NCBI GenBank assembly: GCA_016180135.1
Contig: JACPBV010000015.1
Coordinates: 2,007 to 66,006 of the forward strand
From: Candidatus Woesearchaeota archaeon
Lineage (GTDB): Archaea; Nanobdellota; Nanobdellia; Woesearchaeales; JACPBV01
Direction: 5' to 3'
DNA length: 64,000 bases
The notes beneath the pieces are model-generated. The model had not been told where the DNA came from and ran no database searches. It was given only the letters and a program-made list of their open reading frames with translations. Below, in pieces: positions 1 to 64,000 of this stretch. Each line of letters starts with the position of its first letter. Within the stretch, counting starts at the first letter, position 1. Both the position numbers and the translations under genes were made by a program.

Positions 1-826
1 GTTCTTTACGCAGATGGCAGTGGATGCAGGGGCGGAATTGATAATGGGCAACAGGCTTAGAGAAATTGATATGCAGAAAAAAAAGATTTGCCTGGAAAAC
101 AAAAACGGGAAAAGGACAATCTCTTATAGAAGGCTTGTAGCCGCTGACGGCCCCAACTCCAGGGTATTTACGGAGCTCAACCCAGGGATCCGCAGGAGGC
201 ATTGGCTCGGCGCCCAGGCAGTCATCAGGGGAAGATTTGACAGAGAGATGTATGAAGTCTATCTCAATAACGATTACTGCAAAGGCTTTTTTGCATGGGT
301 CGTCCCTGAATCAGGAGAAAGCGCAATAGCCGGGCTTGCAGTAAGCGAAAGGCCGTCGTTCCATTTCGAAAAGTTCATGAAGCGGCGTTTTGGGGATGGT
401 TTTAAAAAAGATATATCGGGCTACAGGGGAGGGCTGATTCCCTGCTATGACCCTGGGGTGAATTGCCGCAAGGGTGATGTTTGTTTAGTCGGTGATGCAG
501 GGCTCCACGTCAAGGCAACGACCGGCGGAGGGATCATCCCCGGCATGAAAGCGGCTCAGGCACTGGCTGAAAGCTTCAGGACAGGGGAGGATTATGAAAA
601 TCTCTGGAGAAAAAAAACCGGCTTCAACCTATGGTCCCATCTCAGGATAAGGAAGATGCTTGACAGGTTTACCGATGCTGATTATAACTATCTTGTCATG
701 CTGATGGGCACCGAAAGGGCCCGGAAGATAATGGCAGATTCAGACCGGGAGTATCCAAAGGCTTTCGCGCTGAAGCTGCTGATGGCAGAGCCGAGGCTGC
801 TGTATTTTATGAAGCATCTTTTCTGA
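1..826 (+). CDS. Geranylgeranyl reductase family FAD-dependent oxidoreductase (5'-truncated by window edge)
   Basis: Motifs ADGPNS, GFFAWVVP, LVGDAGLHVKATTGGGI; N-terminal GxGxxG Rossmann motif lies upstream of the window. Confidence 0.85.
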   Translation, partial: FFTQMAVDAGAELIMGNRLREIDMQKKKICLENKNGKRTISYRRLVAADGPNSRVFTELNPGIRRRHWLGAQAVIRGRFDREMYEVYLNNDYCKGFFAWVVPESGESAIAGLAVSERPSFHFEKFMKRRFGDGFKKDISGYRGGLIPCYDPGVNCRKGDVCLVGDAGLHVKATTGGGIIPGMKAAQALAESFRTGEDYENLWRKKTGFNLWSHLRIRKMLDRFTDADYNYLVMLMGTERARKIMADSDREYPKAFALKLLMAEPRLLYFMKHLF

Positions 827-1075
827 GGAAAGCCTCGCAGTTTTTTTAGGTTTGCGCCCATAGCAGGATTTCAAATTAATGCAGGCCGCCCTGACCTAAA
901 CCTTTTATTTTGCACTTTTGTGATTTGAAAGGGGCACAAAGTGAATCGGCAAATAAAGAACCTATCCAACCACAATCGAGTAAACTGATGTTTTCGCCTT
1001 CATCGAAAATGCCCTACTCGCCACTTCGAAGGGGGCAGTCCCCCGACAAATCGGTACTTTAGAAAGATTGTTTAC

Positions 1076-1270
1076 GAATCCAACAACATCGGCGAGGCGA
1101 GGTCGGGGGTCGCCCTCCGTGCCGAAGGCACCGGAACGCTGGATTTACCCATCGGGGTGACCGAGCAGGGCAAAATTTCTCAGAAACCTCTGAACGTAGT
1201 GAACGAGGCACAAAAAATCCTTAAGGATTTTTTCGTGAATTTGACCGTCGAGCCATTTGTTGTTGGATTC
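1076..1270. repeat. ~195-bp palindromic MITE/REP-like element with 13-bp terminal inverted repeats
   Basis: GAATCCAACAACA (1076-1088) / TGTTGTTGGATTC (1258-1270); internal hairpins GTGCC-GAA-GGCAC and AAAAAATCCTTAAGGATTTTTT. Confidence 0.55.
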
Positions 1271-1457
1271 AAAAAGGAATTGGAAGTATCGGTTTTGTAA
1301 CTGTGTAATAATTAGGGTTCAGCATAAATGCAAACCGCCCCCGAAACCTTTAAATACTTTAACGGTGAGGAACAGCATGGGGAGTTGGAGGTTTCCTGTC
1401 GGTAGAAGCCATCGGGATAAGAGATTAAACTAAAAGTTTTAAAGGGTAAAAGGGGGG

Positions 1458-1946
1458 ATGGGTATGAGCAGCGTTTCTACAGTGAAAAAGATTGACTTAA
1501 AGAAGGCTGAAGTGCACAGCCTGATTTTGCTGAACAGGATGATTTCCGGGAGCGATATGCAGTTCCTTGCGTCGGAATTTGACTTTACCGGCGGGATGGT
1601 TGATTTTTTCTCAGGCAACTACCGCAACCTTGGCATCGTTTTCAGGCTTGCCACTATCAATCCGGAAGCATCAGGAAGCAGAGATCCCTTCCTCAGAAGG
1701 GTCTTTCCGAGAATGGAGCAGAACAGCAAGTTTGACAATGCCTTCCTCAGCAGAGACTGCGCCAAGCTGCTGCTGGTGACCAACAAGCGCCTGCTGAAGC
1801 TTGACATGGAAAGAGCCAACGAAAAGATCCTGGATGCGAACTTCATGATTGAGCACATGAATGAAAAAACAGAAAATAGAGAGGAAGCCTCCGGTGAAGA
1901 GCCCAGACAGGGCATGTTCAGGCGGATGATTGAAGCGCTGCGATAA
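1458..1946 (+). CDS. Hypothetical protein
   Basis: 162-aa ORF with G-rich SD (AGGGGGG) upstream and host-like codon usage; no recognisable motif. Confidence 0.6.
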   Translation: MGMSSVSTVKKIDLKKAEVHSLILLNRMISGSDMQFLASEFDFTGGMVDFFSGNYRNLGIVFRLATINPEASGSRDPFLRRVFPRMEQNSKFDNAFLSRDCAKLLLVTNKRLLKLDMERANEKILDANFMIEHMNEKTENREEASGEEPRQGMFRRMIEALR

Positions 1947-2087
1947 AGATATCATTAGGAAAATAAAGAGTATGGGGGGCATGCGCGCCTTTATTGCTGA
2001 TTTTCCAGGCAAAACTCAGATTCATAGAAGAGATATCAGATTTTCTTCAAACCGCCGCATCAGGTCGTTGTTCTTGGCGAAGCCAGC

Positions 2088-2657
2088 CTATTTTGTGAAA
2101 GCCGGAAACTTCCCTACCCCTGAGATGAATATAATCCCAAAAATGATGATAAAAAGGATAACCACAATTACCATGAATGAGAGCAAAGCCGTCAGCAGGA
2201 TTCCGATTGACTTTCCGAGGGAAACCTGATATGCTTCTTTGATGATGAAAATAAGGGCAGTAAGCGCCCAAATCCCGAAAAGGATCGTGAGCGCTATAGA
2301 AAATGGCATGGGAAAGAAAGGGATGGCCAGCGCGATGATATCGAAAAGAAGTGTTATCCCCAGAGGCCTGAAAAAATTGAGAAACCCTGGCGATGATCCG
2401 AAAAGTTTTGCCATCCAGTGGAACGATAGGATGAACAGCAGCGCAAGGACCGGAAACGTCGGAAGGGTAAATGCCAAAAGCGGCCTCGTCTCAGAAGTGC
2501 TCTTGATGATTTCACCGATGATCTGAAGGATGATGCCGGCAGAAAAGAGGATGATTGCAGGAGTTGTCGCCTGGGCGTCATTGGAGATGCGCCTGATAGC
2601 CTTCCTGTCAAAAATAGCTATCTTGATACCGTCGACAAAGTAGTTCCAGAGGTTCAT
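2088..2657 (-). CDS. Yip1-like multi-pass membrane protein
   Basis: Five hydrophobic helices; pattern HWMAKLFG..F..F and IKEAYQVSLGKS typical of Yip1 domains. Confidence 0.65.
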   Translation of the reverse strand: MNLWNYFVDGIKIAIFDRKAIRRISNDAQATTPAIILFSAGIILQIIGEIIKSTSETRPLLAFTLPTFPVLALLFILSFHWMAKLFGSSPGFLNFFRPLGITLLFDIIALAIPFFPMPFSIALTILFGIWALTALIFIIKEAYQVSLGKSIGILLTALLSFMVIVVILFIIIFGIIFISGVGKFPAFTK

Positions 2658-2789
2658 GATGCTATAAATTTATTGTTGAGGCTTATAAATATTGCCTTTT
2701 TTGACTCCCCAATAATATGCTTGTATTTAACTACTTTTTAGTTACTAAAATGGAAATGTTTATAAATATAATGCGGTTTTTCTTCAATT

Positions 2790-3863
2790 ATGAAAGCAAC
2801 CGATGAAGGCTCAATGTACACATTTATTGCCAATTTGCTAAGGGGTCGGGGCGTCTCCGATCCTTATCTGAAAGGCAGATTTTCCTGCCGGGCAGAATGT
2901 CTGCCCAGCCAAGATGGGCAAGAAGCTGTAAGTCTTGACAGCGTTAAAATCCTTGAGCAAATAGCATTAAGGATAAGCGTTGGTGAAGGTTATCTACGAG
3001 TAACCCAGGCAAGGGATATAGATGCTCCACCAAATGGCGCTTTTACAAGCGTGGATGATGTTTTTCAGTCCGTGCCGCTGATTGAAGAGGTGGAGATAGG
3101 AGGTATTGAGGGTGGCAATGAAATTAATTTTTATTTCAGATTCGTTGACGGAGTTTATCATCCTGAATTTGTCTCATCAAATCTTCCCACCGATTGTATC
3201 AATAAGGCAGACGAGCTAAGGATTGTTTCTATAAGGGATAAGATATCTAATCCTCTCACCATTGAGGAAATAAGAGGGGGGATTCAGTATGCATTGGACT
3301 CTATGATGGGTGAACCGGAGAAGGTCTTCCCCAAAGGGCAGGAAACCGGGGTTGATGTCCCTACCTTAAATCTGTATCACGAATTTGCAAACAGGCTGGC
3401 AGGAAAGGGTTTTTTGGAAACAGATTATATGGAAAAGGACGGTTTAGTTGAAGCGGGAGAAAAATTTGAAATTAAAAGTTCGCTTAACGGCTTTGGAGGC
3501 CTGCGGGCCTCCTATTCGCAGGCAAGGAAAACACAAAAAAAGCCTGAAGAAGAAACTTTTGGAAATATAGATAAGTATTATTCAGCCTTTCCTTTCGATG
3601 AATGTGTGCAGATGGAGGGAATTGACGGTTCGGGTAATAGTTATTCGCTCGACGTTTGGTTTGATGATGGGTTATTTGAAGGATGGGATTTTGAGAAAGA
3701 AGCTAGGTTTAGTGATGCCAGAATAACTGCTTTTCTTGACGAGATAAAAGGCTATGCTATTTCAATTGACAAAGAGAATAATAAAAGTCCTACTCCCCAG
3801 CAGAGCCTTGCACTGTTGGATGCTATTATAGATGGGCTGGTTGAAATGAAGAAAGCGGCTTAG
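2790..3863 (+). CDS. Hypothetical acidic protein
   Basis: 357-aa ORF downstream of TATA-like TTTATAAATA; no recognisable family. Confidence 0.7.
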   Translation: MKATDEGSMYTFIANLLRGRGVSDPYLKGRFSCRAECLPSQDGQEAVSLDSVKILEQIALRISVGEGYLRVTQARDIDAPPNGAFTSVDDVFQSVPLIEEVEIGGIEGGNEINFYFRFVDGVYHPEFVSSNLPTDCINKADELRIVSIRDKISNPLTIEEIRGGIQYALDSMMGEPEKVFPKGQETGVDVPTLNLYHEFANRLAGKGFLETDYMEKDGLVEAGEKFEIKSSLNGFGGLRASYSQARKTQKKPEEETFGNIDKYYSAFPFDECVQMEGIDGSGNSYSLDVWFDDGLFEGWDFEKEARFSDARITAFLDEIKGYAISIDKENNKSPTPQQSLALLDAIIDGLVEMKKAA

Positions 3864-4025
3864 GTGCTATCCCATTAGGAGCTTCCTGTCTAGAGGGGCA
3901 CGATGATGCGGGGTTGGGTCCCCAGCCTACCGAGATAGGCTCTTAATACACCTTCCCCCCAAATAGAAAAAAGCCATCACCTGTTCATCCCAATCCCAGG
4001 AATCAGCAGAATAAATTAAAAATAA

Positions 4026-4334
4026 TCACTCTTTCATCTCAATCTCTATATTAAGCCCTTCAGGAATAGGGACTCTCATCACCAGCCTCAATGCCCGTTC
4101 ATCCAGCCCGAGGTCAATGAACCGCTTATGGATCCTCAGCTCAAAACGGTCATACATTGAAGTCCCGCCGCCATCTGGACCTTTCCTTGTGGTGACCTTA
4201 AGCTTCTTGGTGGGCAGAGGGACAGGCCCGCGCATATCAACGCCGGTCTTTTCAGAAATATCTTTAATGAAATTACATACTTCGTTGATTTTGTTGATGT
4301 CCGTGCTTGCGAGCTTGATTCTTGCCTTTTGCAT
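4026..4334 (-). CDS. rpsJ: 30S ribosomal protein S10 (uS10)
   Basis: [27 protein letters not shown]; directly downstream of EF-1alpha. Confidence 0.97.
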
Positions 4335-4414
4335 AGTCTCCTTTCATCAACGAAGTGTGCCTCACAATGAGCCTCTGGTCATCATGACCCCGGAAGGGGA
4401 ACACAACAACGGAA

Positions 4415-5570
4415 TTACTTTTTGACCAGATCGATACACATGCCGGCAGCGACAGTTGCGCCGGAATCCCGGACAGCGAACCTTGCCATCTGCGGTATAT
4501 CCTTCTGCTTTTCAATGACCAATGGCTGAACTGGCTTGACCTTGACAATAGCAGCATCGCCGTTCTTGATAAAGTCCGGCTTCTCCTGCAATGTTTCGCC
4601 AGTTGCAGGATTCAGTTTCTTGACAAGTTCGATAAACTGGCATGCTACCTGTGCAGTGTGAATATGGAACACCGGCGTATAGCCGATAGTAATGACTGAA
4701 GGATGGTTCAGCACGACAATCTGGGCAATGGTGCATCTCGATGGATTTCACTTCACCGGTGATGCCTTTGCCTTCCCTTGCAGGAACAACAATGATTTTG
4801 TCGCTGACTTTCATAACGCCCGTCTCAACCCTTCCGACAGGAACGACACCGATACCGGTGATATTGTAGACATCCTGAATAGGCAGCCTCAAAGGAAGCT
4901 GTGTTGGCTTTTCCGGAGGAACTAAAGTATCCATCGTTGCAAGCAAAGTCCCCCCTTTATACCAGGGCATATTCCCAAGGCTCTTTGCGACATTCTCGCC
5001 GGGATATGAAGCGATAGGGATAAAAGGTATCTTGTCCGGATTATATCCGACAGATTTCAGCAGCGCAGAAAGCTGAACCTTGAGGTCGTTGAATTTCTTC
5101 TCGTCATATTTGGCCATGTCCATCTTGTTGATGGCAACGATAAGCTGCTGGACACCCATGGTCTTGCAAAGGAACACATGCTCCCTTGTCTGCGCCTGGA
5201 TGCCGTCTCCCTGGTTTGCAGAGACAACAAGCACTCCGGCATCAGCCTGTGAAGCGCCGGTAATCATGTTCTTGATGAAATCCCTGTGCCCGGGGGCATC
5301 GATGATAGTAAAGAAATATTTTGGAGTCTCAAATTTCTTGTGGGCAAGGTCGATGGTAACTCCCCTTTCCTGCTCTTCCTTCAGGTTGTCCATGACAAAA
5401 GCAAATTCAAACCCAACTTTGCCGACTTCCTTCGCCCTGTCTTTGAGCTTCTTCATAGCCTGCTCATCGACATTGCCGGAATCATACAGCAGCCTGCCTA
5501 CAGTAGTTGATTTTCCATGGTCTACATGGCCTACGAATACCAGATTGATGTGCACTTTATTTTTTGCCAT
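4415..5570 (-). pseudogene. tuf: Translation elongation factor aEF-1alpha, interrupted by an internal deletion/frameshift at ~4728 (probably assembly artefact)
   Basis: [27 protein letters not shown] in 4512..5570; the C-terminal domain [22 protein letters not shown]...RFAVRD is in another frame (4415..4729); the ~40-45 residues after EMHH are missing. Confidence 0.9.
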
Positions 5571-5764
5571 TGTTGTTTCACCTTAAGCCGTGTTTAATGA
5601 CGATAAATGCTCCTGTTAGGAATTTGAGATTTGTTTATAAATGTTACTATTTTTGGAATTGCCGGGCATTCTGAAGGGAGCATGCAGAAAAAAGAGAAGA
5701 GGTTTTTCAAATAAATTCCGTAGCCGCCGCCAAACGCAGAATGGGAAAGATGCTCTCAAAAAAA

Positions 5765-7039
5765 CTAATGAGTGAGCCATGACCATAGCCTGTTCAGGGC
5801 AGAATTTGGAGACGTGCTAATCTGGACGCTTCCGTTTCCGGAGACCCTTGCAGAAGCAGGCCGGAAATTTGCCTGAGGCGCTGAAGACATCACCCAGTTA
5901 AGGGCGCCGCCAGCCCAACTGCTTTTTCGGGATGCTCTATCAGGCGATTCTGCCAAAGTATTTTTTCGGTAAGTCGATTCCTGGATCGCTCCCGCAACAT
6001 CGCCATATCCCAAGCGGTGCAATGATCCAAGAGTCAGTAATTCCTCTTGGCCTTGAATACTCAGGGTGATGCGCCCATGCTCATCGGGGGCATATCTTCC
6101 AAGATAAGCCTGCAGGAATTGTGGAAAATCAATCCTTCTCGACTTAAAATTTCCTATGCTCTCTGTCTTGAGCCGCAACAATGCCTCAAGTGTTCTCAAT
6201 TCATCAACAAAGGGAGAGCCCATTGCGTTTCCGGAATTTCTTTCTATTTGCGCGATATAGTCTCTGAGTATCTTTGATCGTAAAAGATAAGACAGCCCAT
6301 TATCGCCGGAAGCGCCGTCAGTGCCAAAGGTTTTCATCCCTAATGCCAGCTCTTTCCTCCTCTGCCCGTCCCGCAGATCATCAATAAAACTTTCCAGGCT
6401 GCCCGTTGAGGGAATTGTTCTATAGCCGTGTGAAGGGGAGCTTTGAGGGGAGGCTTGAGGAGAGCCTGAAGGTAAGAATTGAGGAGAGCCTGAAGGTAAG
6501 AATTGAGGAGAGCCCGAAGATGAGCCTGAAGCATAGGCTCGAGAATTATCAGCAGGAGTATGCTGTTCCCTAACTTTTTGCAGCGATTCAATCTTCCGCT
6601 TCATCAAAGATTTTACATAAGCAAAATTTTGTGGTTTCAGATCCGCATTATCATAAAGATAATTTTCTTTTCCGGCTTTTGCTGCATAGCTTTTTTCGAC
6701 GGCATCAACTTTTTTCAATGTTTCTTCAAGAAAACCGATTGATTTATCCGAGGATTGGAAGTGTTCAGAAGCCAAAATCTTTGCTGCCCTGGCCAGCATC
6801 GCTCTTTCGTCAGAAATATACGCAGAAGGCTCTTTGATTTCCTTCTCTTCATACCCCAGCCGAGCTGCCCGTCTCTTCGCATACTCCCTGAAAGTGCTAG
6901 CATCACGATAGACGCCGGAAAACATCAGAAGGAGTCCGGCTGCGCTGTCGAGCGGCTTGTTCTGCCTTGGAGAGTATTGTGAAGAAGCCTCATCTTTCAG
7001 GGAATTTATCCCGCCAGGCAACGTTGCCGCTATTGCCAT
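5765..7039 (-). CDS. Hypothetical protein with Ser/Pro-rich linker
   Basis: 424-aa ORF; in-frame 24-bp tandem repeat (SGSPQFLP) at 6455-6514. Confidence 0.7.
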   Translation of the reverse strand: MAIAATLPGGINSLKDEASSQYSPRQNKPLDSAAGLLLMFSGVYRDASTFREYAKRRAARLGYEEKEIKEPSAYISDERAMLARAAKILASEHFQSSDKSIGFLEETLKKVDAVEKSYAAKAGKENYLYDNADLKPQNFAYVKSLMKRKIESLQKVREQHTPADNSRAYASGSSSGSPQFLPSGSPQFLPSGSPQASPQSSPSHGYRTIPSTGSLESFIDDLRDGQRRKELALGMKTFGTDGASGDNGLSYLLRSKILRDYIAQIERNSGNAMGSPFVDELRTLEALLRLKTESIGNFKSRRIDFPQFLQAYLGRYAPDEHGRITLSIQGQEELLTLGSLHRLGYGDVAGAIQESTYRKNTLAESPDRASRKSSWAGGALNWVMSSAPQANFRPASARVSGNGSVQISTSPNSALNRLWSWLTH

Positions 7040-7211
7040 AAGGGGGGTAATGCATGTAAACTATATAAAATTAACGATTGTTAATAGGGGAATTTACAGA
7101 AAAATTAATCGAGAAGTTAAAAGGAAGATTAAAAGGAAGATTAAAGAGAAATTAGCAAAGAGGGCAGTGATGTCAAAGCTGCTGACGGCCGGGCTGTTGT
7201 TGCAGAGAGTA

Positions 7212-7787
7212 TCAGCTTACAAAAATATTTTCATTCGGCCAGTCTTTTTTTATAATCCCCCCGGCCATATTCAGGAAAGGCAGATAATTATGGAAATACC
7301 TCAGCTCCTGGATGATGGGAATTGCCTCGATGCCGACGACGCAGCCTTTGCCGTGGTTCCTCTCCAGCGACGGCAGCAGGACGGAATTAAAAAGTTCAGT
7401 TATTTCCTTGTGGTTCTTCCCTTCTATGATGATAAACAGGCCGATGTGTCCGCTGTATTCTATCAAAAACGAGTCAAGGATATATTTCGTGAAGACGCTT
7501 TTTACTTTTGGTTCAGTCCTGATCTCCTCGATCACTGTGTTGAGCTGGATGCCGATCTTGAACTTGAGGATGTAGCTGATCTGCGCGCCATACGTCCCGA
7601 TGCCGCTCTCTCCGTAATTGACTTTTGCAAGATACTGGATAATTCCCTCTTCTTCCATCTTTTTCCGCTTTCGGTTGACGGTGCGGATAGGGACTCGAGT
7701 ATTCTTTCCTATCTGGTTGTCAGAAATCCTTGGATTTTTTATCAGTTCCCTAAGGATCAGATTTTCCTGATGGTCGATTCCCCTCAT
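7212..7787 (-). CDS. Lrp/AsnC-family winged-HTH transcriptional regulator
   Basis: IDHQENLILRELIKNPRISDNQIG...TVNRKRKKMEEEGII; start moved to ATG 7787 after SD GGGGGA. Confidence 0.8.
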   Translation of the reverse strand: MRGIDHQENLILRELIKNPRISDNQIGKNTRVPIRTVNRKRKKMEEEGIIQYLAKVNYGESGIGTYGAQISYILKFKIGIQLNTVIEEIRTEPKVKSVFTKYILDSFLIEYSGHIGLFIIIEGKNHKEITELFNSVLLPSLERNHGKGCVVGIEAIPIIQELRYFHNYLPFLNMAGGIIKKDWPNENIFVS

Positions 7788-8035
7788 AGTTCCCCCGATG
7801 GTGAAAGGCGCAGGCTTGCGCTGACGGCATACCCTGGTGTACGTATAAAGCATCGGCGTAGGGATTAAGCTCCGGCAAAAAAAAATAAACAAACGCGTGA
7901 TTTGCCCGATAATGGTTTTGTTTTCCGCAATACTTGCTTTTCTGCTACATTCAGGCCAAATATATAAATGTTTTGGAGAATTTCAGCCACAAACAAGCCG
8001 AAGAGCATATTAATCTCAAAACCAAAGAGCATACC

Positions 8036-8467
8036 ATGGCTGAACAAAATTTTGAGGGCGTAAGGAAGATGTCACCCTTGCCGGCGGATATATCAGATAT
8101 GGCCGGAGGCTTCCCAAGGGTGGAAGGGATAGTTTCAAAAGTTATTGGGGGTTCTGAAAGGAAAAGGGACAATAATGGGGGGACCCTCGCCGATTCGCTC
8201 ATCATAGGTGCCAAAAGGAGCCCATCGGCGGTGGGTAACGATGGAAATGCTGGACAAGAAAGTGATGGACTTAACCCCGGCTACTGGGTCATTGACGACG
8301 ATGGATTCCCTCCGGTGTTTTTTCCTTCAGCAGATGGAAGGTATCCCGCCGGGCTTGTCGATTATGTTTTTGAAACTTACCCTCATGGGGGAAATTTCCG
8401 GGTAGCTTACGGCTCAGAGGAGATTCTTCGGGAAAACCTCCGCCCGCATGATATCGGCTTTCACTAA
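8036..8467 (+). CDS. Hypothetical protein
   Basis: ATG at 8036 downstream of TATATAAA; divergent from the Lrp gene. Confidence 0.55.
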   Translation: MAEQNFEGVRKMSPLPADISDMAGGFPRVEGIVSKVIGGSERKRDNNGGTLADSLIIGAKRSPSAVGNDGNAGQESDGLNPGYWVIDDDGFPPVFFPSADGRYPAGLVDYVFETYPHGGNFRVAYGSEEILRENLRPHDIGFH

Positions 8468-8617
8468 ATCCATGATCCCAACAGCTGTTTAATTGGGCTT
8501 TGTAAAAGTATTTGAGTTATAAATACGAGTTACGAGTAATTTAAGGATCATGACATTGCACTCCCGGAGAGGGTCCAGGCTGTTCAAGTTTGTTAATGAA
8601 CGCTGATTCATAAAATC

Positions 8618-8947
8618 CTATTGCATAGTCCTGGAGAGAAAACACCTGATGTGGGAGTTTATTTTCTCCTCTATCGTCCCAGAAAAAAGCGCAACAGACC
8701 ATGGCAGCGGCTTTACGTTTTGTGCGGTAAGCTCAAGATTGCTTTCATCCCAAGTAACCTCTCCCTGGATAGTTATGCCTTTTATCAATCCTACTGAAAC
8801 CTCCATCTTCCGCTCACCCATGCGCCGGGAACTGCACGATACGACGTAATCACTGTAAGCTCCTTTCAAATCGCCCAGCATTGCTTCAACGGCAGCCGGA
8901 ACACTTTCTCCGGACTGATGATGCTGATGTTTATACTCGATTCTCAT
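8618..8947 (-). CDS. Small protein resembling the polyhydroxyalkanoic acid system protein family (PHA_gran_rgn)
   Basis: 109 aa; MRIEYKH start, beta-rich middle (IQGEVTWD), C-terminal LFSGTIEEKI...L helix. Confidence 0.45.
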   Translation of the reverse strand: MRIEYKHQHHQSGESVPAAVEAMLGDLKGAYSDYVVSCSSRRMGERKMEVSVGLIKGITIQGEVTWDESNLELTAQNVKPLPWSVALFSGTIEEKINSHIRCFLSRTMQ

Positions 8948-8967
8948 GTGGGATCCCTCTCCTTCCT

Positions 8968-9108
8968 TTAACGGTATTCCTCCAGCAGATCCATCACCGC
9001 ATGCACCAGAAAGTCATGCTGGTCTTCAAAAATTTCATCGCCCCCGACAATCTCCCGGATCCTGTCAATCGCAGCTGCAGGAAGTGAAATTTTTACGGTT
9101 TTTTCCAT
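8968..9108 (-). CDS. Ribbon-helix-helix (CopG/Arc/MetJ-like) regulator
   Basis: MEKTVKISLPAAAIDRIREIV...DFLVHAVMDLLEEYR: alternating beta strand + xSLP + two helices. Confidence 0.7.
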   Translation of the reverse strand: MEKTVKISLPAAAIDRIREIVGGDEIFEDQHDFLVHAVMDLLEEYR

Positions 9109-9349
9109 TTTTATCCCACAGCTCTTAGCTGCCCTTTTACCGCTGCGCTGCATATTTAAGGCTATCCCCTAATGAATATATATTCCACTATTGCAATATA
9201 TCCGTAAAATTTACAATAGGGATAGAAATATTTATATATTCCAACGTTCAAAATACGGATTATTGCCTTGCCTGGCTGTTTTCTTTCTTTTGGCAAAGAG
9301 TTGACAGCACCAAAAATTTGCGCAGCATTACTGGCGATAGCTGGAATAG

Positions 9350-9419
9350 AAGGGGATGTCATAAATGAAATGCCATAAAGGAGATTCCATAAAGGATATT
9401 CCATAAAGGGGATGTCATG
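9350..9419 (+). repeat. 14-bp degenerate direct repeats overlapping SD/start of the AbrB-PhoU regulator
   Basis: CCATAAAGGAGATT, CCATAAAGGATATT, CCATAAAGGGGATG at 9373/9387/9401, plus AAGGGGATGTCATA at 9350. Confidence 0.7.
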
Positions 9420-10364
9420 AAGCGAAAAGTCATCAAGCAGGGGCACAATACGCTCACTATCACCTTACCGGCGAAATGGGTTGAGCAGCATAGCATCAAG
9501 GCTGGGGATGAGCTGGATCTCGATGAGAACGGGAACAAGCTTATAGTGATGAATGGGGGCAACGACGGTAAAAAAGAAATTGACATTGAAGTCACTGATT
9601 TTGACAGGACATCTATTGTATATCTTCTCCGCTACCTTTACAGAAGCGGCTTTAACGTCAGAGCGATAAGATTCTCTAACCAAACAACATATTATTACCG
9701 CCAGCAAAAGCCGATTCCGGTTTTTAATGTGGTTCAGCTCGAAGTGCGGAGGCTGATAGGTGTCGAGGTCATCGAGAGAAAGAACAACTCCGTGATCCTT
9801 CAGTTTATGATAGACGAAAAGCCTGAGGACTATGATTCTTTCTTGAGAAGGGCGTTTTATATGACTTCCCTGATGTTTGACCACTTATTGGATGGGCTTA
9901 AAGAAAAAGATACGACGTCCCTCTCGCTGATTGCTGAGGACCACGACACATTGACAAAATTTATCAGTTATTGTTATAGAGTAATTAACCTCAGAAACCA
10001 GCTTGGGGCGATGAGAAGGCATCTCGCGTACACACTGCTGGAGTCAATCGAGCTTATTGTTGACCTGCTGGAGGAATTAGCCATTGAGACTATGGAGTCC
10101 CAAAAAAAGCCGTCAGCTTGCGTCTTGGCAATCCTCAATTCATGCAAAGAGCTGTTTGACAGTTTTCAAAAGATGTACTACAGTTTTAACCCTAAAGAAA
10201 TTATCGCTCTTGCGATGCAGAGAAACGATATCATGAAAAAAGTCAATTCCTGCCATAAAACACCATCATTCCTGGATATATCGCTTGCATCAAAGCTTCA
10301 GTTGATCCCCGCTATCATAATCAGAAATTTTACCGGATTGAGTTTAAGCCTGCAGTTACAGTGA
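9417..10364 (+). CDS. AbrB/MazE-like DNA-binding domain + PhoU-like regulator (archaeal phosphate uptake regulator family)
   Basis: RKVIKQGHNTLTITLPAKWV...IKAGDEL N-terminus, LYRSG, LIGVEVIE, helical PhoU-like C-terminus. Confidence 0.85.
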   Translation: MKRKVIKQGHNTLTITLPAKWVEQHSIKAGDELDLDENGNKLIVMNGGNDGKKEIDIEVTDFDRTSIVYLLRYLYRSGFNVRAIRFSNQTTYYYRQQKPIPVFNVVQLEVRRLIGVEVIERKNNSVILQFMIDEKPEDYDSFLRRAFYMTSLMFDHLLDGLKEKDTTSLSLIAEDHDTLTKFISYCYRVINLRNQLGAMRRHLAYTLLESIELIVDLLEELAIETMESQKKPSACVLAILNSCKELFDSFQKMYYSFNPKEIIALAMQRNDIMKKVNSCHKTPSFLDISLASKLQLIPAIIIRNFTGLSLSLQLQ

Positions 10365-10380
10365 TGACAAGAATAACCAG

Positions 10381-12612
10381 TTAATACTCTGGGACAGCTG
10401 CCAATTTTTTCAACTCCCCTTTCAGTTCTTCGATGTTTAAGTATCGATGGCCAGGGTCAGGGTGGATGAGCTTTCCGAGAATTTCGGTAAGTTTGGTATC
10501 CGACGTTATTTGTGAAAATAAGTTAAGAGTCTGCTCAAAGAACCTCATGTCTTGTTTTAAGGGGGCTAGCAGTTCCTCACTTTGAGTCCTCCCTTCCCCA
10601 GGCATTGTTCTGATATTGCATTTGTCCAGTTCAATTAGTTTCGTTGGAGGTGTTAGCCCCCGCACCTTTAGGATTTCAGAGGGATGGAAAGGATACTCGC
10701 CAACCGCTATATAGAAGAGCAGCATTCCCACAGAATAGAGATCTGTCCTTCTGTTAGGCCGGACTTTATTTGCCCCATAAAGCTCAGGCGCTGACCCCCT
10801 GATGTTCCCAACTGCCCCAACGAACCCATCATCCCGGTTTTCGATCATCGCTAATCCAAAATCAGATAGGAGATAGTTCCCCTTTAATACACCGATATTG
10901 TTTGCTTTGATATCATTGTGGATGATTCCTCTCCGGTGAACTTCTCCCAGGCCCTCTGCAATTTGAGTAATTGCCCTAACAGCCTCCTTAACGCTTAAAT
11001 GGCCGTGGGGGCTCGACTTTACCTTGCTTTCGAGGTCCTCATCAAAAAGAGGCTCAACAAAGTAAGGAGTTGGGCTATCGAGATTATGGAAAGAAAGGGG
11101 AGCAATATTACTATGAGGACTTAATCTCTTTGAAAGCCTGTCGCTGAGTTCTTCTGAACGTTGTGCTCTGTCCAGAAGCATTCCTCCTTCCCCCCCTCCC
11201 TTCCTTATCTTCAAAGCACAAAAATCCTCAGGCACAATTTCTGGAATCAGGGATTTTTCCAAAGCGATATACACGCTCATGAATGCACCTTCACCAAGAG
11301 GGGCAATTATCCTATGGTCGCCCCCGATATCCTTCATCGCGCATGCGACAGCATCGTTAAGACACTCGCACCATAATTTGCGCCCCTTCTCTCTCAAGCT
11401 TTGCAAAGAAGGCTCTGTTCTAAATGAGGTTCCCTCAGTTATGATTCTCTTAAGCCGATTAAAAAAGTCTCCTGAGCTGCCGTAAAGGGGGGTTTGAACC
11501 CTCGCAAAGTGGGAATAAAGAGATTCTTGGGTTTTTTCGGCAAAAGGAAACGTTTGCCAAAAATTGGCAAAATCCTTGATGGATAAAAATACGTGCCCCA
11601 AACATTCTATGATTTCTTCAGGAGGCTTATTGAAAGCAATATCAGGGATGCGTTCAAGATAAGCTGCCTCTTCCTTAGAGAGTTCGGTGATAAACGGAGG
11701 GAGAAGCTGCGCAAAGGACAGGATTTTTTGTTGCCATTGATAAAAGAGAGAGCCCAAAAACTTCGGGGGTGCCTGAGGCTTGGCAGGCCTATCTCCTTCA
11801 TAAGATTTCAAGCCCCCCATAAGGTGCTGGAGATGTGCCTTCCTTTCCTGGAATAATCCGCCTAACATGAACCTGTAAGCTTTCATCTGATGTCCCTCTG
11901 CCTGTCTGCCTGCAACGATTATCAGAGGCGTATTGAGTGCCCGGAGAATCCGCTGTTCAGCAATGACCATATCAGGATCCAAGCATCCTCCGATTTCGAC
12001 GAGGAATTCTATTGTTTTCGGTGTTGCTGCATCAGGGACCCATAAAGAAAGGATATCGGTTAAAGTTTGTTTATCAGGGCTTAATCTGCCATCAAGGTTT
12101 TCGCTGTTATAACTGGAGATATCAGGATTAAGGTAACGGCCAAAACACTGGCTTCGGAGGTATGGAACGTAAAACATTTTTCCGGAAAAGACGGCCTTCT
12201 TTACCGAGAGGTGCCCGGGAAATGCGCACAAAGCATTTTGGAGAGTTCCGCTGGCAGGAGTTTGCCGCCCATAAGCCCCAATTTCATTTAATGAAGCGTA
12301 GATATCTAGTGAAAGCAATAAGTTGCTCAGTATCTGTGGTATCCCAAATTCCCCTTCCTGGGAAAAAATATCTGCCAGGCGTCGATAAATGGCAGGCATA
12401 CCTGGAGAATTTTTTCCAATCGGGGGCTCAGAAGAAGGATTGAAGATAAACTCAACCAAAGGGTTGATAAGGTTCCTTGCATCGTTATATTTTTTTCCCT
12501 TGAATAAGGCATAGGCTGCGCTGACGGTTTCAATAAACTCATGCGCGTTAGGAGTTTTGTCCATCCCTTCGCATCTCCCTGTGGGCACCCGCCCTGTCTT
12601 CATAAAAGACAT
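10381..12612 (-). CDS. Hanks-type Ser/Thr protein kinase with long N-terminal domain (start possibly 12564)
   Basis: LGEGAFMSVY, ALKI, IHNDIKANN, DFGLA, APE, DLYSVG motifs in the C-terminal half. Confidence 0.88.
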   Translation of the reverse strand: MSFMKTGRVPTGRCEGMDKTPNAHEFIETVSAAYALFKGKKYNDARNLINPLVEFIFNPSSEPPIGKNSPGMPAIYRRLADIFSQEGEFGIPQILSNLLLSLDIYASLNEIGAYGRQTPASGTLQNALCAFPGHLSVKKAVFSGKMFYVPYLRSQCFGRYLNPDISSYNSENLDGRLSPDKQTLTDILSLWVPDAATPKTIEFLVEIGGCLDPDMVIAEQRILRALNTPLIIVAGRQAEGHQMKAYRFMLGGLFQERKAHLQHLMGGLKSYEGDRPAKPQAPPKFLGSLFYQWQQKILSFAQLLPPFITELSKEEAAYLERIPDIAFNKPPEEIIECLGHVFLSIKDFANFWQTFPFAEKTQESLYSHFARVQTPLYGSSGDFFNRLKRIITEGTSFRTEPSLQSLREKGRKLWCECLNDAVACAMKDIGGDHRIIAPLGEGAFMSVYIALEKSLIPEIVPEDFCALKIRKGGGEGGMLLDRAQRSEELSDRLSKRLSPHSNIAPLSFHNLDSPTPYFVEPLFDEDLESKVKSSPHGHLSVKEAVRAITQIAEGLGEVHRRGIIHNDIKANNIGVLKGNYLLSDFGLAMIENRDDGFVGAVGNIRGSAPELYGANKVRPNRRTDLYSVGMLLFYIAVGEYPFHPSEILKVRGLTPPTKLIELDKCNIRTMPGEGRTQSEELLAPLKQDMRFFEQTLNLFSQITSDTKLTEILGKLIHPDPGHRYLNIEELKGELKKLAAVPEY

Positions 12613-13891
12613 TAAGCAATGCTAAATATTCGTCAGTTAAGGCAAGCTTTCTTTTATCGTTACGGTCAAAAAACCCCTGGGGAACAGGCTGCAGCCTGCA
12701 GGCGTTTACATGGATTTGCCCGATACCGTCAATACTTATAGTTAATGGGTCTTCTGCGCTTTGGATGGACTGAAGGTAAATAAAAGGCATTTGCGCTGAG
12801 ACTCGTGAAGAAAGCAGCCTTACAGCCTTCCGCCCATAAAGTTTGGAAAGATGTACATCTAATCGTGTTGGCGCTCCCCACCGCGCAAGGTGGTCAATAC
12901 TCCCATAAGTTATTGAGTTTTTCCTGTGGGGTGTTTGAGATAAACCCTCTGCGATCCTTTCCCCATAATGCCTTTCCCCGCTCTGCCCATCTTTTGCTTT
13001 GGTCATATAAGACTCATAACTGTGGAAATCCCCCAGGCCCCTCATCCCGCTTATCGCCTTAGCGAGGGCTTGCAGCTCATCATCGTTTCGGGGGACAGCC
13101 TCGGAAACTCCCGCAACATATACTCCAAAAGAACTTTGAGAACCCTTTACTCGATCAGTAAGCTCTTCCGAGATTTCACCTAGGAGGGAAGCATTTGATT
13201 TTTCAGGAGTTTGCAGAAACATTTCTGGGATAAGAACATCATCGGCCCCGCCAGCCTTTGCCCCCGACGGCCCCCACCCCGTAATTCCCCCGAGAAGCCG
13301 AAGGACATTGATTTTGCCGGAATTCCTTGATCCGATCCTTATCCGGTTGGTTAACTCTGCTATGCTGGTAACGGCAGATCCCCATCCGGGATTATAAATC
13401 TCCTTTTGGATAGTTTTTGCTTCTTCATAAATCCCGACATCGTTGTTCATGGATTTCTCCACAAATACAATATTTTTGATTCTCTTGGGAAGATAGGGGA
13501 GTGCATTCCTAAAATCCAGAATTCCCCGTATTCCTGAAATAACAATGAGGTACCGAACATCAAAATAGTCAATTCTATTCTTTAGGTTTTCAGCCTCTAC
13601 CCCTTTGCTCCCGCTGGGTGATTGGCTGGATATACCCATACGGGCCCTTGAAGAAGTCAGTACACACCCAAAATGAGCTTCATCGATTGGAGCGTCAAAA
13701 AGATTTACAGTAAAAGGCACTGCCTCCGTTTTATAATCTCCAGTGAGCCCTTCGAGGCCGCCATTGAAGCCGATTACTTTATCAATTCCCAGGGAAGCAG
13801 CCATTTTTTCTGCCTCCTGGACTATCCCGGTTAGAATCGCATTTTGAGAAGCCTCATCCCCGTCAACTATCAGAACCCCGAGGTTTGCCAT
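12548..13891 (-). CDS. 6-phosphofructokinase (PfkA)-fold protein with degenerate catalytic motifs
   Basis: Collinear PFK landmarks (LGVLIVDGD..QNA, KSMNND, VLIPE, HLARWGAPTRLD) but GGDG and TIDND altered. Confidence 0.75.
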   Translation of the reverse strand: MANLGVLIVDGDEASQNAILTGIVQEAEKMAASLGIDKVIGFNGGLEGLTGDYKTEAVPFTVNLFDAPIDEAHFGCVLTSSRARMGISSQSPSGSKGVEAENLKNRIDYFDVRYLIVISGIRGILDFRNALPYLPKRIKNIVFVEKSMNNDVGIYEEAKTIQKEIYNPGWGSAVTSIAELTNRIRIGSRNSGKINVLRLLGGITGWGPSGAKAGGADDVLIPEMFLQTPEKSNASLLGEISEELTDRVKGSQSSFGVYVAGVSEAVPRNDDELQALAKAISGMRGLGDFHSYESYMTKAKDGQSGERHYGERIAEGLSQTPHRKNSITYGSIDHLARWGAPTRLDVHLSKLYGRKAVRLLSSRVSAQMPFIYLQSIQSAEDPLTISIDGIGQIHVNACRLQPVPQGFFDRNDKRKLALTDEYLALLNVFYEDRAGAHREMRRDGQNS

Positions 13892-14123
13892 AGTTCACTC
13901 ACCCACGAATTTCAGGACTCAATCAATAGTTAAAAACATTTGGAATTTTTAGGGGATTATCCGTAATTCTTACGCCTAATAAATTTTAGACGGCACTCCT
14001 GCCTTTTAATTATGCCCAATACTGAATATATCCATCACTATTGATGCCTATTTTCCCTACGGGAAAGATATAAATCATCCGATGATACTATGCCATTTAT
14101 CGTGATTATTACGCAACCCTGAG

Positions 14124-14657
14124 GTGGAAAAAATGCCAGAAACAACGACACTCAATCCGAAAATAGGATCTCCAGTTCATGGAGCTTCAGCTCAAGGAGC
14201 TTTGGACATCGGCCAATTGGTCGAGAACTTTGAGCCAGTTCCGGATTATCTAGCATTTGATTTTGGCATCAGAGACCCTTCCTATGTGAAGACTGACGAT
14301 AAGCAAGTGCGGGAAGTGGGAAAACTATTGGCACTTCGCCTTGCGAGAATGATGTATGAAGGTAAAATCCCGGGTTTTGTTCCAAGGGGGAATTCTGAGG
14401 GTATTATGTATTCTCCTGATAAATTTGATCCACAATCAAAGGACAACGCAAAACCAGATGAGCTTCTAAAGAATTCCCCGCTTAGGTTTGATGCAAGGTA
14501 CATCCAAACCCATGACGGAAAATGGAGAGTCAACCCTAGCGACGACAGATGGGAAGACCCTGAGCGAAGGAAGTTTGACATTTTCGATCTTGTCGCAGTA
14601 GCTTATTTTACAAGAAATCAGGCATTATGCAGGTTTGCTGAGAGCCAATTAAAATAG
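14124..14657 (+). CDS. Hypothetical protein
   Basis: 177-aa ORF, SD GAGGTGG before ATG 14133. Confidence 0.6.
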   Translation: MEKMPETTTLNPKIGSPVHGASAQGALDIGQLVENFEPVPDYLAFDFGIRDPSYVKTDDKQVREVGKLLALRLARMMYEGKIPGFVPRGNSEGIMYSPDKFDPQSKDNAKPDELLKNSPLRFDARYIQTHDGKWRVNPSDDRWEDPERRKFDIFDLVAVAYFTRNQALCRFAESQLK

Positions 14658-14696
14658 GGCAAAACTAAAAGGATTAGATTGCTGCCTTTTTTGCTA

Positions 14697-14867
14697 TTAC
14701 TCCGCTTTTTCCAGAGACTTCTGCTTTCTGTAATCTTCAATCCAGTCCTGGATGATATGCTTAGCCAATGCCGCCCTTGTCCCGTAGATTCCTTCCTTCT
14801 TGACAATATCATCAAGGACTTTTGCAAGGCTTCTTGGAATGTTGATGCCGACGTAATCTGATGCCAT
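14697..14867 (-). CDS. Ribbon-helix-helix regulator (56 aa, absent from the ORF track)
   Basis: Hand translation MASDYVGINIPRSLAKVLDDIVKKEGIYGTRAALAKHIIQDWIEDYRKQKSLEKAE*; TATA (TTTATATA) upstream on the minus strand. Confidence 0.7.
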   Translation of the reverse strand: MASDYVGINIPRSLAKVLDDIVKKEGIYGTRAALAKHIIQDWIEDYRKQKSLEKAE

Positions 14868-14931
14868 ATTGTGCGTATAGTATGCAATTGTATATAAATA
14901 TTTCGTATTTTTTACGGACTAATGCGTAGTT

Positions 14932-14964
14932 TATTGCAATATTGCATACCTATATTGCAATATA
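14932..14964. promoter_or_regulatory. Palindromic operator candidates TATTGCAATA (x2) between divergent RHH and Lrp genes
   Basis: TATTGCAATA 14932-14941 and perfect 14-bp TATATTGCAATATA 14951-14964; the same 10-mer occurs at 9189-9198. Confidence 0.55.
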
Positions 14965-15037
14965 GCAACATTTATATATTTCATTCATGCCATCATAAAT
15001 TACGGGCGCACATACAGAAAAGGGGGATTTCAACACG

Positions 15038-15499
15038 ATGCTGTCGGAAAAGGACGCAACCATCATCTCGCATCTGAGGAATAATGCGAGGAAAAAGATA
15101 ACGGCTATCGCAGCGCAGACAAAAATACCGGTAACCACAATTTACGACAAAGTCAGGGTGCACGAGAGGAAGTATGTCAAAAAGCACACGACGCTGCTTG
15201 ATTTCCCAAAGCTGGGGTATCTGACGATGGCGCATGTGGCAGTGAGCGTCCCGAGAGAGCAGAGGGAAGTTGTCCAGAAGTTCCTTGAAGAAAAGCCGAA
15301 TGTCAATTCGCTGTTCAGGACAAACATGGGCCATGACTTCCTGGCTGAATGTGTCTTCAAGAATCCTGCAGAGCTCCAGCATATGGTCGACCACCTTGAA
15401 GGATTTTACCGTGCAAACAGCGTGAAAGTATTTTCCATCATTGAAGAGCTGAAAAAAGAGGAATTTTTGACTAAGCCTGAGCATCTGGAGGCGATGTAG
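15038..15499 (+). CDS. Lrp/AsnC-family transcriptional regulator
   Basis: LSEKDATIISHLRNNARKKITAIA...TTIYDKV; LDFPKLGY; RAM-type C-terminal domain. Confidence 0.88.
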   Translation: MLSEKDATIISHLRNNARKKITAIAAQTKIPVTTIYDKVRVHERKYVKKHTTLLDFPKLGYLTMAHVAVSVPREQREVVQKFLEEKPNVNSLFRTNMGHDFLAECVFKNPAELQHMVDHLEGFYRANSVKVFSIIEELKKEEFLTKPEHLEAM

Positions 15500-15500
15500 C

Positions 15501-16739
15501 ATGCCGCACAAAAAAACAGACCAAATTGGCCAGGGAAAAGGCCCAAACGAAATGAGCCATGAACACTTCCTTGCTACGGCCCCGATGAGGATAGACCTGG
15601 CAGGCGGCACGACTGACATTAATTTCTTCGTTGAGAAAGAAAAAGAAGGCGGAGCTACATTGAATATGGCGATAACCCTGCTTTCCGCCGATGGCAGGCC
15701 TCTCCTCTCTTCAGCGAGAGGATACCAGACAACAGAAGATGGAATACCGACAGAAGCCGGGATACATATTGTGTCAAAGGACCTTGCTGAGGAAGTTTGG
15801 CTGAAGGCTCCTGAAAGCTATTCTTTGAATGGAAGGCTTGATCTGCTCAGGACAGTCACAAAAAGATTCGGCCTTTCTGGAAATTATGAGATTGAGACCA
15901 ATACCGGAGCGCCGCCAGGCTCCGGATTGGGCAGCTCGGGGTCCATTGCAGTTGCATTTGGGGGGCTTCTCAATATGCTTACAGGATCAGCAAGAAGCAG
16001 GCAGGAGACTGTTGACCTTTGCTTTAAGGCAGAAAGGAATGATTTGGGCGTTTTGTGCGGGAAGCAGGATCAAAGCGCAGCAGCGTATGGTGGAATCAAT
16101 CTTTTCAAGTTTATCGGCGATACAACTGAGCGGTATCCCCTTGGCCCTGAGATTGATGGCCGCATGAACATCGGAAACAGGCCTGAATGGAATAAAAAAG
16201 TTCCATCTGAATGCTCTGAATTCAGAAAAGCCCTGTTGGAGCATATGGTTTTGTGCTACACCGGGAAATCCCACTACTCCGGCAATGCAAATGAGCTTAT
16301 GAGAGAAAACTATCTCCGTGGAGGGGCTGCAGGGGATGCATTGAGAAAGATAAGAGAAATTACCCTGCTGATGGAGTGGGCTTTCCGCACGGAGGACATT
16401 GGAAAGATAATCGAGCTGAGCAGGGCCGAGACAGAAAACAGGGTCAGGCTTGGAGAGGAGATTGGGACAGGAAAAGACGGAGATTATGGGAGGGCAATCC
16501 AGGCCGGGCTTTCGAATGGGGCTTCAGCAGCAAAAATCCTTGGCGCTGGCGCCGGAGGAAGCATTTTGTTTTATGCTACTCCAGAAAACAGGGCAGCTCT
16601 TGAATCAGCGTTGAAAGAGCATTTCAGATCATCAGGAAACTCCCATGGAAGGATACTCTCATTTCAGGTAAATTACGACGGATTGAAGCATCATTGGCCG
16701 CCACCTTTGGAAGCAGGGGACACTAGGAGATTTCCCTGA
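15501..16739 (+). CDS. GHMP-family sugar kinase (HddA heptose-7-phosphate kinase/fucokinase-like)
   Basis: APMRIDLAGGTTD, PPGSGLGSSG, GKQDQ, KILGAGAGG. Confidence 0.88.
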   Translation: MPHKKTDQIGQGKGPNEMSHEHFLATAPMRIDLAGGTTDINFFVEKEKEGGATLNMAITLLSADGRPLLSSARGYQTTEDGIPTEAGIHIVSKDLAEEVWLKAPESYSLNGRLDLLRTVTKRFGLSGNYEIETNTGAPPGSGLGSSGSIAVAFGGLLNMLTGSARSRQETVDLCFKAERNDLGVLCGKQDQSAAAYGGINLFKFIGDTTERYPLGPEIDGRMNIGNRPEWNKKVPSECSEFRKALLEHMVLCYTGKSHYSGNANELMRENYLRGGAAGDALRKIREITLLMEWAFRTEDIGKIIELSRAETENRVRLGEEIGTGKDGDYGRAIQAGLSNGASAAKILGAGAGGSILFYATPENRAALESALKEHFRSSGNSHGRILSFQVNYDGLKHHWPPPLEAGDTRRFP

Positions 16740-16882
16740 TAAATTTCCCTGAATAAAATCAGGCTACACAAGAAGATTTCCCTGATGAAACATACTCAGA
16801 TTAAAAATTATGGGCTTAATGCCAGATAAGACTTTGCTTATCAGGTAGAGATTCCAAGTAAAAAACGAACAACCAAAGTAGC

Positions 16883-17830
16883 GTGAGCTCTATGCAGGAC
16901 GAAATAAACAGGCAGTCGGGACAAGGGCATCCTAAGGATATTAAAACTCTTTTATGTTCTGACCTTGATGATACCCTGAACCCACCAGGCAAGGTTATCG
17001 AAATGCCGGTAGCAGAAAGGCTGTGCGATCTCCTTGAGAAATATCAAAGCCTCTATGTTGCGATGGCAACGGGAAAGCCGTTGGCCAATGTCGAGCAGCA
17101 GGTTAAGGCATTGGAAAATGCTGCCCGGTGGTATGAGCTTATGCCGGATGAGATCAGATGGAGGACAATCGCCGTCTATACCAACGGTGCCGGAAACAGG
17201 TTTTACCAGGGCGGCAAAGAGCAGATTCTTCTCTATGGAGATATAAATCCAAATGCCGACGAGGCAATAAACCAGGTAAATGGGATAGCTGCAACAATCA
17301 GGAGCGAATTTCCGGGAGAGTTTACTGAGCAGGATAATGTCAAAGATGAAAACGGAAGATGGATGGTTTTCACCCCATTTCCCTCTGAGAGGCTAACCCC
17401 CCAGGATTTGGGCGGCTTTGCGCGAAACGCAGCGAGGCAGCAGTATGGCGAAAATGCCCAGGTAACCGTCCATGTATTCAAAGATGCAATTGATATTCTT
17501 CCGACTCCGTCAACTGGGCTTCCGCTCGACAAAGGCACTTCTGTCGAATTGATTGCCAAAACACTTGGGATAAATTTTGAGCAGGCGGAAGATTACACCG
17601 GCCCTTATGATGGGGGAATCCCGAATTCCAGAAGAATTCTAGGCGTCGGTTTTGGCGATGGCCCTAACGACCTATGCTTTTTCAGGAAGATGCAGAGGAA
17701 TGTGACTTTTTCTTCTGATAAGAGCAGGGGGCTGCAGCCCTATGCGAATGCAGTTGTTGATTCGACGCTGGAAGGGCTTGAGGCAGTAGACAGATTCTTG
17801 GGAGAAATATACAGAAATAATGGGGGATAA
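16883..17830 (+). CDS. HAD-superfamily (IIB-like) sugar phosphatase/phosphomutase
   Basis: DLDDTL (motif I), ATGK (II), DKG (III), GDGPND (IV). Confidence 0.8.
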   Translation: MSSMQDEINRQSGQGHPKDIKTLLCSDLDDTLNPPGKVIEMPVAERLCDLLEKYQSLYVAMATGKPLANVEQQVKALENAARWYELMPDEIRWRTIAVYTNGAGNRFYQGGKEQILLYGDINPNADEAINQVNGIAATIRSEFPGEFTEQDNVKDENGRWMVFTPFPSERLTPQDLGGFARNAARQQYGENAQVTVHVFKDAIDILPTPSTGLPLDKGTSVELIAKTLGINFEQAEDYTGPYDGGIPNSRRILGVGFGDGPNDLCFFRKMQRNVTFSSDKSRGLQPYANAVVDSTLEGLEAVDRFLGEIYRNNGG

Positions 17831-17866
17831 GAATTTGGGGAAAATATACCGGAATAAGGGATGGCA

Positions 17867-17938
17867 GGAATGAGAGAGAGCTGGAATGAGAGAGAGCTGG
17901 AATGAGAGAGAGCTGGAATGAGAGAGAGCTGGAATGAG
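17867..17938. repeat. 16-bp tandem repeat (GGAATGAGAGAGAGCT x4 + partial)
   Basis: Units start at 17867, 17883, 17899, 17915, 17931. Confidence 0.95.
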
Positions 17939-17968
17939 GGATGACTGAAAAGGGAGGAGGATGGAAAA

Positions 17969-18565
17969 ATGGACCTGCAAAATCTTGTGGATGGGATGGA
18001 AGCACTTCAGCTCTTCAGTTCGATAGTTGTTGATGCTGATGTCTCAAGGCCATGGGGATATTATTTTACTTTGGAGCGAAGCGAGACAAGGACAAGCAAA
18101 ATTCTTGTTGTCAAAAACGAGCTTTCAGTCCAATCGCACCAGGCGAGAGATGAAGAATGGAAGCTGTTGTATGGGAAAGCGGCAGTTTACCGTGGTCTCC
18201 CCGATGGGGCTCCGACGGAAATAATCGCAAACCTCGAAGAGTCAATTCTTGACGTCGGAGACACGGCCAATATTCCAAGGACGATGGTCCATGGAGTAAG
18301 AAATATCGGAACAACGCCTGCCATCTTAGCTGAAATTGCAAGGGGCATAGCTGTTGAGGGAGATATCATCAGATACTATGACGTCCATGGGAGGTATAAG
18401 ACTGCTGAAGAAAAAAAGATGGCAAAGGTCTGGGAGGAAATTCCCGGCTACCGACCTGGGATGAGCCTCAGTGAATTGATACCTCTTGTGAGGGCTAACA
18501 TGGTGAAACGGGAAGATGAGTTTGTGAAGATCGATCTTGGGGAGATTGCAAAGCGGCAGGATTAA
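17969..18565 (+). CDS. Cupin, type II mannose-6-phosphate isomerase-like
   Basis: RPWG, LSVQSHQARDEEW, IPRTMVHGVRN, DIIR. Confidence 0.8.
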   Translation: MDLQNLVDGMEALQLFSSIVVDADVSRPWGYYFTLERSETRTSKILVVKNELSVQSHQARDEEWKLLYGKAAVYRGLPDGAPTEIIANLEESILDVGDTANIPRTMVHGVRNIGTTPAILAEIARGIAVEGDIIRYYDVHGRYKTAEEKKMAKVWEEIPGYRPGMSLSELIPLVRANMVKREDEFVKIDLGEIAKRQD

Positions 18566-18601
18566 GGTGAATTTGTGAATAAACAAAATGATGTTTGATG
18601 G

Positions 18602-20059
18602 GTGCATTCTATGAGCGGAAAAATTCAGCATAACGGAAAGGTTAGATTGGGGATATTAGGCTACACTTCAGAATGGGCGCAGTTCCAGCTTTTTGAGGCT
18701 CTTTTTCATATTCCGGAAATCAAAGAAAAATATGAGATCGCATGGATATCAGGCGGCGAGCAAAATGCTGCGGAAGCTCGGCAGAGAATCTGGAAAGAGG
18801 TCGGAGAGAAAGCAGGGGAATTCGGAGCAACAGTCGCTACGCCTCTTGAATGGCGTGCAAAAAATGTAAGGCAGGAAACAAAAAACCTGATGACCCTCGA
18901 CGAAATGCTTGAAAAAGGCAAAGTTGCCTATGTCCCGATGAACAGGAACTGGAATGAGCTTCCTGAATCTGCCTATGGCTCTGTCGATGCAGTTGCTATC
19001 TTCACCAATAACCCGACACATCACCTCTACATCGCTGATGCTGTCGCCCATGGAAAGCATGTCTTATGCGAAAAACCGTTGGGGCCGGTATTTGATAATG
19101 TTGGAGCTCCAACTATGCATGCTGTCAGGTCGCTTGAAGATACAGCCAAAGAGGCTGAAAGAAGGTGCCTGATTGTGATGGATGCTGAGCATTATTCGCA
19201 AAAATTAGCAACTCTTACTTTTTTTGAGCATCTTCCTGAGCTGGCAGAAAAATATGGAAGGATAACTTCTGTTTTCGGGGCGATAAATGAGATTGACAAT
19301 CCTGAAAAAGGGAGGACAAGAAAAGCCCTTTCACGTGAAAATCAGACTGGAGCGTTAGCGGACACCGGAATACATATTCTTGGAATTGTTGCGGCTATCG
19401 GCGGAGAATTAGGCGAAGTTGACGGGAGTGCTGGCAGCCTTGCGATGAAGCAGCTGGCGCCCTATGATGTGGACACATATGTTTCCTTTAAAGGAAGGCT
19501 GAAACCAATCTGGTGTAAGGAAAGCTGGATCAGCGATGGGGCATCAATTGATTTCAGCGTTGGCAAGTTTATTGACAGGTATAGCCCCGAAGATAGCGTG
19601 AAGGGCGTTGGGGTAAAGGCTGAGGAGAAATATCTTTCATTCAGATTTACTGACGATAAGGGAGAGCATGTCTATGTTTCTCTTGACTTTAAGGCAGGTG
19701 AAGTCACACTCCAGGGAGTTAATGTCCCAAAGAGATGGCTGGAGGGAAAAGGCCATTACCATTCTCTGGAATATGCAAATATCCTGACAGAATTTTACGG
19801 CTGCATTAGCTCAGCAAAAAGCGGCGGAGTCAGCCTTGGGCTAAACCTGCCAAGGACATCCATCCGAAATTCGATTGCCGCTCTTAAGGGAGTCCATGCG
19901 ATATACGATTTTGCCAAGTTAGGGCAAAGCAAGCAGGTACAAAATAGCAATCAGTTTCAAGATACCAATCAGTTTCAAGATCCCAGGCAGATACAAGAGA
20001 TTGGAATTGCTGCCGGAAAAGAGGTTATAGCTGTTCCAGCTGTAGCTGCTACCGGATGA
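18602..20059 (+). CDS. Gfo/Idh/MocA-family NAD(P)-dependent oxidoreductase
   Basis: VDAVAIFT.NPTH, GKHVLCEKP, GALADTGIH. Confidence 0.82.
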   Translation: MHSMSGKIQHNGKVRLGILGYTSEWAQFQLFEALFHIPEIKEKYEIAWISGGEQNAAEARQRIWKEVGEKAGEFGATVATPLEWRAKNVRQETKNLMTLDEMLEKGKVAYVPMNRNWNELPESAYGSVDAVAIFTNNPTHHLYIADAVAHGKHVLCEKPLGPVFDNVGAPTMHAVRSLEDTAKEAERRCLIVMDAEHYSQKLATLTFFEHLPELAEKYGRITSVFGAINEIDNPEKGRTRKALSRENQTGALADTGIHILGIVAAIGGELGEVDGSAGSLAMKQLAPYDVDTYVSFKGRLKPIWCKESWISDGASIDFSVGKFIDRYSPEDSVKGVGVKAEEKYLSFRFTDDKGEHVYVSLDFKAGEVTLQGVNVPKRWLEGKGHYHSLEYANILTEFYGCISSAKSGGVSLGLNLPRTSIRNSIAALKGVHAIYDFAKLGQSKQVQNSNQFQDTNQFQDPRQIQEIGIAAGKEVIAVPAVAATG

Positions 20060-20339
20060 GATGAGGTTAGATGGAAACTGATTGAATGAGGTTAGATGGA
20101 AACTGATGAAAAGACGATTTTCATAAAAGATTCGAATTTCACAGAAAATTTGAATTTCAAGAAAAATTGCCAAAATATAATCACCGCAGTGAATTTATCG
20201 AAAGTTTAGATTAAAATGGATGGATGAAAATTGTCAACGGCAGTTGAGCCTGTTGAAATTTTTCAATTGCTGATTAGCGATTAAGCAGATCGGTTAAATG
20301 AAAACCACATAGCGTGAGCTCTAAAGGTTGGAGGGAAAA

Positions 20340-21773
20340 ATGTTTGATAAAATAAGAGATGGCCTGGAAGAGATTATTGGAAAAACTCAAGAATCCGCAG
20401 TCACCCTTGTTGGAAACCATGCATGGGACTATTACTGGGAATTAAACCTGCAAGGACAAAATTTTGAAGTTCTGGAAGTTGGGTCTGATGGCAGTTTCCA
20501 TTTGTCCCCTAAACTAAAGGCCGAAGAGCTTGAAAAGATCATAAGCATAGATAATAGCGGCAACGTAATATTTTCGGAGAACTTATTTTTTTATCTTGAT
20601 CACCATGGGCATCATACATATCTTCACCCGGCTAAAAATGCAGGTGGCGGCGATAAGGTTGAATCAACAACCGGAGATGAGACACTTCTAGGAAAGCTTG
20701 TTCAAGAAGGAAAGAAACCAATAATTATCCGCCCATCATTTACCGCACGGCCCGGAGGAGGCGCAAATAACCTTGCAGAATCGCTTCGTGGGGCATTTCC
20801 AGAGCAGCCAATCCTGTATATTGGCTCCGCCCACAAAGGAACCCAAGAAAAGCCGTCCGATCCTGAGTATGCAAAACATCTCAAAATACTCAATATAGAG
20901 CCGATTCTTATCCCGTCAATACAGAACCCTCAGGCAAATATTGTTATAACAAGAGTCATCGATAGATATGGAAATGCAGTTACTTCTAACCGGATTATAA
21001 TCAAGGGTCACCCCGCAAGAGGAAGTTTTTTGGACTATCAAAATAAAGAAAGCATCGAAGAAAGGTTACCGGGCAAAAAAGGAGTCGTTGTCATTGATTC
21101 ATTGAAAGATTACCCCCTTGGCAGATATTTAGTCAACGCATATGGCAAGAGAGAAACTGGAATTGCCGCAATGACTTCTTCTACACCTCCTGCATTGAAG
21201 GCGCTTGCCATTCGGGAAGGGTTTATCCAGGTCTTTAGTGATGATGATTTGGAAGCCCACATGAAGGGCTACTTTGGCATGGAGTTTAAGATTAGGTCCA
21301 GAGCGCAGGCGGGCGATAAAATCATGAATGAGAATGTTCTCAAAGCGCTGCGTTTAGTCAGGGAAGATCAGCCGGAGGGAAGAGCCGCAAGAATATACCT
21401 AACACTCGGCTCTCAAGGAAGCTTATGCTTTGATACTGATGGTATGATCTACAGAGCCGGAGTATACAGGCCAGAAAAAATTAAAGATGTGAATGGCGCG
21501 GGTGATGCCTATGCAGCAGGGGTCACCGCAGGGGAGCATCACCGCAGCGGGGATAACCCCTCATTAGTTATTCAGCTTTCTGCAGCAATAGCTTCATCAA
21601 GAATCCAAAAGGGATCTGTTGATGCAAAAACTGTAGATGACTTTCTAAAAAAAGGAGATATCCTTTTTGCAGAGCCAAAACATATTGATGACTATACGAA
21701 AAATCCTGAATTGTTAGATATCCAGTATGCAAAAACCACAGGCAAAAAGATTTCCCTGGGGCAGGTGGTATGA
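20340..21773 (+). CDS. PfkB/ribokinase-family carbohydrate kinase
   Basis: PGGGANNLA, LTLGSQG, DVNGAGDAYAAG. Confidence 0.82.
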   Translation: MFDKIRDGLEEIIGKTQESAVTLVGNHAWDYYWELNLQGQNFEVLEVGSDGSFHLSPKLKAEELEKIISIDNSGNVIFSENLFFYLDHHGHHTYLHPAKNAGGGDKVESTTGDETLLGKLVQEGKKPIIIRPSFTARPGGGANNLAESLRGAFPEQPILYIGSAHKGTQEKPSDPEYAKHLKILNIEPILIPSIQNPQANIVITRVIDRYGNAVTSNRIIIKGHPARGSFLDYQNKESIEERLPGKKGVVVIDSLKDYPLGRYLVNAYGKRETGIAAMTSSTPPALKALAIREGFIQVFSDDDLEAHMKGYFGMEFKIRSRAQAGDKIMNENVLKALRLVREDQPEGRAARIYLTLGSQGSLCFDTDGMIYRAGVYRPEKIKDVNGAGDAYAAGVTAGEHHRSGDNPSLVIQLSAAIASSRIQKGSVDAKTVDDFLKKGDILFAEPKHIDDYTKNPELLDIQYAKTTGKKISLGQVV

Positions 21774-21891
21774 TGATATCCCCAAGAACCATGCATGCGC
21801 CGATAGGAACGATCCGGATAAATTTCTCCCAGGCATTTCCCGAAAAGATTAGGGCAGTCCAAATAAAAATAATAACGGGGGGTAGATAAAA

Positions 21892-23082
21892 ATGCCAAAG
21901 AAAAAACTTCCCGACCTGTCGGACTACCACGATATTGAAGTTGAGAAGACAAGAAAAAAAGGCGATAAGGAGTTCACGTATTTCCTTAGAGTCCCCTTTG
22001 AATATGTCCAGAAGATGGAAGTTTCGATTGCCAATAAGCCGATGGTGAATCTCAGCTCAGGGCTCTACAGGCAGCTCTATTATTCCGATGGAACCCTTTT
22101 TGATGCCAATGGCGCAAGGGTTTTCATTGACGAGCTTCTTACCGGGAAGCATGAGATGCGGGCATTTCATTGGACTTATGAAAAGCATATGGAGAAGATG
22201 GGGATCATTGACGAAAACGGCCTTGTCCTTGTCCCCGCAATCGTAAATGGGATGAGAGATTTGGGCCAGAATTCATGGCATGTTTTTTGGGAGAAGGATC
22301 CAGGGCTTGAATTTTTCCTTGAAGGGACATTCCTCGGCGGAAAGGGATATGTCTCATTAAAGAAAAGACAGAAAGACAGGTGGTTCAGGCTGTTGGAAGA
22401 TGATATCTATGGCACCATGAGGGCGACTGCTCTCGGGAATGATTTTTCAACGGGGAGGTCCTATCGCTGCTTAACCATCCCGACAGAGGGAAATCCAACA
22501 ATACAAAATCTTAAGTTTGATGAAAAACAGGATGTTTATTCCAGTGATTTGGAAACAAAGCTGAGCGATTCTATCCTGTGGGCAGTTTCAGGCAAAGAGC
22601 TCGTGACTCATGGCATTGCGATGGATCCGATGGATATTCTGGAGCAGTATTGCGGGGATCCGGCCCATATCATTCCTGTCAGCAGGCAGAAACCGGTAAC
22701 GCCGGCAGAAAGCGGCATTTCTGATAGGCCAAGGGAGAAGCCTTTGCTCGAGAAGCTCTTTGAAGGGTATCCGCTCAATTTCAAGGAAAACTGCCTTACC
22801 CACGCAAAAGGCCTGATTGGCGCTGCAAAATATTACTTTGATGTCGTAGGGGTTGATGGAACCTCTCTGATGATTCTCCATAAGTATGGAACATTGAAAG
22901 AAGTTGGGGATGAAGCAGTCCGCAGGGGCATGACCGACGGGATAGTTGTTGATGAGGGCGGCTCAATTGCCCTTTGGGCATGGCATCATGGCCCCAACGG
23001 CGGATATGAAAATGTCAGCTCTTATTTCAGGCCAAGCGCAATTTCATTGTTTGGGATAATTCTAAAGAATCCAGGAGGGTGA
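21892..23082 (+). CDS. Hypothetical protein, possibly phosphodiester glycosidase (NAGPA/DUF2233)-like
   Basis: AIVNG, WAVSGKELV, TLKEVG...GMTDGIVVDEGGS resemble the family's ING, GP.LV and G...A.NLDGGGS motifs. Confidence 0.5.
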   Translation: MPKKKLPDLSDYHDIEVEKTRKKGDKEFTYFLRVPFEYVQKMEVSIANKPMVNLSSGLYRQLYYSDGTLFDANGARVFIDELLTGKHEMRAFHWTYEKHMEKMGIIDENGLVLVPAIVNGMRDLGQNSWHVFWEKDPGLEFFLEGTFLGGKGYVSLKKRQKDRWFRLLEDDIYGTMRATALGNDFSTGRSYRCLTIPTEGNPTIQNLKFDEKQDVYSSDLETKLSDSILWAVSGKELVTHGIAMDPMDILEQYCGDPAHIIPVSRQKPVTPAESGISDRPREKPLLEKLFEGYPLNFKENCLTHAKGLIGAAKYYFDVVGVDGTSLMILHKYGTLKEVGDEAVRRGMTDGIVVDEGGSIALWAWHHGPNGGYENVSSYFRPSAISLFGIILKNPGG

Positions 23083-23465
23083 GGAGCATGCCAACAACAA
23101 TATACGACGGTGCACGGGGCTCGGGAAGCAGCGGAATCAGGATATATGAAGAAGATGGAAAGATCCATTTTGACTACGGGGCTTTTTTCGATGCCGCTGA
23201 GTTTGACCATGCCCACGCATCATTCGAGCCGGAAGCATTCTTGTCGGGAATAGAATCGTTGGTTTCCGGAAAGGAGGCTAAAGTGGAGGGGGAGGGGACG
23301 ATGAAGCTCACTCCGACAGATGATGGCGGGCTTATGATGGCTGTCCAGCCGCCTGCAACACTCAATCAGTATAACTTTGTTTTTGCATCAGGCGCAGAGG
23401 TGCCATCCTGTTTCGGAAAAGAAGGCCTGGACAGGATAAGAAGGATATTGCATCGTGAAAAATGA
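23079..23465 (+). CDS. Hypothetical protein
   Basis: 128-aa ORF overlapping both neighbours in the operon; SD GGAGGGTGAGG. Confidence 0.65.
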   Translation: MRSMPTTIYDGARGSGSSGIRIYEEDGKIHFDYGAFFDAAEFDHAHASFEPEAFLSGIESLVSGKEAKVEGEGTMKLTPTDDGGLMMAVQPPATLNQYNFVFASGAEVPSCFGKEGLDRIRRILHREK

Positions 23466-24555
23466 CGCCAGAAGAAAAACTTATTGAGGCAACCTTCAAT
23501 CTGATGAAGAGCCATGCTTCCCTCGCAGGGCAGATTCTTCTTGAGATGCAGCCACACATCCACAACTTCGGAAAAAAGGGGGACAGCATTCACGAGGGAG
23601 AGCATGATGCCGGCGGGACTTATAAGACCGTCATGGATGATCTTCTGCAGGAGGCTTTCCTTGCAAGGCTGCTCGGCGCAAATCCATTCGCAAGGGTAAA
23701 TGCCGAAGAGGAAACACCGCTTCTTGAGATTTTCAGGGGCAATGATGGAAAGGTCTGCTCTGTCCATCAGGATCCTTTGGATGGGACGAAATCTTATGTC
23801 CGGCAAAATCCTGAATTCGCTTTGGGGTTTGCAATTTCGCAACTTAACAATCTTTTTCCTTATTCTGTTGTTGGTATACCTGCAAGGAAGATGATTTATG
23901 CCGCTTCTCCAGCAGGGGCTGAGATCTATGAGGTGGGTGGCGGCCCGGCCAAAAAAGATATTGCCGAGTTGATTGGAAGAATCTGTGAACTGCAGGAGAT
24001 GGCTAAGAGAAAGGAGGCATGGTGCATTTTCGGGGGAGATTCTGAGATTAACACTCTTTCACGGAAGATTGTTTCAGAGATCAACTTTTTAAGGCCGGCT
24101 CCGGAGCTGAAAGAGGCTTCAGGATATCTCCTAAGGGCGTATTTGACAAAAGGATATCCCCTAATGAAGTATATGGCAAAAGGATATCCCCCAAGGTGAT
24201 ATATGAGAAAAGGATATTGTCTGATGAGCAAAAAAAAGCTATCGCCAATCTAGGCTGCAGGATTGGAGAGATGAGATCCGCCCATACCAGGATTATTGAT
24301 GTTGCATTGGATGGGGCTGCTGCAGTGCTCTATGGAAATGGTAACCCTCATGATGTGATGATACCTTATGCATTTGCCAGGAGCTATGGGGCTAAGGCAT
24401 TGGCAAGAGGAGGGGAAGAGATTTCCGGAAAAGACCTAATTGAACGGGTCGTTGATGGCAGGCTAAAGTTTGAGAGAATTCCGTCAATATGCTACTTTTC
24501 GCCGCATGCCTGCTCTTCGGGCATGGCTGATGAAATTCTTGGAGCGATAAAATAA
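23462..24555 (+). CDS. Inositol monophosphatase/FBPase-fold phosphatase split into two ORFs (23462..24199, 24196..24555)
   Basis: KTVMD, AEEE, DPLDGT in ORF1; NPHD (equivalent of PWD) and G.EI C-terminal motifs in ORF2. Confidence 0.72.
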
Positions 24556-24586
24556 TCCCGTTAAGGCAAGAGAAATGATGCAGCAT

Positions 24587-24660
24587 GAGACGAGGTAGAG
24601 GAGACGAGGTAAAGGAGACGAGGTAAAGGAGACGAGGTAGAGGAGACGAGGTAGAGGAGA
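24587..24660. repeat. 14-bp tandem repeat (GAGACGAGGTA[A/G]AG x5)
   Basis: Units at 24587, 24601, 24615, 24629, 24643. Confidence 0.95.
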
Positions 24661-24944
24661 TAGGGGTAAATGGGAAAAGGGGCATCTCAGAGAAAAGGGA
24701 ATAATATTTGCAGCCTCGCCAAAAAATACCAATCCTTTGGGAGACACCACAGGAGCCGGTGCGACATTCGACGGCCTCTGTATGTATCATCTCTCACGGC
24801 TGTTTTCTTGATTATTTGGCCGTTTCTGGCCATTATAGATTAAATAATGGTAATTCTAAGCCACAAGATTAACGATTGTTTTATTAACAGGAGCATCTCA
24901 ATAATCTTATTACCATTCAGTCAATCAGTCAATCAATCAGTCAA

Positions 24945-25451
24945 TTGGAGGGAACCATGATACCAAAAGATTTTTCAGCGGGAAGGGGAGGAAAGGTATA
25001 CATCATTCCGGGAAGCTCCGTTGATGGCATTGAGGGGATGTTCCCGCAATCTGGCACACCTGTAGCTAAAAGGACCGATAAAGGTATTAGGGGCATTCCT
25101 GCTGACTCCCAACAAAAAAACCGTTTGTTGTATCTAACTCCAGACTGTTACCTAATCCCCGTTTCTGAAGGAGACTCACATCCGCCCGTAAGCACACCAG
25201 TAAATGTAAGGGCATATCATGAAGAGATTCCTTATAGGGGAACGGGTCCAAACAGCGGAGAGATTCTCCCTATCGGCAAAGATCCTGATGCCGCCAATTA
25301 TCAGGGGAGGCCTTCACCAGCATCAGAAATACCTGAACCAGGAAACAATTCCGAAGAACATTCCCAAGAGTGGATTTTTCCCGATGGGGGAGCCTCATCG
25401 GTAAGGTTGGTGATTCCGTCATCCATCAATCACATTGATGATGCATTTTAG
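24945..25451 (+). CDS. Hypothetical Pro-rich protein (start probably ATG 24958)
   Basis: ORF with SD GGAGGG; no family recognised. Confidence 0.45.
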   Translation: MEGTMIPKDFSAGRGGKVYIIPGSSVDGIEGMFPQSGTPVAKRTDKGIRGIPADSQQKNRLLYLTPDCYLIPVSEGDSHPPVSTPVNVRAYHEEIPYRGTGPNSGEILPIGKDPDAANYQGRPSPASEIPEPGNNSEEHSQEWIFPDGGASSVRLVIPSSINHIDDAF

Positions 25452-25494
25452 CAACAAAACGGTCCCATAAGAATTTCAAAAAGAGGTGAAACAA

Positions 25495-25638
25495 ATGAAT
25501 TTACAAAGCCCGGCATTGGAAGAGATAGCAAGAATGCAAAAAGGAGCAAGCCTTGATAAGCCCCAAAATAAGGAGATGTCGCTGTTCTATACTTTTGATA
25601 CGCGGGGATATGACTGCTGTTTTCCGGTGAGGGAATAG
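25495..25638 (+). CDS. Small hypothetical protein (47 aa)
   Basis: Strong SD GAGGTGA before ATG; MNLQSPALEEIARMQKG...CCFPVRE*. Confidence 0.35.
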   Translation: MNLQSPALEEIARMQKGASLDKPQNKEMSLFYTFDTRGYDCCFPVRE

Positions 25639-25823
25639 GAGGGTCAATTCCTATTAAGGGCCCTATTATTCAAGTGATTCATCGGGTTTGCTCAATACAT
25701 AATTGACAAACCAGAATTTTTCACCATAAAAAATCCTATTTTCGGTGAAATTCTCAGAAAAATATCAAAAAAATCCGACCACCGCCGGTCAATAGACCGG
25801 CGGTATGCTCGCTCCCTTCGGTC

Positions 25824-25947
25824 GCTCGGGTCGGATTTTTTGTTCTCATTTTCCACAAGATAGTATTCTTGCGGCAGACCACCAGGCTCGGGTCGGATTT
25901 TTTGTTCTCATTTTCCACAAGATAGTATTCTTGCGGCAGACCACCAG
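25824..25947. repeat. Perfect 62-bp tandem duplication
   Basis: GCTCGGGTCGGATTTTTTG...GCAGACCACCAG at 25824-25885 and 25886-25947. Confidence 0.9.
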
Positions 25948-26543
25948 TGAAACACACTGGTGGAAAATGAGATTTTAAAAATACCAAATAATTCTTTTTT
26001 TGAAAAGTAATTCTTAAGTATCTTATACCCTTTTCCATCCCTAAGGCTTCTTATTTTATAGGTGTTTTCACTCCCTTTTGGCCTGATCAGCCTTCCGCCA
26101 ACATTTTTATCGAAATTGTTGTCTCCAATAAAGACTATTGCTTTTTCCATTAACACTCTATGAAACCCTTTAAGAAATTGATAAATTTTCTCACGCGGAA
26201 TATGAGAAAACCAGAAATTTGCCAAGCCGCCGGAAAAACTGTTGTCCGCGAAAGAAAGATTATAGGCATCCTCCTTTCTAAACTCAACGGGACATGAATA
26301 GTGTTTTGCTTTGGCCAATCCCAAAGTTTCTTCAACAGCATCGGTCACAACAATTTTAGCTGCGCTGAGGGAGGCAATCCTTGACCAATAGCCCGTTCCA
26401 GCGGCAACCTCTAAAACTTCCTTATTTTTAAAAAGCCGTTTGATCTCCTGCCCAATTTTCTTTAATTCTTTCATTCTTACCGGATCATCCCGGCAGTATA
26501 TTTCCTCATATTCCGAAGCCCTCTTCTTGTAATAGTCTTCCAT
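25908..26543 (-). CDS. Class I SAM-dependent methyltransferase
   Basis: YYKKRASEYE, VLEVAAGTGYW, DAYNLSFADNSF, FWFSHIP. Confidence 0.88.
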   Translation of the reverse strand: MEDYYKKRASEYEEIYCRDDPVRMKELKKIGQEIKRLFKNKEVLEVAAGTGYWSRIASLSAAKIVVTDAVEETLGLAKAKHYSCPVEFRKEDAYNLSFADNSFSGGLANFWFSHIPREKIYQFLKGFHRVLMEKAIVFIGDNNFDKNVGGRLIRPKGSENTYKIRSLRDGKGYKILKNYFSKKELFGIFKISFSTSVFHWWSAARILSCGK

Positions 26544-26737
26544 TTCACCTACAATTGTAAATGAGCCTAATAAAGTTTACCAAGTTCGAAAACACATTTT
26601 TAATGTTTAAAGCCTTTTCTTGAAAAAGAACCCAGAATCCTCCAGTCTAAAATGATTGAATCCTTTTCCCCAAATCAGGCAATTTCTTTAGGCGGTTTCC
26701 GAAATCTTAATATACCCTTGAAGCCAATAGCCAAAGC

Positions 26738-27040
26738 ATGATAGCCCTTTACGTTCCCTGCAGCGATGAGAAAGAGGCAGCAGCCATCGGTAAAGCCCTT
26801 CTTGAAAAGAAGCTTGCTGTCTGCATAAATACCTTCCCCATCACCTCGATGTATCTCTGGAAAGGCGATATTGAGGGCTCCAAAGAAGCCGTCCTTATCG
26901 CAAAGACCTTTGCAAAGAAGCATAAAGATGCCGAGCTTGAGATAAAGAAGCACCATTCCTATGAAGTGCCGTGCATCATCAGGATCCCTGTTGAAATAAA
27001 CGAGGATTACAGGCGGTATGCTGAGCAGGAACTATTATAG
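26738..27040 (+). CDS. cutA: Divalent-cation tolerance protein CutA
   Basis: LLEKKLAVCIN, SMYLWKG, HSYEVPCI. Confidence 0.93.
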   Translation: MIALYVPCSDEKEAAAIGKALLEKKLAVCINTFPITSMYLWKGDIEGSKEAVLIAKTFAKKHKDAELEIKKHHSYEVPCIIRIPVEINEDYRRYAEQELL

Positions 27041-27302
27041 GTAAGAAGAATAGGTATGCTTACGGACAAAAATAATTATACAATTGTTGTCCGTTCGTAA
27101 TAAGCCAACGACAACTTTTTGTCTAAATATTTGTGTCGTTGGCTATAAAAATAAGATTATGGACAAGAATCAGGTCATAGATAGATATAAGCGCATGAAA
27201 TCAGTTGGCAGTATATGCAGAAAATACCTGAGAACATACAATTCCTGAGAACATAAAATCCCTAAATAGGTAATAACCGAATCGTTATGCAGGAAACCAA
27301 GA

Positions 27303-28955
27303 ATGCTCGATCTCAAAAAAGAGGTAAGGGATATCAGGAGATTTAACCTTATTCTCTTTGTGCTTGCCAGGGAAGGATTCGGATACTTATTCAGCGCAGC
27401 CCATGAGCGGTTCCATCCGTTCAGGAAGAAGGAAAAGATCCTGAGTATACCGCCTGAGGCCCGCCTGCGGAGAGTCCTTGAAAAGCTCGGGCCGACGTTC
27501 ATCAAATTCGGGCAGATACTGAGCCTGAGGCCCGATCTGATCCCGATAGCCTACGCAAAAGAGCTGGAAAAGCTCCAGGACGCTGTCGGCCCATTTCCTT
27601 TTGAGGAAGCAAAAAAGATTGTTGAGCAGGAATTGGGAAAGCCCCTCAGCGCCCTGTTCAGGAAGTTTGAAAAAAAAGAGATCGCTTCCGCATCCATAAG
27701 CCAGGTGCACAAGGCAGCGCTGCCCACAGGAGAGATCGTGGCGGTGAAGATTCAAAGGCCCGGCATCCTAAAGATGATGGACACCGACATCGAGATTATG
27801 TTCTCTATCGCAAGATACCTTGAAAGGCATTTCCCGAAGCTCAGGCTCTACCATCCAGTCCTTATCGTCGAAGAATTCAAGCGGTGGACGGATGCGGAGC
27901 TTGATTTCAGGAACGAAGCCCATTATGCGAAGCTTTTCCTCGAGAATGCAAAGGGCATGGCTATGCTCAAGATCCCCAAAGTCTATGATGCCTACGTCAC
28001 CGATAAGATCCTAACCACCGAATTTCTGGAGGGAATTCCCCTGCATGATGTGAAGGGGTTAAAAAGAAAAGGATACAACATCCAAAAAGTAGTTGAAAAC
28101 GGCATCGCCATCACCCTGAAGAATGTTTTTGAAGACGGCCTGTTCCATGCCGACCCCCACCCCGGAAACATCCTGGTGATGAAGGGAAATAAAGTTGGCC
28201 TGATAGATTTCGGCATCGTCGGAACATTTGATGAGAAGCTGAAGCATTCAAGCATAGAGATGTTCTACGGCATCGTGGAGGAGGATACTGACGCAGTTGT
28301 TGAGGCGTTTGCCTCCCTGGGGCTTATCGACGATGGAGCCGCCGGCATGGATGAATTCAAGAGGGAGATCAAAAAGATTATCGGCCCGCTGCAGCACGCC
28401 TCGCTGAAAGATGTCAAACTTAGCTATGTGCTTGAAGAAGTCCTTGATACAGCGGTCAAGCACCATATCAAGATGCCCATCGGTTTTGTGCTGTTTGGGA
28501 AAGCCATGCTCACGGTTGAAGGAGTTGCGCTGGAGTTTGATCCCGGCTTCGAGCTTGTCAAGGTCAGCAGGCCGTATGTCGAAAAGCTTATTAACAAAGA
28601 ACTCCTGGGAGAAGCCATGCCCAAGCGCATCATCGCCGAATTTTCAAAATACGGAAGGTTTCTCAGCGAGCTTCCCGAAAGGGTCAACGCTGCGCTCGGC
28701 AAGATCCAGAAAGGAACTATCAAGATTGACGTTGAGGACAGCGACGTCAAGCGCCTTGGCCTGGAGATTGACAAGAGCAGCAACAGGATGACGTACGGCG
28801 TGCTGATCGCAGCGCTGCTGGTGACCGGAGCGCTGCTGAAAGATGTCGGCTCCCCGATGTTTGGGGGATTCCCGCTGGTGTCGTTGATCTCATTTGGCTT
28901 CGCTGTCTTGATTGCTCTTTTCCTTGTCGGATCCATTTTTAGGGAAGGGAATTGA
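27303..28955 (+). CDS. ubiB: UbiB/AarF/ABC1 atypical kinase family protein
   Basis: LGPTFIKFGQ, ASASISQVHKA, VAVKIQRP, FHADPHPGN, IDFG; two C-terminal TM helices. Confidence 0.92.
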   Translation: MLDLKKEVRDIRRFNLILFVLAREGFGYLFSAAHERFHPFRKKEKILSIPPEARLRRVLEKLGPTFIKFGQILSLRPDLIPIAYAKELEKLQDAVGPFPFEEAKKIVEQELGKPLSALFRKFEKKEIASASISQVHKAALPTGEIVAVKIQRPGILKMMDTDIEIMFSIARYLERHFPKLRLYHPVLIVEEFKRWTDAELDFRNEAHYAKLFLENAKGMAMLKIPKVYDAYVTDKILTTEFLEGIPLHDVKGLKRKGYNIQKVVENGIAITLKNVFEDGLFHADPHPGNILVMKGNKVGLIDFGIVGTFDEKLKHSSIEMFYGIVEEDTDAVVEAFASLGLIDDGAAGMDEFKREIKKIIGPLQHASLKDVKLSYVLEEVLDTAVKHHIKMPIGFVLFGKAMLTVEGVALEFDPGFELVKVSRPYVEKLINKELLGEAMPKRIIAEFSKYGRFLSELPERVNAALGKIQKGTIKIDVEDSDVKRLGLEIDKSSNRMTYGVLIAALLVTGALLKDVGSPMFGGFPLVSLISFGFAVLIALFLVGSIFREGN

Positions 28956-29187
28956 TTGGGAAACGATAGATAGGAAAAAGATAGATAGGTGAAAGATGTG
29001 TAGAGAAAATAGGGATTGAAGAAAGAGAAACAGGAAAAAGACAAACAGGGAAAAGATGCGTAGATAAAAGATGGATTGAAGAAATGTAAATAGTGAAAAG
29101 GTATATGGATAAAAAAATAAAGTGATTTATGAAGGAAAAAGAAGCATTGATTCCTGAAAGAATAAGGCGTTGACGAGGTGAACAACA

Positions 29188-29496
29188 ATGGATAAGAGCG
29201 TAAAACGGGCGCTGTATGCGGCAATAGGCGCTGCAAGCATCGCTGCAGAGAAGGCAGAAAAGATTGTGAAGATAGTCGCAAAGCAGGGCGCAATCTCCCA
29301 GAAAGAAGGTATGAAGCTTGTGAGAGCTCTGTCAAAGCACGCTGACAAACAGCGCAAAAATGTCCAGCGCATGATGGTAGGGCATATTGCCAAAGCCTCC
29401 AAGGCAGCTGAAGCAAGAGGGAAGCAGATCGTCGGAAGGGCAGCAAAGATCGCCGAGAAAAAAGGAAAAAGCCTCCTGAAGAAGCTTGGCCGATAG
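29188..29496 (+). CDS. Phasin-like protein
   Basis: KRALYAAIGAASIAAEKAEKIV...QGAISQKEG pattern; a typical neighbour of AarF kinases. Confidence 0.65.
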   Translation: MDKSVKRALYAAIGAASIAAEKAEKIVKIVAKQGAISQKEGMKLVRALSKHADKQRKNVQRMMVGHIAKASKAAEARGKQIVGRAAKIAEKKGKSLLKKLGR

Positions 29497-29517
29497 ATGA
29501 GGTTGGTGCGAAATAAA

Positions 29518-29630
29518 GGTTGTTGCAGAGCGAAGCGAACGCAACTAGGAAGTTTCCGAGCAGGGCGAGCGGAACTAAGAAAATCCTCAGATTTTCTGTT
29601 GTTGCCGAAACGAAGTAGAGGGCAATAACA
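29518..29630. repeat. Multi-hairpin palindromic element related to 1076-1270
   Basis: GTTGC..GAGCGAAGCGAA..GCAAC, CCGAGCAGGGC (shared with 1161), GAAAATC-CTCA-GATTTTC, TGTTGTTGCC..GGCAATAACA. Confidence 0.5.
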
Positions 29631-29731
29631 AAAATAATGGTAAGGTGCTATCGTAAGAGGTGCTCCCTTATTTTTCTCAATCAGAGTATGGGAGATATTT
29701 GGTGAAACATCATGAGGGAGGGTGAGAGCTT

Positions 29732-30244
29732 ATGCCGCAGGCAGTCGTCCACGTCATACTGACAATCATTGCGCTTGACCTGATTAGGGATTACGCCATA
29801 AAAAAGCGCAAGTTCATTCCCCTGCATTACCTTTTCCTCGGAGGGATTTTTGGATTGCTCCCCGATGCCGACATCCCCGTTTACTGGCTTGCAAAGAATA
29901 TCCTCGGCTATGAAGCTGTATGGTTTCACCGGACGATAACTCATTCGTTGCTCTTCCCCTTTGCAGCAATCCTCCTTGCAGCCCTTGCGTTTTCCTTTGC
30001 AAGAAAGAAGAGGCTCTGGCTCTTTTTTGCGGTGATGGCATTCGGCTTTTCCATGCACCTTCTCCTGGACGGCATCCTGACCGGCTACATCCCGCTGTTC
30101 TACCCATTCTCAGAGGCAAGGTTCGGCATTAACCTCCTTGGAAGGATCGGCTGGCCCGCTATCGTCGAAGGCCTGGAAGCGGTGATCCTGCTTATCTGGC
30201 TGTATGACCTTGACAGGAGGCACAGGCTGAGGGATTATCTGTAG
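29732..30244 (+). CDS. Membrane-bound metal-dependent hydrolase (YdjM family)
   Basis: H near N-terminus, LLPDAD, HRTITHS, HLLLD, PLFYPF. Confidence 0.88.
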   Translation: MPQAVVHVILTIIALDLIRDYAIKKRKFIPLHYLFLGGIFGLLPDADIPVYWLAKNILGYEAVWFHRTITHSLLFPFAAILLAALAFSFARKKRLWLFFAVMAFGFSMHLLLDGILTGYIPLFYPFSEARFGINLLGRIGWPAIVEGLEAVILLIWLYDLDRRHRLRDYL

Positions 30245-30464
30245 AAAAATGCTTTGCAGAAGGATTAGTTTTAGAAAGACTATTTGTAAAGGGCTATGGG
30301 GAAAAGAATTATTGAATTTGTTGGAGGATTGGTGATAGGGGAATTATCTGTATAAAGACTATGTGGAAAAGGATTATTTGTAAAATCATTACGTGAAAAA
30401 AGAATTCTCAAGGCCATCTTCCGAATCAAACCCATTTCCGAAGCCAATCAACCTGCGAAGCCAA

Positions 30465-30815
30465 TCACCCCCCAATCCCTATCAGAGAAACCCCGAGGAT
30501 TATCACGGCAATCCCTGCCCACTTCATCGCATTCATCTTCTCTTTCAGGATTATCACCGACCACAGGGAGACCCATATATAAGTCGTTGACACCAGAGGA
30601 TACAGCACCGAAAGCTCACCGCCTTTCAGCGCAGGGATGAAGAACGCTGTCCCGGCGCCATAGAGGAACACGCCGAAAAGCAGGTGGAAATTCCTGAATA
30701 TCCCAGACAAGCTCAGGCCTGCCGACGCTGATCCTTTCTTCAGAAAGATTGGGCCGAAAGACCCGATGAGGCAGCCAAGAAGCACCATCCCGACAGCCCA
30801 GAGCTCAGCCGCCAT
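30465..30815 (-). CDS. EamA/SMR-like (DMT) small membrane transporter subunit
   Basis: 4 TM; GELSVLYP, LKEK. Confidence 0.85.
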   Translation of the reverse strand: MAAELWAVGMVLLGCLIGSFGPIFLKKGSASAGLSLSGIFRNFHLLFGVFLYGAGTAFFIPALKGGELSVLYPLVSTTYIWVSLWSVIILKEKMNAMKWAGIAVIILGVSLIGIGG

Positions 30816-31216
30816 CAGAGCACACCCATCTTTTCAACAGGCTGGCTGCCGTGATCCGACCCGAGCCCGATAAGGATAATCCCGAGGATAATAGTAGCGA
30901 TTCCCGCCCAGCGCAGGAGCGAAAGCTCTTCTCCCAAAAAAGCCATAGATAGGATGCTGACCCAGACATAGCTCGCTGCGATGATGGGATACAAAACAGT
31001 GACTTCCCCGAGCTTGAATGCGCTGACCATCAGCACTGCCCCGATGCCATACAGCAGAAGCCCAAAGAGGATGGGAAAATTTGTTATCAAAGAATAGGCA
31101 TCAAAGCTTAGCTCTTTCACCCCTATTTTATAGAGCATCTGCGCAGCAGAAGTCAGCAATGTCGTCGTAAACATCAGCGCAACTGCCAGAGTTTTCTTTT
31201 CCATCTTCTCCTGCAT
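30815..31216 (-). CDS. EamA/SMR-like (DMT) small membrane transporter subunit
   Basis: 4 TM; GEVTVLYP, LGEE; paralog of the adjacent gene (ArnE/ArnF-like pair). Confidence 0.85.
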   Translation of the reverse strand: MQEKMEKKTLAVALMFTTTLLTSAAQMLYKIGVKELSFDAYSLITNFPILFGLLLYGIGAVLMVSAFKLGEVTVLYPIIAASYVWVSILSMAFLGEELSLLRWAGIATIILGIILIGLGSDHGSQPVEKMGVL

Positions 31217-31234
31217 TTCGCGGTCTTAAGGCAA

Positions 31235-32959
31235 TCAATCCTTCAGCAGCACTTCGATAATCTTTGCAAAAGCCGGCCTGGTGATAAAGACTCCGATGGT
31301 GACACCGATGATGGTTGTCAGCGCAAAACCCTTGAGCAGCCCTGCTCCTGCAAAAAGCAAAGGCGCCATCGCCGCAGTTGTAGTCAGGTAAGCCCCCATG
31401 ATAATAAAAAATGCGCCCTGGACGCGCTCTTTCCAGTTGAAGATTCTCTTCACCTCTCCCCTCAAAGTTTCGTCAGAAATAACAATCTGGTGGTCGACTC
31501 CGGTCCCTATCGCGATGATGATTCCTGCTATCGCTGCTAGGTCAAGGTTCCAGCCTATCAGCGACGCGACGCCCAGAAGGATGACAAGCTCAGACAGAGA
31601 GGTAATCACAATAGGGATGGCAACCTGAAGCTTCCGGTATCTGAGGAGGATAAGCAGAGAAACTGCAGCAAGCGCCAAAAGCCCTGAGAACATCGCATTG
31701 TTCAGGAACTCCTTCCCCAGCAGCGGTGAGATGGTGTCTATCTTGACAATATTGAGCTTGTAGGGCAATGACCCTGTGATGAGAATGGTCTGCAGCCGCT
31801 TCATGCTCTGCAGGGAATTGATCGCAGCTTCCTGCTGGGAAATGCCTGCTCCTGATCCTGTGATCTGGATGTTTGTTTCGGCAGACCCCTTGAGCTCTGC
31901 CCCGATCCTGAGAAGGTCAACTTCTTTGTCATCGAGAAAAAGCGCGATGCTTTCGTTGAGATATTGGCTTCTCCCTTCAGACACAACCGAGAGCTTGTCC
32001 GTCACTGAAGCCTGCATCCTCGCAGCTTCCGGCGACAGGATGATGGAGAACCTGAACCTGCAGAACCATTCCTTTCCCGAAGCCTGGCAGCCAACATTGG
32101 GGTCTAAGCCTGCGCAGTCAGGCGTCCTGCAGACAAAGGTGATATCATCCCCGCCGCGAAAAACAGTTGAGTTTCCTACCTTTGCTTCAAACTTTCCCTG
32201 CTTGGCGATGAGCTCTTTGACTTCCTCCTGGGTGGCTCCTGCGATCTCAGCAACAACATACTGGTTCCCCTCAAGGTCCGATGCCTCTCTGATGATCAGG
32301 TCGCTGAGACCGTAGACATTCAGCCTCTCGCTCATCACCGCAATGATGTTCTCAAGCTCATTTTTTGAGATTTTCTTTTCCGGCTGAAGCAATACCCTTG
32401 TCCCCCCTTCGAGGTCAAGCCCTTTCCTAAGGTTGCTTTTCGGCGCCTGATAGACTCTCAGCCCGAGGTCCTCGATGCCTTCACTTATCTCAAGAGTCTT
32501 GGGAACTTCAACCCTTGAAGAGAATGTCTTATTGACGGAAACAAGCGTGCCGTTCCTCGTCTCATTGATTTCCCTCACACCCTCAATAGTGCGCCATTCA
32601 GTCTCATTCAGGACCGTTGTCCGTATTTTCTCCTTGGGCTTTAGATAATACGTTTGTTTGTTTGTTGCGACCTGCACGGTCGAATTCAGCCTGAGTTTTG
32701 AGATTGCTGCATCAAAACTGTCGATATCAATAACCTCCCGGCTGTTGATTGCAGTGATGACCTCCCGGGACATCGGCGGAAGATTCGGCTTTGGGCTCTG
32801 GATGCCTGCAAGATTCGCTGATGAATTTGCGATGACGCTCCTGATAGCAACGCCTTCCCTGACAGGGTTCGGGCGGATAGCGATGAGGGAGAGCACTATC
32901 GCTATAAGGAAGATGATGACCCTGAAGTTGGTGAATATTTTTTTTGCTTTAGGATGCAT
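31235..32959 (-). CDS. secD: Protein translocase subunit SecD
   Basis: GLDLEGG, RLNVYGLSD, GSLP, AIGTGVDHQIVI, LKGFALTTIIG; start likely ATG 32959. Confidence 0.93.
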   Translation of the reverse strand: MHPKAKKIFTNFRVIIFLIAIVLSLIAIRPNPVREGVAIRSVIANSSANLAGIQSPKPNLPPMSREVITAINSREVIDIDSFDAAISKLRLNSTVQVATNKQTYYLKPKEKIRTTVLNETEWRTIEGVREINETRNGTLVSVNKTFSSRVEVPKTLEISEGIEDLGLRVYQAPKSNLRKGLDLEGGTRVLLQPEKKISKNELENIIAVMSERLNVYGLSDLIIREASDLEGNQYVVAEIAGATQEEVKELIAKQGKFEAKVGNSTVFRGGDDITFVCRTPDCAGLDPNVGCQASGKEWFCRFRFSIILSPEAARMQASVTDKLSVVSEGRSQYLNESIALFLDDKEVDLLRIGAELKGSAETNIQITGSGAGISQQEAAINSLQSMKRLQTILITGSLPYKLNIVKIDTISPLLGKEFLNNAMFSGLLALAAVSLLILLRYRKLQVAIPIVITSLSELVILLGVASLIGWNLDLAAIAGIIIAIGTGVDHQIVISDETLRGEVKRIFNWKERVQGAFFIIMGAYLTTTAAMAPLLFAGAGLLKGFALTTIIGVTIGVFITRPAFAKIIEVLLKD

Positions 32960-34166
32960 AGTGATGCGCCTTCCTTTCCTTCCCTTCAGCATAGGACCTG
33001 ATGATCCCGACATTCTGTATCCAGGTAAAGACCGAATCAACAATCATTCCGATAAAGATTATCATGAAAATCTGCTTCATTGCCACAGACTCGGCAAAAA
33101 TAAGCCCGACAAAGACAGCTGTCATGGTTGTCAGCGTCATCATCATCCCAGTCTTTACAGCTCCCCATGTGCGGTCAAAGATAGTTCCCCCTTTCATCTT
33201 GAGGACCCTGGTGTTGAGGAGCATGTCCGTATCGACGCTGTAGCCGGTGAGCATAAGGAACGCTGCGATCCCCGCAGTCGTGAGCTTCATTCCCATAAGG
33301 TTGACGATTGCAAGCGTGACGATGATGTCTGAAAATGCCGCGAGGATGACGGTGATGCCCGGGATGAATGCCCTAAAATATGCAAATACCACAAGGCTCA
33401 TCAGCAGGAACGCGATCCCCAAAGAGACAATTAGCTGCCTGAAGAATGCTGTGCCCAGCGCTGAACCCACAATCTCGACGCTGTAGTCCTCTCCGGCTAA
33501 AGGATAGCCTAAAAATTTTTCAAGGGCAGACAGGAAGCTGTCCATTATTTCTTTGTTAGTCCCGTCAATGTCTGCAACAATCACGACAGCAGACCGCATA
33601 TCCCCGCTGCGCAAGGTATTTGCCCCGGCATCATTCTGCGGAAATGCCTGCCGCAGCGCGGTTTCCAGCGCCCTGAGATCGATGGGCTGCTTGGGAAACA
33701 GTGTCAGGGTGACTCCACCCTTTAAAGAAACATCCTTGTAGAGAAATTCTCCTGTAGCCGCATACTGGTAGCCGATAAGCCCCAATGCGATCAGCGTGAT
33801 GATGATGGGGATTGCCAGCAGTTTTTTGTATTGCTTGTCGTAGAAATCCAGCAGCCGGGCCTTCAGGGTTTTTGTTGGAGAGAAAGATTCAGTGAGGGTT
33901 TCAACAGCCTTTGATTTTTTATGGGCAGCAGATTCCTGTATAGTCTCCTTTTTTTCTGCAGGATGCTTTTCATGCTCCGGTGTTTCCTGATTTTCAGCCG
34001 CACTTCTGCCGATTAACGCAGGCTCGTCATTCCCTTCGCCCTGAAGTTCAGTCGCTGCCTGCTGATTGCCCTCAAGTTCGCTCCCTTCTTCCTGGATGTT
34101 AGAGGTTTCGTTCCCTTCGCCCATTTGGCCATCTTCTTGAGTTTGATTTTTCTGATGCTCTTCCAC
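32949..34166 (-). CDS. secF: Protein translocase subunit SecF with acidic N-terminal extension
   Basis: DVSLKGG, VGSALG, GYSVDTDMLL, TWIQN. Confidence 0.93.
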   Translation of the reverse strand: MEEHQKNQTQEDGQMGEGNETSNIQEEGSELEGNQQAATELQGEGNDEPALIGRSAAENQETPEHEKHPAEKKETIQESAAHKKSKAVETLTESFSPTKTLKARLLDFYDKQYKKLLAIPIIITLIALGLIGYQYAATGEFLYKDVSLKGGVTLTLFPKQPIDLRALETALRQAFPQNDAGANTLRSGDMRSAVVIVADIDGTNKEIMDSFLSALEKFLGYPLAGEDYSVEIVGSALGTAFFRQLIVSLGIAFLLMSLVVFAYFRAFIPGITVILAAFSDIIVTLAIVNLMGMKLTTAGIAAFLMLTGYSVDTDMLLNTRVLKMKGGTIFDRTWGAVKTGMMMTLTTMTAVFVGLIFAESVAMKQIFMIIFIGMIVDSVFTWIQNVGIIRSYAEGKERKAHHYAS

Positions 34167-34370
34167 TATTCTTCCCCCTTCGTAATATATCCTCCAAACC
34201 CCCTAATCTTATCCATCCCATTAATAATACAATCTGCCGATGAGAAGAAAAAAGGGCGGTTAATAAAGGTTACTGATTTAAGTTTACGGGGGAAGGAAGG
34301 AATGCCGGATATGCCTGACATGCCGGATTTCGGATTTTGCCTAAGGGCATTGGATTTGCTCTCGCCCCTT

Positions 34371-34620
34371 AACTCCTCAACGCTCTTAACTTCATCAAGC
34401 GTCAATTCATCCAACTCTTAGGCTGGCTGGCCGATCTCTTTTTCAAGCTCCTTCTTCCAGATTCTTTTTCGGGCTTCTTTTTACAGTTTATTTTTCCAGT
34501 TTCTTTATCAAGATTCCTTTTAGAGTTTCATTTTCAGGCTTCTTTTCAGAGTTTCTTTAATTTTGCCTGCTTGTCAGGATTGTCTAAGTAATCATCATCT
34601 AAATTGATGGAGTGGATTTG
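34371..34620 (-). repeat. Degenerate copy C of R-M-enzyme C-terminal tail repeat
   Basis: Encodes QIHSINLDDDYLDNPDKQAKLKKL...KELEKEIGQPA*ELDELTLDEVKSVEE; 22-bp identity (34561-34582) with 36697-36718. Confidence 0.7.
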
Positions 34621-34621
34621 G

Positions 34622-35485
34622 CTATTTGGTTTTTTTATCATTTGTCTCTTTTCCTATTTTTTTTTTCTTGGTTAAATCCAGGTGATTTTCAGGAGAAACG
34701 ACTTTAATTCCGAATGTTTTTTCTGCATCCTGTCGGGCTCTTCCGGCAACTGTGCCTCCTTCGTTGGCTGCTTCTAATCCTTCTGTAAAACCGCTAACAT
34801 CTTTTTTACGTGTCGCTTCGGTAGTAAGCCGTTCTCCTAACATAGAAAAGATAAGCTCTAAGTCAGTCATATGGTCCCGAAGATTCTGATTTTTGAATTT
34901 TGGATCAAGTCTTTTTATCTCTTTATGCGCTTTAATAGGCACTCCAAAAGTAGCCTGAGAAATTTCATTGGTGAGGATAGAGTATTCACTTTTTTCTTTA
35001 ATCCCTCTTTTCTTCCATTCTTCCGTTAATTCCTGCCTGATGGCGATTCCCCTTAACCGTTTATCAATCCAATCCTTAGGATACCCTTTGAGTTCATAGT
35101 ATTCTTTAGCTCTATCCTGCGCTAATTCGGGATTTTCAATCTCTTGAATGCGTTCATAACCAACTTGTGCCAGCCAGCGCTTGAATGGCTCGGCTTTCTT
35201 GGAGGGAATTGATTGAATGATGCGAAATAATGCTTCTGTATTGGCACAGTCTGTTTCCCTCATTTTGCCATCTTCTGCTGTTAATTTCAATTGTACACAA
35301 ATTGTGTGCAGTTCAATTCCATTATCAGCCTCTCTTGCTTTAAGCATATTCCAATAGTTTCTAGAATTATCGCTATCCGTTAATACGCCAATAACATCTA
35401 TAACCGAAAAAAACCATTCTTCATTATGCCAGATTCTACGAATATTCTTTCCTTCAAAGACGACTAAAGCGTTTTCTGGATTCAT
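34622..35485 (-). CDS. Bro-N domain protein (phage antirepressor-like)
   Basis: FEGKNIRRIW..EEWFFSVIDVI, RIIQSIPSKKAEPFKRWL, NLRDHMTDLELIF; AT-rich. Confidence 0.88.
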   Translation of the reverse strand: MNPENALVVFEGKNIRRIWHNEEWFFSVIDVIGVLTDSDNSRNYWNMLKAREADNGIELHTICVQLKLTAEDGKMRETDCANTEALFRIIQSIPSKKAEPFKRWLAQVGYERIQEIENPELAQDRAKEYYELKGYPKDWIDKRLRGIAIRQELTEEWKKRGIKEKSEYSILTNEISQATFGVPIKAHKEIKRLDPKFKNQNLRDHMTDLELIFSMLGERLTTEATRKKDVSGFTEGLEAANEGGTVAGRARQDAEKTFGIKVVSPENHLDLTKKKKIGKETNDKKTK

Positions 35486-35487
35486 TT

Positions 35488-35569
35488 TCAGTTAAACCCC
35501 TCAACAATCTTAATCTCTTCTGGCGTTAAATCATGCAGCTTATAGACTAACTGGCCAATCTCTTTCTTT
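35488..35569 (-). repeat. Copy B of R-M tail repeat
   Basis: Encodes KKEIGQLVYKLHDLTPEEIKIVEGFN*; 52/57 nt identical (35494-35550) to 36610-36666. Confidence 0.8.
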
Positions 35570-36604
35570 ATTTTCCTTATTTTTGCTCATATCCAATAAA
35601 TTTCTTGATTTCAGCATTAATTTATCAAAATCAGATTCAAATAATCTATCTTGGACTATTCTATATTTCTCAAATTCACTTTCTGCAAATTCTTTTGCGA
35701 TTCTCATTGTTATTTTACCAGCATTTTTTAATATTTCTCTCTCATCAAATTCTAAGAACAAATCAAGCCTTTTTGACCAATCTTCTATAGTCATAGGTAT
35801 TCTTCTCTTTGCTCTTTCTTCTGCTAAATCAAGATATGCGCTTACTATTCTCCCTAATGATTCCAGCTCTTCTTTTGTTAAGTAGTTTTTAGCAATAGAC
35901 ACATCTGTCTTTATTATTTTGCCTTCAGGAGAATTTTTCCATGATGTTAAACCCATATGCTCTCTTTTGCTATTTGCTCTTTTCATGATCAATTCAGGGG
36001 CTGTGTGCCTATGAATTGCATAATGAAGCTTGTTTTGAACTTTTGCGAAGAATTCTTTTGTCGCTTCCGCGTTTTTATCGTAATCTAAGCTTGTTGCATA
36101 AATATCGGTTATTTTTTGGTAGAAATTTCTTTCACTTAATCGTATTTCCCTGATTTCAGCTAAAAGCTCGTCAAAATAATTCTGATTAAGGAAATTTCCG
36201 TTTTCTAATCGTTTTTTGTCTAAAACATATCCTTTTATTGCAAATTGCTTTAAGACTTTAGTTGCCCATATTCTAAACTGTGTTGCTCTTTGTGAATTTA
36301 CCCTATATCCAACAGATATTATCGCATCAAGGTTGTAGAATTTTGTAGCGTACTCTTTCCCATCAGAGGCAGTATGTCGGAAATCCCGACAAGCTGATTT
36401 TTCATCAAGTTCTCCTGTTTTAAATATCTCATTTAGATGCTCGGTTATTGTGCTTCTTCCTTTATCAAATAATTTGGCAATCATTTGTTGAGTAAGCCAA
36501 ACATTTTCGTCTGCATACTTTACTTCAATAGATTCTTCTCCTGCCTGCGCAGTAAATATCAAGAATTCAGCAGTGCTGTTCCTGATTGCTAAATCTTTTT
36601 TCAT
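35540..36604 (-). CDS. Virulence RhuM family protein
   Basis: VWLTQQMIAKLF, YNLDAIISVGYRVNSQRATQFRIWAT, IREIRLSERNFYQKITDIYA, AKNYL; AT-rich. Confidence 0.92.
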   Translation of the reverse strand: MKKDLAIRNSTAEFLIFTAQAGEESIEVKYADENVWLTQQMIAKLFDKGRSTITEHLNEIFKTGELDEKSACRDFRHTASDGKEYATKFYNLDAIISVGYRVNSQRATQFRIWATKVLKQFAIKGYVLDKKRLENGNFLNQNYFDELLAEIREIRLSERNFYQKITDIYATSLDYDKNAEATKEFFAKVQNKLHYAIHRHTAPELIMKRANSKREHMGLTSWKNSPEGKIIKTDVSIAKNYLTKEELESLGRIVSAYLDLAEERAKRRIPMTIEDWSKRLDLFLEFDEREILKNAGKITMRIAKEFAESEFEKYRIVQDRLFESDFDKLMLKSRNLLDMSKNKENKERDWPVSL

Positions 36605-36765
36605 TTTCCAAACTCCTCAACAATCTTAATCTCTTCGGGCGTTAATTCATACAGTTTATAGACTAAAATATCTATCTCTTTTTCCAACTTCTTGACTTTT
36701 GCCTGCTTGTCAGGATTGCCTGATGGATCATCGCCCAAAGTGATGGGAAGAATTTGACCGGCGAT
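36601..36765 (-). repeat. Copy A of R-M tail repeat (orphan gene fragment)
   Basis: Encodes QILPITLGDDPSGNPDKQAKVKKLEKEIDILVYKLYELTPEEIKIVEEFGK*; its TGA overlaps the RhuM ATG. Confidence 0.8.
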
Positions 36766-36793
36766 TTGGGCTAATCCACTTCCGCCGCCGCCT

Positions 36794-38461
36794 TCATTTC
36801 ATCCCCGCCCGTATCAGCCCCAAAAACAGCGGCGCAGGATCTTCAAGATTTGATTTGAACTCAGGATGCGATTGGGTGCCGACAAAGTATTTGTGCTTCG
36901 GCAGCTCCATAAATTCCATCAGCTTTGTGCCGTCTGAGCGCAGATGGAAGCCGGAAAACACAAAGCCCCCTTTCTCCAGCCTCTCGATAAAAAGAGGATT
37001 GACCTCATACCGGTGCCGGTGCCTTTCGACAACAATAATATCTTTCGGGCCGAATTCACCAAGCCTGAAAGCCTGCTGCCTGTCTTTCCTCAGCTCTTTC
37101 ACCCTGTCAGCATCTCTCTCGATGCGCTTTTCCTTATACAGCTTCTGGATGACTGAGCCTTCCTGAAGCGCAGCTGCATACGCCCCTAATCTCATCGTCC
37201 CCCCGAGCTGGCTCTGCTCAAGAATTTTTTTCTGGCTTTCAAGGATGGTGATGACCGGATGCTCCGTCTTGGGATCAATTTCAGTCGTATTCGCATCACC
37301 CATCCCGCATACGTTTCTTGCATACTCGATGGTCGCAAGCTGCATGCCATAGCACAATCCCAGATAAGGGATGTCATGCTCACGGGCGTATTGGATTGCC
37401 TTTATCTTTCCTTCAACCCCTGAACTCCCGAATCCACCCGGAACGATGATGCCGTTGAACTGGGAAAGCTCCTTAAGCTCTTCGGGATGCTTCTCAAACC
37501 TCTTGGAATCAACCCAGGTAATCTTAAGCCTCACCCTGAGGTTTGCAGCGGAATGGGCCAATGCCTGATTGATGGACATATACGAATCGGCAAGGCTGTA
37601 ATCCCCGATATCAACATATTTCCCGACGATAGCGATGTTGACTTCTTTCTTCCCGTCAACCAATGCCTCCACCAGGACTTTCCAGCTCTTCCATTCAGGC
37701 TCCTTTTTCGCCTTGACCTTCAGCTCTTCAAGCAGCTTCTTTCCCAATCCCTCTTTTTCCAAATCAAGCGGAATCCTGTAGATAGTATCGATGTCGGGCT
37801 CCGAGATGATATTTTCCCTCCGGATATTTGCCATCATCTCTATCTTTTTCTTCCTCACGTCATCCAGCGGCTTTTTTGCCCGGCAGATGATGAAGTCCGG
37901 CCAGATGCCGTTTTCGCTCAGCAGCCTGATGGCCTGCTGCGTGGGCTTCGTCTTCATCTCCTCAATGTGGGAAGGGATGGGAAGATAGGTAATCAAAATA
38001 TAGGTGATGTTGTCTTTGCCAATCTCACGCTCCAGCGATTTCAGCGCAAAAAGATAAGCGATATTCTCAAAATCGCCGATAGTCCCGCCGACCTCGACAA
38101 GGCAGAAATCAAACCCTTCCGCAGCAGCCTTTATCCTCCTTTTGATCTCATCAGGCACATGGGGGATGAACTGGACCGTCTCGCCAAGGTATTTCCCGGC
38201 CCGCTCGTTGTCGATGATAGTCTTGTATATCTGGCCCGTGGTGATGTTGTTCCTTTTAGGGATGTCCGTGCAGAAGAACCTCTCATAATTCCCCAGGTCC
38301 TGGTCAATCTCCCCGCCATCGTCGGTAACCCAGACTTCGCCATGCTCAGTCGGCCTTAATGTGCCAGCATCATAGTTCATGTAAGGGTCAATCTTGACAG
38401 CAGTGACCGAAAAGCCGTATTCCTGAAGTATCTTGCCGACAGAAGCAGTCGTGACCCCTTT
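36794..38461 (-). CDS. pyrG: CTP synthase; first ~15-17 codons including the start codon are missing
   Basis: KGVTTASVG..KIDPYMN, HGEVWVTDDG, KTKPTQ, PGGFG, GLCYGMQ, ERHRHRYE, HPE; frame open to 38467, then in-frame TGA. Confidence 0.93.
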   Translation of the reverse strand, partial: KGVTTASVGKILQEYGFSVTAVKIDPYMNYDAGTLRPTEHGEVWVTDDGGEIDQDLGNYERFFCTDIPKRNNITTGQIYKTIIDNERAGKYLGETVQFIPHVPDEIKRRIKAAAEGFDFCLVEVGGTIGDFENIAYLFALKSLEREIGKDNITYILITYLPIPSHIEEMKTKPTQQAIRLLSENGIWPDFIICRAKKPLDDVRKKKIEMMANIRRENIISEPDIDTIYRIPLDLEKEGLGKKLLEELKVKAKKEPEWKSWKVLVEALVDGKKEVNIAIVGKYVDIGDYSLADSYMSINQALAHSAANLRVRLKITWVDSKRFEKHPEELKELSQFNGIIVPGGFGSSGVEGKIKAIQYAREHDIPYLGLCYGMQLATIEYARNVCGMGDANTTEIDPKTEHPVITILESQKKILEQSQLGGTMRLGAYAAALQEGSVIQKLYKEKRIERDADRVKELRKDRQQAFRLGEFGPKDIIVVERHRHRYEVNPLFIERLEKGGFVFSGFHLRSDGTKLMEFMELPKHKYFVGTQSHPEFKSNLEDPAPLFLGLIRAGMK

Positions 38462-38733
38462 GGAAACTCACCCCTGCAAAAACTCCAGAATATGTTGTTA
38501 ATAAATGTTTTGTTTCGCTGCATTACACTGAGAGTAGGGCGGAGTTTATAAGAGTATGGATTTCATTCTGGGTTTACAGCCCCACTCTTGATTTGTTCAA
38601 AAATACCCCATCGATTGTGATGATTAGGCCCCATAACCCTGATTTCGGTGGTAGAAAATATGTGTGTGGGAACCATTAAATATCCACCGTATATTCCAAC
38701 AGCAAATTCAATATTCCGGGGGGTTGATATTTA

Positions 38734-39453
38734 ATGATTGAAGAAGCCAAATCTTTTTTCGGAAATGGGGCAGTGAAAGACTCGGAGGGAGGCCTGCCCA
38801 GGCATATTGCTGTTGTGACAAAAGGAAAGCATGAATTTGCCGCAAAAAACAGCCTCGGCCTTGAAGGCATCTACCAGCACAGCTGCAGTCTTATAGATAC
38901 TATCGCCCAGGCTGCGTTTGCCGTTAAGATTCCCGTCATAACTTTTTATCTTCTGTCCGACAAGCGCGACAATCTCGATTTTGAGGTTGTCATTGGCGCT
39001 CTCACTGCATACTTCAGGCTCCTGTCAGATGCAGGATTCATCCACGAGCAGCGCATCAAGATCACCGTCATAGGAAAATGGTATGACCTTCCGGAGCGCA
39101 TGGTTGAGGCAGTCAAGCTGTGCCTTGAGAAGACAAAAGACTACACAGGATTTTGCCTGAATTTCTGCCTTAACTACAACGGCCGGAGCGAGATTGTGGA
39201 TGCGGTCAACCTCCTCCTGCTCCAGGCAAAAGCCCAGAAGGTTGAGACAGTGACAAAAGAGCTCATCAAGGAAAATATCTATTCATCTAGCTTCCCGCCG
39301 CCGGACCTGTTCATCATCAGCGGCCCAAAAGTGATTTCAGACCTCCTGCTCTGGGACGCCCCAAGCGCAAAAATTTATTTCTCAGGAAGGCTCTGGCCCG
39401 AGTTCAGGAAAGAAGATTTGATGCTTGCTCTTGCCTCTTTCCAGCAGAGATAG
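38734..39453 (+). CDS. Cis-prenyltransferase (UppS)-like protein lacking the catalytic DGNRR motif
   Basis: PRHIAV, LNFCLNYNGRSEIVDA, PPPDL, LWPEF; DGNRRWA replaced by KGKHEFA. Confidence 0.8.
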   Translation: MIEEAKSFFGNGAVKDSEGGLPRHIAVVTKGKHEFAAKNSLGLEGIYQHSCSLIDTIAQAAFAVKIPVITFYLLSDKRDNLDFEVVIGALTAYFRLLSDAGFIHEQRIKITVIGKWYDLPERMVEAVKLCLEKTKDYTGFCLNFCLNYNGRSEIVDAVNLLLLQAKAQKVETVTKELIKENIYSSSFPPPDLFIISGPKVISDLLLWDAPSAKIYFSGRLWPEFRKEDLMLALASFQQR

Positions 39454-39784
39454 GTGAAACTCTCCAGATGTTAAAGGTTCAAAGGAATCTAAAATTACAA
39501 GTTCAAGGTGCAAAAGGGCCAAAACAACAAGTTTTTTAAATAAACCCATTCTTCTTAACCTCACCAATGACAGAATGATCCAATGCCAAAAATAAAGCGT
39601 TGGTGACAGAGGTATATGTTTCTGGAAGACGGCCTCTCAAAGAAAAGGATTGGATTTTCATTTGAAAAGATAAATGTTCAGGTGAAAAAGATAGATATTC
39701 CGGCGAAATAAAGAAAAGAAGTGAAATATCGTAGAAAAGAAGTGAGAAGCAGGATAAGCGATTTGAGCATCAAAGGTGAACACC

Positions 39785-40123
39785 ATGGCGAATGAAAAAG
39801 GCAGTGAAGATAGAGTCTTTGAAGTCATCGAAATAGCAAAGGCGACAGGCAAATTGAGGAAAGGAACAAATGAAGTCACGAAGGCCATCGAGAAGGGCGA
39901 GGCAAAGCTTGTCGTCGGGGCAAAAGATGTCTCTCCTCCTGAGATTGTCATGCATCTCCCGCTGTTATGCCAGGAAAAGAACATTCCTTACATCCAGGTA
40001 GCATCCAAGGAAGAGCTTGGCGCAGCCGCAGGGATTGACAAGCCGGCATCTGCTGTCGCTGTTGTCAGGGAAGGCGAGGCAAAAGAGCTTCTGAAGGAGG
40101 TCATCGCCGGCATCGGCAAGTGA
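39785..40123 (+). CDS. rpl7ae: 50S ribosomal protein L7Ae
   Basis: [39 protein letters not shown]. Confidence 0.95.
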
Positions 40124-40128
40124 TCGGT

Positions 40129-40455
40129 ATGGCAGAAAAACCCCAGCAGAAACCGCAGGCCCCTGTTGCAGACGAGCGCAGGAAGCCAAAGCGGGGCGGA
40201 AAGGAAGAAGAGGTGAAGAAAGGCACTGCCTCATTCACAAGAGCCTTCCAGGCAAGTGTCGAAGAAGTGATGGGCAGGACCGGCACCAGGGGAGAAGCCA
40301 TCCAGGTGAGATGCAAAGTCCTCGAAGGCCGTGACCAGAGCAAAGTCCTCAAGAGAAATGTCAAGGGGCCGGTGCAGGTCGGCGACATCCTTATGCTCAG
40401 AGAGACCGAGATTGAAGCAAGAGAATTGAGCAAGGTCGGAAGGGCAGGTGGCTGA
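40129..40455 (+). CDS. rps28e: 30S ribosomal protein S28e with charged N-terminal extension
   Basis: [42 protein letters not shown]. Confidence 0.95.
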
Positions 40456-40634
40456 TGGTAAAATGCAGCTTTTGCGGGGACATCCTCAAGCCGGGGACGG
40501 GGAAGATGTTTGTGCTTATAGAAGGCAAAGCCTTATATTTCTGCACGATGAAATGTGAGAAGAATATGCTCAAGCTGAAGCGAAAGCCATACGAGACACG
40601 ATGGACAAAGCTGTACAAAAAAGCGGAAAAGTAG
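40455..40634 (+). CDS. rpl24e: 50S ribosomal protein L24e (59 aa, absent from the ORF track)
   Basis: Hand translation [20 protein letters not shown]...YFCTMKCEKN...RWTK; conserved position after rps28e. Confidence 0.93.
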   Translation: MVKCSFCGDILKPGTGKMFVLIEGKALYFCTMKCEKNMLKLKRKPYETRWTKLYKKAEK

Positions 40635-41131
40635 AAGCCGGCCAGTGCCTCGTGCTAATCAAGCCTGACGGTCTCATCAAATCCCTCACCGGGGATATCA
40701 TATCAAAATTGTCAGAGACCCAGCTTGTCATCGTTGGCGCAAAAATCGTCCAGGTCACCAGGGAGCTTGCAGAGGAGCATTACCAGCATCTCCGCGAAGA
40801 GAAATTTTTCGATGAGCTCATCCGCTATATTATGGGAGAGTTCCACACCAAGCGTGTTTTGGCATTGGTCTATCAGGGCGAAAATGCGACAGAAAAGATA
40901 AGGAAGATAGTCGGTGCGACAAACCCTGAGCTCGCTGAGCCGATCTCCATCCGCGGAAAATACGGCAGGGTCACCACAAGGGGTGTCTTTGAGAATGTCG
41001 TCCACGCATCAGAAAGCCCCAAGGAAGCCGAGCGGGAGATTAAGCTGTGGTTCAGGCCGGATGAATTGGTGAACACCCTCTTTCCAACTCAACTGAAAAA
41101 AGTCACGATCGAAAAGCTGTTCTGGAAATAA
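40601..41131 (+). CDS. ndk: Nucleoside-diphosphate kinase
   Basis: LIKPDG, EEHY, GATNP, SIRG, ENVVHASES, EREIKLWF. Confidence 0.95.
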   Translation: MDKAVQKSGKVEAGQCLVLIKPDGLIKSLTGDIISKLSETQLVIVGAKIVQVTRELAEEHYQHLREEKFFDELIRYIMGEFHTKRVLALVYQGENATEKIRKIVGATNPELAEPISIRGKYGRVTTRGVFENVVHASESPKEAEREIKLWFRPDELVNTLFPTQLKKVTIEKLFWK

Positions 41132-41214
41132 ATATTCCTGAGGATAGGCATAAAAAACAAAAAAGAGAGAAGAGTATACGCAACAGCAGGTTAACAAAAA
41201 AGGATTCTCCGAAC

Positions 41215-44200
41215 ATGGCTCCAAAGATGGTTGACAGGATGAAGGAAGTCGTCAAGACTCCGAAGAATATCAGGAATATCTGCACGTCTGCGCATATCCA
41301 TCATGGCAAATGTATCGCACCCTCGACAAGGATACTTCTTGCAGACGGGATGGTAAGGACTGCCAGGGATATTTTTGAGGAGATTGCAAAAGATGGCGCA
41401 GTCAAAGAAGACAATGAAGACCATATCATCTATTCCCCCGGCAAAAAGTTCACGATATTCTCTCTGAATAAAGAGTCAGGGCAGCTTGAGAAGAAGCCCA
41501 TCGGGTATGCATGGCGGCTGAAAGGTGGAAAGACAATTTCTATTCAGCTGAGGAATCGTTTTTCTGTCTCAACAACCCCCGAACACAGATATACTGTCTG
41601 GAAGGATGGATTCCAGGATGTCGAGGCAAAAGACATAAGCATCGGCGACAGGATTGTGTGCGCAAGGAAAACCAGTATTCAGGCAAGGATCGATCTGAAA
41701 AAGTATATTTTGGAAAGTTTGGCAAAGGGAAATTTTTACGTCAGGCTTGAAAAAGCTGCATGGCAGGAATGCAAAAGCAGGATATCAGGATATGGCATTG
41801 GCAATCTCAATATCCCGACAGGCATCAAGCCAAAATCATTTTATCACGGGCTTTGGCAGAACCGGCTCAGCCTATTGGACTTTCTGCATGCCTCCAGGAT
41901 ATTTGGCTGGAAGGCAGCAAAGGCTTATGATGCGGTAGCAAGCATCTATTACCGGACGGGAAAACAGCGCGGCCAGAATTCCCTGCCCATGAAGCTCCCC
42001 CGGAATTTTGAGGACCTCTTCTATTGCGCAGGCCTTTTCTTCGGGGACGGCTCAGGAAAGAAGTTTATCGTCGGAAAAGAGCAGCTTGCAGCTGATCTCG
42101 AAAGGATTTGCGAAGTATCGGGCATCAAGGCTGCAAGAGGGGGTTCAAAGGACAGGACGCCCGAAATCCATACAACTATGACTTTTGCCAGGCTGCTCCA
42201 TCACGTTTTTGGCTATCCCCTGGAAAAGAAGGCGCACAATATCAGGGTTTCAGAGATTCTCTGGAGATGCGGAAAAAGATACTCATCAAGATTTCTCAGG
42301 GGATATTTTGACACTGATGGGTGCGTTGAAAGCTCGAGAAGGGCAGTCACCATCACCTCTGCAAGCAAAAAGATGGTCGAAGACGTCCATCTCCTGCTCC
42401 TGAGATTTGGGTGCATCGCGATCCAGGAAAAGGACAATACCCTCACAATCTCAGGAAGGTCAGCCCTGCAGTTCCAGAAGGAGATAGGTTTTGGGCTTAA
42501 GGAAAAGGCAGCAAGGCTTCAGGCATTGGCTGCAAAAGTCTCAGGAAGCACAGTATTGGACAAAGTCGAGGTCGGCAGCCAGCTCATGCTGATGCAGAAG
42601 ACCCATAGAATGATGCCTTTCGGGGATCTTGCCTTCGTCGAAGTCACCCGGATAGAGGAAGGCCATGAAGATGTTGTTTATGATTTCACGATACCTGAAA
42701 ACAATAATTTTGTCGCTGAAGGGATGGTCATCCACAACACGGCATTTACCGACAACCTTCTCGCAGCTTCAGGACTTATGGCAGAGGCATTGGCCGGCGA
42801 CCTTGAGAAAGGCATGGCGACCTGGCAGCATTCCGACGAGCAGGAGCGGTTATTGACCGTTGACGCAGCAAATGTCTCCATGGTGCATTCTTTTGCAGGG
42901 CAGGATTACCTTATCAATCTTATTGACACTCCGGGGCACGTTGATTTCGGAGGCAATGTCACAAGGGCTATGAGGGCTATTGACGGGACTATTGTGCTTG
43001 TCTGCGCTTCAGAAGGGATCATGCCGCAGACTGAGACAGTGTTAAAGCAGGCCCTCAAGGAGAGGGTAAAGCCGGTATTATTCATCAACAAGGTTGACAG
43101 GATCATGAATGAGATGAAGCTGACTCCTGAAAAGATCCAGGAGAGGATCGCAAAGCTCATCATCGAATTCAACAAGCACATCGAGAGGATTGCTGAGCCT
43201 GAGTTCAAGGAAAAATGGAAGGTCAACATCCAGGACGGGAGCGTCGCCTTTGGCAGCGCAAGGGATAACTGGGCTTTATCGCTGCCGTTCATGCAGAAGA
43301 AGAACATCAAGTTCATCGATATTGTCAATGCCTATAACATGCAGGAAGAGGACAGGAAAAAATGGTTCTGGGAAAATTCCCCGGTGAACGAAGTCATCCT
43401 CGACATGGTCGTAAAGCACCTTCCGACGCCTGTAGAGGCCCAGGCATACAGGATTCCCAAGATCTGGCAGGGAGAGCTTGATTCGCCGCTGGGAAAGAGC
43501 ATGACCACCTGCGATCCAAACGGAAAACTTGCATTCTGCATCACCAGGGTTCTTGTCGACCAGAAAAGCGGAAGAGAGATTTCAGCGGGAAGGTTGTTTT
43601 CAGGCACCATGAGAGATGGGATGACTGTCTATATTAATAATACCAAGCAGTATGTCAGGGTCCAGAATGTGTATATGTATCTCGGGGTCAAGACAGAGCC
43701 GTTTGAGGTTATTCCTGCCGGCAATGTCCTTGCGATTGCAGGCATCCAGGGCTTTGCAGGAGACACCCTGACGGAAGAGCCCGATATGCCGTTTGTCGAG
43801 CTGAAGCACATCTTCGAGCCCGTCATCACAAAAGCGATCAAGGTCACAAAGCCCCAGGATCTTCCTAAGCTTGTTGAAGTCCTCAAGGAAGTCGCCAAAG
43901 AGGATCCCTCGATAAAGATAGAGATCAACGAAGAGACCGGCGAGAACCTCATCAGCGGGATGGGAGAGCTCCATCTCGAGATTGTTGAGAACAGGGTTGT
44001 GACGGAAAAGGGGCTGAAGATTCAGTCTTCCTCGCCTATCATCGTCTACCGTGAGAGCATCCAGAAAGTCTCCCAGGAAATTGAGGGGAAGACTCCCAAC
44101 AAGCACAATAAGTTTTATTTCATCGTCGAGCCGCTGCCTGATGAGGTTGTTGAGCTTATACGGTCCGGCCAGGTCCCTGAAGGCAGGATCAGGAAGAAAA

Positions 44201-44835
44201 ACCTTGAGATCAGGGATGCTCTTGTCGCAGTCGGGATGGAATCAAAAGAAGCCCAGTCGATCAAGGATATCTTTAACGGGAATGTCTTCGAGGACGCCAC
44301 AAAAGGGCAGGTCCACCTCGGAGAGGTTATGGAGATGGTCCTTGATATGTTTGAAGATGTCATGAAAAGGGGCCCTATCGCCAGAGAGCCGTCAGTGAGG
44401 ATAAAAGTGAAGCTGACAGACATGAAGCTCCACGAAGACGCTATCCACCGGGGCCCTGCGCAGGTCTATCCCGCTATCAGGGACGGGATCAGGGGGGCGA
44501 TGATGACCGCTAATCCGGTGCTCTTTGAGCCGATGCAGGTCCATCTGATTGAAGTTCCGTATGAGATGATGGGCGAGATCTCAAAGCTCGTCGGCAGCAA
44601 GCGGGGCCAGCTCCTGGATATCCAGCAGATCGGAGAAAAAGCCGAAATAAAAGCAAAGCTTCCCGTAGCCGAGATGATAGGCTGGGCCTCAGACTTACGA
44701 TCAGCAACAGAAGGCAGGGGCCATTCCTCCTTAGTATCGCAGACGTTCGAGAAAGTCCCTTCCGAGCTCCAGGACAAGATATCTTCCCAGATTAAGCAGA
44801 GGAAAGGATTGACGGATGCGATGGTAGGGGTGTAG
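41215..44835 (+). CDS. fusA: Translation elongation factor aEF-2, intein-containing (730-aa extein)
   Basis: AHIHHGK|T, EQERLLT, DTPGHVDF, NKVD, GMGELHL, HEDAIHRG. Confidence 0.96.
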   Translation: MAPKMVDRMKEVVKTPKNIRNICTSAHIHHGKCIAPSTRILLADGMVRTARDIFEEIAKDGAVKEDNEDHIIYSPGKKFTIFSLNKESGQLEKKPIGYAWRLKGGKTISIQLRNRFSVSTTPEHRYTVWKDGFQDVEAKDISIGDRIVCARKTSIQARIDLKKYILESLAKGNFYVRLEKAAWQECKSRISGYGIGNLNIPTGIKPKSFYHGLWQNRLSLLDFLHASRIFGWKAAKAYDAVASIYYRTGKQRGQNSLPMKLPRNFEDLFYCAGLFFGDGSGKKFIVGKEQLAADLERICEVSGIKAARGGSKDRTPEIHTTMTFARLLHHVFGYPLEKKAHNIRVSEILWRCGKRYSSRFLRGYFDTDGCVESSRRAVTITSASKKMVEDVHLLLLRFGCIAIQEKDNTLTISGRSALQFQKEIGFGLKEKAARLQALAAKVSGSTVLDKVEVGSQLMLMQKTHRMMPFGDLAFVEVTRIEEGHEDVVYDFTIPENNNFVAEGMVIHNTAFTDNLLAASGLMAEALAGDLEKGMATWQHSDEQERLLTVDAANVSMVHSFAGQDYLINLIDTPGHVDFGGNVTRAMRAIDGTIVLVCASEGIMPQTETVLKQALKERVKPVLFINKVDRIMNEMKLTPEKIQERIAKLIIEFNKHIERIAEPEFKEKWKVNIQDGSVAFGSARDNWALSLPFMQKKNIKFIDIVNAYNMQEEDRKKWFWENSPVNEVILDMVVKHLPTPVEAQAYRIPKIWQGELDSPLGKSMTTCDPNGKLAFCITRVLVDQKSGREISAGRLFSGTMRDGMTVYINNTKQYVRVQNVYMYLGVKTEPFEVIPAGNVLAIAGIQGFAGDTLTEEPDMPFVELKHIFEPVITKAIKVTKPQDLPKLVEVLKEVAKEDPSIKIEINEETGENLISGMGELHLEIVENRVVTEKGLKIQSSSPIIVYRESIQKVSQEIEGKTPNKHNKFYFIVEPLPDEVVELIRSGQVPEGRIRKKNLEIRDALVAVGMESKEAQSIKDIFNGNVFEDATKGQVHLGEVMEMVLDMFEDVMKRGPIAREPSVRIKVKLTDMKLHEDAIHRGPAQVYPAIRDGIRGAMMTANPVLFEPMQVHLIEVPYEMMGEISKLVGSKRGQLLDIQQIGEKAEIKAKLPVAEMIGWASDLRSATEGRGHSSLVSQTFEKVPSELQDKISSQIKQRKGLTDAMVGV
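41311..42738 (+). mobile_element. Intein with LAGLIDADG homing endonuclease (476 aa) in the EF-2 P-loop
   Basis: Starts CIAPSTRI, block B TTPEH, LAGLIDADG blocks AGLFFGDG and FLRGYFDTDG, ends VYDFTI...VIHN followed by Thr. Confidence 0.95.
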
Positions 44836-44998
44836 ACAAATTAAAGAAGAGGGCGTGGAAGTTTTTTCTTATGTATGAAGATGCAGAGCCATTACGCTCA
44901 ATTTTTTTTGACAAATGGGGCAGGATTTCTTTAGGATTTTCCTTTTTGCCTTGAAGCTATGCAAACTTTTTTAATTATGCGGCCGTTCCCAAGAGGCA

Positions 44999-45157
44999 AT
45001 GGAAAACAATCTCCAGAGGGCATTCGACGAATTAAAGAGAGAAGCAGCGCTAAAGAAACGAAAGAAAAAATCTGCCTTAAAGCTTCCCAAAGAAAAAAGG
45101 CTTGCTTACTATTCTGGATGGCATAAAGATGATGAACCTGTTTCCAATGTGAGTTAA
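44999..45157 (+). CDS. Small basic hypothetical protein (52 aa)
   Basis: MENNLQRAFDELKREAALKKRKKK...; TATA-like TTTAATTA ~25 nt upstream. Confidence 0.4.
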   Translation: MENNLQRAFDELKREAALKKRKKKSALKLPKEKRLAYYSGWHKDDEPVSNVS

Positions 45158-45415
45158 GTTGGCTATAGCAAACCCCCGGTAGAAAGATAGTGAAGATTAA
45201 AGCGGCATGGAAGAGATTAAAGCGGCATGGAGGAGTTTATGGCAAACCTAGATGATCCAACCTATCACTTCCATTATATATATTCCATTATAGTAATATT
45301 TAAATAGGATTTGACACCACTCTCAAATAGCAATCAATTTTCCGTAAAATACCCATAAAAAATATTCATTAAAGATAAATAACCATAAAGAAAAATAGGC
45401 ATAAGGAGAAATGAC

Positions 45416-45485
45416 AATAGGGAAACATAGGCATAAGATAATAGGGAAACATAGGCATAAGATAATAGGGAAACATAGGCATAAG
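45416..45485. repeat. 24-bp tandem repeat (AATAGGGAAACATAGGCATAAGAT x~3) upstream of the S-layer-like gene
   Basis: Units at 45416, 45440, 45464; a separate 20-bp-period duplication at 45194-45231. Confidence 0.9.
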
Positions 45486-45532
45486 GTTCCGATATTCAGT
45501 GGGGGGTAAGCTCAAAACAGGCGGGGGATGTT

Positions 45533-46951
45533 GTGATGAACAAAAATGTTGTCTTGATGGGAAAAAGTTTAGCTTTCGTAAATAAAGGGATTATCGCAGC
45601 CTTGATGGCAGTTATGCTTATGGCTGTCTTCGCCAGCGGCGCAGCAGAAATCGGCCTGAGCGCAGAGACGCTGAGCGTCAACGAAAAGCCGACAAAAGGT
45701 TTTTCAACTTCATTCTCGGTAACAAACAACGGCACAGTGAACCTTTCAGGACTTACTGTCGCTCTAACTTCCGCTGATCTCACTAATTTCAATACCTCCC
45801 TCACCCCATCGTCTTTTTCGCTGAATGTGAACCAGACCCAGATCATCACGGTTTCAGGAACAATCCCCCGGAGCATTAACACCAGGCTCAGCCCGTTTAA
45901 GGGAACGATCACTGTCGGAAATGCGCAGGCATCACGCTCCTTGTCGCTCCAGGTTACTGCTGCATCCCAGCTGGATTTTGACAATGTGAAGGCAGAAGTT
46001 GACGGCAAGACCAAAAGTGTCGATGACGGGGATTCTGTCAAGGATGTCAAGCCCGGAACAAAGCTCATCATCAGGGGAGATGTCAGGAACCTTTTCACCG
46101 ACAATGATGATATCACCATCGAAGATGTCACTGTAACGGTCATCATCGAGAATATTGACGATGGCGATGACCTTGAGGAAGAAGATGATGTCGGCGACAT
46201 AGACGCTGATGAGAAAGAGTCTTTTAAGGTTGAATTTGAGATCCCTGATGATGTTGACCAGGATGAATTTGATATCACTATCGAGGCTGAAGGCGACGAT
46301 GAGAACGGCGCCAAGCACCAGGTTGAGCTGAAAGATGTGACAATTGACGTAGAAAAAGACAAACATGACATCCTCATCACGAAAGCCGTAGTTTCCCCTA
46401 CAAAGGTAAGCTGCACAAGATCCATCAGCATGAACATTGACCTGAAGAACCAGGGAAGGTCTGATGAGGACGAAGTTGTTTTAAGGATAGAGAATGCCAA
46501 TCTGGCCATTGCACTCGAAGACACTGCTGTTCCTGAGATTGAAGAGGGGACTGGAGACGATACCGAGCTGAGCAAAAGCTATTCCTTCAAGATTGCAGAC
46601 GATGTAAGCCCGGGCACTTATCCTATCTCGATAAGGGCATTCTACGAGACCGATGTCCTTTCCGACATAAAGACTGCAGATGTTGCAGTTGAAGAATGCA
46701 GACAGGCGGGAACATCAGTTCCGCCTTTTCAGGAAGAAGACGAGCCTGTGGTTGTTGTAGCGCCTGAAGAAAGCTCAGACGATGAAGAGCCGCTTGATGT
46801 GATTTCAGAGCCGCTTGATGAGACTACAGAAACAGCAGCATTCGGCCTTTCAACTCCTGTCCTCATTGGCATCGCAAGCCTGCTCGGTGTTGGTGTTATC
46901 GTTATCATCGTCCTTGTGGTAGTGCTTGTTGGGATGAGAAAAAAGGAATAG
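45533..46951 (+). CDS. Putative S-layer/surface protein (acidic Ig/CARDB-like domains, C-terminal TM anchor)
   Basis: Signal peptide, very Asp/Glu-rich beta domains, C-terminal hydrophobic helix + RKK. Confidence 0.75.
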   Translation: MMNKNVVLMGKSLAFVNKGIIAALMAVMLMAVFASGAAEIGLSAETLSVNEKPTKGFSTSFSVTNNGTVNLSGLTVALTSADLTNFNTSLTPSSFSLNVNQTQIITVSGTIPRSINTRLSPFKGTITVGNAQASRSLSLQVTAASQLDFDNVKAEVDGKTKSVDDGDSVKDVKPGTKLIIRGDVRNLFTDNDDITIEDVTVTVIIENIDDGDDLEEEDDVGDIDADEKESFKVEFEIPDDVDQDEFDITIEAEGDDENGAKHQVELKDVTIDVEKDKHDILITKAVVSPTKVSCTRSISMNIDLKNQGRSDEDEVVLRIENANLAIALEDTAVPEIEEGTGDDTELSKSYSFKIADDVSPGTYPISIRAFYETDVLSDIKTADVAVEECRQAGTSVPPFQEEDEPVVVVAPEESSDDEEPLDVISEPLDETTETAAFGLSTPVLIGIASLLGVGVIVIIVLVVVLVGMRKKE

Positions 46952-47114
46952 GTGAGATGAAGAAAAGAGAGTGAGATAGGGGGGAATAGGAGTTCCCGAG
47001 CCTGATCACCAGAGATTCGTTTCCACAAGAATAGATTATGATTAATGCAGAAACATCGCATTGATTAATATATATTTATCTCATCATTAAGATTCCACAT
47101 AAGGGGGTTGCTGA

Positions 47115-50100
47115 GTGAAAATAAAAGAAAATTTATGGATAGCTGCTGGAATTGTATCCCTTCTCACTAGTTTGCTGATTCTTGCCGGAGCCGCTTCTGC
47201 AGAGATTCTTATAAACGAGATCATGTTTAACCCTACCGACGCCCAGGGCGGCGAGGACACCGGAGAATGGGTTGAGCTCTTCAATAACGGGGAAGAGGCT
47301 GCAGACCTGTCAGGATTCAGGCTCTGCGGCAGCAATCTTCTTGCGGGGTATGTCGAAAGGCTGAACGGCAGCACCGAGGAAGCAAACGGATTTGCGCTTG
47401 AAAGCCAAAGTTTTGCTGTCATCACCAGGGGAGGGACCGGAACCAATGTTTACAGCAGCATGGCAGTTGATCCGGACAGTCTTGCTTTCCACGTCAGCAG
47501 CGCATTATGCACCAGCGGTTTGAGCAATACAGGAGAAACAATTTCGATAGAAAACGCAACCATTCCCGTCGAGCAGGTCACTTACACCAATGGCATCGCT
47601 GCAGAGGGATTTACCGCTGAGCGCTATAACTTCCTGTCGCAGAAATTTGCCCAGAGTGAATTTGTTGATGGCTCTCCGGGATTTATCAGCAGCATCTTCG
47701 ATGAATCCCCGCCGGAGGGATTTATCGGAACAGAAAAAGCCGTCATCAACGAATCCACAACTATTCTTTTCAATGCCTCAAACTCTACTGATGATGCTGC
47801 TATTGTGAACTTCACCTACAGTTTTGGCGACGGTAACATCACCACCTCTTCTCAGGACACGATACTTCATCACTTTAACAGAAATGGCACGTTCACCATT
47901 GTCCTGACCGTAGAAGATGCTGCGGGCAATTCCAATAATACTCCAATCTCCCTGACTGTAAATGACCTTTCGCCTATAGCAGCCTTCTCAGCCTCAAATG
48001 CCACGCCAAAAGAATCCCAGATGATAACCTTCTCAGATATCTCATCCTCAGCGAATGATGCGCTCACGAGCCGCCTTTGGGATTTCGGCGACGGGACTTT
48101 CAACACAAGCGCAAACTCCACCCGCAGCTATCCGGTAAATGGGACATTCACCGTAACCCTCACCGTCAACGACAGCGACGGAAGCTCAAGCGCAGTTTCC
48201 AGGATTGTCAACGTGAGCTTTGAAAACGACGCTCCTTCAATCACCCCCTTTGCAGTAACGTTTGATGAAGATGGGTTTAACGATGCTGTTGACCTTGACG
48301 CCCAGGGAACTGACGAAGAAGATGGCAGTAATCTCACCTGGACTGCAGTGCCCTCAACATCTAATATCACTGCAGTTATCGCATCAGGAAATATCCTCAA
48401 TGTCTCAGGTGCAAAGAACTTCTCGGGCATCGGCAGTATCTCCCTCACAGCAAAAGATTCGGGAAACAGGAATGCGACAGCAGTGATCAACGTTACTATT
48501 AATCCTGTCAATGACGCTCCGGCAATCCAGCCGGTTGCAAACCTGAGCATCACTCAGGATAAGAAACTTGTCATCCAGCTCAGCGCATCGGACATTGACG
48601 GCGACAATCTCACCTTCAGCATCACCTCCACATCTCCCTTTGGAGATTTAGGAACTTTAAATGCCACTTCAGGCCTGTTTGAATTCACCCCTAATGCTTC
48701 TTTTTACAGGAATTTCCCGATTACATTCACAGCCACTGACCCATCAGGCCTGGCTGCTGACACAGCCGCAAACATCTTTGTCTTCTCAACATTAAATATA
48801 TCTTCAGTCTCTATCGGGATTTCAGCCCCCCCTACTCAGCTCCTCAGGGAAGGCCAGACAGTCCAGAATGTCCCTCCAGCCTCAATATTGAATTTCTCAA
48901 TAACTATAAAAAATACGGGAACCCAGAACATCACCCGGCTCAGGACCCAGATTGGGACAGATGACCTCGATATTGACAGGCCTGACGAAGAGTCAACGAT
49001 CCTTTTCCCGGGAGCTTCCCAGGTTTTTTTCTTCAATATCCCGCTGCCTTCGCTCATCGGTGAGGGGATCTATACTTTTGTTGCTGACACTGAGGGAGAT
49101 GATGACACGCTCTCCGGGGACGAAAGATCCAGCGATTTCTCTTTTCAGATTAACATCACACGGTCAACCCACGAGCTGCTTATCGAGGATATGGATTTCA
49201 ATGTAAACCCTTCAAAATGCCTTAATGCCAGCGCAGTTACTGTGGAGATCTCCAACATTGGTGACCGGGATGAGGTGTTTGATATCAACATCACTCAGCC
49301 ATCGCTCCGCCTTAATTTCACCGACGAGGATATAAGCCTGCCTTTTAACACGTCAGCCGAGGTCTCAGTCCCCTTTAGCGCAGCCAATGTCCCTTCAGGG
49401 AATTACAGCGTCGAGGCTCAGCTAAAATTTAACTTTGGCCTCCAGGCAAAAAAAGCAAACGCCACATTGTCCATCGATAATTGCGAGCCTGCGCTGTCAG
49501 CCGCACTTCCAGGCATCACCATCGATGAAGGCAGCTCAGCCGCATTGAGCCTCAAAGACTTTTTCACCGATCTCAATAATGATACCCTTTCCTTTGCAAA
49601 AGTGGGCGGCCAGAATCTTTCAATCATTATCTTAACCAACGGCACAGTTACGATAAGCTCCCCAACAGACTTTTTCGGCTCATCCAATGTTTCGTTCACC
49701 GCAAGCGACAGCCAAAACACCACAAGGAGCAACAATATCACAGTTACCGTAACTCCGGTCAATGATGCCCCGGCAATATCAGCAATTCCTTCCCAGACTG
49801 TAAACCAGGGTTCTCCGTTTACATTTCAGGTTGCTGCATCCGATGTAGAGAATGATACATTATCCTTTTCGATTGATGTCAACGATTCCGTCAGCCTTGC
49901 CAGCCTCATCATCAGCCAGTCGGGGCTGATCTCAGGGTTCACTCCCTCAAATGCAGACGCCGGGAAAGTGTTTCTGGTAAATGTCACCGTCAATGATTCT
50001 TTGAATGCCAGTAAAGCATCCTTTACGCTTGCAGTTTCCAATGTCAATGACGCCCCTCAGTTCAATACCTCAGCATCAATCCCAGATTTCACGATCGCTG

Positions 50101-53100
50101 AAGACAGTTCAGCATCTCTTTCGCTGGTACCGTTCTTTTTCGACTCTGACGGCGACAGCCTGACTTTTATTTCAGCCAGCAGCAATGAGCATATCCGGGT
50201 ATCTGTCAACCAGACTTCAGGGATAGCGGCAATCACGCCTGATGCAAATTTCAGCGGGACTGGAAATATTTCGTTTGGGGCTTCCGACGGGACATCATCC
50301 TCAAACTTCAGCAATACGGCAGTTATCAACGTGACTCCGGTCAATGATGCTCCTTCAGTCCAAAGCATCACATCTCCACAGCGTGCCATCGCAGGGAATG
50401 TGTTCTTTCTGGCAGTCAATGCGTCCGATATAGACAATGATACTTTGTCATTTGCCGCAAACACAACCCTCTTTGCCGTCAATGCCAACGGCACTATCTC
50501 TTTCGTCCCTTCCTTTGATGATGTAGGGCTTTCTGAAGCCATAGCGGTAAATGTTTCCGACGGCAATGCCTCCATAACCAAAGAGTTTATCCTTGAGGTC
50601 ATCAACGTCCTCAGCATCAGCGATGAAGCAGTCAGCTTCAATAATTCAGCCTTCGCTCCAATACAGGATAATGAAGTGATAGAAGGGATCATTATCGGCC
50701 ACAATCTCAAAGTCCGCGCCAATGTCACCAATTTTCTCACAAGCGCCCTCAATCTTGGAAGGATGAATGCGACAATTACTGACGGCCAGTCCGGCCAGTC
50801 AGTATTCGCAAAAGCCACAGTCAGCTTAGGAACTTTGCCAAAACAATCTTCACAGACAGTGACCTTAGACTTTGGGAATCTTCCATCAATCCCTAATGGC
50901 GCCTACAGCCTTGTCCTTGAAGCCCGGGGTGAGAATGCATTCGGCACATTTGAGGCGTCCCGGGAGTTTATCATAGCAATATCCAGCGAAGCAGGCCAGA
51001 TCCTCCTGAGCAGCATAACAGCTGCGCCTTCGGAGGTAGCCTGCAATAGGGCTTTTACTCTCAATGCTTCCGTCAGGAATTCAGACGGCTTTGGCAGCAG
51101 CCTTAATGCCTCAGTGCAGGCTTCCAGCCAGCAGCTCGGCCTGAACTCAGTCTCATCGTTCCAGGAAATAGCCTTTGGCGATGCCAAAGTGTTCTCTCTC
51201 CCTCTTGCAGCCCCATTTGCTGCAGCTCCGGGAACATATGCATTCACTATCATTGCCAACACCTCCCAGGGGACAGAAGCAAGAGGAACGCAGTCAATCG
51301 TAGTCCAGCCATGCGCCCTCCAGTTCTCGCCGGAAAATGACCCGGTCATCTCGCACAGGGCTCAGCAGCAGTTCGCAATCGCAGACCTCAAAGATTTCCC
51401 TGTGAGCGAAATCCTCTGGCAGCTTGACGGCATCAATCAGTCCCAGAGCTTCAACCAGGAATCTTTCACCTATCTGCCCGACAACAGGACTGGAAAAAAT
51501 TTCCACAGCATCGTTGTCAGGGCCAAAGACAGCAGCGGCAACACGCTCCAGAAAAACTGGCTTCTTACTGCTGCATCATTCCCGATTGCCGATACGCTTC
51601 AGGCTGCGCCGCAGCTTTCCGCATTGAATGAAAGCCAGCTCGCCAGCGTCAACCTGACGCTCACCAAGGCCAACAGGGGTTCAGTCCAGTTCCTCGAGCC
51701 GGTTGACCTCTCCAATATTGTCGTTCTCGACGGCAAAGTCAACTTCACAGCAACAGGGATCATAGCGGTAGACACCAGCGGCTCAACAGTTGCCCTGAAC
51801 AAGCCTGCAAGGATCACCTTGACAGGGCTGTCTTACACCGCTGCCCCAAGAATATTCTTCAACAATGGATTTACAACAGATCCGGCAGCATTCACCGATG
51901 ACTGCACCAACATATTCTGCTTCATCCAGAATTTCACCCCTGCGCCGACAGCCAACGGCCAGATCACGTTTAATGTCACCCACTTTTCAAGCTTTTTTGT
52001 CAATGCGTCGCAGCCCCAGCAGGCGCAGCCAGCGCCGGGGAGCCCGTCTGCCAATGCCGGAAGCGACCAGTCAGTTTCCGCAGGAACAAAGGTTGCTCTT
52101 GACGGCAGCTCCTCAACGGATGCAGACGGCTCAATATCCGCATTTTCCTGGTCGCAGTCCTCAGGCCCTTCAGTCTCAATAAATAATGCCACTCAGGCAA
52201 AAGCAAACTTCATCCCGGCAGTTGATGGAACTTACATCTTTTCCCTTGCCGTAACAGACAATTCCGGGCTGACAGGTTCGGATTCTGTGACAATTACCGT
52301 CGGTAAGGAAAGCAGGCTCAGGATTACAGACCTTGACATCAAGGTTGGCGATAAGACCAGCAAGGATATTAAGGACGGAGAGACCATCAGCAGGAAAGCC
52401 CAGCCGGGAGATAAAATAGTATTTGACATTGAGGCAGGAAATGCTTTTGCATCATCATCAAACACCGATATTGAAGACATTGAGATTGAAGTTACTATCA
52501 AGGATGCCGATGACGGCGATGATGTTGATGACACCATCGACATTGAAGACCTTGAGCCCGGTGATGATGATTCCGGAACAGTTACCCTTACCCTGCCGAC
52601 GATCATTGACGAAGACACCTACGATGTGGAGATTATTGTTGACGGCGACTCTGATGAAGGTTCTCAGAGAGATGTATTTAATCTCAAGCTTGAAGTTGAA
52701 AAGGACAAGGATGAGCTGCTGATTGACCGCGCTTCCGCCAGCCCCGCAAAAGTCACCTGCGACAGAAGGCCCATCATCAGCTTCAGAGTCGTCAATATCG
52801 GAAGCAACGACCAGGACGACGCAAGGGTTGTTATTGAAAGCCCGGAGCTGAATATCCTGAAAGTTTTTGACAGCTTAAACCTTGAAGAAGGCGACCAGGA
52901 AGACGACAGCGCCCTCAGCGAGAGCTTTACAATATCGATCGGCTCAGCCATCGCTCCAGGCAGTTACCCTATAAAGATCAGGGCCTATGCCGACAACAAT
53001 AAGCTTGTTGATGACGAAACTGTCACTTTAGAAGTCGGCAGCTGCGCTGAAAGGCAGGTGACCCCAGTCAGAGAATCCAGAAAAGACGTTGAAGTGAAGA

Positions 53101-53276
53101 AGCTGCCTTCATCTTCAGCAAAAGTCCCTTCTTCGCCGGCATCATCCATCACGTTCAGGGACAGCCCGGAGTATCTTGCGCTCCTGGCTGGCGGATTCCT
53201 CGTGCTTCTCGTGGTCGGGCTCATCACCCTGATGGTTGCAGTCAAAGTCCTGAGAAAGAAAGGGCAGGTTAAGTGA
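47115..53276 (+). CDS. Giant surface glycoprotein/adhesin: lamin-tail domain, PKD, cadherin-like repeats, S-layer-like C-terminal module, TM anchor
   Basis: ILINEIMFNP...EWVELFN (LTD), WDFGDG (PKD), repeated PVNDAP / D.DGD.LTF, many N-x-S/T sequons. Confidence 0.85.
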   Translation: MKIKENLWIAAGIVSLLTSLLILAGAASAEILINEIMFNPTDAQGGEDTGEWVELFNNGEEAADLSGFRLCGSNLLAGYVERLNGSTEEANGFALESQSFAVITRGGTGTNVYSSMAVDPDSLAFHVSSALCTSGLSNTGETISIENATIPVEQVTYTNGIAAEGFTAERYNFLSQKFAQSEFVDGSPGFISSIFDESPPEGFIGTEKAVINESTTILFNASNSTDDAAIVNFTYSFGDGNITTSSQDTILHHFNRNGTFTIVLTVEDAAGNSNNTPISLTVNDLSPIAAFSASNATPKESQMITFSDISSSANDALTSRLWDFGDGTFNTSANSTRSYPVNGTFTVTLTVNDSDGSSSAVSRIVNVSFENDAPSITPFAVTFDEDGFNDAVDLDAQGTDEEDGSNLTWTAVPSTSNITAVIASGNILNVSGAKNFSGIGSISLTAKDSGNRNATAVINVTINPVNDAPAIQPVANLSITQDKKLVIQLSASDIDGDNLTFSITSTSPFGDLGTLNATSGLFEFTPNASFYRNFPITFTATDPSGLAADTAANIFVFSTLNISSVSIGISAPPTQLLREGQTVQNVPPASILNFSITIKNTGTQNITRLRTQIGTDDLDIDRPDEESTILFPGASQVFFFNIPLPSLIGEGIYTFVADTEGDDDTLSGDERSSDFSFQINITRSTHELLIEDMDFNVNPSKCLNASAVTVEISNIGDRDEVFDINITQPSLRLNFTDEDISLPFNTSAEVSVPFSAANVPSGNYSVEAQLKFNFGLQAKKANATLSIDNCEPALSAALPGITIDEGSSAALSLKDFFTDLNNDTLSFAKVGGQNLSIIILTNGTVTISSPTDFFGSSNVSFTASDSQNTTRSNNITVTVTPVNDAPAISAIPSQTVNQGSPFTFQVAASDVENDTLSFSIDVNDSVSLASLIISQSGLISGFTPSNADAGKVFLVNVTVNDSLNASKASFTLAVSNVNDAPQFNTSASIPDFTIAEDSSASLSLVPFFFDSDGDSLTFISASSNEHIRVSVNQTSGIAAITPDANFSGTGNISFGASDGTSSSNFSNTAVINVTPVNDAPSVQSITSPQRAIAGNVFFLAVNASDIDNDTLSFAANTTLFAVNANGTISFVPSFDDVGLSEAIAVNVSDGNASITKEFILEVINVLSISDEAVSFNNSAFAPIQDNEVIEGIIIGHNLKVRANVTNFLTSALNLGRMNATITDGQSGQSVFAKATVSLGTLPKQSSQTVTLDFGNLPSIPNGAYSLVLEARGENAFGTFEASREFIIAISSEAGQILLSSITAAPSEVACNRAFTLNASVRNSDGFGSSLNASVQASSQQLGLNSVSSFQEIAFGDAKVFSLPLAAPFAAAPGTYAFTIIANTSQGTEARGTQSIVVQPCALQFSPENDPVISHRAQQQFAIADLKDFPVSEILWQLDGINQSQSFNQESFTYLPDNRTGKNFHSIVVRAKDSSGNTLQKNWLLTAASFPIADTLQAAPQLSALNESQLASVNLTLTKANRGSVQFLEPVDLSNIVVLDGKVNFTATGIIAVDTSGSTVALNKPARITLTGLSYTAAPRIFFNNGFTTDPAAFTDDCTNIFCFIQNFTPAPTANGQITFNVTHFSSFFVNASQPQQAQPAPGSPSANAGSDQSVSAGTKVALDGSSSTDADGSISAFSWSQSSGPSVSINNATQAKANFIPAVDGTYIFSLAVTDNSGLTGSDSVTITVGKESRLRITDLDIKVGDKTSKDIKDGETISRKAQPGDKIVFDIEAGNAFASSSNTDIEDIEIEVTIKDADDGDDVDDTIDIEDLEPGDDDSGTVTLTLPTIIDEDTYDVEIIVDGDSDEGSQRDVFNLKLEVEKDKDELLIDRASASPAKVTCDRRPIISFRVVNIGSNDQDDARVVIESPELNILKVFDSLNLEEGDQEDDSALSESFTISIGSAIAPGSYPIKIRAYADNNKLVDDETVTLEVGSCAERQVTPVRESRKDVEVKKLPSSSAKVPSSPASSITFRDSPEYLALLAGGFLVLLVVGLITLMVAVKVLRKKGQVK

Positions 53277-53504
53277 TTTTGAAGGCCTTCCGTTGATTAG
53301 CTGGTTTATTGACTAAGTTATTGATTAGGTTATTGGCTGGTTTATTGGCTGTTTTTTTGTTTGATTTTTGCTGTTGCAGATTTTATCTGGAAGTTTTGAT
53401 GATTTTTGCTGCCTTCCTGATTTTTCCAAAAGTCATTTTTCCGGCAGGAACAGCAGAATATTTATAAAGTCCAGGCGTCATTGCATCATTTGGGGGATTG
53501 GTTG

Positions 53505-56500
53505 ATGGGCAAAGCTAACCATCTTATTGTCCGTTGTATATTTCTTCTTGGAGTAATGCTGCCGCTTTCATATGTAGTTCTTGGGTATGGCGGTGGTACC
53601 CCCGAAGAAGCCCCAGAAATAACCTTTGGGACTGACGAATGGGAATCATTTTACACTATGAACGAATACAACTGGTATCACACCCATACATCTGGATTGG
53701 GAAAATTAAAATTTGGGATAAAAGACATTGCCTCTGGAGATGACTTAGACATCTATGTTTATGACTGGGAAGCAGATGAACGCCTGTGTTACAGCGATAA
53801 GGGCGGCAATGCAAATGAGGAATGCATTGTTGATAAAGGTTCAAATAGCAACGATTGGGGATTTTATATTATGGTCTACCCCTTTGAAAAAAGCGGAGCA
53901 TATGCGACAGGAACAATATACACCCGCTGCGAAGATAAATGGCTTAATGAATACAGGTGCTCATCATCAACAAGGCAGAGAAAAAAGCAGAAGACTGACT
54001 GTAACACCGCATGGGAAGATTATGAAACATGCGCCAACGGCTGCAGCGGAGGAAGCTGCAATTCCTGCTCGAATGACTGCTCGACAAGTGGCGCAACACG
54101 ATGCAACGGGAACAACAAAGAAACATGCGGCAACTATGACGGCGATTCCTGCCTTGAATGGGGAAATTCGCAGAGCTGCAGCAGGGGATGCAGCAACAAT
54201 GTCTGCAACGATTGCACCCAGGATTCACATTGCGGCACCGACGGCTATATCTGCGACGGAAGCACCAAAAAATACCGTGACTATGCTTGCAGCAGCAATA
54301 AGTGCACCAGCTCAGACAGCAACAGCTACGACTGCAACAATGATGACGGGAATTATTGCAAAACCAGCACTGAAAGAGAATACAGAGATTATTCATGCTC
54401 AGGAGGATCCTGTTCCTACAGCTCTTCTAACGGAGAAAATTGTGTAAACGGCTGCAGCGGCGGAAGCTGCAATTCCTGCAAAAGCGATGGCTCATCCTGT
54501 TCATCCAACTCCCAATGCTGCTCAAGCCAATGCCCGGCCGGAACAGGGAGATGCTTCAACAAAAACACATGCAGCTCTTCCCAGTGTGTAAGCGATTATT
54601 GGGGCTCATGCACCGATTCTGGCGGGCTCTGCTGCTCTGGCGACTCAACTCCCGAGCAATGGTATTGCAGATCTGACAGGAATTGGGCTGAATGCACTTC
54701 AAATAACCATAATGCATGCAGCAAGGAGGGAAACTTTTACTGCACCAAAGAAGGGAGCGCATGGAAATGGAGGACCTGCCCGGATGGCTGCAACAGCACA
54801 TTAGAGAATTGCAATCCCTACATCACCTTATACCAGGCAGAGGATGTTTCCGTCGCCGATGAACAGGTCAAAGTCAATTCCTACATAAAAAATACCGGCG
54901 GCTCAATGACTTCGGAATGGCTCATTGAGCTTCAGCCAAGAAAAGTTTCTGACCTGCTATCCTACGAAAGCCCCCAAAAGGCATGCGACAGCTCGAGGCC
55001 GGATAATGTCCATAAGACTTACAAGCTTAACAGAGATGAAGCCCTTACCCTTGACCTTGCCTCAACTGTCCCTAATGCAAAATACGATATAGTTATGGCC
55101 AGCACTGACGGATGCTGCATCGGAAAGGACTGCACTGCAACTGCCCCTTACTCATGGAATACCAAGCTTGCGACAAAAGATGTCTGTTATGATAAATCGG
55201 ACAGATGCGATAACTGCACTAAAAAGGGGATTGATCAGGCCTGCGACATTGAAAATGGCCAGCCTTGTGACGGTGAATGTGATCCTCCCGTTGGAGTTTA
55301 TTGCGCCGGCGGAACAAAAAAATGCTGGAACTCAAAAAAATGCGCATCGAACCAGTGCGAGAGCTATTGGTGGGCAGAGTGCGCCACTGAAGGGGAGCCC
55401 TGCTGCGATGGCGCCCCCATAGCAGGACAGCACATCTGCAAATCCGAGGCAGGGAATGTTTTTGTTGACTGCACAGAATCCAAGCATACTGCATGCGAAC
55501 AGGTCGGGAATTATTACTGCACAGGCGATGGAAACGTCTGGAGGTGGAGGAATTGCGCAAAGGGCTGCAATGGGGCGACGGGCAAATGCGCTCCGGAGAT
55601 AGTTGAGGCGCAGGCAGCAGATGTTTCGGTTGCCGGCGATAAGATCAAGGTTAAGTCCTACCTCAGGAACGACGGCGGCGATATGAATGAAGAATGGCTT
55701 ATTGAGTTCCAGCCAAAAAAAACTGCCGATATCCAGTATGTGGATACCTCTCAGGAAACGTGCGATCCCAACACCCCAAAAAATGTCCACAAGGACTACA
55801 AGCTCAGCAGCGGTGAAACTGCCACAGTCGAGCTTGAATCTCAGGTTGAGAACGGGGTTTATGACATCAGGATGGTGGCATATGACCAGTGCTGTGTCGG
55901 CCCGACCGGAAACAGCAACTGTCAGGAAACAACCCCATATTATGACACTGACGCAACAAGCATCATCAAAAGAGATGTCAATGTCTGTGTGGATAGGCTT
56001 GGAATCTGTGATGACTGCCTGAATAGGGATCCTGGCCAGAGCTGCGATGTCGCAAATGGCGCCGGCTGCCACAGGGAATGCAAAGATAATCTTGAATGCT
56101 CCGGCGGAATCAAAAAATGCTGGGACCCGAAAAACTGCAACACAAACCAATGCACAAGCTTCTGGTGGGGTGAATGCTATGATCAGGGCGAGCTTTGCTG
56201 CGGTAATGACCCCGTCCCTGCGCAGAATTTCTGCAATGCGACAAAAAAGTTTTCCTACTGCACCGACAGCATCCATACTCCCTGCGATAAGAAGGACAGT
56301 TACTTCTGCTCCCTTGAGGATGGAAAATGGGCGTGGAGAGCCTGCGGATTTGGGTGCGATAGTGCAACAGGTGCATGCAAACCGAACATAATTGAATATC
56401 AGGCAGCTGAAGTTGCTGTTGACCAGAATAAGATTACCGCAAAGTCCCACCTGAAAAACACAGGTGCGCCGATGCAGTCTGACTGGCTTGTTGAGCTGGA

Positions 56501-59500
56501 GCCGGTTCCGGTCTCAGGCACTGCAAGCATCCAGTCAATCGGCCCGCAGGAAACATGCGACTCTTCCAAGCCAGAAAATGTCCATCGTGATTACCGGCTG
56601 AAAAGAGACGAGGCTGGAACCATTTCGCTCTCTTCAACAATAAAAAAGAAGGGAAAATACTATGTAAAGCTTCTCAGCACCGATTCCTGCTGCGTCGGCC
56701 CGACGGGAAACCCGGACTGCAAAGATACTCAGCCCTACGGCTGGGAAGAGATTATTGGGCAGGTGGAAATTCTCTGTGACGGGAACGGCAGATGCGATGG
56801 GAAGGAGAATGCAATCACCTGCAGCATGGACTGCCCTGTATGCAAAAAAGACGGAAGGTGCGACGCTGATTACGGGGAAACACCGCAGAACTGCAGGACA
56901 GACTGCCCCTGCGATTTTGACAGCGTTTGTGAGCTGAATTCCGGCGAAGACCAGTATAACTGCCCATCCGACTGCTCAATCAGATGCCCATTCCCAGACG
57001 GAAGCTCGGACACCTGTGAATGCGACAGCGATATTGACTGCGCTTCAAGGGAAGATTATTACTGCAACCAGGTATCGGGAAATGACCCATGCATAAAGAG
57101 GCAGTTTACAGACGAATGCTCCAACTATAATGATTATTTCTGCGATGGAGGAGATGTGTATAAGTGCGAAAGCGACGGAAAATCCTACAAAAAGAACCGT
57201 AAAGACCCATGCGGAACGAACCAATACTGCGATGAAAGCATCGTCGATGGGACAGGAAAATGCTCTGTATATCCGGAGCACCTTGATGTTTGGGTGGATG
57301 ATGCTGGCGTCGGCGTTGCGGTAAACAAGCAGGTGGGAGACAAGTTCACGGTAAGTATCTTTGCAGAAAAAGGCGCAACGCTCTCATTAAGCTATGATGA
57401 GTCAGCGATGGCAAGCCCCTGCAGCAAAGGCTCAAAGTCATTTTCTCCCGGAACAACCTCCTGTGTCTTTACCATAGGGGCCGATGCTGATGAAAGGCTT
57501 TATGCGGTCTCGATAGGGGGCGAGGTTGCCTACATTAACATTATTGGCAGCCCTGAATATCTTATCGTTACAGACAGCGAGAAGCTCAGGGAAAGGTTTC
57601 CCCATGAAGAGCGTGGCGTAAAGGCAGTCTTAAGCCAGGCATATCAGAATGTGAAGGACAATGGGATAGTATATGACTTAAGCAAATACAAAGGCGAGAT
57701 TGAGGTAGCCCATCCCTTTGGAAGCCTCGCAAGCTATGGTGAAACAATCACCCTGCCCTCCATGAGGAATAATGATTATGCATCTTCTGTCGCAGCCTTT
57801 ATCAAGCAAAGGTGCGGGGACTGCAGCCAAATTTCAATCTTGGGGGATGACTTTGTGGTGCCCCATTACAGGAGAGACATCCCTACATGGGAGAAAAAGT
57901 TCATTTTCTGGGATGACATTGGCACGGACCATATGTATACTGATATTCCCTATTCAAAATCCACCCTATTGAAATTTTCCAGCTATTATGAGATGTTTAA
58001 GATAGACGGGAAATACCAGGGAAAGGATGTCCTGCTGATTCTCCCTGACAACATAAACCAGACAACAAAAGACCAGGTAGAGAGGGTAAAGAAGGCTTTG
58101 GCTGATAAAGATTACAAGCCAAGGTTTCAGACCATAAGCGGCAAAGACTCTTACTGTGTTGATGAGCGCTGGTTCTCAAGCGTAAGGGGCAAAACCCTGA
58201 TCATTATCGGAACTGAAGAAAACAACAATGCCTTTAATTGCATGCCGTTTGTTTCTGGCGAAGATAAGCGGGATGCTATATTTATCCAGCCAAATGTCTG
58301 GGACAATAATGAATATGCTATTGTCATTAACACCGATGATGAAACGATCATTACTGCATTTGCGAAGATGATTGAGAGCAGGGCAATTGAGAACCTTTCG
58401 AGCTATGAGGCTTACCTCTTTCACGTCGGTGTTGAGGTTGCAAGTTATGTCGCCCTTGGGGTGGGAGTTGGCGCGATGATTGTCTTCTCTGGAGGCACAG
58501 CTGCTCCAGCAGCGTTTCTGATTGCTGCCGCTGCCCTCGACACCATTGCAGATGCTGGAGATGTTACAGATACTTGCATAATAAATCGTGAGGGATTCTT
58601 ATGGTGCGGTGGAACACTCCTTCTGACCGCTATTCCCTATGTGCCTTCGAGGCCGGTGAAAAAAATAATGAGGAGGCTTGGCGATACCCAGGTTAATAAG
58701 GGCATTTTTAATATGTTTGAAGATGTTGATGACTTGATTACTGCTTATTTTAGAAAACTTCGGAAATCCCCTTATATCGGGGAAGGTGCATTCGAGAGAG
58801 CGACTTCGAAATCAGTCAACGATAACATTTTTATTGCAAAGGGATCAAAAAAGTACTTTATCAATCTTAACTCGCAAAGTGAGATGGATAATCTTCTCAG
58901 AAGGATAAAGTTTTCACCAGAGCAACGGGTTGAATTCCTAAGAAGATTAGGGAAGTTGGTAGACGGTTTTTCTCTTAGGGAAGACAGTATTAAAAGGATA
59001 GTCTTCCTTCCAAGATCACTTTCTCCTTTCGATGGAAATTTATTCAAACAGGGAGTATATAATGTAAAAACTAAATTTTTACACATAGTCGATGATATTT
59101 CACCTTCGATGGCAATATCCCACGTATTACCTCATGAGTTTAGCCATGCTTTTATTTTTGAAAAGCTAGAAAAACAATTTGCCGAATTTATTGACTTTAC
59201 CAGAGTTAGTAATCCAGAAAGGGCGATTCATGAATTCGATGAATATATAACCGAGATTACAGCTAAATCTTTCGACCCGGACTACATAGCTTACGCCCAA
59301 ACGGCTGTCTCGCCTTCCAAATTTTTGGATTTCCTAGATACTCATGCGGTGTCTGGTTTTCTAACACAGAAAAATCCTGATTGGATTTCCCGGCAACTTG
59401 CAGTGGTTAGGTCGATAGTCCCATCCAATACTTATGATGAAATCGTCTTAGCATTTAAAAAGAGCGATTATAAGGATTATTTAGATGTTGAAAAGATATC

Positions 59501-59606
59501 TGAACTTGCTGGAGAATTCCATAATGCGAGGGGGGTTTTGGACCTTCCTGAAAGGGAGAATATAATGACGGCTATAGCAGTTAAAACAGAAGGGCTTTTA
59601 GGGTAA
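53505..59606 (+). CDS. Large secreted Cys-rich protein with C25-like half-domain and C-terminal HEXXH zincin: candidate polymorphic toxin
   Basis: Signal peptide, PPC-like DLDIYVYD domain, Cys-rich repeats, ILGDDFVVP..TDIPY, hydrophobic pre-toxin-like hairpin, HEFSH (59133-59147). Confidence 0.75.
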   Translation: MGKANHLIVRCIFLLGVMLPLSYVVLGYGGGTPEEAPEITFGTDEWESFYTMNEYNWYHTHTSGLGKLKFGIKDIASGDDLDIYVYDWEADERLCYSDKGGNANEECIVDKGSNSNDWGFYIMVYPFEKSGAYATGTIYTRCEDKWLNEYRCSSSTRQRKKQKTDCNTAWEDYETCANGCSGGSCNSCSNDCSTSGATRCNGNNKETCGNYDGDSCLEWGNSQSCSRGCSNNVCNDCTQDSHCGTDGYICDGSTKKYRDYACSSNKCTSSDSNSYDCNNDDGNYCKTSTEREYRDYSCSGGSCSYSSSNGENCVNGCSGGSCNSCKSDGSSCSSNSQCCSSQCPAGTGRCFNKNTCSSSQCVSDYWGSCTDSGGLCCSGDSTPEQWYCRSDRNWAECTSNNHNACSKEGNFYCTKEGSAWKWRTCPDGCNSTLENCNPYITLYQAEDVSVADEQVKVNSYIKNTGGSMTSEWLIELQPRKVSDLLSYESPQKACDSSRPDNVHKTYKLNRDEALTLDLASTVPNAKYDIVMASTDGCCIGKDCTATAPYSWNTKLATKDVCYDKSDRCDNCTKKGIDQACDIENGQPCDGECDPPVGVYCAGGTKKCWNSKKCASNQCESYWWAECATEGEPCCDGAPIAGQHICKSEAGNVFVDCTESKHTACEQVGNYYCTGDGNVWRWRNCAKGCNGATGKCAPEIVEAQAADVSVAGDKIKVKSYLRNDGGDMNEEWLIEFQPKKTADIQYVDTSQETCDPNTPKNVHKDYKLSSGETATVELESQVENGVYDIRMVAYDQCCVGPTGNSNCQETTPYYDTDATSIIKRDVNVCVDRLGICDDCLNRDPGQSCDVANGAGCHRECKDNLECSGGIKKCWDPKNCNTNQCTSFWWGECYDQGELCCGNDPVPAQNFCNATKKFSYCTDSIHTPCDKKDSYFCSLEDGKWAWRACGFGCDSATGACKPNIIEYQAAEVAVDQNKITAKSHLKNTGAPMQSDWLVELEPVPVSGTASIQSIGPQETCDSSKPENVHRDYRLKRDEAGTISLSSTIKKKGKYYVKLLSTDSCCVGPTGNPDCKDTQPYGWEEIIGQVEILCDGNGRCDGKENAITCSMDCPVCKKDGRCDADYGETPQNCRTDCPCDFDSVCELNSGEDQYNCPSDCSIRCPFPDGSSDTCECDSDIDCASREDYYCNQVSGNDPCIKRQFTDECSNYNDYFCDGGDVYKCESDGKSYKKNRKDPCGTNQYCDESIVDGTGKCSVYPEHLDVWVDDAGVGVAVNKQVGDKFTVSIFAEKGATLSLSYDESAMASPCSKGSKSFSPGTTSCVFTIGADADERLYAVSIGGEVAYINIIGSPEYLIVTDSEKLRERFPHEERGVKAVLSQAYQNVKDNGIVYDLSKYKGEIEVAHPFGSLASYGETITLPSMRNNDYASSVAAFIKQRCGDCSQISILGDDFVVPHYRRDIPTWEKKFIFWDDIGTDHMYTDIPYSKSTLLKFSSYYEMFKIDGKYQGKDVLLILPDNINQTTKDQVERVKKALADKDYKPRFQTISGKDSYCVDERWFSSVRGKTLIIIGTEENNNAFNCMPFVSGEDKRDAIFIQPNVWDNNEYAIVINTDDETIITAFAKMIESRAIENLSSYEAYLFHVGVEVASYVALGVGVGAMIVFSGGTAAPAAFLIAAAALDTIADAGDVTDTCIINREGFLWCGGTLLLTAIPYVPSRPVKKIMRRLGDTQVNKGIFNMFEDVDDLITAYFRKLRKSPYIGEGAFERATSKSVNDNIFIAKGSKKYFINLNSQSEMDNLLRRIKFSPEQRVEFLRRLGKLVDGFSLREDSIKRIVFLPRSLSPFDGNLFKQGVYNVKTKFLHIVDDISPSMAISHVLPHEFSHAFIFEKLEKQFAEFIDFTRVSNPERAIHEFDEYITEITAKSFDPDYIAYAQTAVSPSKFLDFLDTHAVSGFLTQKNPDWISRQLAVVRSIVPSNTYDEIVLAFKKSDYKDYLDVEKISELAGEFHNARGVLDLPERENIMTAIAVKTEGLLG

Positions 59607-59610
59607 ACCA

Positions 59611-60231
59611 ATGAACAACCAAAAAATTATCTACCTATATATTGCAAAACATCTTATCATAGACAAAGCATATCTTTTGAACGTCAGAAATTTGATTAAG
59701 AACTATAGGTGTTCTTTGGAGTTCAGGAGGGATAAAATGCTGCATCATAATAAGGAGCATCTCAATAAGCAGAATGCTCTTCTTGACCAAGTTCCCATGT
59801 TTAAGAAAATTTGTGAGAGTGCTCGAAATAAGGTTCAGGAAGGAAAGATTATCTTTACGGGAAGAGAAAATTATTTCCAGGTTATTTCCATAATCTATGA
59901 ATTGGTTGCATATTGCATCGAGAAATATGGCAATCTTCCACTGATTGACATGCTCATAAATAGCTTAGACGATTTCGGAATCAACGATATCACAATGGGT
60001 CGCGGTCTTTTCCGAAATAGGGAAGATTATTCAAAGAGTTTTCTCGATAATACCTATTTCATGTGGTGTTTTCCATACCTCCATGTTCTCCATCAACTCG
60101 AGCCGGATAAACCAATTTGCGGCCAGGACAAGAAAAAAATCGGTCACCTCTATAATGATTTTTTTATAAAAATGAACAATCCAAAACTTGAAAGCCTTAT
60201 GGATGGCTTATTAAAAGTTTGGACAAAATAA
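59611..60231 (+). CDS. AT-rich orphan protein, candidate immunity protein
   Basis: Starts 4 nt after the toxin stop; no signal peptide; base composition matches the toxin tip. Confidence 0.55.
   Translation: MNNQKIIYLYIAKHLIIDKAYLLNVRNLIKNYRCSLEFRRDKMLHHNKEHLNKQNALLDQVPMFKKICESARNKVQEGKIIFTGRENYFQVISIIYELVAYCIEKYGNLPLIDMLINSLDDFGINDITMGRGLFRNREDYSKSFLDNTYFMWCFPYLHVLHQLEPDKPICGQDKKKIGHLYNDFFIKMNNPKLESLMDGLLKVWTK

Positions 60232-64000: not shown

Follow-up and report, generated by a model that had tools for sequence, protein, structure and literature searches.

[quoted passage not shown]

A 2.4-kb, AT-rich island is located between pyrG and secF in the window, the whole stretch of 64,000 nucleotides that was analysed, from contig C40 of a Candidatus Woesearchaeota archaeon. 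On the minus strand it carries tail A, a RhuM-family gene, tail B, a Bro-N gene and tail C. This order, given in an earlier sequence-only reading, was borne out by the sequence, the list of open reading frames, their translations and Pfam (Table 1). The tails derive from type IIG restriction-modification (R-M) genes of DPANN-type archaea, whose final 30-56 codons they duplicate. The layout recurs in other loci with regular junctions between tail and cargo, and at pyrG-secF the presence or absence of cargo is bounded by tails. The island is probably, though with considerable reserve, an orphaned array of tail-linked cassettes, in which the R-M gene was lost or never present. The tails would have arisen as long target duplications and would then have acted as direct repeats for homologous recombination.

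The island and the origin of its tails

Table 1. Features of the island, its bordering genes and its repeats in the window, in minus-strand order.
Feature	Position	Strand	Description
pyrG (CTP synthase)	36794-38380	minus	host gene bordering the island upstream; Pfam CTP_synth_N and GATase
tail A	36601-36771	minus	56 intact codons ending EEFGK plus stop; tail HMM positions 6-61, E 4e-27
RhuM-family gene (cargo 1)	35540-36604	minus	Pfam PF13310 E 9e-110; PADLOC PDC-S05 E 2.5e-154
tail B	35482-35580	minus	partial tail, HMM positions 29-61, without start codon
Bro-N gene, DinD-like C-terminal half (cargo 2)	34622-35485	minus	Pfam PF02498 E 2e-13; PADLOC PDC-S13 E 7e-118
tail C	34371-34620	minus	decayed full-type tail; begins 2 nt past the Bro-N stop
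secF	32949-34166	minus	host gene bordering the island downstream; Pfam SecD_SecF_C
repeat D2	34370-34462, 35494-35586, 36610-36702		three-copy direct repeat; 63% and 80% identity to the reference copy
repeat D1	34437-34558		13-nt tandem array within tail C

The GC content of the island is 0.29-0.41, compared with about 0.45-0.53 in the flanks, which points to a foreign origin. The insert measures 2.2 kb and contains only RhuM, tail B and Bro-N, and no mobility gene. The junctions C/Bro-N/B/RhuM and RhuM/A/pyrG were also found, free of mismatches, in independent Logan contigs of X4, X5 and X6; run X4 may stem from the sample behind the assembly.

Direct reading reproduced the two likenesses first reported among the tails: A and B are identical in 52 of their last 57 nt, and A and C share an exact 22-mer. 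An additional repeat of 80 nt (D3) relates A and C at 75% identity. The decay described for tail C is evident from in-frame stops and the 13-nt tandem expansion. Tail B is overlapped, in another reading frame, by the last 14 or so codons of RhuM, and its non-synonymous and synonymous differences from tail A are about equal in number. In DNA comparison, A and B are not mutual nearest relatives; tail A comes closest to the tail that ends a full-length R-M gene of locus L189 (84%).

Both cargo genes start at a junction of the same AAATGA type. The TGA of tail A overlaps the ATG of RhuM. Tail B has a premature TGA at 35488-35490, and its original TGA (35482-35484) overlaps the ATG of Bro-N. The sequence-only reading, in which the next ATG overlaps the tail stop or follows it by 2 nt, is refined at tail B. 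It also assigned to tail codons the role of a Shine-Dalgarno sequence. The motifs are present 8-11 nt upstream of the next ATG, as GAGGAG in tail A (36613-36618) and GAGGGG in tail B (35497-35502), while the use of such sites across this genome is modestly supported (10/47 starts vs 554/6000 background positions).

Tail A was matched by 409 of 529 candidate proteins at E ≤ 0.01. Among the 120 matches listed, the core motif lies at most 15 residues from the C-terminus in 115, and 69 proteins have at least 900 aa. The PADLOC model REase_MTase_IIG recognizes one such tail-matching protein of at least 900 aa (P0009, E 5e-196) and a gene of locus L005 (E 8e-153). The peptide had been taken for the typical end of type IIG R-M proteins, and it does match the extreme C-terminus of proteins with methylase and TaqI_C domains; the class assignment of the full-length relatives (Eco57I / N6_Mtase / TaqI_C architecture) is at the level of HMM matches only.

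When full-length R-M genes were compared in pairs, DNA similarity extended over an initial 1.6-2.3 kb and over 98-224 nt at the end, leaving out the recognition domain (12 of 15 pairs). The genes in L190 and L191 have flanks of 92% and 91% identity around a non-aligning stretch of about 1 kb. The tail is the 3' homology block that flanks swapped recognition domains in full-length R-M genes, and the label "recombination handle", applied earlier to the R-M 3' end, therefore has a basis. The homology block itself is observed; the capture and stacking of genes by way of the tail, which the label also implied, we infer.

In the assembly of the island's genome (G000; 44 contigs, 88% complete), no matching R-M gene was found, and besides the three tails it contains only a weak Eco57I match of 210 aa. 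Contig C40 yielded no match to Eco57I (PF07669) and none to Phage_integrase (PF00589); the earlier statement that the window has neither a full R-M gene nor an integrase holds for this contig and these two profiles. Two PF00589 matches are located elsewhere in the genome, on contigs C24 and C21.

Recurrence of the arrays and variation at pyrG-secF

Arrays of at least two same-strand tails are present in L005, L009, L029, L095, L123, L196, L198, L199 and L200. The layout recurs in at least eight other loci, with four tail subfamilies and varied cargo; the named L loci come from MAGs or metagenome contigs. Across 401 genomes of the order, a scan with the tail profile detected the tail in 73 genomes at 98 places, 41 of these in open frames below 200 aa, and arrays in five further genomes (six loci). 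One array lies on a contig binned to Methanosarcinaceae. Tail-gene-tail arrays with other cargo exist; a lack of them had been named as a point against the sequence-only reading.

The junctions of these arrays are regular. The start of the next ORF overlaps the tail stop as ATGA or GTGA in 28 of 38 junctions (15/21, 5/7 and 8/10), compared with 19 of 102 generic ORF pairs. The 5' borders of internal tails are discrete, one class at HMM positions 4-7 and the other at about 24-40. Among the internal tails are many partial copies that have no start codon. An M-x(1-3)-QILSIT junction is found at the start of 18 of 96 short database proteins, and another junction is common to 10. Two different cargo genes of L029 share one junction with the tail, ATGAATAG, at their ends. 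Two tails of this locus are intact ORFs of 55 and 62 aa, whose own ATG overlaps the stop of the preceding gene. Matches to the tail include 106 short proteins of 30-97 aa, among which a length of 54-56 aa combined with an identical start is frequent. The RhuM/tail junction of the island is also present in L110. Of 15 tails from multi-tail loci, 13 are closest in DNA to another tail of their own locus, suggesting a local duplication of tails.

The same-genus genome G401 has the 3' end of pyrG, one tail and secF, and no cargo. Its single tail is a hybrid: the 5' flank matches tail A, and the 3' part is 96.7% identical to tail C (34392-34481). Gain or loss of cargo at pyrG-secF is therefore bounded by tails, and the cargo at this site varies; its invariance had been named as another point against the sequence-only reading. 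The alignment of G000 and G401 is mosaic and fits a deletion in G401 or an insertion in G000 alike. The same joined form as in G401 (34481 to 36695, with 12 letters between) occurs beside the array form in contigs of runs X5 and X6; it derives from a population about 10% diverged and does not show recombination within the strain. In 5 of 14 relatives' loci, secF directly follows pyrG and the island is absent. The pyrG relatives have 57-63% identity with a C-terminal query of 200 aa and 65-71% across the whole protein. For G229, a search for relatives with the flanking ligase gave a nearest orthologue of 73% identity, whose locus ends about 0.8 kb past the gene and so offered no usable second empty site.

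The proposed mechanism would begin with donor type IIG R-M genes, each closed by a conserved, roughly 55-codon tail. The last tail codons would act as a ribosome-binding site, and the tail TGA would overlap the ATG of a co-oriented accessory gene. Accessory genes (RhuM, Bro-N/DinD-like, YhcG/DUF1016, SEC-C proteins and others) would be added at the R-M 3' end as 30-56 tail codons are duplicated. The reading frame upstream would be kept whole, and each newcomer would receive the same ribosome-binding site and ATGA junction. As direct repeats, the tail copies may undergo homologous recombination that deletes cassettes down to a solo tail; the same reaction would presumably also allow a cassette swap or re-insertion at any similar tail. 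A dedicated recombinase would not be required. The duplication may stem from homologous integration of a tail-bearing circle or an ends-in fragment, or from insertion with long target duplication. In either case, we infer that the duplications arise at insertion, that the recombination is homologous and that the tail drives the expression of the next gene.

A more far-reaching and rather doubtful proposal treats the tail as a self-regenerating landing pad without a dedicated recombinase. DNA consisting of tail and gene would integrate at similar tails and re-create the pad, permitting unlimited stacking with a ready ribosome-binding site and restart codon. Such units would circulate among small-genome archaea.

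Cargo genes and competing explanations

The RhuM gene belongs to its Pfam family (PF13310, 366 bits vs a cut-off of 33.7), and its role in defence is predicted from sequence. The Bro-N gene belongs to PF02498 (51.2 bits vs a cut-off of 25.6) and falls outside the NCBIfam DinD equivalog (23.5 bits vs a cut-off of 242). RhuM, DinD/Bro-N-like and DUF1016 proteins match PADLOC PDC-S05, PDC-S13 and PDC-S02, respectively. NCBIfam has no family for RhuM, DUF1016 and several unknown cargo genes.

Relatives of RhuM and Bro-N stand mostly outside tail contexts. Tails were found in 7 of 160 loci collected by cargo first (5/80 for Bro-N and 2/80 for RhuM). In a quick tree, which supports this coarse point only, tail-flanked Bro-N genes are interspersed among tail-less copies, and near-identical Bro-N genes are found in unrelated contexts. 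Direct repeats flank the cargo in 18 of 154 loci and 5 of 343 control ORFs of the same loci (odds ratio 8.9, Fisher p 2e-6, the related loci being non-independent). Most of the repeats in the 18 loci are not R-M tails. Examples are an exact repeat of 33 nt in coding sequence, an intragenic repeat of 123 nt, a downstream gene's 5' end, and others from contigs of Bacteroidota and Patescibacteria. Cargo therefore also moves by a tail-independent route, and the tail is a favoured, not the sole, landing site, since cargo elsewhere often carries other flanking direct repeats.

These observations lend themselves to an insertion driven by the cargo itself. RhuM and Bro-N would be roving genes that insert almost anywhere and duplicate 30-170 nt, and the R-M tail would be just a tolerated or selected site, at which the R-M gene is kept whole and expression is given, with no part in recombination. 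The enrichment of flanking repeats at cargo, the prevalence of repeats other than tails and the scattered near-identical Bro-N genes agree with this view. Long target duplication is moreover known for R-M units, often across start or stop sites, according to the accessible text of PMC2853133. Taken alone, such an insertion is an unlikely account, leaving unexplained the solo hybrid tail of G401, the two discrete classes of tail borders with conserved junction sequences and the same-locus tail similarity in four subfamilies. It is compatible with the tail-linked cassette array and could be its origin step.

Three tandem full-length R-M operons with accessory genes might instead have decayed independently, the R-M bodies being deleted and the 3' ends kept for the translation signals of the next gene. 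Deletion derivatives of this kind exist as chimeric ORFs joined to the tail (P0004, P0013, P0074 and a 145-aa frame in L006), whose N-terminal part we take to be the N-terminus of a PLD-type helicase. The share of tail places in short frames and the visible decay of tail C are also in line with decay. However, the discrete 5' borders of internal tails do not resemble scattered breakpoints, and the common junctions of the short proteins, the identical junction of the two L029 cargo genes and the same-locus relationship of tails all speak against it. In none of the arrays read were traces of recognition-domain or methylase sequence detected between cargo and tail. This explanation is considered improbable.

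The sequence-only reading had compared the island with an integron. In a true site-specific system, a recombinase encoded elsewhere would recognize a site in the tail and move circles of cargo plus tail. The cassettes are indeed co-oriented, promoterless-looking and precisely joined, their content varies at one site, and the genome contains the two tyrosine recombinase genes on other contigs. No tyrosine recombinase (PF00589) is encoded on the island's contig, and no recombinase was seen in the parts read of the array loci (Pfam run on selected ORFs). When the DNA of tails A and B was folded, each strand separately, the z-scores were -1.0, -0.9, +1.3 and +1.0, with no stable hairpin or attC-like imperfect palindrome; the L029 tail folds scored -2.1 and -2.4. 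A repeat search of the window revealed no inverted repeats within the tails. Downstream tail copies begin at differing tail positions, and all four diverged tail subfamilies form arrays. The excised circles predicted earlier were not recovered from the Logan contigs compared with the island. A single joint in run X6 goes back from tail A to tail C (36642 to 34555); it is weak (a depth of 3.3, one side of 41 nt, undefined letters in between and a likeness of 85%), may belong to the R-M tail of another organism and was set aside as evidence. A site-specific system is given little probability, and no feature peculiar to integrons was detected. A phase-variable R-M shufflon was rejected as well: the tails enclose complete, unrelated genes and are direct repeats, and no tyrosine recombinase is linked.

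It is highly improbable that the tail, standing alone, works as a small protein of some 55 aa, such as an adaptor mimicking the R-M C-terminal helices in cargo-plus-adaptor operons rather than a scar. In favour of this view are the intact L029 ORFs with their own ATG, the many short proteins of one length and start, and about 250 residues of Bro-N/DinD-like proteins to which a PADLOC model for type I specificity subunits aligns (a hint at a functional link to specificity modules). Against it are a tail B with no start codon, a premature stop and near-equal non-synonymous and synonymous changes, a decayed tail C, many partial internal tails without a start, and an ascertainment bias in the sample of predicted short ORFs.

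Relation to known systems

R-M, BREX and DISARM loci have been reported to harbour embedded genes with an accessory or candidate defence role (Payne et al., 2024, 10.1101/2024.01.29.577857; PMC9881135, citing PrrC in EcoprrI). The tail cargo resembles them in families (PDC-S05, PDC-S13, PDC-S02), in R-M orientation and in a likely back-up or add-on role in defence. Embedded genes lie between the genes of multi-gene systems, whereas tail cargo follows a single-chain type IIG gene or stands without an R-M gene. The accessible parts of these reports describe neither duplicated gene ends nor a mechanism of embedding, and accessory defence genes at R-M loci are explained there only by the general idea of a "genomic sink" (10.1101/2024.01.29.577857). 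A literature search of partial coverage, outside which lie the supplements of Payne et al. that define the PDC families, returned no description of duplicated R-M tails that separate cargo genes. The arrays offer a concrete and testable anatomy: the newcomer stands exactly at the R-M stop codon, the last 30-56 codons are duplicated behind it, and the copies allow loss and probably exchange.

Should this mechanism be correct, it would account for the remodelling of defence repertoires in archaea whose very small genomes have few classical mobile elements, for the frequency of orphan R-M C-terminal fragments among the small ORFs of metagenomes, and for the wide travel of the RhuM, Bro-N/DinD-like and DUF1016 families. 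In addition, "insertion with long target duplication" would then cover the satellites of R-M units as well as the units themselves.

Insertion with long target duplication was described for R-M units by Furuta, Abe and Kobayashi (2010, PMC2853133), whose references include Nobusato et al. (2000). In the accessible text, direct repeats above 30 bp flank the insert and are single at the empty site of a related genome. The insert has no mobility gene and a foreign GC content, the repeats often span a stop or start, and the mechanism is unknown. The island agrees in its flanking repeats (A and C), in the single tail of G401 and in a size below 20 kb without a mobility gene; the insert has no homologues of R and M genes. 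Unlike the units described there, those of the island are single accessory genes, not R plus M genes. Island-type arrays also duplicate the same coding element, the R-M 3' tail, repeatedly. The tail insertions are stacked, and their upstream junction is mostly the start-stop overlap described above.

Swapping of target recognition domains ("domain movement") is known for type IIG and type I specificity genes (PMC2853133; PMC3077401). The conserved 3' tail corresponds to the downstream homology block of such exchanges. However, unrelated whole genes are located between the tails, not alternative recognition domains. Recombination between the flanking direct repeats of a retroelement removes its interior and leaves one hybrid repeat, the solo LTR. 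In tandem islands at the 3' ends of tRNA genes, the duplicated 3' end keeps the target gene whole. In contrast to both, the tail arrays involve no integrase or retroelement, and their cargo is a single gene of about 1 kb.

Integrons have been reported in Archaea, according to the accessible text of 10.1101/2022.02.06.479319. Like integrons, the arrays consist of co-oriented single-gene cassettes between repeated elements. Their content varies among relatives, at one site between the close relatives G000 and G401, and expression would depend on the upstream context. Unlike integrons, they have no linked or adjacent IntI-type recombinase, and the repeat is direct and coding-derived, with variable starts and no attC or attC-like fold; no attI or Pc is known. 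If the landing-pad proposal were true, the tail would be analogous in function to the integron, though working by homology, and would provide a mechanism by which defence genes become attached to R-M genes.

Anatomy of the pyrG-secF island

The sequence-only reading described an array tail A-RhuM-tail B-Bro-N-tail C between pyrG and secF. Sequence, ORFs, repeats and Pfam, which identified pyrG, RhuM, Bro-N and secF, support this arrangement. A repeat search of the window joins the tails in a three-copy direct-repeat family with an A/C repeat of 80 nt. The last 57 nt of tails A and B are identical at 52/57 positions, tails A and C have an exact 22-mer in common, and tail C is decayed with in-frame stops, all as first read; a premature TGA in tail B is an added detail. 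The TGA of tail A overlaps the RhuM ATG. Both tail/cargo junctions are of the AAATGA type, because the original TGA of tail B still overlaps the Bro-N ATG. The GC content is 0.29-0.41 in the island versus ~0.5 in its surroundings, and contigs of the sequencing runs X4, X5 and X6 cover the island junctions without mismatch, X4 possibly being the sample of origin.

Features of the island and its flanking genes (window positions)
Feature	Position	Strand	Evidence
pyrG	36794-38380	minus	Pfam
pyrG, C-terminal part	36797-37396		
tail A	36601-36771	minus	sequence, ORF, translation
RhuM	35540-36604	minus	Pfam
tail B	35482-35580	minus	sequence, translation
Bro-N	34622-35485	minus	Pfam
tail C	34371-34620	minus	repeats, translation
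13-nt array in tail C	34437-34558		repeat search
secF	32949-34166	minus	Pfam
SecF N-terminus	33860-34166		

Within tail C, a 13-nt unit from the K-K-L-E-K-E codons is tandemly expanded, with six overlapping 57-nt copies at 13-nt spacing (~9 units by reading) and fewer units in a same-genus genome. As this period is not divisible by three, the array looks like slippage after loss of the coding constraint. The first ~100 residues of SecF form an acidic, low-complexity extension. Most SecF relatives of the family align only from residues 77-108; same-genus G401 alone aligns from residue 1. Order-level relatives match the C-terminal part of pyrG in two blocks (query residues 1-92 and 121-200), suggesting a CTP synthase insertion of ~30 residues common to the window's family.

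The host genome (G000) contains only these three tail copies. A full type IIG restriction-modification (R-M) gene was not found in this 88% complete genome; the one Eco57I match is weak, in a 210-aa frame on another contig. Variable cargo at the pyrG-secF site, an expectation of the sequence-only reading, is found in G401. Contig C1 of this genome carries the pyrG 3' end (39/39 residues identical to the window), one tail and then secF, without RhuM and Bro-N. The upstream flank of its tail matches tail A, while the downstream part is 96.7% identical to tail C in DNA alignment and includes the in-frame stop and a shorter 13-nt array. The difference fits either a cargo loss in G401, through recombination of tail A with tail C, or a cargo gain at a solo tail in G000. 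The joined, cargo-less form also occurs alongside the array form in both X5 and X6, with contig depths of 15.7 and 2.8, respectively. Its flanks are ~10% diverged, which indicates a sister population, not excision in one strain. Among 14 other relatives' loci, secF follows pyrG without a tail in five; in the remaining nine, no secF lies inside the ~1.5 kb retrieved. The G401 tail is interrupted by ~110 nt with inverted-repeat ends (locus L025, ~5640-5860), and a second palindromic AT-rich element lies ahead of secF. Both look like small MITE-type insertions.

Tail peptide and type IIG genes

Tail A is matched by 409 proteins at E<=0.01 (529 candidates). Of the 120 listed matches, 69 are 900 aa or longer, and in 115 the core motif lies at most 15 residues from the C-terminus. 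Precomputed domains are N6_Mtase, Eco57I, TaqI_C and MmeI_Mtase, and one match, P0009, scores E 5e-196 against the PADLOC type IIG model. The assignment of the peptide to the C-termini of predicted type IIG proteins, made in the sequence-only reading, is therefore correct. Where a source is named, it mostly belongs to Woesearchaeota, Nanoarchaeota, Altiarchaeales or another small-genome lineage.

DNA similarity among six full-length R-M genes spans the first 1.6-2.3 kb, not the recognition domain, and the last 98-224 nt are similar in 12 of 15 pairs. L190 (G137:C6) and L191 (G240:C27), which belong to different genomes, share 92% identity in the first 2.3 kb and 91% in the last 174 nt; the recognition domain, ~1 kb between these flanks, does not align. 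Similarity is thus distributed as in genes whose recognition domains have been replaced, the tail providing the 3' homology block, and the L190/L191 difference indicates a recent replacement. In the chimeric ORFs P0004, P0013, P0074 and L006 6868-7302, the first 60-75 residues belong to another protein, presumably a PLD-type helicase N-terminus, and are fused straight to the R-M tail or methylase half. These ORFs look like products of deletions in a helicase-plus-methylase operon.

Tail arrays and their cargo in other genomes

Other tail-gene-tail arrays, anticipated from the window, exist with different cargo. In locus L005, a 935-aa R-M gene is followed by a zinc-finger ORF and a second tail, then by SEC-C, WYL and Bro-N genes, and finally by a third tail and a PD-(D/E)XK gene. 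L009, without R-M body, has a tail, YhcG/DUF1016, a tail, an RQC-like gene and a PRiA4_ORF3 gene. In L029, an unrelated host ORF of 162 aa (MBF1-like by eye) precedes a partial tail, a DUF1016 gene, a tail ORF of 55 aa, a Bro-N gene with 81% identity to that of the window, and a tail ORF of 62 aa. L123, on a contig binned to Methanosarcinaceae, shares the order RhuM, tail, Bro-N with the window (tail, RhuM, partial tail, Bro-N, tail, broken Bro-N, tail). Four tails are present in L095 and two each in L196, L198, L199 and L200. Arrays occur in all four tail subfamilies. A profile of 26 tails detected 98 tail places in 73 of 401 genomes of the order (counts include G360 and G557, flagged as unpublished): 46 terminate a frame of 700 aa or longer, while frames of 200-699 aa hold 11 and those below 200 aa hold 41. 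Neither these two genomes nor G244 and G411, which occur in the pyrG comparison, carry any individual conclusion. At least two same-strand tails within 4 kb were found at six loci in five genomes, the host genome not counted.

In three junction sets with a downstream ORF, the next start overlaps the tail stop by four bases (15/21, 5/7 and 8/10), compared with 19/102 generic ORF pairs of the same material. The overlap is ATGA, in two cases GTGA. Downstream tail copies start near profile positions 4-7 or near 24-40. In L029, two different cargo genes share the ending ATGAATAG, their stop overlapped by the ATG of the tail ORF. Short database proteins echo these junctions, 18/96 beginning with M-x(1-3)-QILSIT and 10 sharing another start; the window's RhuM/tail junction recurs in L110. 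In multi-tail loci, 13 of 15 tails have a same-locus tail as their closest DNA relative, the exceptions being the window's tails A and B.

The window's RhuM and Bro-N proteins match the PADLOC candidate defence families PDC-S05 and PDC-S13, and a DUF1016/YhcG gene from related arrays matches PDC-S02. According to the preprint of Payne et al. (10.1101/2024.01.29.577857), PDC families were defined on genes found inside BREX, DISARM and type I R-M loci. RhuM/dinD and DUF1016 genes are recorded between type I core genes (PMC9881135). About 250 residues of the Bro-N/DinD-like proteins L199 3606-4457 and L204 1236-2102 align with the PADLOC type I specificity-subunit model PDLC03083 (717 positions; E 4e-53 and 1e-46), so fusions of that domain to HsdS seem to exist.

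Cargo-first surveys found tails at 5/80 Bro-N and 2/80 RhuM loci, and a quick tree intersperses tail-flanked Bro-N genes among others. Direct repeats (score ≥22; background ≤17.5) flank the cargo gene in 18/154 assessable loci versus 5/343 other ORFs of the same loci, an ~8-fold difference, although related loci are not independent. Most are not tails. Non-tail repeats around RhuM or Bro-N (L030, L040, L044, L046, L047, L085, L088, L091, L109, L113, L118, L141, L147, L151, L155, L163) measure 33-123 nt, some inside host genes and some in bacterial contigs (Bacteroidota, Patescibacteria). An 'ORF81 plus Bro-N' block follows a tail (L198), a tail plus membrane ORF (L062, L068) or unrelated DNA (L075, 99% identity), with the breakpoint at the ATG in every context. 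Tail-independent routes of movement therefore also exist for RhuM and Bro-N genes.

Origin of the arrays and relation to known systems

It is concluded that the tails probably represent both long target duplications, cassettes having been added at the R-M gene stop codon, and direct repeats for homologous recombination, which would leave solo tails behind and presumably let cassettes be exchanged. Tails are probably retained because ribosome-binding site and restart lie in them. The duplication could originate when a circle or ends-in fragment carrying a tail integrates by homologous recombination, or from the general process known for R-M units. Furuta, Abe and Kobayashi (2010; PMC2853133) report an insertion process with long target duplication and leave its mechanism unexplained.

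The stand-alone tails of L029 may be functional mini-proteins. For the window this reading fails, as tail B has no start and tail C is decayed. The integron-like system proposed in the sequence-only reading is unlikely: a PF00589 search linked no recombinase to the array (two tyrosine recombinase genes of the host lie on other contigs), the tails show no attC-like fold in DNA folding, and the repeat borders vary. The discrete, shared tail borders and the same-locus tail similarity make it unlikely that three R-M operons decayed independently.

Earlier work covers the gene families and their association with R-M loci, as well as long target duplication and recognition-domain swapping. A literature search found no published account of the recurrent arrangement described here, in which single accessory genes are stacked behind copies of one coding tail and each is joined to its tail by an ATGA junction.
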